Of a stretch of 64,000 bases of DNA, positions 1 to 64,000 are shown piece by piece; the first letter of the stretch is position 1, and each line of letters opens with the position of its first letter. The translations under genes were made by a program, and so were the position numbers. The notes below the pieces were generated by a model, which was given only the letters and a program-made list of their open reading frames with translations, had not been told where the DNA came from and did no database searches. The DNA lies in assembly GCA_964016885.1 (NCBI GenBank), contig OZ024741.1, positions 404,674,001 to 404,738,000 on the forward strand, given 5' to 3'. This stretch comes from Eledone cirrhosa. Its lineage: Eukaryota.

Positions 1-14000: not shown

Positions 14001-17000
14001 CACCCTGAATTATTTCTCTCCAATACATTACTTTCCAACATGAATTCTTTCTCTCCAATACATTACTTTTCTACATGAATTATTTCTCTCCAATACATTA
14101 CTTTCCACCCTGAATTCTTTCTCTCCAATACATTACATTCACCATGAATTATTTCTCTCCAATACATTACTTTCCACCCTGAATTATTTCTCTGCAATAC
14201 ATACCTTTCAAACATGAATTATTTCTCTGCAATACATTACTTTCCACCCTGAATTATTCCTCTCCAATACATTATTTCCACCCTGAATTATTTCTCTCCA
14301 ACACATTACTTTCCAACCTGAAATATTTCTCTCCGATACATTACTTTCCACCCTGAATTATTTCTCTCCAATACATTACTTTCCAGCCTGAATTCTTCCT
14401 CTCCAATACATTACTTTCCAACCTGGATTATTTCTCTCCAAACAATTAATTTCCAACCTGAATGATTTCCCTCCAATACATTACTTTCCAACCTGAATTT
14501 TTTCACTCCAATACATTACTTTCAACCCTGAATTCTTTCCCTCCAATACATTACTTTCCACGCTGAATTCTCTCTCTCCAATACATTCCTTTCCACCCTG
14601 AACTATTTCTCTCCAATACATTACATTTAACCCTGAATTATTTCTCTCCAATACAATAGTTTACACGCTGAATTATTTCTCCCCAATACATTACTTTCCA
14701 CCCTGAATTCCTTCTCTCCAATACATTACTTTCCAACCTGAATTCTCTCTGTCCAATACGTTCCTTTCCAACCTGAATTATGTCTCCCCAATACATTCCT
14801 TTCCACCCTGAATTCTTTCTCTCCAATACATTACTTAACATCCTGAATTATTTCTCTCCAATACATTCCTTTCCACCCTGAATTATTTCTCTCCAACACA
14901 TTACTTTACACCCTGAAATATTTCTCTCCAATACATTAATTTCCAACATGAATTCTTTCTCTCCAATACATTACTTTCCTACCGGAATTATTACTCTACA
15001 ATATATTACTTTCCAACCTGAATTCTTTCTCTCCAATACATTACTTTCCAACCTGAATTATTTCTCTCCAATGTATTACTTTCCAACCTAAATATTTTCT
15101 CTCCAATACATTCCTTTCCAAGCTGAATTAATTCTCTCCAATCCTTTACTGTCCAACCTGAATTATTTCTCTCCAATACATTATTTGCAACGTAAATTCT
15201 TTCACTCCAATACATTACTTTTCTCCTCGAATTATTTCTCTCCAATACATTACTTCCCACGCTGAAATATTTCTCTCCAATACATTACTTTCGAACCTGA
15301 ATTATTTCTCTACAATACATACCTTTCAAACCTGAATTATGTCTCTGCAATACATTACTTTCCAACCATAAATAATTATCTGCAATACATGACTTTCCAA
15401 CATGAATTATTTCTCTCCATTTCATTACTTTCCAACCTGCATTATTTCTCTCCAAAACATTCCTTTCCAACCTGAATTATTTCTCTCCAATCCATTACTT
15501 TCCAACCTGAATTATTTCTCTCCAATACATTCCTTTCCAACCTGAATTAATTCTCTCCAATCCATTACTGTCCAAGCTGAATTATTTCTCTCCAATACAT
15601 TACTTTCCGACCTAAATTGTTTCACTCCAATACATTACTTTCCTCCCTGAATTATTTCTCTCCAATACATTACTTTCCACCCTGAATTCTCTCTCTTCAA
15701 TACATTCCCTTCCACCCTGAATTATTTCTCTCCAATACATTACTTTCCAACCAGAATTATTTCTCTCCAATACGTTACTTTCCACCCTGAATTCTCTCTC
15801 TCCAATACATTAATTTCTACCCTGAATTATTTTTCTCCAATACATTACTTTTCAACCTGAAATAATTATCTCCAATACATTACTTTCCAACCTGAATTAT
15901 TTCTCTCCAATCCATTACTTTTCAACCTGAAATATTTCTCTCCAATACATTACTTTCCACCCTGAATTCTTTCACTCCAATACATTACTTTGAACCCTGT
16001 ATTATTTCTCCCCAATAAATTCCTTTCCACCCTGAATTATTTCTCTCAAATACATTACTTTCCACCCTGAGTTATTTCTCTCCAATACATTACTTTCCTA
16101 CCTGAATTATTTCTCTCCAATACATTACTGTCCACCTTGAATTCTTTCTCTCCAATACATTACATTCACCATGAATTATTTCTCTCCAATACATTACTTT
16201 CAAACATGAATTATTTCTCTGCAATACATTACTTTCCACCCTGAATTATTTCTCTCCAATACATTACTATCCACCCTGAATTATTTCTTTTCAAAACATT
16301 ACTTTACAACCTTAAATATTTCTCTACAATACATTACTTTCCACCCTGAATTATTTCTCTCCGATACATTACTTTCCACCCTGAATTCTTTCTCTCCAAT
16401 ACATTACTTTCCACCCTGAATTATTTCCTTCCAATATATTGCTTTCCAACCTGAAATATTTCTCTCCAATACATTACTTTCCAACCTGAATTATTTCTCA
16501 CCAATTCATTACTTTCCAACCTGAATTATTTCTCTCCAATACATTCCTTTCCAACCTGAATTATTTCTCTCCAATCCATTAATTTCCAACCTGCATTATT
16601 TCCCTCCAATACATTACTTTCCAACCTGAATTCTTTCACTCCAATACATTACTTTCAACCCTGAATTTTTTATCTCCAATACATTACTTTTCACGCTGAA
16701 TTCTCTCTATCAAATACATTCCTTTCCACCCTGAATTATTTCTCTCCAATACATTACATTTCACCCTGAATTATTTCTCTCCAATACTTTACTTAACATC
16801 CTGAATTATTTCTCTGCAATACATTACTTTCCTACCTGAATTATTTCTCTCCAATACATTACTTTCCAACCTAAATTCTTTCTCTCCAATACATTACTTT
16901 CCTCACTGAATTCTTTCACTCCAATAAATTACTTTCCTCCCTGAAATATTTCTCTCCAATACATTACTTTCCAACCTAAATTCTTTTCCAAACTGAAATA

Positions 17001-20000
17001 TTTCTCTCCAATACATACCTTTCAAACCTGAATTATTTCTCTGCAATACAATACTTTCCCCCCTGAATTATTTCTCTCCAATACATTAGATTCCACCCTG
17101 AATTCTCTCTCTCCAATACATTCCATTCCACTCTGAATTATTTCTCTCCAATACATCACTTTTGACCCTCAACTATTTCTCTCCAATACATTAATTTACA
17201 CCCTGAATTATTTCTCTCCAGTACATTACTTTCTACCCTGAATTATTTCTCTCCAATACATTACTTTCCAACCTGAATTATTTCTCTCCAATACATACGT
17301 TTCAAACCTGAATTTTTTCTCTCCAATACATTACTTTCCAGCCTGAATTCACTCTCTCCAATACATTCCTTTCCACCCTGAGTTATTTCTCTCCAATACA
17401 TTACTTTCCACTCTGAATTATTTCTCTCCAATACATTACTTTACACCCAGAATTATTTCTCTCCAATACATTACTTTACAACCTGAATTATTTCTCTCCA
17501 ATACATTACTTTCCAACCTCAATTCTTTCTGTCCAATACATTACATTCAACCCTGAATTATTTCTATCCAATACATTACTTTCCACCCTGAATTCTCTCT
17601 CTCCAATACATTCCTTTCCACTCTGAATTATTTCTCTTCAATACATTCCTTTCCACCCTGAATTATTTCTCTCCAATACATTCCTTTCACCCTGAATTAT
17701 TTCTCTCCAATACATTACTTTCCAACCTGAAATCTCTCTGTCCAATACATTACTTTCCAACCTGAATTATTTCTCTCCAATACATTACTTTACAACCTGA
17801 ATTCTTTCTCTCCAATACATTACATTCCAACCTGAATTCTTTCTCTCCAATACATTACTTTACAACCTGAATTCTTTCTCTCCAATACATTACTTTCCAG
17901 CCTGAATTCTTTCTCTTCAATACATTCCCTTCCAAACTGAAATATTTCTCTCCAATACATTACTTTACACCCAGAAATATTTATCTCCAATACATTAATT
18001 TCCAACATGAATTCTTTCTCTCCAATACATTACATTCCTACCTGAATTATTACTCTCCAATACATTACTTTCCAACCTGAATTCTTTCTCTCCAATACAT
18101 TACTTTCCACCATGAATTCTTTCTCTCCAATACATTACTTTCCACCCAGAAATATTTCTCTCCAATACATTACTTTCCACCCTGAATTCTTTCTCTCCAA
18201 TACATTACTTTCCAACCTGAATTATTTCTCTCCAATTTATTACTTTCCAACCTGAATATTTTCTCTCCAATACATTCCTTTCCAACCTGAATTAATTCTC
18301 TCCAATCCTTTACTGTCCAACCTGAATTATTTCTCTCCAATACATTATTTGCAACCTAAATACTTTCACTCCAATACATTACTTTCCTCCCTGAATTATT
18401 TCTCTCCAATACATTACTTTCCCCCTGAATTCTCTCTCTTCAATACATTCCCTTCCACCCTGAATAATTTCTCTCCAATACATTACTTTCCACCCTGAAT
18501 TATTTCTCTCCAATACATTACTTTACACCCTGAACTATTTCCCTCCAATACATTACTTTCCAACATGAATTCTTTCTCTCCAATACATTACTTTCCTACC
18601 GGAATTATTACTCTCCAATACATTACTTTCCTACCTGAATTCTTTCTCTCCAATACATTACTTTCCACTATGAATACTTTCTCTCCAATACATTACTTTC
18701 CACGCTGAAATATTTCTCTCCAATACATTACTTTCGAACCTGAATTGTTTCTCTACAATACATACCTTTCAAACCTGAATTATGTCTCTGCAATACATTA
18801 CTTTCCAACCATAAATAATTATCTCCAATACATGACTTTCCAACATGAATTATTTCTCTCCATTTCATTACTTTCCAACCTGCATTATTTCTCTCCAATA
18901 CATTCCTTTCCAACCTGAATTATTTCTCTCCAATCCATTACTGTCCAAGCTGAATTATTTCTCTCCAATACATTACTTTCCGACCTAAATTGTTTCACTC
19001 CAATACGTTACTTTCCTACCTGAATTATTTCTCTCCAATACATTACTTTCCACCCTGAATTCTCTCTCTTCAATACATTGCCTTCCACCCTGAATTATTT
19101 CTCTTCAATACATTACTTTCCAACCAGAATTATTTCTCTCCAATACGTTACTTTCCACCCTGAATTCTTTCTCTCCAATACATTAATTTCTACCCTGAAT
19201 TATTTTTCTCCAATACATTACTTTTCAACCTGAAAAAATTATCTCCAATACATTCCTTTCCAACCTGAATTATTTCTCTCCAATCCATTACTTTCCAACC
19301 TGAATTATTTCTCTCCAATACATTACTATCCACCCTGAATTATTTATCTCCAATACATTACATTCCACCATGAATTATTTCTCTCCAATACATTACTTTC
19401 CAACCTGAAATATTTCTTTTCAAAACATTACTTTCCAACCTTAAATATGTTCTTTACAATACATTACTTTCCACCCTGAATTATTTCTCTCCGACACATT
19501 ACTTTCCACCCTGAATTCTTTCTCTCCAATACATTACTTTCCACCCTGAATTATTTCCTTCCAATATATTGCTTTCCAACCTGAAATATTTCTCTCCAAT
19601 ACATTACTTTCCAACCTGAATTATTTCTCACCAATTCATTACTTTCCAACCTGAATTATTTCTCTCCAATACATTCCTTTCCAACCTGAATTATTTCTCT
19701 CCAATCCATTAATTTCCAACCTGCATTATTTCCCTCCAATACATTACTTTCCAACCTGAATTCTTTCACTCCAATACATTACTTTCAACCCTGAATTATT
19801 TATCTCCAATACATTACTTTCCACGCTGAATTCTCTCTATCCAATACATTACATTTCACCCTGAATTATTTCTCTCCAGTACATTACTTTCTACCCTGAA
19901 TTATTTCTCTCCAATACATTACTTTCCAACCTGAATTATTTCTCTCCAATACATACCTTTCAAACCTGAATTATATCTCTCCAATACATTACTTTCCACC

Positions 20001-23000
20001 CTGAATTCACTCTCTCCAATACATTCCTTTCCACCCTCAGTTATTTCTCTCCAATACATTACTTTCCACCCTGAATTATTTCTCTCCAATACATTACTTT
20101 ACACCCAGAATTATTTCTCTCCAATACATTACTTTACAACCTGAATTCTTTCTCTCCAATACATTACTTTCAACCCTGAATTATTTCTCTCCAATAGATT
20201 ACATTCCACCCTGAATTCTCACTCTCCAATACATTACTTTCCTACCTGAATTATTACTCTCCAATACATTACTTTCCACCATGAATTCTTTCTCTCCAAT
20301 ACATTACTTTCCAACCTGAATTCTTTCTCTCCAATTTATTACTTTCCAACCTGAATATTTTCTCTCCAATACATTCCTTTCCAACCTGAATTCATTCTCT
20401 CCAATCCTTTACTATCCAACCTGAATTATTTCTCTCCAATACATTACTTTCCAACCTAAATTCTTTCACTCCAATACATTACATTCAACCCTGAATTATT
20501 TCTATCCAATACATTACTTTCCACCCTGAATTCTCTCTCTCCAATACATTCCTTTCCACTCTGAATTATTTCTCTTCAATACATTCCTTTCCACCCTGAA
20601 TTATTTCTCTCCAATACATTACTTTCCACGCTAAATTTTTTCTCTCCAATACATTCCTTTCACCCTGAATTATTTCTCTCCAATACATTACTTTCCAACC
20701 TGAAATCTCTCTGTCCAATACATTACTTTCCAACCTGAATTATTTCTCTCCAATACATTACTTTACAACCTGAATTCTTTCTCTCCAATACATTACATTC
20801 CAACCTGAATTCTTTCTCCCCAATACATTACTTTACAACCTGAATTCTTTCTCTCCAATACATTACTTTCCACCATGGATTCTTTCCCTCCAATACACTA
20901 CTTTCCACCCAGAATTATTTCTCTCCAATACATTACTTTCCACCCTGAATTCTTTCTCTCCAATACATTAATTTCTACCCTGAATTATTTTTCTCCAATA
21001 CATTACTTTTCAACCTGAAATAATTCTCTCCAATACATTCCTTTCCATCCTGAATTATTTCTCTCCAATCCATTACTTTTCAACCTGAAATATTTCTCTC
21101 CAATACATTACTTTCCACCCTGAATTCTTTCACTCCAATACATTACTTTGAACCCTGAATTATTACACTCCAATACATTCCTCTCCACCCTGAATTATTT
21201 CTCTCCAATACATTACTTTCCTACCTGAATTATTACTCTCCAATACATTACTTTCCAACCTGAATTCTTTCTCTCCAATACATTACTTTCCACCATGCAT
21301 TCATTCTCTCCAATACATTACTTTCCAACCTGAATTATTTCTCTCCAATTTATTACATTCCAACCTGAATATTTTCTCTCCAATACATTCCTTTCCAACC
21401 TGAATTAATTCTCTCCAATCCTTTACTGTCCAACCTGAAATATTTCACTCCAATACATTACTTTCCTCCCTGAATTATTTCTCTACAATACATTACTTTC
21501 TACCCTGAATTCTCTCTCTTCAATACATTCCCTTCCACCCTGAATTATTTCTCTCCAATACATTACTTTCCACCTTGAATTATTTCTATCAAATACATTA
21601 CTTTACACCCTGAATTATTTCTCTCCAATACATTACTTTCCAACATGAATTCTTTCTCCCAATACATTACTTTCCTACCTGAATTATTACTCTCCAATAC
21701 ATAACTTTCCAACCTGAATTATTTCCCTCCAATTTATTACTTTCCAACCTGAATATTTTCTCTCCAATACATTCCTTTCCAACCTGAATTAATTCTCTCC
21801 AATCCTTTACTGTCCAACCTGAATTATTTCTCTCCAATACATTATTTTCCAACCTAAATTCTTTCACTCCAATACATTACTTTCCTCCCTGAATTCTTTC
21901 TCTCCAATACATTACTTTCCACTATGAATACTTTCTCTCCAATACATTACTTTCCACGCTGAAATATTTCTCTCCAATACATTACTTTCCAACCTGAATT
22001 ATTTCTCTACAATACATACCTTTCAAACCTGAATTATTTCTCTGCAATACATTACTCTCCAACCAGAAATAATTCTCTCCAATACATTACTTTCCAACAT
22101 GAATTATTTCTCTCCATTTCATTACTTTTCAACCTGAATTATTTCTCTCCAATTCATTCCTTTCCAACCTGAATTGTTTCTCTCCAATCCATTACTTTCC
22201 AACCTGAATTATTTCGCTCCAATACATTCCTTTCCAACCTGAATTAATTCTCTCCAATCCATTACTGTCCAACCTGAATTATTTCTCTCCAATACATTAC
22301 TTTCCAACCTAAATTGTTTCACTCCAATACATTACTTTCCTCCCTGAATTATTTCTCTCCAATACATTACTTTCCACCCTGAATTCTCTCTCTTCAATAC
22401 ATTCCCTTCCACCCTGAATTATTTCTCTCCAATACACTACTTTCCACCCATAATTATTCCTCTCCAATACATTACTTTCCACCCTGAATTCTTTCTCTCC
22501 AATACATTAATTTCTACTCTGAATTATTTCTCTCCAATACATTACTTTTCAACCTGAAATAATACTCTCCAATACATTCCTTTCCAACCTGAATTATTTC
22601 ACTCCAATCCATCACTTTCCAACCTGAAATATTTCTCTCCAATACATTACTTTCCACCCTGAATTCTTTCACTGCAATACATTACTTTGAACCCTGAATT
22701 ATTTCTCTCCAATACATTCCTTTCCACCCTGAATTATTTCTCTCAAATACATTACTTTCCAACAAGAATTCTTTCTCTCCAATACATTACTTTCCTACCT
22801 GAATTATTTCTCTCCAATACATTACTTTCCACCCTGAATTCTTTCTCTCCAATACATTACATTCACCATGAATTATTTCTCTCCAATACATTACTTTCAA
22901 ACATGAATTATTTCTCTGCAATACATTACTTTCCACCCTGAATTATTTCTCTCCAATACATTACTATCCACCCTGAATTATTTCTCTCCAATACATTACA

Positions 23001-26000
23001 TTCCACACTGAATTCTTTCTCTTCAATACATTATTTCCACCCTGAATTATTTCTCTCCAACACATTACTTTCCAACCTGAAATATTTCTTTTCAAAACAT
23101 TACTTTCCAACCTTAAATATTTCTTTACAATACATTACTTTCCACCCTGAATTATTTCTCCCCGATACATTACTTTCCAACCTGAATTCTTTCTCTCCAT
23201 TACATTACTTTCCACCCTGAATTATTTCCTTCCAATATATTGCTTTCCAACCTGAAATATTTCTATTCAATACATTACATTCCAACCTGAAATATTTCTC
23301 TCCATTACATTACTTTCCAACCCGAAATATTTATCACCAATTCATTACTTTCCAACCTGAATTATTTCTCTCCAATACATTCCTTTCCAACCTGAATTAT
23401 TTCTCTCCAATCCATTAATTTCCAACCTGCATTATTTCCCTCCAATACATTACTTTCTAACCTGAATTCTTTCACTCCAATACATTACATTCAACCCTGA
23501 ATTCTTTCACTCCAATATATTACTTTCCACGCTGAATTCTCTCTATCCAATACATTACATTTCACCCTGAATTATTTATCTCCAATACATTAGTTTGCAC
23601 ACTGATTTATTTCTCCCCAATACATTACTTTCCACCCTGAATTCTTTCTCTCCAATACATTACTTTTCAACCTGAATTCTCTCTGTCCAATACATTCCTT
23701 TTCAACCTGAATTATATCTCCCCAATACATTCCTTTCCAACCTGAATTAATTCACTCCAATCCTTTACTGTCCAACCTGAATTATTTCTCTCCAATACAT
23801 TACTTTCCAACCTAAATTCTTTCACTCCAATACATTACTTTCCTCCCTGAATTATTTCTCTCCAATACATTACTTTCTACCCTGAATTCTCTCTCTTCAA
23901 TACATTCCCTTCCACCCTGAATTATTTCTCTCCAATATATTACTTTCCACCTTGAATTATTTCTCTCCAATACATTACTTTACATCCTGAATTATTTCTC
24001 TCCAATACATTACTTTCCAACATGAATTATTTCTCTCCAATACATTACTTTCCTACATGAATTATTACTCTCCAATACATTACTTTCCAACCTGAATTCT
24101 TTCTCTCCAATACATTACTTTCCACTATGAATACTTTCTCTCCAATACATTACTTTCCACGCTGAAATATTTCTCTCCAATACATTACTTTCCAACCTGA
24201 ATTATTTCTCTACAATACATACCTTTCAAACCTGAATTATTTCTCTGCAATACATTACTCTCCAACCAGAAATAATTCTCTCCAATACATTACTTTCCAA
24301 CATGAATTATTTCTCTCCATTTCATTACTTTTCAACCTGAATTATTTCTCTCCAATACATTCCTTTCCAACCTGAATTGTTTCTCTCCAATCCATTACTT
24401 TCCAACCTGAATTATTTCGCTCCAATACATTCCTTTCCAACCTGAATTAATTCTCTCCAATCCATTACTGTCCAACCTGAATTATTTCTCTCCAATACAT
24501 TACTTTCCAACCTAAATTGTTTCACTCCAATACATTACTTTCCCCCCTGAATTATTTCTCTCCAATACATTACTTTCCACCCTGAATTCTCTCTCTTCAA
24601 TACATTCCCTTCCACCCTGAATTATTTCTCTCCAATACACTACTTTCCACCCATAATTATTTCTCTCCAATACATTACTTTCCACCCTGAATTCTTTCTC
24701 TCCAATACATTAATTTCTTCCCTGAATTATTTCTCTCCAATACATTACTTTTCAACCTGAAATAATTCTCTCCAATACATTCCTTTCCAACCTGAATTAT
24801 TTCACTCCAATCCATCACTTTCCAACCTGAAATATTTCTCTCCAATACATTACTTTCCACCCTGAATTCTTTCTCTCCAATACATTACTTTGAACCCTGA
24901 ATTATTTCTCTCCAATACATTCCTTTCCACCCTGAATTATTTCTCTCAAATACATTACTTTCCAACAAGAATTCTTTCTCTCCAATACATTACATTCCTA
25001 CCTGAATTATTTCTCTCCAATACATTACTTTCCACCCTGAATTCTTTCTCTCCAATACATTACATTCACCATGAATTATTTCTCTCCAATACATTACTTT
25101 CAAACATGAATTATTTCTCTGCAATACATTACTTTCCACCCTGAATTATTTCTCTCCAATACATTACTATCCACCCTGAATTATTTCTCTCCAATACATT
25201 ACATTCCACACTGAATTCTTTCTCTTCAATACATTATTTCCACCCTGAATTATTTCTCTCCAACACATTACTTTCCAACCTGAAATATTTCTTTTCAAAA
25301 CATTACTTTCCAACCTTAAATATTTCTTTACAATACATTACTTTCCACCCTGAATTATTTCTCCCCGATACATTACTTTCCAACCTGAATTCTTTCTCTC
25401 CATTACATTACTTTCCACCCTGAATTATTTCCTTCCAATATATTGCTTTCCAACCTGAAATATTTCTATTCAATACATTACTTTCCAACCTGAAATATTT
25501 CTCTCCATTACATTACTTTCCAACCCGAAATATTTATCACCAATTCATTACTTTCCAACCTGAATTATTTCTCTCCAATACATTCCTTTCCAACCTGAAT
25601 TATTTCTCTCCAATCCATTAATTTCCAACCTGCATTATTTCCCTCCAATACATTACTTTCTAACCTGAATTCTTTCACTCCAATACATTACATTCAACCC
25701 TGAATTATTCATTTCCAATATATTACTTTCCACGCTGAATTCTCTCTATCCAATACATTACATTTCACCCTGAATTATTTATCTCCAATACATTAGTTTG
25801 CACACTGATTTATTTCTCCCCAATACATTACTTTCCACCCTGAATTCTTTCTCTCCAATACATTACTTTTCAACCTGAATTCTCTCTGTCCAATACATTC
25901 CTTTTCAACCTGAATTATATCTCCCCAATACATTCCTTTCCAACCTGAATTAATTCACTCCAATCCTTTACTGTCCAACCTGAATTATTTCTCTCCAATA

Positions 26001-29000
26001 CATTACTTTCCAACCTAAATTCTTTCACTCCAATACATTACTTTCCTCCCTGAATTATTTCTCTCCAATACATTACTTTCTACCCTGAATTCTCTCTCTT
26101 CAATACATTCCCTTCCACCCTGAATTATTTCTCTCCAATATATTACTTTCCACCTTGAATTATTTCTCTCCAATACATTACTTTACACCCTGAATTATTT
26201 CTCTCCAATACATTACTTTCCAACATGAATTATTTCTCTCCAATACATTACTTTCCTACATGAATTATTACTCTCCAATACATTACTTTCCAACCTGAAT
26301 TCTTTCTCTCCAATACATTACTTTCCACTATGAATACTTTCTCTCCAATACATTACTTTCCACGCTGAAATATTTCTCTCCAATACATTACTTTCCAACC
26401 TGAATTATTTCTCTACAATACATACCTTTCAAACCTGAATTATTTCTCTGCAATACATTACTCTCCAACCATAAATAATTCTCTCCAATACATTACTTTC
26501 CAACATGAATTATTTCTCTCCATTTCATTACTTTCCAACCTGAATTATTTCTCTCCAATACATTCCTTTCCAACCTGAATTGTTTCTCTCCAATCCATTA
26601 CTTTCCAACCTGAATTATTTCGCTCCAATAGATTCCTTTCCAACCTGAATTAATTCTCTCCAATCCATTACTGTCCAACCTGAATTATTTCTCTCCAATA
26701 CATTACTTTCCAACCTAAATTGTTTCACTCCAATACATTACTTTCCTCCCTGAATTATTTCTCTCCAATACATTACTTTCCACCCTGAATTCTCTCTCTT
26801 CAATACATTCCCTTCCACCCTGAATTATTTCTCTCCAATACACTACTTTCCACCCATAATTAATTCTCTCCAATACATTACTTTCCACCCTGAATTCTTT
26901 CTCTCCAATACATTAATTTCTACCCTGAATTATTTCTCTCCAATACATTACTTTTCAACCTGAAATAATTCTCTCCAATACATTCCTTTCCAACCTGAAT
27001 TATTTCACTCCAATCCATCACTTTCCAACCTGAAATATTTCTCTCCAATACATTACTTTCCACCCTGAATTCTTTCACTGCAATACATTACTTTGAACCC
27101 TGAATTATTTCTCTCCAATACATTCCTTTCCACCCTGAATTATTTCTCTCAAATACATTACTTTCCAACAAGAATTCTTTCTCTCCAATACATTACTTTC
27201 CTACCTGAATTATTTCTCTCCAATACATTACTTTCCACCCTGAATTCTTTCTCTCCAATACATTATATTCACCATGAATTATTTCTCTCCAATACATTAC
27301 TTTAAAACATGAATTATTTCTCTGCAATACATTACTTTCCACCCTGAATTATTTCTCTCCAATACATTACTATCCACCCTGAATTATTTCTCTCCAATAC
27401 ATTACATTCCACACTGAATTCTTTCTCTTCAATACATTATTTCCACCCTGAATTATTTCTATCCAATACATTACTTTCCAACCTGAATTATTTCTCTCCA
27501 ATACATACCTTTCAAACCTGAATTATTTCTCTGCAATACATTACTTTCCACCCTGAATTATTTCTCTCCAATACATTCCTTTCCGCTTTGAATTATTTCT
27601 GTGCAATACATTACTTTACAACCTGAATTATTTCTCTCCAATACATTACTTTCCAACATGAATTATTTCTCTCCAATACATTACTTTCCAACCTGAATTA
27701 TTTCTCTCCAATACATTACTATCCAACCAGAATTATTTCTCTACAATACATTACTTTCCAACATGAATGCTTTCTCTCAAATTCATTACTTTCCAACCTG
27801 AATTATTTCTCTCCAATACAATACTTTCCAACCTGAATTTTTTCTCTCCAATACATTCCTTTCCAACCTGAATTATTTTTCTCCAACACATTACTTTCAA
27901 ACGTGAATTATTTCTCCCCAATACATTACTTTCCACTCTGAATTATTTCTCCCCAATACATTACTTTGCACCCTGAATTCTTTGTCTCTAATACATTACT
28001 TTCCAACCTGAATTCTCTCTGTCCAATTCATTCCTTTCCAACCTGAATTATTTCTCTCCCATACATTCCTTTCCGCCCGGAATTATTTCTCTGCAATACA
28101 TTAGTTTACACCCTGAATTATTTCTCTTCAATACATTAATTTCCACATGAAATATTTCTCTCCAATACATTAATTTCCAACCTGAATTATTTCTGTCCAA
28201 TACATTCCTTTCCACTCTGAATTATTTATCTGCAATACATTACTTTACACACTGAATTATCTCTCTCCAATACATTACTTTCCACCCTGAATTATTTCTC
28301 TCCAATTCATTACTTTACAACCTGAATTATTTCTCTCCAATTCATTACTTTCCAACCTGAATAAATTCTCTCCAATACATTCCTTCAAGCTCTGAATTAT
28401 TTCTCTGCAATACATTACTTTCCACACTGAATTATTTCTCTCCAATACATTACTTTCCAACCGGAATTATTTCTCTCCAATACATTACTTTCCAGCCTGA
28501 ATTATTTCGCTCCAATACATTACTTTCCAATCTGAATACTGTCTCTCCAATACAGTACTTATCACCCTGAATTCTGTCTCTCCAATCCATTAATTTCCAA
28601 CTTAAATTATTTCTCTCCAATACATTCCTTTCCGCCCTGAATCATTTCTCTGCAATACATTACTTTCCACCCTGAATTATTTCTCTCCAATACATTACTT
28701 TCCAACATAAATTATTTCTCTCCAATACATTACTTTCCAACTAGAATTACTTCTCTCCAATACATTACTTTACACCCTGAATTATTTATCTCCATTACAT
28801 TACCTTCCAACATGAATACGTTCTCTCCAATACATTACTTTCCTACATGAGTTATTACTCTCTAATACATTACTTTCCAACCTGAATTCTTTCTCTCCAA
28901 TACATTACTTTCCACCCTGAATTCTCTCTCTCCAATACTTTACTTTCCACGCTGAATTATTTCTCTCCAATACGTTACTTTCCAACCTGAATTATTTCTC

Positions 29001-32000
29001 TCCAATAAATACCTTTCAAACCTGAATTATTTCTCTGCAATACATTACTTTCCACCCTGAATTATTTCTCTCCAATACATTCCTTTCCGCTTTGAATTAT
29101 TTCTGTGCAATACATTACTTTACAACCTGAATTATTTCTCTCCAATACATTACTTTCCAACATGAATTATTTCTCTCCAATACATTACTTTCCAACCTGA
29201 ATTATTTCTCTCCAATACATTACTATCCAACCAGAATTATTTCTCTACAATACATTACTTTCCAACATGAATGCTTTCTCTCCAATTCATTACTTTCCAA
29301 CCTGAATTATTTCTCTCCAATACAATACTTTCCAGCCTGAATTTTTTCTCTCCAATACATTCCTTTCCAACCTGAATTATTTTTCTCCAACACATTACTT
29401 TCAAACGTGAATTATTTCTCCCCAATACATTACTTTGCACCCTGAATTCTTTGTCTCTAATACATTACTTTCCAACCTGAATTCTCTCTGTCCAATTCAT
29501 TCCTTTCCAACCTGAATTATTTCTCTCCCATACATTCCTTTCCGCCCGGAATTATTTCTCTGCAATACATTAGTTTACACCCTGAATTATTTCTCTTCAA
29601 TACATTAATTTCCACATGAAATATTTCTCTCCAATACATTAATTTCCAACCTGAATTATTTCTGTCCAATACATTCCTTTCCGCTCTGAATTATTTATCT
29701 GCAATACATTACTTTACACACTGAATTATCTCTCTCCAATACATTACTTTCCACCCTGAATTATTTCTCTCCAATTCATTACTTTACAACCTGAATTATT
29801 TCTCTCCAATTCATTACTTTCCAACCTGAATAAATTCTCTCCAATACATTCCTTCCCGCTCTGAATTATTTCTCTGCAATACATTACTTTCCACACTGAA
29901 TTATTTCTCTCCAATACATTACTTTCCAACCGGAATTATTTCTCTCCAATACATTACTTTCCAGCCTGAATTATTTCGCTCCAATACATTACTTTCCAAT
30001 CTGAATACTGTCTCTCCAATACAGTACTTATCACCCTGAATTTTGTCTCTCCAATCCATTAATTTCCAACTTGAATTATTTCTCTCCAATACATTCCTTT
30101 CCGCCCTGAATCATTTCTCTGCAATACATTACTTTCCACCCTGAATTATTTCTCTCCAATACATTACTTTCCAACATAAATTATTTCTCTCCAATACATT
30201 ACTTTCCAACTAGAATTACTTCTCTCCAATACATTACTTTACACCCTGAATTATTTCTCTTCAATACATTAATTTCCACATGAAATATTTCTCTCCAATA
30301 CATTAATTTCCAACCTGAATTATTTCTGTCCAATACATTCCTTTCCACTCTGAATTATTTATCTGCAATACATTACTTTACAACCTGAATTATTTCTCTC
30401 CAATTCATTACTTTCCAACCTGAATAAATTCTCTCCAATACATTCCTTCCCGCTCTGAATTATTTCTCTGCAATACATTACTTTCCACACTGAATTATTT
30501 CTCTCCAATACATTACTTTCCAACCGGAATTGTTTCTCTCCAATATATTACTTTACAGCCTGAATTATTTCGCTCCAATACATTACTTTCCAATCTGAAT
30601 ACTGTCTCTCCAATACAGTACTTATCACCCTGAATTCTGTCTCTCCAATCCATTAATTTCCAACTTGAATTATTTCTCTCCAATACATTCCTTTCCGCCC
30701 TGAATCATTTCTCTGCAATACATTACTTTCCACCCTGAATTATTTCTCTCCAATACATTACTTTCCAACATAAATTATTTCTCTCCAATACATTAGTTTC
30801 GAACCTGAACTCTTTCTCTCCAATTCATTATTTTCCAACTTGAATTATTCCTCTCCATTACATTACTTTCCACCCTGAATTCTTTCTTTCCAACACATTC
30901 CTTTCCATCCCGAATTCTTTCTCTCCAATATATTACTTTCCACCCTAAATTCACTCTCTCTTCAATACATTACTTTCCACCCTGAATTCTCTCTCTCCAA
31001 TACATTCCTTTTCACCCTGAACTATTTCTCTCCAATACATTACTTTCCACCCTGAATTATTTCTATCCAATACATTACTTTCCACCCTGAATTATTTCTC
31101 CCCAATACATTACTTTCTACATGAATTCTCTCTCTCCAATACATTACTTTCCAACCGGAATTCTCTCTCTCCAATACATTCCTTTCCAAACTGAATGATT
31201 TCCCCCAATATGTTACTTTACAACATGAATTATTTCTCTCCAATACATTACTTTCCAACATGAATTATTTCTCTCTAATACATTACTTTCCAACCGGAAT
31301 TATTTCTCTCAAATACATTACTATCCAACCAGAATTATTTCTCTCCAATACATTACTTTACACCCTGAATTATTTCTCTTCAATACATTCCTTTCCAAGC
31401 TGAAATAATTCTCTCCAATAAATTACTTTCCAACTTGAATTATTTCTCTCCAATACATTACATTCTAACCTGAATTCTTTCTCTCCAATGCATTACTTTC
31501 CACCCTGAATTATTTCTCCCCAATACATTACTTTCCACCCTGAATTCTTTCTATCTAATACATTACTTTCCAGCCTGAATTCTTTCTCTCTAATACATTA
31601 CTTTCCAACCTGAATTCTCTCTGTCCAATACATTCCTTTCCAACCTGAATTATTTCTCTCCCATTCATTCCTTTCCGCCCGGAATTATTTCTCTGCAATA
31701 CATTACTTTACACCTGAATAAAATTCTCTCCAATACATTACTTTACACCCTGAATTATTTCTCTCCAATACATTATTTTCCAACATGAATACTTTCTCTC
31801 CAATACATTACTTTCCTACCTGAATTATTTCTCTCCAATACATTACTTTCCAACCTGAATTATCTCTTTCCAATACATACCATTCAAACCTGAATTATTT
31901 CTCTGCAATACATTACTTTCCACCCTGAATTATTTCTCTCCAATACATTACTTTCCACCCTGAATTCTTTCTCTCCAATACATTACTTTCCACCCTAAAT

Positions 32001-35000
32001 TCTTTCACTACAATACATTACTTTCCACCCTGAATTATTTCTCTCCAAAACATTACTTTCCAACGTGAATTATTTCTATCCAAAACATTACTTTCCAACC
32101 TGAATTATTTGTCTCCAATACATACCTTTCAAACCTGAATTATTTCTCTCCAATATATTACTTTCCAACCTGAATTATTTCTATTCAATACATTACTTTC
32201 CAACCTGAAATATATCTCTCCAATACATTACTTTTCACCCTGAATACTCTCTGTCCCAATACATTCCTTTCCACCCTGGATTATTTCTCTCCAATACATT
32301 ACTTTCCAACCTGAATTCTTTTTCCCCAATACAGTACTTTCAACCCTGAATTATTTCTCTCCTATACATTACTTTCCAGCCTGATTTGTCCATCTCCAAT
32401 ACATTCCTTTCCACCCTGAATTATTTCTCTCCAATACATTACTTTCCACTTTGAATTCTCTCTCTCCAATACATTCCTTTCCAACCTGTATTCTCTATAT
32501 CCAATACATTCCTTTCCAACCTGAATTATATCTCCCCAATTCATTACTTTCCAACATGAATTCATTCTCTCCAATACATTCCTTTCCACCCTGAATTATT
32601 TCTCTCCAATACATTACTTTACACCCTGAATTATTTATCTCCATTATATTACCTTCCAACATGAATACGTTCTCTACAATACATTACTTTCCTACATGAA
32701 TTATTACTCTCCAATACATTACTTTACAACCTGAATTCATTCTCTCCAATACATTTCTTTCCACCCTGAATTATTTCTCTCCAATACATTACTTTACACC
32801 CTGAATTATTTATCTCCATTATATTACCTTCCAACATGAATACGTTCTCTACAATACATTACTTTCCTACATGAATTATTACTCTCCAACACATTACTTT
32901 CCAACCTGAATTCTTTCTCTCCAATACATTACTTTCCACCTTGAATTCTCTCTCTCTAATACATTCCTTTCCAACCTGTATTCTCTATCTCCAATACATT
33001 CCTTTCCAACCTGAATTATATCTCCCCAATACATTCCTTTCCAACCTGAATTCATTCTCTCCAATACATTCCTTTCCACCCTGGATTATTTCTCTCCAAT
33101 ACATTACTTTACACCCTGAATTATTTATCTCCATTACATTACCTTCCAACATGAATACGTTCTCTCCAATACATTACTTTCCTACATGAATTATTTCTCT
33201 CCAATACATTACTTTCCACCCTGAATTCTCTCTCTCCAATATGTTACTTTCCAACCTGAATTATTTCTCTGCAATACATTACTTTCCACCCTGAATTATT
33301 TCTCTCCAATACATTCCTTTCCGCTTTGAATTATTTCTGTGCAATACATTACTTTACAACCTGAATTTTTTCTCTGCAATACATTACTTTACAACATGAA
33401 ATATTTCTTTCCAATACATTACTTTCCAAACTGAATTATTTCTCTCCAATACATTACTATCCAACTAGAATTATTTCTCTACAATACATTACTTTCCAAC
33501 ATGAATGCTTTCTCTCCAATTCATTACTTTCCAACCTGAATTATTTCTCTCCAATACATTACTTTCCAACCTGAATTTTTTTTCTCCAATACATTCCTTT
33601 CCAACCTGAATTATTTCTCTCCAATACATCACTTTCCAACCTGAATTATTTCACTCCAACACATTACTTTCAAACGTGAATTCTTTCTCTCTAATACATT
33701 ACTTTCCAACCTGAATTCTCTCTGTCTAATTCATTCCTTTCCAACCTGAATTATTTCTCTCCCATACATTCCTTTCCGCCCGGAATTATTTCTCTGCAAT
33801 ACATTAGTTTACACCCTGAATTATTTCTCTCCAATACATTAATTTCCACATGAAATATTTCTCTTCAATACATTCCTTTCCAAGCTGAAATATTTCTCTC
33901 CAATAAATTACATTCCAACTTGAATTATTTCTCTCCAATACATTACATTCTAACCTGAATTCTTTCTCTCCAATACATTACTTTCCACCCTGAATTATTT
34001 CTCCCCAATACATTACTTCCCACCCTGAATTCTTTCTCTCTAATACATTACTTTCAACCCTGAATTCTTTCTCTCTAATACATTACTTTCCAACCTGAAT
34101 TCTCTCTGTCCAATACATTCCTTTCCAACCTGAATTATTTCTCTCCCATACATTCCTTTCCGCCCGAAATTTTTTCTGTGCAATACATTACTTTACACCT
34201 GAATAAAATTCTCTCTAATACATTACTTTACACCCTGAATTATTTCTCTCCAATACATTACTTTCCAACATGAATTCTTTCTCTCCAATACATTACTTTC
34301 CTACCTGAATTATTTCTCTCCAATACATTACTTTCCAACCTGAATTATCTCTTTCCAATACATACCATTCAAACCTGAATTATTTCTCTGCAATACATTA
34401 CTTTCCACCCTGAATTATTTCTCTCCAATACATTACTTTCCACCCTGAATTCTTTCTCTCCAATACATTACTTTCCACCCTAAATTCTCTCACTCCAATA
34501 CATTACTTTCCACCCTGAATTATTTCTCTCGAATACATTACTTTCCAACGTGAATTATTTCTATCCAAAACATTACTTTCCAACCTGAATTATTTGTCTC
34601 CAATACATACCTTTCAAACCTGAATTATTTCTCTCCAATATATTACTTTCCAACCTGAATTATTTCTATTCAATACATTACTTTCCAACCTGAATTATTT
34701 CTCTGCAATACATTACTTTACACCCTGAATTATTTCTCTCCAATACATTACTTTCCAGCCTGAATTATTTCTCTCCAATTCCTTACTTGCCAACCTGAAT
34801 AATTTCTCTCCAATACATTCCTTTCCGCTCTGAATTATTTCTCTGCAATACATTACTTTCCACACTGAATTATTTCTCTCCAATACATTACTTTCCAACC
34901 GGAATTATTTCTCTCCAATACATTACTTTCCAGCCTGAATTATTTCGCTCCAATACATTACTTTCCAATCTGAATACTGCCTCTCCAATACAGTACTTAT

Positions 35001-37180
35001 CACCCTGAATTCTGTCTCTCCAATCCATTAATTTCCAACTTGATTTATTTCTCTCCAATACATTACTTTCCAACCTGAATTCTCTCTGTCCAATACATTC
35101 CTTTCCAACCTGAATTATTTCACCCCAATACATTACTTTCCAACCTGAATTATTTCTCTCCAATACATTCCTTTCCACCCTGAATTATTTCTCTCCAATA
35201 CATTACTTTCCAACATGAATTATTTCTCTCCAATACATTACTTTCCAACTAGAATTACTTCTCTCCAATACATTACTTTCCACCCTGAATTATTTCTCTC
35301 CAATACATTAGTTTCGAACCTGAATTCTTTCTCTCCAATTCATTACTTTCCAACTTGAATTATTCCTCTCCAATACATTACTTTCCACCCTGAATTATTT
35401 CTCTCCAATACATTCCTTTCCACCCTGAATTCTCCCTCTCCAATACATTACTTTCCAACCTGAATACATTCTTTCCAATACAGTACTTATCACCCTGAAT
35501 TCTGTCTCTCCAATACATTACTTTCCTCTCTGAATTCTTTCTTTCCAACACATTCCTTTCCATCCCGAATTCTTTCTCTCCAATACATTACTTTCCACCC
35601 TAAATTAACTCTCTCTTCAATACATTACTTTCCACCCTGAATTCTCTCTCTCCAATACATTCCTTTCCACCCTGAACTATTTCTCTCCAATACATTACTT
35701 TCCACCCTGAATTATTTCTATCCAATACATTACTTTCCACCCTGAATTATTTCTCCCCAATACATTACTTTCTACATGAATTCTTTCTCTCCAATACATT
35801 ACTTTGCAACCTGAATTCTCTCTGTCCAATACATTCCTTTCCAAACTGAATGATTTCCCCCAATACATTACTTTCCAACATGAATTAAATCTCTCCAATA
35901 CATTCCTTTCCGCTTTGAATTATTTCTCTGCAATACGTTACTTTACAACCTGAATTATTTCTCTCCAATAGATTTCTTTCCAACATGAATTATTTCTCCC
36001 TAGTACATTACTTTCCAACCTGAATTATTTCTCTCCAATACATTACTATCCAACCAGAATTATTTCTCTCCAATACATTACTTTACACCCTGAATTATTT
36101 CTCTTCAATACATTCCTTTCCAACCTGTATTCTCTCCGTCCAATACATTCCTTTCCAACCTGAATTATTTCTCTCCCATACATTCCTTTCCGCCCGGAAT
36201 TATTTCTCTGCAATACATTACTTTACACCTGAATTATTTCTCGACAATACATTACTTTCCAACATGAAATATTTCTCTCCAATACATTACTTTCCAATCT
36301 GAATTATTTCTCTCCAATACTTTACTTTCCAGCCTGAATTATTTCTCTCCAATACATTACTTTCCCACCTCAATTCATTCTCTCCAATCCATTACTTTCC
36401 ACCCTGAATTCTTTCTTTACAATACATTACTTTCCACCCTGAATTATTTCTCTCCAATTCATTACTTATCACCCTGAATTCTGTCTCGCCAATACATTAC
36501 ACTCCACCCTGAATTCTTTCTTTCCAATGCATTCCTTTCCACAATGAATTCTTTCTCTCCAATACATTACTTTTCACCATAAATTCTCTCTCTCTCCAAT
36601 ACGTTCCTTTCCACCCTGAATTATTTCTCTCCAATACAATACTTTCCAACCTGAAGTCTCTCTCTCCAATACATTCCTTTCCACCCTGAATTATTTCTCT
36701 CCAATACATTACTTTCCAACCTGAATTCTTTCTCTCCAATACATTCCTTTCCGCCCTGAATTATTTCTCTGCCATACATTACTTTACACCCTGAATTATT
36801 TCTCTCCAATACATTACTTTCCACCCTGAATTATTTCTCGCCAATAAATTACTTTCCAACCTGAATTCTCTCCAATACATTACTTTCCAACCTGAATTCT
36901 CTCTCTACAGTACATTACTTTCCTTCCTGAATTATCTCTCTCCAATACATTACTTTCCAACCTGAATTATTTCTCTCCAATACATTACTTTCCAACCTGA
37001 ATTCTTTCTCTCCAAAACATTACTTTCCACCCTGAATTATTTCTCTCCAATACATTACTTGCCACCCTGAATTCTCTCTCTCCAATACATTCTTTTCCAC
37101 CCTGAATTATTTCTCTCCAATACATTACTTTCCACCCTGAATTCTCTCTCTCCAATTCATTACTTTCCACCCTGAATTCT
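8028..37180. repeat. 35-bp satellite DNA array (~830 monomers) with higher-order repeats
   Basis: Consensus CTGAATTATTTCTCTCCAATACATTACTTTCCA(A/C)C; period 35 verified (8101/8136); uninterrupted for ~29.1 kb in a single orientation. Confidence 0.98.
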
Positions 37181-37728
37181 CAAACTGGTCACATCGAGCG
37201 CAAGCATGCTAACCTTTTTCAACCATATCTTATAATTCAGGATTATACCTTGTCATGCCACGAGGCACATTTGTTTACCACATATGTAATTCACGGACTA
37301 CAATAAACGCAAGTTATTTTGATACTCTTTTTGAGAAACTTATTAAGCTTCAGTTATTACTTCAGATGTATTGAGAGATGGTTCTCGCGCGGCGTAGGGT
37401 TCTGTGGAGGTTCTCCTATCTCTTATTTCTATTAAATTTAGTAGTTGGGTTCCAGTGGTGCTTACTGGAGTAAGTAACCCTGGGACCAACTCACTAAACA
37501 TATATGAGACTAATTTCTTTGTATTTATTATCCTGAACGGCCCCTGATATATTTTCCTTCGGCCATATTACATTCTTAGTTTGAAGACGTTCGCTACACA
37601 ATCATGTGAGATCAGGATTCTATCATATTTCGTAAGAAATCATCAGGAAAGTATTTCCTGGTTATTGTTTACGAATGAAACAGTTCTAGTCCTGTAGGAG
37701 TATTTCTGTAATGAAATAAAAATATAAT

Positions 37729-37930
37729 TACAAGGGTAGACTGAAAAGTTTATTGGCTGACCAAGATACTCTCATGGAATGATCAAATGAAGTTTATTTT
37801 TCAACATAATCCCTGAAAAGAAGCAATGCAATTATTAATTAAAAGAGTTTAAATTAATGCATGCAAGATTTCACAGCTCTAGCATCAATAATTCATAATC
37901 AGTCTATGAACTTTCCAGCCTACCCCCGTA
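37729..37930. mobile_element. ~200-bp Tc1/mariner-type MITE
   Basis: Imperfect TIRs (ta)caagggtagactgaaaagtttattggctga and tcagtctatgaactttccagcctacccccg(ta); TA flanks. Confidence 0.7.
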
Positions 37931-37934
37931 TATG

Positions 37935-38065
37935 TTGTGTGTGTGTGTGTGTGTGTGTGCCTCTCTCCCTATGTGCCTCTCTCTCTCTCTCTCTCTCTCA
38001 CTCACTCTCCCTCTCTCTGTGTGCCCCCTCTCTCTGTGTGCCCCCTCTCTCTCTCTCTCTCTCTG
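37935..38065. repeat. (GT)n/(CT)n compound microsatellite
   Basis: Direct inspection. Confidence 0.95.
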
Positions 38066-38410
38066 TATATTACTTTGAGTGGTTATTTTGGAAACAAATC
38101 ATTATATATGTACATAAGCAGGATTTCCTATTGTCCACTTTAAGGATTATATTTGAGGTTAACAACAAGTAAAACGAAGAAGAAAATTATGTTTTCAGTT
38201 TAACTCTTTTCGCTTCTTTAAAGCTTCACCATCGTTAGATATTCCTAGTCTGCTTAGAAATTCTTGTAGTTTTAAGGAAATCGAATCACTTCTATACAAA
38301 GTTCAAACACTGAATTGGCAGAACTCTAAAGATATGTCTAAGTTGAATTATTATATTTCTTTGTTTCTTTTGTAAATAAGTTATTACATTTTCATAATTA
38401 ATTATATAAA

Positions 38411-38596
38411 TAATTGTTTCTACTTTTGGCACAAGGCCAGAAATTACCCAGTACATTACTGGTACTTTATTTTATCAACCCCGTAAGGATGAAAGGCAAA
38501 GTTAACCTCGGCGGGATTTGAACTCAGAATGATAAGGGCCGTAACTCTATGCGTCAAAGCATGACGTCCGACCCTCTACCGATATTGCCAATCCAC
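38411..38596 (-). mobile_element. Meta-type tRNA-derived SINE
   Basis: Reverse complement closely matches 6722-6912. Confidence 0.85.
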
Positions 38597-38705
38597 AATG
38601 AAAAGAAGTGGGGAAGGTCTAAAGAAGGGCAGATCTGGCTGAATTGGAAAGTAAAGGAAAGGACTATAAATGCCATAAATGAGAATAAAATGTAGGAAAG
38701 AGCAA

Positions 38706-38868
38706 GGACTATTAGGCCACGGAAGATAGAGAGGACTATTAGTCCACGGAAGAAAGAGGGGACTATTAGGCCACGGAAGAAAGAGGGGACTATTAGGCCA
38801 CGGAAGAAAGAGAGGACTATTAGTCCACGGAAGAAAGAGGGGACTATTAGGCCACGGAAGAAAGAGAG
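38706..38868. repeat. 27-bp minisatellite, ~6 copies
   Basis: Unit ggactattag(g/t)ccacggaagaaagag(g/a); gives the 9-aa PLFLPWPNS pseudo-repeat in the ORF track. Confidence 0.92.
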
Positions 38869-39509
38869 GAGGAAGGCGAGAGGATGTCATGTTCTACTCC
38901 GAGGTTGGGGCGGTGCTTCGGTTGAATTATTAAATGAAATTACTGAACTAAAGAATAATACTTAAGACAGACAGATGCATTGAATCTGTGTATTAATATA
39001 TCTGGAATGTTCTTTCATCGCAACGTAACCGATTTAGCATTACTACTTGGTATGAAAATATTGCTTCTACTTATTAAAATATTGACATGTTTCTTTTGAA
39101 CACATTCAGACTTCTATCAAAACATTCCACACATTTTTCATTATCATAATATAGCCGGGATTTCTCTTCTGCAGCTGTGTATTGCTAATCCGTGGTAATC
39201 CTGTCCGGAATATAAATGAACATGAAAAAAAGGAAATAAAATAGAACAAAATAAAATAAGATGACAACGTAATATAACATACGATTTATAATATGATTCT
39301 AATTTTTTTCCTACTTTTTGAACATCAAATATTCGACAGACGATCGGAATATATATTTTCTAGTTTTCATAAAATCAAAATATATTTGATTTTATTTATA
39401 GTTGTTCGTGTTGGTCCGTCTGGAAATAAATCTACAAATTTTGGAGGGGAAAGTTATATACACGAAAGTAGATCAAATGTCCTTATACACGAGTATTCAA
39501 AGAATATGT

Positions 39510-40180
39510 CATATGGTGAGCTGAAAAGTTCATAGGCTGACAAAGATACTCTCGTGGAATGACTAAATGAGGTATCTTTTTAAACAAAGCTTCTGGAAAG
39601 AAACAATACAGTTATTAATAAGAAAAGTTAAAATTAATGCAAGCAAGATTCACAGCTCTAGCAACAATCCTTCATAGTCAGCCTATAACCAAGATACTCT
39701 CATGGAATGACCAAATGAGTTCTATTTTTAAACAAAGCTTCTGGAAAGAAACAATGCAGTTATTAATAAGAAAAGTTGAAATTAATGCTAGCAAGATTTC
39801 ACAATCCTTCATAGTTAGCCTATTACCAAGATACTCTCATGGAATGACCAAATGTGATTTATTTTTCCACATAATCCCTGGGGTGAAACAAATACATTAT
39901 CGTTTCACTTCCTATGACCAACATCCAGTATAAAAAGGATCATTATCACACACCCACTGTGTCTATAGGGTTTGCTGAAAGGTTCGTAGGCTATCTATGT
40001 AAGAGTGATGCTAGAGCTGTGAAATCTTGCATGCATTTATTTCAACTCTTCTAATTAATGACTGCATTGTTTCTTGCTAAGGACTATGTTGAAAAATAAA
40101 CCTCATTTGGTCATTCCATGAGAGTATCTTGGTCAGCCTATGAACCTTTTAGCCTATGAACTTTTCAGGCGACCCTCGTT
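39510..40180. mobile_element. Composite mariner-type MITE derivative with internal tandem duplications and an inverted right end
   Basis: caagatactctc(a/g)tggaatgac-type segment repeated near 39541, 39690 and 39827, and inverted at ~40110-40135; same family as 37729-37930. Confidence 0.65.
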
Positions 40181-40344
40181 GAACCACTTTGATCTATATA
40201 CCCTCTTTGAATGTTTTATAGCATGAAACTCTCATCAAGAGGACAATAACATTGTCTTTTAACCCTGTAATATCTACTGTAAAACATTGCTTTCATCTCA
40301 GACAGAAAATATTATTTAGTTACTTTCACTCTACTTGCAATTTG

Positions 40345-41155
<811 letters not shown>

Positions 41156-41409
41156 CCCTGGCTGAGTACCAAGCGTTTAATAGAACGCTATTGGATTTCT
41201 CTAAAAAAGTTATCTTTCATGTAAGAAATAAAATTGTTTTCCAATAGGTTTATGACTGTCCGGTTTCTACTGCACTCTACTACAGATAGGCGCTCAGTAT
41301 GAATACTACATTACAGAACTATATTCTGAAAATGCCCTTTCGTGTGTTATTTCTTATCAAATAACACAGTATTAAGTGAAATCCTTTGAAATTTATTGTT
41401 CCTAATATT

Positions 41410-41553
41410 ATTGGCAGTATCGGTAGAGGGTCGGACGCCATGCTTTCCAGCATAGTTACGTCCCTTTACGGTCTGAGTTCAAATACCGTCGAGGTTAACT
41501 TTGCCTTTCATCCTTACCGGGTCGATAAAATAAAGTACCAGTAATGTACTGGG
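41410..41553 (+). mobile_element. Meta-type SINE, 3'-truncated
   Basis: Matches ~6730-6875. Confidence 0.8.
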
Positions 41554-41557
41554 AAAT

Positions 41558-41600
<43 letters not shown>

Positions 41601-41602
<2 letters not shown>

Positions 41603-42957
41603 ATGGTTTTTTGGTATGAAATCGTGTATTGAAACACGTGTTTATATAGTACCGAACCGTCTTTTTCTCCTTTTAGTTCCCCCCAGTGTTGGTCTATTCT
41701 TTCTCCTATGCTCCCAGCTGTCTCACCTATGTATGTCGTCGTCATGTTTCTGCAAGTACCCTCTGTACATCTTATGCTACAGGCTACATTTCTAGTTTTA
41801 CAGTTTATTTGTGGATTTATTCTACATATAACACATTTCTTATTAGTACAGTGGGTTTTCTTAAAGGGGTATGTCTTGCTGATCAGGGCTGTTATGGTAG
41901 TTCCTGGCTTTTCTACCACTTTAATCTTTAAATATGTCTTTCTTTGGGTCTTTCTACATTGGTTAGCTAATTTCCCCCCAGGGGTAACATCCACGAACAT
42001 GACACTCTGGTATCTCTGGTTGTCGTACCATGAAGCTGCTTTCCCTATCTTATGTTTCTATGTCCTATCTAAGCTATTCCATGATATGCTCCTGCACAAT
42101 GGACAAATCCCTTTCATTTCCATCACTATGACGGTCTTATATTTCTCCATGGCTCCTTTGTACACATTGATTCTGTCTCTTTGGTTGTAGCCAGAGAACT
42201 GCATGTGGTTGATGAAGTGTTGGATGTGTCTTTCCATTTCAATTGGGTCGCACATGTGGGACACGTTCTTCATCATTCTTACCAAGTCTGCGATCAAATT
42301 ATCAAACTTAGCACTGTTGGACATCGCTTAGTTTTTATGTATCAGGTATTTGGAGGCCATGGGTTTAGCATAATGTGAGTGGAGAATTTGGATTTTCTCG
42401 TTTATAATGTTTAACCAGAGTTCCGTGTCTAATACAGGTAGTCTATTGTTAGGGTGTTTGGAAGGGAAGTCTATAGTTACAGTTATACTCTGGTGTATGG
42501 AATTAGCTATCTGCTGGATACTCTCCATTGTGTTATTTTCTAATTCGGGTTTATTGTTACTCTCTTGTAGGGGTGTTTTTATTACTATATTGATATCGTC
42601 TGTGTAACGAGATTACATGACAAGGGCTATGGAGTTCTCCTCCAGGTGTTATCTGAGTCTCCTTTACCACCACACCATAAATATGTTGGCAACATCACCA
42701 GCTATTCTGACGTCAATGGCTGCTCCCTCATTCTGGGTGTAAATTTTCTTATTAAATTTAAACATGTGGCCCTTTGGGGTAGTTTTAGCTCCTACTGCAT
42801 GTACGATCATTTTTCTCACCTGATGGTTGTTTTGGGGTGTCCGTATGGCTTTGAACCATCCATTCCATCTTCCTATGGGAGTTTTTTTAGCCATGGAAGT
42901 TATGGTGTGTGGGGGGGGGGGTCTACCCCTTATTGGCCTACTGGGGTAGAAACTGCT
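41601..42957 (-). pseudogene. Degenerate Penelope-like retroelement ORF (RT, Cys-rich linker, GIY-YIG endonuclease), Neptune-like
   Basis: FKFNKKIYTQNEGAAI..IAGDVANIFM; RYTDDI at ~42592-42609; LPVLD, HYAKP, QFSGY; CTNKKCVIC...C linker; VACSIRC...YIGETAGSIGERIDQH; broken by stops and frameshifts. Confidence 0.88.
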
Positions 42958-42972
42958 ATAGATAGATAGATA

Positions 42973-45900
42973 ACTTTCTTTTATTTGCCACCAGGGCATC
43001 AAAGAGTGGGACAAGTACAATGGGGGAAGTTTACATAAAAAGGCGTCCTCCAATAAGGAGGAGGCAATAACAAAATATAAAAATATAAAATATAAAATAT
43101 AACAAAAATAAATTTAATAACAAAATCCTCAATAGGGAGGAGGCGCCTTGGGGGGTTCACACAACCCTGAAAAAAGTGTGCAACCCTTCTCCTCAGGAGC
43201 AGAGAGAGACAGTGCTCCCTTAATCTTTCATCTTCCTCACCTACAGTCTGATGTAGAGTGAAGGCCCATTCACACGGGCCATTCTCGCCACTTTCACCCA
43301 TCTTTCATAAAAACGGCTGGGGTGCAGCACCTCTCTCTCCATCCTGAGCCTTCTTCCCAAATGATATCGGAAGAAACGGACCAGTTGTTGGCCAGAGAGA
43401 AAGGTGTCTGACCTCAGTCCTTTCAGACGCGTCCACCATACAACCTCTTTCGCCATGGCTATTACGCACAGAAACACCGCCTCTCCTTCGTTTTTGAAGA
43501 GGGGAGGCGGCTTGATCGTTACGATAGACTCGGTGGTCAACCGGATCGGTCCCACCCGTGACAGCAGTTGTTCGACATAGCCCCACAGATCGGCAATGCC
43601 CGAGCAGTGTACCAATGCGTGTGCAACGGTTTCCTCGTCGCACACGCATCTTGGACAAATCCATTTCGAGGGGTCCCTACCCGGGCGCCCGTGTCTGTAG
43701 AGCCTTTCTCAAACAGGCAGAACCCCTCGGTAGCACTGCAAGGCCAGGGACTTCTGGAAGTTACCCATAGGTCCCGGGCTGAATGTCCTACCGAACAGGT
43801 TGGCCAGTTCGTTTTCCTCCATGCCTAGGGCTTCTTCTCGGTGTGCCAGGCGCCCAGTTTTCTCGGTCTTTGCTTGACCCAGGATTGCGGCTCGGTGAGC
43901 GAGAGGAGTCTAGGAAAGGCTCGCCTCACAAACGGGGCCCACACCGGTTGACCGGTGAGGAATACCTGGAGGTGCCGTAGCCTTAATGCGTGTTTACGCA
44001 TCATCAGCCACGGCATCCCCAGCCCTCCTTTCGAAGGATGTTGACAGCAGATGGATCTCCTCACCATAGGAGCCCGCTTCTTCCAAAGGAATTGGAAGAG
44101 TGCGCGCTCCATTTTGGCGAGCATTTCCCTTGGGCAAGGCACGACGGTCAGGCGGTAGTAGATGACGGACGCTATATAAGTGTTCGCCACCTCCGCCCAA
44201 CCTTTCAGGGACAGTTTCCACTCGGCCCACTTCTGGGTCAGTGCAAACACCCTGTTCGTTACCTCACTCCAGTTCTTCTCCACCTGGAGGTCTGGTCCGA
44301 ACCAGACCCCGAGCAACTTCACCGGGCCCTCCGTCCAGCGCCCGACGACGCCATCGGAGGGCATCGATTTGCCCCTCCACGTGCCGAGTTGCAAACCGAT
44401 CCACTTGTCCCGGTTCAGCTTAGTCCCTGTAAACCTTTCGAACTCCTCCAGTAAGGTGCCGATCGCTCCGATTTCCGAGGCCGTCGACACCGTTACTGTT
44501 ACGTCCTCGGCGTAGGCCGACACCGCTTTCCGCAATCCCGGTTCCAACGGGATGCCCTGCAACAACTCCAACTTCCACAGCAGTGGCTCTAGAGTCATTA
44601 CATACAGAAGGGAGGAGAGAGGGCACCCTTGTCGGATGGAACGCGTGATTTCGAAAGGCTCCGAGAGGTAGCCGTTCACCTTGACCCTAGAGCAGATGCG
44701 GCTGCCGTGCATGGCAGTGATCCAGCCCCTGAAAACGGGTCCGAAGCCTGCTGCCGCTACCACCGCATCCAGGTAACCATGGTCGACCCTATCGAACGCC
44801 TTAGATTGAACCAAGTTGATCAGGGCCCCACCAAAGCCGGGTTCATTCCCAAACCTCTCGATGATGTATCGCATGAGGTGGAGGTTGTCGTGGATGGACC
44901 TAGACGGGATAGCACATGTCTGTGCATCTCCCACCAGGTTTCGCACAACAAGTGCCAACCTCTTTAGCAGAGTTATGGGCCTGAAATTACTTATATTGTC
45001 CCCCTTATTCTAGTCCTTCCTCACTAGCGTGACTACGCCCTTGGTCACAGCACAGAGAATTCTCCCGTTCTGTTGCCAGTTGCAGTAGACCGCCTCGAGG
45101 AGATCAGGGAACAAGTCCGGCATAGCTAGATATAGTTCGTATGGAAGACCATCGAGACGCGGGGATTTGCGTTTGCCGCATTGGCTCAGCACGTTCTCTA
45201 TCTCAGCAGCTGAAATCGGCTCCTCGCAGGATTTCGCCTCCTTATCCGAGAGACGCGGCAGGCCGTCGAGGTATGGACCGAAGTCCACATCCCCAACCGG
45301 CTCCCCGCCCCTTCCGAACAATCTGGCAAAGTGCTTTTGAAAAGCCTCGCACATCTGCTTAGGTTCAAGGATCACCCGTCCATCCTGGTCTCGCAAAGAC
45401 CGGATAGTGGATCTACTCCCTCTTTTGGCTTCTGTCACGCGGGCCCAGCTAACAGCTTTGGTCCCCTCGTTTGCCAGAGCACGTATTTTGCTTCGGACGA
45501 TGCAGCCTTCGTGTTTCGCGTCGAAGAACTGGCCCAGGGCCGTTCTCGACGCTAGCACTCTGGCCACGTCGCCGCTTCTAATTGCCTCTTCTACACTATC
45601 TACCAACTCCCTTTCCTTCCTATTTCTATTTGAGGCTAACACCTTACTAAATTCTATAGAGACTACACTAATCTCTCTTTTGAGAGATCCCCACCACCTG
45701 CTGTTGACGATGGCACCCGTCAACCGCTCCTTAACTAAAGTGCCAATCAGGTCCCTGTAAGCTTTACTTGCTGGTAAGGACAAGTTGAGCTTCCAGTAAC
45801 CGGGTCCCTGTCCATGCGTTCTGTCAAGGTTGACCATGCAGGTCACTAACTTGTGGTCTGAATAGCCAACCATAAGCATTTCTGGACAACTTAAAAAGTC

Positions 45901-47070
45901 CTTATCCTTATTTCTAACTAAGAACCTATCTAGGTACGACCTAGATGATCCGCTATAGTTTGCCCAAGTCCAGGTTGGCGCAGTCGGAAAATCTAGTCGA
46001 TATCTATCGGCCAGGTCAAATCGGCCGATTAACTCTTTGAGGCTGTTACACCCCTCTCTATCGGGACAGGCCCCTACGTAGTCCCAACGTGCATCTAGGA
46101 TACCATTCCAGTCCCCCACTAATAGCAAGGAGCGGGACGATTGAAGAACTCCGGCCGCGTTGACCCGAAAGGGCCGTAGACGGCTACCAGCCTAAACGCT
46201 CCGCCTTCACCACTGCCAAGGTCCAGTACCACTAGTCGACCCTCCGGGTCCAAATGTACCGTCTGCGTGGCGAGACCCAGTTGTTTTTGCAGCAGAACGA
46301 CAATCCCACCCCCACCTCAGGGCTGACAGAGCGATGTGTGCATCTCAAAGTAATCAAAGGTGGGGGCCAGCTGTCGCACGTGCTGATCTGGGCCTCGCAA
46401 ATAACCATCACATCTATACATTGTGACCTGAGGTCATTTAGAAGCATTTAGACAACCTAGTCTCAGCATAGCCATGTTGGTGGTGAAGAGAAAAGGCACT
46501 TACCTCTCTGCTCCCGGGTATCGGGCTGCACAATTTCCATGAGGGTGGGGATGGGTTGCTGGGTGGGTGGTGGTTTGTGGGAGTGTAGGGGCATCAGTGT
46601 GTTGTGTGGTTGGGGTGTTTGGAGTTGTATGGGTGTTTGAGGAGGGGGTGAGGAATTTTTCAGGAGAACGCGGTTAATGGGCCCGACGCAGGGGGGGGGG
46701 CATCTCCACTTTAAAGTTGTTTTTAAGCGTTTTATGTGTCTCTGGAGCCTTAATCATTTTGAGGTGGGGCAAATCCCCTGCCTGGGTGAAGTTAGGCCCT
46801 TGGGTTTTCACTAAATTGTTGTTGTATACAATGTTTAGCAGTTTTTTATTTCTTGTGTTTATGTATGTGTATGCATGTTTTTGTTTTTGTGTGGTGTTTT
46901 TTGTTTGCTGTTGTTGTGAGCTCTTTTGTGTTGGTGTCAGTGTTATGTTTTGGGGAGGGGTTGTTTTCATTTGTGTGTCTGAGGTGTGTTTTCTTTTTTT
47001 TCTTTTGGTTGTGTGGAAGTGCTCCTCCTCGTCTGACGACGAACTAGGGTCATCTTCCGCGTTGGAGGGG
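42973..47070 (-). mobile_element. Tx1/L1-clade LINE copy A, 5'-truncated in ORF1, with disrupted ORF2
   Basis: APE motifs (VGDWN, SYLDRFLV, SDHKLV, GPGYWKLN) and RT motifs (SKAFDRVDH, RQGCPLS, YAED); several frameshifts and deletions; 3' UTR with AATAAA followed by (TATC)n. Confidence 0.93.
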
Positions 47071-47092
47071 AGATAGATAGATAGATAGATAA

Positions 47093-47139
<47 letters not shown>

Positions 47140-47140
47140 T

Positions 47141-47221
<81 letters not shown>

Positions 47222-47235
47222 TAGATAGATAGATA
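47071..47235. repeat. (GATA)n/(GACA)n compound microsatellite between the two LINEs
   Basis: Direct inspection. Confidence 0.97.
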
Positions 47236-47498
47236 TGTTTCTTTTATTTGCCACCAGGGCATCAAAAGTGGGACAAGTACAATGGGGGGAGTTTACAAAA
47301 TAAGGCGTCCTCAATAAGGAGGATGCAATAACAATATATAAAAATAAAATAAAATATAACAAAAAATAGAATTATAACAAAATCCTCAATAGAGAGGAGG
47401 CGCCTTGGGGGGTCGCACACACCCCCGAAAAAAGTGTGCAACCCTTTTCCTCAGGAGCACAGAGAGGGGGTGCTCCCTCGTTCCTTCCTCTTCTCCAC

Positions 47499-50400
47499 CT
47501 ACAGGCTTATGTAAAGAGAAGGCCCATTCACACGGGCCATTCTCGCCACTTTCACCCACCTTTCATAAAAACGACTGGGGTGGAGCACCTCTCTCTCCAT
47601 CCTGATCCTTCTTCCGAAATGATATCGGAAGAAACGGACCAGTTGTTGGCTAGAGAGAAAGGTGCCTGACCTCAGTCCTTTCAGACGCGTCCACCATACA
47701 ACTTCTTTCACCATGGCTATTACGCACAGAAACACCGCCTCTCCTTCATCTTTGAAGGGAGAAGGCGGCTTGATTATTACAATAGACTCGGTGGTCAACC
47801 GGATCGGTCCCACCCTTGACAGCAGTTGTTCGACATAGCCCCACAGATCGGCTACGCCCGAGCAGTGTACCAATGCGTGTGCAACGGTTTCCTCGTCGCA
47901 CACGCATCTGGGACAGATCTTTTTGGCGGGGTCCCTACCCGGGCGCCCGTGTCTGTAGAGCTTTTCTCGAACGGGTAGAGCCCCTCGGTAGCACTGCCAG
48001 GCCAGGGACTTCTGGAAGTTGTCTATAGGTCCTGGGCTGAATGTCCTACCGAACAGGCTGGCCAGTTCGTCCTCCTCCATGTCTAGGGCTTCTCCGAGGG
48101 CGTCGTCGCACCTGCTGCGTACCAGCCCTCTATAGAATGTTGCGGTGGAGTCTCCACTGATAACCGGATCCGCCTGCCAGAGGGCGGTGAGCGCCTGGGC
48201 ACACTCAGTGTGCCAGGCGCCCAGTTTTCTCGGTCTTTGCTTGACCCAGGATTGCAGCTCGGTGAGTGAGACGAGTCTAGGAAAGGTTCGTCTCACAAAC
48301 GAGGCCCACACCGGTTGACCGGTGAGAAATACGTAGAGGTGCCGTAGCCTTAATGCGTGTTTACGCATCATTAGCCACGGCATCCCCAGCCCTCCTTTCG
48401 AAGGGTGTTGACAGCAGATGGATCTCTTCACCATAGGAGCCCGCCTCTTCCAAAGGAATTGGAAGAGCGCGCGCTCCATCTTGGTGAGGGTTTCCCTTGG
48501 GCGGGGCACTACGGTCAGGCGGTAGTAGATGACGGACGCTATATAGGTGTTCGCCACCTCCGCCCGACCTTTCAGGGATAGTTTGCAACTGGCCCACTTC
48601 TGGGTCAGTGCAAACACCCTGTTCGTAACCTCCGCCCAGTTTTTCTCCACCTGGAGCTCCGGTCCGAACCAGACCCCGAGCAACTTCACCGGGCCCTCCG
48701 CCCAGCGTCCGACGACGCCATCGGAGGGCATCGGTCTGCCTCTCCACGTGCCGAGTTGCAAACCGATCGACTTGTCCCGGTTCAGCTTAGCCCCTGTGAA
48801 CCTTTCGTACTCCTCCAGTAAGGTGACGACCGCCTCGATTTCGGAAGCCGTCGACACCATTACTGTCACGTCAGCGGCGTAGGCCGACACCGCTTTCCGC
48901 AATCCCGGTTCCAAAGGGATGCCCTGCAACAACTACAACTTCCGCAGTAGTGGCTCGAGAGTCAACACATACAGAAGGGAGGAGAGAGGGCACGCTTGTC
49001 GGATGGACCGCGCGATTTTGAACGGCTCCGAGTGGTAGCCGTTCACCTTGACCCTAGAGCAGATGCGGCTGCTGTGCATAGCAGTGATCCAGCCCCTGAA
49101 AACGGGTCCGAAGCCTGCCGCCGCTAGTACCGCATCCAGGTAACCATGGTCGACCCTATCGAACGCCTTAGATTGATCCAAGTTGATCAGAGCCCCACCA
49201 AAGCCGGGTTCGTTCCCAACCCTCTCTATGATGTATCGCATGAGGTGGAGGTTGTCATGGATGGACCTGGACGGGATAGCGCATGTCTGCGCATCTCCCA
49301 CCAGGTTGCCCACGACAAGCGCCAACCTCTTTGCTAGCACCTTGGTCAAAATCTGTAACTCTGTATTTAGCAGAGTTATGGGCCTGAAGTTACTTATTTC
49401 GTCCCCCTTGTTCTCGTCCTTCCTCACTAGCGTGACTACGCCCTTGGTCACAGTACAGGGAATTCTCCCGTTCTGTTGCCAGTTGCAGTAGACCGCCTCG
49501 AGGAGATCGGGGAACAAGTCCGGCATAGCTAGATATAATTCATAAGGAAGACCATCGAGACCCGGGGATTTGCGTTTGCCGCATTGGCTCAGCACGTCCT
49601 CTATCTCAGCGGCCGAAATCGCCTGTTCGCAGGACTTCCCCTCCCTGTCCGAGAGACGCGGCAGGCCGTCGAGGTATGGACCGAAGTCCATGTTCCCAAC
49701 CGGCTCCCCGCTCCTCCCGAACAGTCGGGCAAAGTGCCTTTGAAAGGCCTCACACATCTGCTTAGGTTCAAGAATCGCCCGTCCATCCAGGTCTCGCAAA
49801 GACCGGATGGTGGATTTAGTTCCACTGTTGGCCTCTGTCACGCGGGCCCAGCTAACAGCTTTGGTCCCCTCGTTCCCTAGAGCACGTATTTTACTTCGGA
49901 TAACGCAGCCTTCGTGCTTCGCGTCGAAAAACTGGCTCAAAGCCGTTCTCGACGCTAGCACTCTGGCCACGTCGCCGCTTCTAATTGCCTCTATTACTCT
50001 ATCTATTAGCTCCCTTTCCTTCCTATTCCTATCCGCAGCTAGAACCTTACTAAATTCTATCGAGACTACTCTAATCTCTATCTTTAGAGATACCCACCAC
50101 CTGCTGTTGACGATCGCTCCAGTCAACCGTTCCTTAACTAACGTACTAATCCGATCCCTGTAAGCTCTACTTGCCGGCAAGGACAAGTTGAGCTTCCAGT
50201 AACCGGGGCCCTGTCTATGCGTTCTATCAAGGTTGACCATGCAGGTCACCAACTTGTTGTCTGAATAGCCAACCATGAGCATTTCTGGACAACTTAAAAT
50301 GTCCCCGTCCTTATTTCTAACTAAAAATCTATCTAGGTATGACCTAGATTTGACCAAGACCAGGTTGGCACCGTCGGAAAATCTAGTCGAAATCTATCGG

Positions 50401-50923
50401 CCAGGTCAAATCGGCCGAGTAACCCCTTGAGGCTGTTGCACCCCTCTCTATCGGGACATGACCCTGCATAGTCCCAACGTGCATCCAGGATACCATTCCA
50501 ATCCCCCACTAAAAGCAAGGAACGGGACGTCCCTAGAAAAGACTCCAGACGCTGGAAAAAGTCGGGCCGCTCTGTCCCAAAAGGAGCATATGCGGCTACC
50601 AGCCTAAAAGCTCTGCCTTCACCACTGCCAAGGTCCAGCACCACCAGTCGACCCCCTGGGTCCAAGTGAACTATCTGTGTTGCAAGGCCCAGATGTTTTT
50701 GCAGCAGAACGACAACCCCACCCCCACCTCCGGGCTGACAGAGAGATGCGTGCATCTCAAAGTCGTCAAAGGTGGGGGCTAGCTGTCGCATGCTGCTGAT
50801 CCGGGCCTCGCAGATAACCATCACATTTATAGATTGTGACCTGAGGTCATTTAGAAGCATTGCTTGCTTCCAAGACGAGCCCAGGCCACGCGCATTTAGA
50901 CACCCTACTCTTAGCACAGCCAT
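47499..50923 (-). pseudogene. LINE ORF2 (APE endonuclease and reverse transcriptase) with one frameshift near 50350, one in-frame stop at 48933-48935 and catalytic YADD changed to YAAD
   Basis: ORF track 50333-50947, 48933-50357 and 47499-48932; MAVLRVGCLNARGL start; KSPGLDGLPYELY, NFRPITLLN, DQSKAFDRVDH, CPRC...ETVAHALVHC. Confidence 0.92.
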
Positions 50924-50948
50924 GTTGGTGGAAAGGAGAAAAGGCACT

Positions 50949-51624
50949 TACCTCTCTGCGTCCCGGGAAACGGGCCGCTCAATTTCCATGTTGGTTGGGG
51001 ATGGGTTGTTGGGTGGGGTGGTGGTTTGTGGAAGTGAAGGGGCATCGGTGTGTTGTGGGGTTGGGGTGTTTGTGGTTGAGTGGGTGTCGGGGGGGGGTGT
51101 GAAATGTTTTAGGAGGACGCGGTTGATTGGTTTGGCGCAGGGGGGGGGGGGGGGGGGTCCACGTCCTCCGTGAAATTTATTTTCAGTGTTTTGTACAAGT
51201 GCATTGGGACTTTTATCATTTTTAAATGAGGTAGTCCCACAGCAGTTTTAAAGTTAGGCCCTTCAGTTTGGACCGAAGGGTTTGCTGAAATTGATTTCCG
51301 TAATTCTTTGTTGTCTGTGTTCATGTATGTATATTGTAAGGTCTTTTTTTGTGTAGCAGTTAGTGTTGTGTGACAGGGAGGGGTGGTTTGTGTGTAGTTT
51401 GTGTTCTCTTGGGGGGGGGGGGGGTTAAAGTTAACATGTGTGTCTGTGGTGCGTCTCCTCTTCTTTCTTTTTACTTGTTGGAAGGGATCTTTTTCGTCGT
51501 GCGACGAAAGGGGTTCGTCTTCCTTGTTGGGTGGGAGGGGTATGTTTTCTGGTAGTGTTTGCGGTGTGTGTGTTTTTGTATTTGTTTTGGGTGGGACAGT
51601 ATTCTGTGTTATTTGTTCACGTGT

Positions 51625-51655
<31 letters not shown>

Positions 51656-52622
51656 GGTGGTGGTGGTGGTGGTGGTGGTGGTGGTGGGGTTGTTGGTTTT
51701 TGTTGTTGTTGTTGTTGTGGTTGTTTTTGTTGTTGTTGTTAGGGTGGTGTTGGTGTTGGTAGCAGTGTTTTTTTCTGTGTGAGCTGGGGACAGGCAGCCC
51801 TCAGGTGACCTCTATTGCCACAGAGGTAACAGGAGGGACGCCTACCCTCCACAATAATGTTGAGGTGGGTACGGTCATCCAGCATGACGCGCTCAGGGAT
51901 TTGGGCGATGCGTTCTGGCCTTATTTGGGTCATAACTTCGATGCTCGTTCCACTGAACGCGTCGCCGGATGCCTTCCCTATTGAAATGAGGTTGTCCCCG
52001 TCTAAATTGAGGAAACCGGTTAATAACCACCAGTAGTTTATGTTTGGGGTGATGGTGGTTATCCATATCCTCTGGGTTTTTTTACCCATGTAGGTGGGGA
52101 AGAAGGTGTAGTGTGTGGACCGAATTGGCGACACAGAATATTTTTTCGCTGCCAATTCGTCTTTCATCAATATGGATAAACTCCCATAGAGTTTATCCTT
52201 TTGTATAAAAGTGATGTCTCTCATCGCTTCTTTCAATACTAACAGAATTTCAGCTTGAGATGGTTGTGCTGGTTTTTTTGTTTTATTTAAAATTGTTCGG
52301 AATACGACAGTTCGTAATTCCGTCTGTTTTTTTAGTTCTGGAGGTGAATGTATAGAAAACGAACCGTTTTCGCCAAAAGATACATATTTCTTGTCTTTTT
52401 CCAGCATTTCTTTTGCTTTTGAAATGTCTTCCAGCACATACGCGACTGATAATTTAGCCGTTTGTGCAAAAGATATTTTGTTTTCGCTTTGGATTTTAGT
52501 ATTGTTTTGTTTCTCGTCGTTTGAGTTGTTTTCATCTTTGTTGTTGTTGTTGTCTTTCTCGTTTGGTGTGTGGATACTTGTGACGTTTGTGTTGTTGTTG
52601 TTTTTGTTGTCTTTATTGTTGC

Positions 52623-52653
<31 letters not shown>

Positions 52654-52664
52654 TTCAAATTCTT
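50949..52664 (-). pseudogene. LINE ORF1 (gag-like nucleic-acid-binding protein), frameshifted in its low-complexity C-terminal part
   Basis: ORF 51739-52731 contains SFAQ and VEGRRPSCYLCGNRGHLRAAC (CX2CX4HX4C); its annotated N-terminus is microsatellite read-through; terminal ...MEIERPVSRDAER* lies just upstream of ORF2. Confidence 0.8.

Positions 52665-52704
<40 letters not shown>
52665..52704. repeat. (GATA)10 at the 5' junction of LINE B
   Basis: Direct inspection. Confidence 0.97.
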
Positions 52705-52736
52705 TACGTGCATGTATGTATTTGTATGCATATATA

Positions 52737-52897
52737 CCAGAGAACTCGATACTTTGGGTAGTAAAGTGGGTAATAGGAAACTAGTCAGAACCCGACGGCA
52801 GAGTCAAGCCGTTCCGACAGCTATTTCTGGATTCAGAGTCCAGAAATAGCTGTCGAAATGACTTGAGCTCTGCCGTCGGGGTTCTGACTCTTTTCCT
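52737..52897. mobile_element. Fold-back fragment of the 157-305 family with hammerhead-like motifs on both arms
   Basis: ~57-bp imperfect inverted arms 52775-52831 and 52839-52897; right arm tcc-AGAAATA-G-ctgt-C-GAAA-tgact-tgagctc-tgccg-TC-ggg. Confidence 0.6.
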
Positions 52898-52920
52898 GTA
52901 TATATATATATGTATATTCA

Positions 52921-52955
<35 letters not shown>

Positions 52956-53475
52956 TCCGTTCAGTAATATTCATTGCGCCAACTTGTCGATTATGGTGAT
53001 CTGTGATGTTTCTCTTCAGCTATCTGCTATGATATCGATACGACTAAGGATAAGGACTGGAGGCGGAGAATAAGCATTAGTGACCCTAAATATTTAGAAG
53101 ATCAAAGCCCTGGACGCCCTAACATCACCTTTTGATGGAGTATATCAACTCCTTTCAGCTTCAACTTCAGATGTAACCTTATAACTAATGAATCATTATT
53201 TTTTCCATGTTTGTAATACAGTATTCCCCCGAGAACATAACCTCCTCTTCATCTCATTCGATGTTTTGGAATTCTTTTCAACTATTTCTGAGAGGTCAGT
53301 AACTTTCGTTTGCATCTTTATCTCTATCAATAACATCCTTCCCCCTCTACCTCATATCCACCGTATCAATAACATTGATCCTTCCACCTCTACCCCATAT
53401 CCACCGTATCAACGAGAGATCTACTTATGCCAACATGCAACCTGCTAAAAATTACAGTCAAATCTCTTTCAAATT

Positions 53476-53885
53476 ATTCGATTTCCTTAAAACTACAAGA
53501 ATTTCTAAGCAGACTAGGAATATCTAACGATGGTGAAGCTTTAAAGAAGCGAAAGGAGTTAAACTGAAAACATAATTTTCTTCTTGGTTTTACTTGTTGT
53601 TAACCTCAGATATAATCCTTAAAGTGGACAATAGGAAATCCTGCTTATGTACATATATAATGATTTGTTTCCAAAATAACCACTCAAAGTAATATACAGA
53701 GAGAGAGAGAGTGAGAGAGAGAGAGGCAGGCACAGAGAGAGAGAGGGAGGCACACCGAGAGAAGGAGAGTGAGAGAGAGAGGGAGGCACACCGAGAGAAG
53801 GAGAGTGAGAGAGAGAGAGAGAGAGAAGGACAGGCAGAGAGAGAGAGAGAGACAGAGAGAGAGAGGCACACATAGAGAGAGAGAG

Positions 53886-53921
<36 letters not shown>

Positions 53922-54296
53922 CATATACGGGGGTAGGCTGGAAAGTTCATAGACTGATTATGAATTATTGACGCTAGAACTGAAATCTTGCATGCATTAA
54001 TTTAAACTCTTTTATGGCGGTGATTTAGCAGTATCGGTAGAAGGTCGGACGCCATGCTTTCCAACATAGTTACGTCCTTTTACGATCTGAGTTCAAATCC
54101 CGTCGAGGTTAACTTTGCCTTTCATCCTTACGGGGTCGATAAAATAAAGTACCAGTGATGCACTGGGTGATTGCTGGCCTTGTGCCAAACGTAGAAACAA
54201 TTAATTTAAACTCTTTTAATTAATAATCGCATTGCTTCTTTTTAGGGATTATGTTGAAAAATAAACCTCATTTGATCATTCCATGAGAGTATCTTG
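53476..54296 (-). repeat. Inverted segmental copy of 37762-38286 (MITE, microsatellite and unique flank) with an extra SINE
   Basis: Near-identical reverse complement, e.g. the shared pseudo-ORF YYFEWLFWKQIIIYVHKQDFLLSTLRII in both. Confidence 0.9.
54016..54199 (+). mobile_element. Meta-type SINE with a 19-bp target-site duplication
   Basis: attaatttaaactctttta at 53996-54014 and 54200-54218; single-copy empty site in the paralogue at ~37840-37858. Confidence 0.9.
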
Positions 54297-54819
54297 ATAT
54301 AAACGGATGTGTCTGGGATGCCTTTAATTTCAAGTGTACTCGACCAGTTCTGTCCTAGGACAAGATATATCCACTAATGCTCTAATTATTACTTCTGTTT
54401 TATTTATTCTTCCTTTGTCCGAAACATGAAAGCCCTCATCTACTTTATATCAACCTCTTCGATTCAGTGAATATGAGAATGTCGTAAGTAAATATGAGAA
54501 AGAAAGATAAAAGCAAAATCAAGTAAGGAGAAAATAGGTAAAGGGAAGGGCAGGTCTGGCTGTATGGGAAAGTAGAGGAAAGGACTATGAAAACCATGAG
54601 AGGGAAAGAAGGAAGAAAAGCAAGGACTCTAGGGCCACAGAAGAAAGGGTGGAGGTGGTGATGGGCTCTGGGCCTAGAGTGAGGCGGTGTTGGGACTGCG
54701 CCCCGTGGTCAAGACCGCAAAAGAATTTCAGGGGATAATAGCCAGCGATACCCGCTGCAACATCCACCCCACCTCGCAGGGCTCCTTCTTCATACGGAGT
54801 GCTTATGTTCCGATTTTGC

Positions 54820-55115
54820 GGAGGGAGGAGTTCGGCAGTACGGGGTCCAAGTATGCCTGAGGTCTTGATGGCGACAAGTGCGAAGAGGAAGCGGCCGGAC
54901 AATCCCTGTTATTTGTTTGTCTTGCTTTCCTCGGCATTGCGGGCCGCAGTACCGGGGTTTGTAGCCGAAGCGACAACGTTAGAGACAGAGAACATGTCAC
55001 ATGTGGCGTCCCAGATGAGGGATCAACCTCCTTCGAATACGAAGAGGGTAGTTCCGTCTGAGTCCTTGTCCTCTCCGCGGTTGAGGCCTGCTGGCTCCAG
55101 TTGTGATGGGAAGAT
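54820..55115 (-). mobile_element. CRE-clade LINE fragment, degenerate restriction-like endonuclease domain
   Basis: Translates LEPAGLNRGEDKDSDGTTL...LIWDATC...PGTAARNAEESKTNK*...LVAIKTSGILGPRT, matching CRE-type EP.GL.R.D..RPDG...WD.T...AE..K..KY...AVET.G..G. Confidence 0.75.
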
Positions 55116-55189
55116 GTACTCACTCACACTTCCTTCCCTCACACTGTTTTGCTCCTTGCCCTTTCTCTACTATTTTCTTTCCACCTCTC

Positions 55190-55292
55190 ATGATTTAGTG
55201 GTTAGAGAAATAAATTCGCAATCATGAGGTAGCAAGATCGATTCCCGTACCGCACATAGCTTATGTCCTTGAGTAAGACACTTTATTTCATG
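55190..55292 (+). mobile_element. tRNA-derived CORE-type SINE head, diverged
   Basis: tagtggttagag...gatcgattccc...tgtccttgagtaagacactttatttca. Confidence 0.6.
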
Positions 55293-55429
55293 ATGATCTT
55301 TCTGCCAGGTGTTTCAACATCTAGATAGTATCAGCAATGGAAAGAGTAATGGAAACATTGTTTCCTTGGTCCGATTTGCCTATTTTCCACCTCACTTGAG
55401 AAGCCAATGAGGTCTGGGATCTTGTCGAT

Positions 55430-55570
55430 TGATTTCTTCTTCTTCTTTTTCTTTTTCTTTTTCTTTTTCTTTTTCTTTTTCATTTTCTTTTTCTTTTTCT
55501 TCTTCTCCTTTTCTTCTTTTTCTTCTTCTTTCTTCTTCTTCTTTTTTTCTTCTTCCTCTACTTCTTCTCC
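55430..55570. repeat. (TTC)n/(TTTTTC)n polypyrimidine tract
   Basis: Direct inspection. Confidence 0.93.
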
Positions 55571-55947
55571 CCTTCTGCCAGTATATCACTCTACACCAGT
55601 GTCTGTCACAGATTGCTACCTGTCATTCTCCGGTAAAGCACCCTCTTACAACAACCACACTACTTTTAATCCCACATCATACTAATTACATTCTGTGAAC
55701 TTTATTCAGTCGACGTATGCCAATACAGATCAATCTCTAATGTCTTTAAAATAAAATCTAGGACACGTTGTATAATATACTCATGTATACAAGCCATTGT
55801 TAATTCCTTAGTGTCGCCATGGTTTGAGATTTGACTTCAACCTCTTCAGAAACAAGATCAGTTAGGGGTTCTTTAGCAGTAGGCTTTAATATTATATATG
55901 ATGTAGTCAAACTGTGTATATAAGTATATATATATATATATATATAT

Positions 55948-56167
55948 CTAGGGTGGGTAAAATTCTCGAGATCCATGGACGAGTTCTTTCCAGCGGTCTC
56001 TGTCCCTCATTATCGCTGCCATGAGACCAGTGCCTGTCCTTAGGGCATCAATATATGTTAACCTCGGCCTTCCTCTTCCAGTGTGTCCATGCAGGGGCTC
56101 CCACAGGAGCACTGAGTGCAGTGTCAACTTTGGATGTAGGTGAGCATGTCCAGCTAACCTTAGTCTA
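55948..56167 (-). mobile_element. 3' end of an RTE-type LINE
   Basis: RLRLAGH...VLLWEP..G...RGRPRLTYID.L.......MRDRDRW is the typical RTE C-terminal motif; bounded by microsatellites. Confidence 0.8.
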
Positions 56168-56369
56168 TGTGTGTGTGCGTGTGTGTGTGTGTGTGCGTGT
56201 ATAAATATATATATATATATATACATTGTCAGTTGAATAAGGTATTTAACGAAATCACTTTACCTTTAACTCTACAAAATACTTCAGCAATGCTGGTATA
56301 GTCACTGCCTCCGTCTCTCCCGCTCTCCCCATCTCTCACTATTATAAGCAAATGGGGGTCCATACATTG

Positions 56370-56520
56370 GTCACCCCGCAACTCCTGTGGACAGAATAGA
56401 GAAGGTGTTTCCCAGGAGGATGGTGAGGAAGTCTTGTGGGAAGAGCAGCCATTCCATCTCGCGATGCACACACCTGCGGGTAGCCAGCTCCGTGTCGATG
56501 GTTGGGAGTTGAGTGATGGT
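56370..56520 (-). mobile_element. CRE-clade LINE 3' end, contiguous with the 68-bp minisatellite
   Basis: Translates GPRTITQLPTIDTELATRRCVHREMEWLL...TILLGNTFSILSTG, homologous to 6343-6485. Confidence 0.7.
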
Positions 56521-57650
56521 CCTAGGGCCAAAGACACCAGAAGTCTCCACTGCTACGAGGTGCTGATGGTGGTGTGTAGGGAGGTGGTCCTAGGTCAAAG
56601 GACACCAGAAGTCTCCACTGCTACAGGGTACTGATGGTGGTGTGTATGTGTAGGGAGGTGGTCCTAGGGCCAAGGACACCAGAAGTCTCCACTGCTACGT
56701 GGTACCGATGGTGGAGTGTAGGGAGGTGGTCCTAGTGTCCAAGGACACCAGAAGTCTCCACTGCTACGAGGTGCCGATGGTGGTGTGTAGGGAGGTGGTC
56801 CTAGGGCCAAGGACACCAGAGGTCTCCACTGCTACGAGGTGCCGATGGTGGAGTGTAGGGAGGTGGTCCTAGGGCCAAGGACACCAGAGGTCTCCACTGC
56901 TACGAGGTGCCGATGGTGGTGTGTAGGGAGGTGGTCCTAGGGCCAAGGACACCAGAGGTCTCCACTGCTACGAGGTGCCGATGGTGGAGTGTAGGGAGGT
57001 GGTCCTAGGGCCAAGGACACCAGAGGTCTCCACTGCTACGAGGTGCCGATGGTGGTGTGTATGGAGGTGGTTCTAGGGCCAAGGACACCAGAGGTCTCCA
57101 CTGCTACGAGGTGCCGATGGTGGTGTGCAGGGAGGTGGTCCTAGGGCCAAGGACACCAGAGGTCTCCACTGCTACGAGGTGCCGATGGTGGTGTGTAGGG
57201 AGGTGGTCCTAGGGCCAAGGACACCAGAGGTCTCCACTGCTACGAGGTGCCGATGGTGGTGTGTAGGGAGGTGGTCCTAGAGCCAAGGACACCAGAGGTC
57301 TCCACTGCTACGAGGTGCCGATGGTGGTGTGCAGGGAGGTGGTCCTAGGGCTAAGGACACCAGAAGTCTCCACTGCTACGAGGTGCTGATGGTGGTGTGT
57401 AGGGAGGTGGTTCTAGAGCTAAGGACACCAGAAGTCTTCACTGTTACAGGGTACTGATGGTGGTGTGTAGGGAGGTGGTTCTAGAGCCAAGGACACCAGA
57501 AGTCTTCACTGTTACAGGGTACTGATGGTGGTGTGTAGGGAGGTGGTCCTAGGGCCAAGGACACTAGAAGTCTCCACTGCTACAGGGTACTGATGGTAGT
57601 GTATAGGGAAGTGGTCCTAGGGCCAAGTACACCAGAACTCTCCACTGCTA
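56518..57650. repeat. 68-bp GC-rich minisatellite, ~17 copies, derived from CRE endonuclease coding sequence
   Basis: Period 68 (56798/56866); unit gtcctagggccaaggacaccagaggtctccactgctacgaggtgccgatggtggtgtgtagggaggtg; minus strand encodes LVAVETSGVLGPRT. Confidence 0.95.
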
Positions 57651-58814
57651 TGGGCAATTTGAATATAGGATGGTATGATAGGGGCTTGAAAGCTTTAGAT
57701 CGATTGTCTGTGTATTCATTGATGACCTGGGACATAATAAAAATGTTCACAACAACCAAAAGTCACTTCATTGAAAACTTTTTCTTCTCGTGTCTGACGC
57801 TAACACATTTATTACAGCAATACACTGCCACATTACAAGTTGTCGACATTTATGTGTCCAATACAATGAAATTAAAACCCATTCGGCTTGTGTATGGTTA
57901 TCGCAATAAAGCCAATCGTTTTCAATGCATATCTCTCATAAAGCAATATGAACTTGAGCCAAGTAACCGGAGATGAAACAAAAGAAAACTTTAACATACT
58001 AGCCATACAAAAATCAATATTTGTTCTGGCTTCATTACAAATTTAGCTGAAAATTAAATCCTTCTCTCAATCAATACTTTTTCTCATTTTTTGTTGTGTT
58101 TTTATGGTTGTTTTTTTTTGTTTTGTTTTTTTGTATACCCTGTTTTTTTTTCCTCGTTACTAAAGACCATGATTGGCGTGTCTGGGATTGCAATGAGGTC
58201 TAAACAACCGCAGTATATGAGAGTCACTTTCTCTCTACTCTTTCTTTTATTTCGTCCATTTTGCTTGTTTGCTCTTTCGTAGCTGGTTTTATATTGGAGC
58301 TGGTCGGTTTTTTTTTACTGTTCATTGTCTCTGTTCTATTCTAACAGCTATTGGAAATGTCTCCAAAGCTCTACGTTAAGTGGATAAATCTATTCTCAAT
58401 AACATTTTTAGAATAAATGATATTCTATATTAACATATCAGTAAGCCAGAACCCATTACTGATATATAGGTGATTGAAAACACTTAGAATGACGTCTACT
58501 GGTTAAATACACAACAAAAAATGCGTGAAAAGAAATTGAACTACAATATATTGAACTAGTGTCTGGGTCAGCACAATATCCACTCGGCCTTTCTGGATAA
58601 ATGGGGCAAGAGTGGGCAAGGAGGCCAAATTAGGATCAAACTAAGGCAAAATAGTGAAGTGGGGAATAGAGGGGTCCGGTGAGAGAGAGAGGAATGGGAC
58701 AAAACTTAGGAACGTTTAGTAAGTAGACATGTGGAGGGGCAAAGAGTGGTTAAGAAGAAAAAAGTGGGCTAAAGTGGCCGAAAGAGGGAGCAGAGGGGAA
58801 AGGAAGGGGGGTAT

Positions 58815-58935
58815 GAGATGAAGAGGAGGAAGGAGATGAAGGGGGAGATGAAGGGGGGGGATAAGATGAAGAGGAGGAAGGAGATGAAGGGGGAGATGAA
58901 GGGGGGATAAGATGAAGAGGAGGAAGGAGATGAAG
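58815..58935. repeat. Purine-rich imperfect tandem repeat built from gagatgaag units
   Basis: Direct inspection. Confidence 0.8.
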
Positions 58936-59198
58936 GGAAAGGAGAGATGATGTATCTAGGCCTCTAGATTTCATTGCATTTGTGTGCTGCACCACACTAT
59001 TAGATATGAATCCCAAGTATCCAATACTGTGCCGAATAATGGTAAAATCTTGATTGATATATATATCTAATAATCCATATATCTACATATATCGGGCCAG
59101 ATCGATTCAGATCGAACCTTGAGCTGATCAATAGCGAAACACGCGTCACCAATCAATAAACGTAATGACGGTATAACAAATCGTCCTTGTATTATTAT

Positions 59199-59238
<40 letters not shown>

Positions 59239-59344
59239 AGTGTGTGCATCTGTGTATGAGTATGTGTGTGTAAGAGAGAGAGTGTGCGTGAGTGTAGGAA
59301 TAATAAATACCACGACCAAATTCCAAAGAGGACCTGATAAGGGT

Positions 59345-59712
59345 TATATATATATGATAAAGGTTAAGAAATCTTTGGTCATTTGAACGGCTGCTATTTT
59401 TAGTAGCAGTACATTGACCTGTCCACCTAGCTTTTGCTTTTGCACACGGTACCAGGCAGAATTGTTTCATCTCTCATTTACTCTCATTCGGGAACAATTG
59501 TGTGTGGCGCCAGTTTGTGATTAGAACTCGAAAATGTTATATTCTCCGAGTGAGAAAAGCCTTCTGACGACGATCTCTTTCTCAATGAAAATCCGCTTGG
59601 ATTATCTGTTTATTTTGGGATCAGAAACCGCGGTAAAGGCACATTTAGTAAGTACAGTAACATTTTTAGAAATTTATTTCAAAACTTTTTCTCTATTTGC
59701 TTGACCCTGATT
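59345..59712 (+). mobile_element. Solo Penelope pLTR-like or retrozyme-like unit between TA-rich tracts
   Basis: Contains the hammerhead at 59559-59640; TA-rich flanks sharing gataagggttatatata; boundaries approximate. Confidence 0.55.
59559..59640 (+). ncRNA. Type I hammerhead ribozyme, canonical core
   Basis: gcctt-CTGACGA-c-gatctc...gggatc-a-GAAA-ccgcgg-TA-aaggc; palindromic stem III; GUA triplet; C-A mismatch at 10.1-11.1. Confidence 0.82.
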
Positions 59713-60157
59713 TTATATATATACATATATATAAGGATAAGGGTTATGTATACATATATATATACATATATATAAGATAAGGGTTTTATATATACATATA
59801 TATATATATATATGATAAGGGTTATATATACATATATATATACATATATATAAGATAAGGGTTATATATACATATATATATATACATAAACGGAAAAAAT
59901 GAAACGAAATTTCATTTCCCATTCTTAGTACGGCTGTTACTTAAATATAAGTATGTACACGTACATACATATATGTATACAGACGTACAGTAGTATGTAT
60001 ATATATATATATACATACATGCACACATATATATATGTACGTATGGATTCACCGAACATTTATTATAATGCTCGGTGTGTTTGCAAACAAACATCCCGTA
60101 TTAAGTCGTAGTGTCTAGCAACCATCGTTGCTCGTTTGTTCAACACTGACAAAGGAA

Positions 60158-60198
60158 CGCTGTACTAGTTTCAAGCTTATTAGCTATCGTCAACAACG
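60158..60198 (-). ncRNA. Type I hammerhead ribozyme, C3U copy
   Basis: Minus strand: cgttg-TTGACGA-t-agct-aata-agct-t-GAAA-ctag-TA-cagcg. Confidence 0.7.
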
Positions 60199-60579
60199 TA
60201 TACCTTCCTGCCAGATTGTTGAACGTATATACTTACCTTATGCATATTAACGGCTGAGTAGCCCAATTTGCATATCGAGTGGGTTAATCGGCCGGGTGCA
60301 CCGAAAATGATAAACGGAAAAAATGAAACGAAATTTCATTTCCCTCTCTTAGTACGGCTGTTACTTAAATATAAGTATGTACACGTACATACATATATGT
60401 ATACAGACGTACAATAGTATGTATATATGCATACATGCACACATATATATATATATATGTACGTATGGATGCACCGAACATTTATTATAATGCTCGGTGT
60501 GTTTGTAAACAAACATCCCGTATTAAGCCGTAGTGTCTAGCAACCATCGTTGCTCATTTCTTCAACACTGACAAAGGAA

Positions 60580-60620
60580 CGCTGTACTAGTTTCAAGCTT
60601 ATTAGCTATCGTCAGCAACG
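60580..60620 (-). ncRNA. Type I hammerhead ribozyme, canonical core
   Basis: Minus strand: cgttg-CTGACGA-t-agct-aata-agct-t-GAAA-ctag-TA-cagcg. Confidence 0.85.
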
Positions 60621-60846
60621 TATACTTTCCTGCTAGATTGTTGAACGTATATACTTACCTTATGCATATTAACGGCTGAGTAGCCCAATTTGCATATCGA
60701 GTGGGTTAATCGGCCGGGTGCACCGAAAACGATAAACGGAAAAAATGAAACGAAATTTCATGTACGTCTGTATACATATATGTATGTACGTGTACATACT
60801 TATATTTAAGTAACAGCCGTACTAGGAGTGGGAAATGAAAGGTATA

Positions 60847-60887
60847 CGTTGCTGACGATAGTTAATAGGCTTGAAACTAGTACAGCG
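60847..60887 (+). ncRNA. Type I hammerhead ribozyme, canonical core
   Basis: cgttg-CTGACGA-t-agtt-aata-ggct-t-GAAA-ctag-TA-cagcg; both stem II substitutions keep pairing as G-U. Confidence 0.83.
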
Positions 60888-61276
60888 CTCCTTTGTCAGT
60901 GTTGAATAAACCAGCAACGATGGTTGCTAGACACTACGGCTTAATACGGGATGTTTGTTTACAAACACACCGAGCATTATAATAAATGTTCGGTGAATCC
61001 ATACATACATATATATATATGTGTGCATGTATGTATATATATATATATATATACATACTACTGTACGTCTGTATACATATATGTATGTACGTGTACATAC
61101 TTATACTTAAGTAACAGCCGTACTAAGAGTGAGAAATGAAATTTCGTTTCATTTTTTCCGTTTATCGTTTTCGGTGCACCCGGCCGATTAACCCACTCGA
61201 TATGCAAATTGGGCTACTCGGCCGTTAATATGCATAAGGTAAGTATATACGTTCAACAATCTGGCAGGAAGGTATA

Positions 61277-61317
61277 CGTTGCTGACGATAGCTAATAAGC
61301 TTGAAACTAGTACAGCG
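61277..61317 (+). ncRNA. Type I hammerhead ribozyme, canonical core
   Basis: cgttg-CTGACGA-t-agct-aata-agct-t-GAAA-ctag-TA-cagcg. Confidence 0.85.
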
Positions 61318-61845
61318 TTCCTTTGTCAGTGTTGAACAAACGAGCAACGACGGTTGCTAGACACTACGGCTTAATACGGGATGTTTGTTTACAAACACAC
61401 CGAGCATTATAATAAATGTTCGGTGAATCCATAGGTACATATATATATGTGTGCATGTATGTATATTTATATACATACTACTGTACGTCTGTATACATAT
61501 ATGTATGTATGTGTACATACTTATATATATATATATACATATATATAAGATAACGGTTATATATACATATATATATATACATATAAATATACATAAACCC
61601 ATGGAGTAAATATTTATTATTAATACAGATTAAAAGGTTAAGCAAACAATTTCTGCTTTCACCCTAAGCGGAGTCATCTAAAAGTTTCAGGTGATCCCAC
61701 TTTCTTTTGTAGCCCTAGATTTCTTGTTTTTCCCCTCCTTTTCCTTTCATTTGTGGCATTTATAGTCCTTTCTTCTACTTTCCTATACAGCCAGATCTGC
61801 CCTTCTTTACCTCTTCCACTTTTTCTCAATAATAAATATATATAT

Positions 61846-61965
61846 GAAGCCGTGTGGCTGAGTGGTTAGAGAATTGGATTCGCAATCTTGAGGTTGTGAG
61901 TTGGATTCCTGGACCAGGCGATGCGTTATGTCCTTGAGCAAGACACTTTATTTCACGTTGCTCCT
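61846..61965 (+). mobile_element. tRNA-derived CORE-type SINE head
   Basis: A-box gtggctgagtggttag, B-box-like gagttggattcc, CORE-like tgtccttgagcaagacactttatttcacgttgctcc. Confidence 0.7.
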
Positions 61966-62349
61966 TCTACCTGGAGTTGCGACCAATAGATAGTATTAGC
62001 AATTGGAATGACCAACGGAAACATTGTTTCCTCGGTTCGATTTGATGAAAGTCGATCGATGAATGAATGAATGAAGGTCGTCTGTTCCATACAAAGCTTG
62101 AGTTCTTGCATTTTACGTCTTTTGCTTCGTGCCATGAGATCTCAAATGGCTTTTCAGTCCTGAACTACTTCCGCTACTAAAGCATCCATACATACGAGAT
62201 ATTGAGAAGGCCTCTACGTGGTCACTCAACCTGTTAGAAATAGAAGCCAAATATATTTTTTTCCAAACGATATGTTAATCAGTACCAAAATAGTCTTCGT
62301 GGAATCGGGTTTCATTTTAGTTTAAAATTCTTCTTCATGCCCCTTACAC

Positions 62350-62680
62350 ACACCCTCTCTTCCACTCTCTCTCTCCCCTCCCCCTCTCTCTCTCCTACTC
62401 TCTATCTCCTCCCCCTCTCTCTCTCCTACTCTCTCTCTATATATATATCTATTTATCTATCTCACTCTTTCTCTCTCTCTCATTTTCTCTCAATCTCTCA
62501 CTGATACTCGGTTTCTCTTTTCATCTCCCTTACTTATTCCCCCCCTCTCTCTCTCTATTTCTTTCTCCGTCTTACACACTCTATCTCACTCTCTCTTTCT
62601 CTCTCACTCTATCTCTCTATCTCTCTCTCACTCATTCTCTCTCACTCTATCTCTCTCACTCACACATACACACACAGAAC
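62350..62680. repeat. Degenerate (CT)n microsatellite
   Basis: Direct inspection. Confidence 0.9.
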
Positions 62681-63304
62681 AGATACTTACACACACATTA
62701 ACATTTCTGATAAAAAAAATCTATTTGGCAGAAAACTTAAATATTTTATGAATAATTAACTGTCTTTTGGGCTTTCAACAAGTTAAATATATTCGTTAAA
62801 GAAAATGATATTCTTTTCTTTTTATCCTTTCTATCATTCACTTCCTCGTTCTTCTATTTCTTCTTTGTTTTCTATTTCTTTTTCGTTTTTATTCATTTGT
62901 TAAGAAAGAAAGGAGATAAAGTCCCTCGTTAGTTTGAAGTTTGAAAATAACAAAACAATCAGACAAAATAAAATGAAGCAATTGTCCTGTAAATAATGTT
63001 AATGTCATAAATAAGGCATATATATTTTTTCTTCAATCGATGATTCTTTTTTTCACAAACATTTATTCCTGTATCCACGTGTCTGTGGAATGACTGTCAG
63101 AATATCTTGTGTATTTAGTTATGTACTCTTACGTAGACAGTGTGATATGTTTGTTTCAGCCAGAGCAGGACTTTCACCTGCTGAGGCCCCAAGTTATATA
63201 TTTGAGGCCCTCCTCTGAAAACAATTTCTGCTAAATAAAAAATTTAAATAATTATATATGTTTATAATTGTTCATATTAGTGTTAATGATAAAGAATAGA
63301 TTAT

Positions 63305-63352
<48 letters not shown>

Positions 63353-63570
63353 AGAATGAATAATAACAGGTAGACATCATAATTATTCATTCTTTATATA
63401 CAGGTAGACATCATTATTATTCATTCTTTATATACACTCCAGAATACTGAAGTATCAGGAACTAAGTTTCTTCAACAATTCTTCCTTAACTCGTAGAGTA
63501 ACCTCTTACCGTACGTCAACCATATGCAGTGTAGTAATTAACCATTACTACATCTTGGATAATCCTATAC

Positions 63571-63664
<94 letters not shown>

Positions 63665-64000
63665 TATAGGTTCAGGACACCGACGGCAGAGGTGGATAAC
63701 TGACGACAATGACGTCAAAGTTTCTAACGCTGGTCGTTATCAAGCCATTGCATCTTATCCTGCTTGGAAGGATTTCAAAATATTTATTCATAAACATACC
63801 GTATATCGCTAGACATACAAAATCACATGCCTCATACACACCCATGTATATGAATATATATATATATATATATGAAAGACGTAAATAAGAAAGTTATGAA
63901 AATTGACTTACTTACTAAAATTATTACGTAAAATTATTACGTAACTATATTTATCCCCTTACAGAAACTAATTAGTTGGAGTGAAATTTTAGTAAGTAAG

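Follow-up and report, generated by a model that had tools for sequence, protein, structure and literature searches.

The 64,000-nt stretch of Eledone cirrhosa DNA analysed here (hereafter the window) holds units of 422-430 nt arrayed head-to-head, with four type I hammerheads in all, and this array raises the question of what process lays down copies of one small non-coding unit in both orientations at a single site. Two matters open in the literature meet in this question: by what enzyme animal retrozymes are moved, and in what way Penelope-like elements (PLEs) make their tail and inverted repeats.

An initial annotation had read the locus as an inverted multimer with four hammerheads, two per strand, and unit alignment together with a hammerhead scan confirmed this reading (Table 1). 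The flip, short piece and skip that it had estimated at ~60760 and ~60840 (~130 bp) were placed at 60761, at 60761-60840 and at 129 nt, respectively. The tandem plus-strand units that it described form a genuine plus arm, ending at about 61524-61526, which holds just one full unit and two partial ones. Complete units at the locus measure 422 or 430 nt and are identical at 402 of 422 aligned letters. The insertion lies in a TA-rich 40-bp minisatellite, between 14 identical letters of low complexity on either side, and the flanks of other sampled loci are pure TA. Over the whole window, the hammerhead scan returned a single further candidate besides the four (5638, minus strand).

Table 1. Features of the hammerhead array, in window coordinates.
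Feature	Position	Strand	Remarks
Left copy of likely 14-bp target-site duplication	59872..59885		Within TA-rich 40-bp minisatellite; low complexity
Left arm	59886..60761	-	2.07 units; 3' end 59886 = site B (fixed), position 275 of the unit counted from the cut
Tail of 56 nt separating 3'-end sites A and B	59886..59941	-	At left outer end only
Hammerhead with C3U (60193)	60157..60199	-	Core start 60193; predicted impaired; cut site after 60163
Hammerhead with intact core	60579..60621	-	Core start 60615; predicted cut after 60585
Head-to-head (5'-5') junction	60761		Unit positions about 246 and 172; 1-nt overlap
Right arm	60761..61526	+	3' end = fixed site A, unit position about 219
129-nt skip	60839..60840	+	2-nt (AA) overlap; template jump or later deletion
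Hammerhead, two G-U stem II changes and broken outer stem I pair	60847..60887	+	Core start 60852; predicted cut after 60882
Hammerhead, commonest family form	61276..61318	+	Core start 61282; predicted cut after 61312
Right copy of likely target-site duplication	61525..61538		Same 14 letters as left of 59886

The array is no chance find: an exact search of the 3.0-Gb genome gave 10,188 matches to the 31-nt hammerhead core and none to the reversed control, and a young variant of the core adds 1,809 more. A sister family, ~72% alike and with units near 480-510 nt, has 12,021 exact cores, a pattern that also catches some variants of the 422-nt family; a third family, of 310 nt and with the same ribozyme build, has 8,702. 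Together the three families exceed 30,000 exact hammerhead cores. The 422-430-nt units are tandem and non-coding, with one hammerhead each and a GC content of 0.37-0.39, and they are dispersed in many copies without LTR or ORF, the flanks of different loci being unrelated. The repeat is thus a non-LTR retrozyme family, in line with the retrozyme option of the initial annotation, and a new one within a known class. Pieces of the unit also occur in two other organisms, whereas two contig sets presumed to derive from RNA gave no match, a result that speaks neither for nor against expression. At least five further hammerhead-bearing families were seen, and more small hammerhead elements lie in (TA)n at L150:6900-8000, L159:2830-3700 and L141:8900-9400, some of them head-to-head.

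Two samples were analysed, namely all 77 loci behind the first 100 matches listed for the core, with 3 long arrays added, and 40 stretches from the young-variant list. Both come from one chromosome arm and were selected for an intact core, so that core conservation is not measurable from them. We left out of the counts L097 (a duplicate of L096), one of two events at L224, and L242, L228 and L229, which had no ends in view or were old and satellite-like. Two arms were found at 31 of the 77 position-sampled loci, and nothing therefore singles out the window copy, which is one insertion among more than 10,000 exact cores: it is an aged, ordinary copy of a common repeat, not the unusual locus first supposed. 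Nor is the pLTR reading, also proposed, supported, no flanking RT gene having been seen at the window or at the sampled loci, whose two outer ends run into (TA)n.

The hammerhead has a 6-bp helix I, a 4-bp helix II above a U-U mismatch and a helix III made of a 6-nt palindrome, with the CUGANGA, GAAA and NUH motifs of type I. This build, which the initial annotation had called minimal, is that of the canonical, dimer-dependent hammerhead according to PMC4209133. The minimal hammerheads of PLEs described there share dimer dependence and palindromic positions around helix III, but combine a long helix II with a short helix I and a reduced helix III, a combination absent from the 422-nt family. 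The 41-nt motif first delineated is real, although in three of the four window copies stem I extends to 6 bp (43 nt), and another helix is predicted past an internal loop. In place of the G10.1-C11.1 pair, all four families seen in the genome have U-U, which is known at the base of helix II in the axolotl retrozyme HHR_Amex2 (PMC7229834).

We aligned seven sequences: all four copies from the window, plus a single representative of the young group, of the sister group and of the 310-nt group. Across the 13 pairs, 98.9% of cells were paired (21-44% in slid controls), and 8 of the 13 showed double changes, most of them contributed by the one sequence of the third family. Compensatory changes, which occur in all three stems, thus appear to give the ribozyme good but narrow backing. 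One stem I pair is seen as U-G, A-U and G-U, and the stem III palindrome passes from ACUAGU to ACGCGU, palindromic in both, as the dimer logic ascribed to it would predict. The palindromic helix III is too tight to close by itself, and cleavage as dimers is predicted. At the window, the C3U change and the two stem II changes that keep G-U pairs are both real, as annotated; the latter are private transitions of one aged unit and so prove little as a sign of selection. An Rfam scan of the window gave no match at the gathering score, and a hammerhead folded alone did no better than shuffles (z -0.55). In a predicted circular fold, monomers were 66-71% paired, with z of -8.8 for the young unit and -4.7 to -6.9 for window units (40 shuffles); antisense strands fold well too (z -4.8 to -6.8).

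We then come to the ends of the arms. Counted from the predicted cut, 3' ends fall at two sites 56 nt apart, A at about 216-219 and B at 275, both ending in UAU and both unpaired or in a loop in the predicted circular fold. Of 72 arms from the young loci, 54 had their ends exactly at these two positions, and (TA)n followed 58 of 59 exact A or B ends. Joins in 81 stretches were head-to-head in 37 cases and tail-to-tail in 1, which agrees with the Penelope-like arrangement proposed in the initial annotation. Tail-to-tail neighbours at L230 and L253 were rejected as joins, being separate small fragments. Once duplicates were removed, one A end was paired with one B end in 26 of 36 and 17 of 24 distinct pairs (43 in all); the remaining 17 pairs had at least one end elsewhere, and there was no A/A or B/B pair. 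An apparent A/A pair at L274 proved to be a nested insertion. Single arms use A and B equally (A 25, B 24, other 9), so that by chance half of the pairs should be same-site (2^-43 for 43 pairs). The same one-of-each rule holds for 10 of 11 pairs in the 310-nt family, where the tail is about 35 nt, and the sister family gave 9 A/B pairs, 3 pairs with one end unclassified and 1 nested. The window insertion, with B on the left and A on the right, fits this rule.

The 5' ends are scattered, and arm lengths range from 0.1 to 27 units. Only 4 of 200 5' ends fall 10 nt or less from the cut, where 9.5 would be expected, and 65 of 81 arms are longer than 275 nt, so that a linear monomer opened at the cut did not serve as template. 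Within a pair, the positions of the 5' ends bear no relation to each other (mean circular distance 105 of 211; KS p 0.85 against uniform), and they lie within 15 nt of each other at 3 of 36 junctions. Among 34 young junctions, 13 are clean, 12 of these with an overlap of at least 1 nt (null 44%), and 21 carry filler or mismatches, a weak signal. Head-to-head 5'-truncated copies, a tail at one end only and an AT-rich or microsatellite target are the features of PLE-type insertion, and the end pattern is the PLE 'tail' signature.

Both arms appear to record one template. At 25 of 26 loci, opposite arms were closer to each other than to copies elsewhere (mean rank 0.16), and a rare variant was common to both arms at 8 of the 26 loci, against 386 of 29,342 between-locus pairs (1.3%). 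Two private variants are present in 9/9 units of both arms at L227 and one in 9/9 units at L266; L264 has a 308-nt unit throughout both arms, and an arm at L261 is made of 27 near-identical units. At the window, the variants common to both arms are widespread family variants only. Other loci count against a pure circle model: a variant is confined to one arm at L221, two unit types alternate at L055:3227-5337 and L240:2091-4401 (dimer circles or later block duplication), L007 has a core-mutated hammerhead in both arms, and satellite-like turnover marks the array spanning L228-L229, an aged one of about 38 units with recurring unit types, apparently a retrozyme turning satellite. Similarity of the arms could also come from gene conversion between them. 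In a post hoc comparison, A>G changes made up 13 of 42 every-unit variants and 52 of 525 single-unit variants (Fisher p 3e-4, a few variants being counted twice and some polarities unsure), with A>G:T>C ratios of 13:4 and 52:54, respectively. Such an excess may fit A-to-I editing of the template.

The ends found in dozens of copies suggest a Penelope-type enzyme that copies one small RNA circle into both strands. The window array is probably an aged non-LTR retrozyme insertion in which a PLE RT-endonuclease nicked both strands of the TA tract and primed both ends on one RNA, itself probably circular. Tandem units would self-cleave as hammerhead dimers and be ligated into a 422-nt circle, as the structure, the covariation and the retrozymes of PMC7229834 suggest. 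On this template we infer a dimeric PLE enzyme that would begin its two cDNAs at different sites, one at A and one at B, priming each time at an exposed UAU, which matches 2-5 nt of the TA target. Both cDNAs would run round the template for variable lengths, without a stop at the cut site, and would presumably be linked head-to-head, in many cases through a short overlap or filler, after which the inserted copy would decay neutrally. This scheme accords with what is reported in PMC11167929 of a PLE protein, modelled as a dimer, that nicks AT-rich DNA and extends each of its strands; synthesis begins there at two sites inside the RNA, and the stretch that separates them is the tail found in the genome. 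More tentatively, and with real doubt on our part, a dimeric Penelope enzyme might have two active sites which, from two fixed starts, chase each other round one RNA circle, one per target strand; tail and head-to-head arms would then arise in one step, and A-to-I edits of circles would become fixed in the genome.

The same priming by a PLE enzyme could have used an uncleaved linear multimer from a uniform source array, with the hammerhead dispensable for insertion. The protein of PMC11167929 showed no start-site difference between strands, did not need target homology, and had uncleaved RNA as its main substrate, cleavage not being needed; because of these results an uncleaved multimer also fits. 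It would further account for the two-unit alternation at L055 and L240 and for the core-mutated hammerhead in both arms of L007, and in Xenopus no cleavage was seen for 8 of 9 dimers (bioRxiv 10.64898/2026.07.22.740005). However, the locus-private variants fixed in all units of both arms (L227, L266, L264) call for a monomer-to-multimer step after the mutation, and the 27 near-identical units in one arm of L261 and the compensatory conservation of the ribozyme between families also count against a linear multimer, which we consider unlikely. Fold-back self-priming on an antisense template, proposed for rotifer Penelope from junction palindromes (PMC3846280), would find its cases in the few junctions with neighbouring 5' ends, but the positions of the two 5' ends are otherwise independent, and the site-A arm is often the longer and hence no copy of the site-B arm. 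As a general route it is largely refuted, and as the source of the inverted arm in the window it is very improbable.

Hardly more credible is a history in which unequal crossing-over enlarged a solo pLTR, with partial inversion afterwards, or in which two copies landed independently, back to back, in a TA tract. Local expansion has been proposed in bioRxiv 10.64898/2026.07.22.740005 and does occur here (L228-229, and a 7-unit repeat of variants in L264), as do nested insertions into TA tracts (L274). A later inversion would nevertheless put a variable 5' end outside, whereas the ends that face outward are, on either side, fixed 3' ends; two separate landings predict same-site pairs (0 of 43) and unrelated arms; and arrays that are still young, on different chromosomes, are long and identical already. 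These processes are refuted as the origin of the two arms and valid as later modifiers. Finally, the arms of the window copy are 92-94% complementary over hundreds of bases, so that read-through would give a long dsRNA, and a hairpin used by the host or a source of endo-siRNA might be imagined; we give this very little credit, in view of the scattered private changes typical of decay, C3U included, and of the head-to-head form seen at so many sampled loci. Insertion by a PLE enzyme on a probably circular RNA remains the reading that we retain.

The genome does hold elements with RT plus a GIY-YIG nuclease at the C-terminus, one of which, with a Cys-rich linker before the nuclease, may be Neptune-like, going by the description in bioRxiv 10.1101/2021.04.23.441226. 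Its terminal repeat carries a hammerhead with U-U and palindromic helix III (5,772 exact matches). It also targets (TA)n, has two 3' ends, and shows one of each end in 8 of 10 head-to-head pairs, with no same-site pair. No common sequence was detectable between this element and the 422-nt unit. Other PLE families here also end in (TA)n. Among 10,597 GIY-YIG candidates, 150 were scored and 50 loci examined; at these 50 loci we found no PLE with homology to the unit, nor the unit as a terminal repeat, and no ORF with RT and GIY-YIG flanked by it. Partner candidates amounted to weak matches (E 0.14) or to insertions that lay nearby and were unrelated, and one hammerhead, situated 1.3 kb beyond the ORF at L159, was rejected as a separate insertion. 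The autonomous PLE with the 5,772 exact matches (G000:C1) has many head-to-head pairs with hammerheads exactly 113 nt apart, a preferred inversion point unlike the scattered junctions of the retrozymes.

Several known systems come close to the family. The metazoan non-LTR retrozymes of coral, mussel and axolotl (PMC7229834) share with it tandem 150-450-bp non-coding units with GC below 50%, a canonical type I hammerhead (with the U-U of HHR_Amex2), a well-folded circle and thousands of copies. Expression and circles have been shown for them, and circles are predicted for the 422-nt family; the main text of that paper, where the word 'inverted' has no match, does not mention head-to-head arms, two fixed 3' ends, a one-sided tail or (TA)n targeting. 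EN+ PLEs (Penelope/Poseidon, Neptune) share 5' truncation, an inverted 5'-truncated head-to-head copy, a tail at one end, two start sites, AT-rich or microsatellite targets and a hammerhead (PMC3846280, bioRxiv 10.1101/2021.04.23.441226, PMC11167929). In contrast to these PLEs as described there, the 422-nt family has no ORF, a tail of 56 instead of 30-40 nt, arms of many monomers and junctions that are mostly not palindromic. The one-sided tail is thus already known for PLEs and the retrozyme kind is known too; the new part is the architecture, with two fixed ends, one per arm. In L1 twin priming, both target strands prime and the result is head-to-head, as in the retrozyme arms, but the second primer acts at a variable site and yields two pieces without overlap; the retrozyme arms, by contrast, use two fixed sites and each run repeatedly over one and the same sequence.

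Retrozymes of vertebrates have been tied to PLEs by co-occurrence and pLTR similarity (bioRxiv 10.64898/2026.07.22.740005, the main text of which has no match for 'tail' or 'head-to-head'). The present link is of another kind, since retrozymes without an ORF bear, as a population, an unusually clear footprint of PLE insertion. Neither retrozyme arrays in head-to-head form nor a strict one-of-each rule nor the 422-nt family turned up in the literature within our scope, outside which lay most subscription papers, supplements and repeat databases. From the one-of-each rule follows a sharp prediction, within reach of an uncomplicated in vitro system in which a PLE protein meets an RNA of 310-420 nt and a (TA)n target. 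The 310-nt family (L059, L261-L269), very young, with arms of up to 27 near-identical units and the two-site rule kept, is the best candidate for bench work. As near-identical young arrays are present, the families are likely active or recently so.

Several other features were noted in the window. The further hammerhead candidate (about 5579-5643, minus strand) has a long helix II and a near-palindromic helix III, lies downstream of a CAA/CAG-rich tract and ends in (TA)n; nearer to the PLE minimal type of PMC4209133, it looks like a PLE-type terminal repeat, and it has no sequence link to the 422-nt unit, as the initial annotation had held. Fragments resembling by eye a PLE nuclease and RT lie at 41557-43113 (minus strand), a 166-aa piece of which had no Pfam match. 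At 43241-52803 (minus strand) there are two tandem broken LINE copies, which we take to be L1/Tx1-like, with endonuclease-like, RT-like and ORF1-like frames. A 29-kb satellite occupies 8031-37178 (35-bp unit, more than 800 copies, GC skew about -0.78), and a 68-bp GC-rich tandem repeat of 16.6 copies, with 93% matches, lies at 56517-57650.
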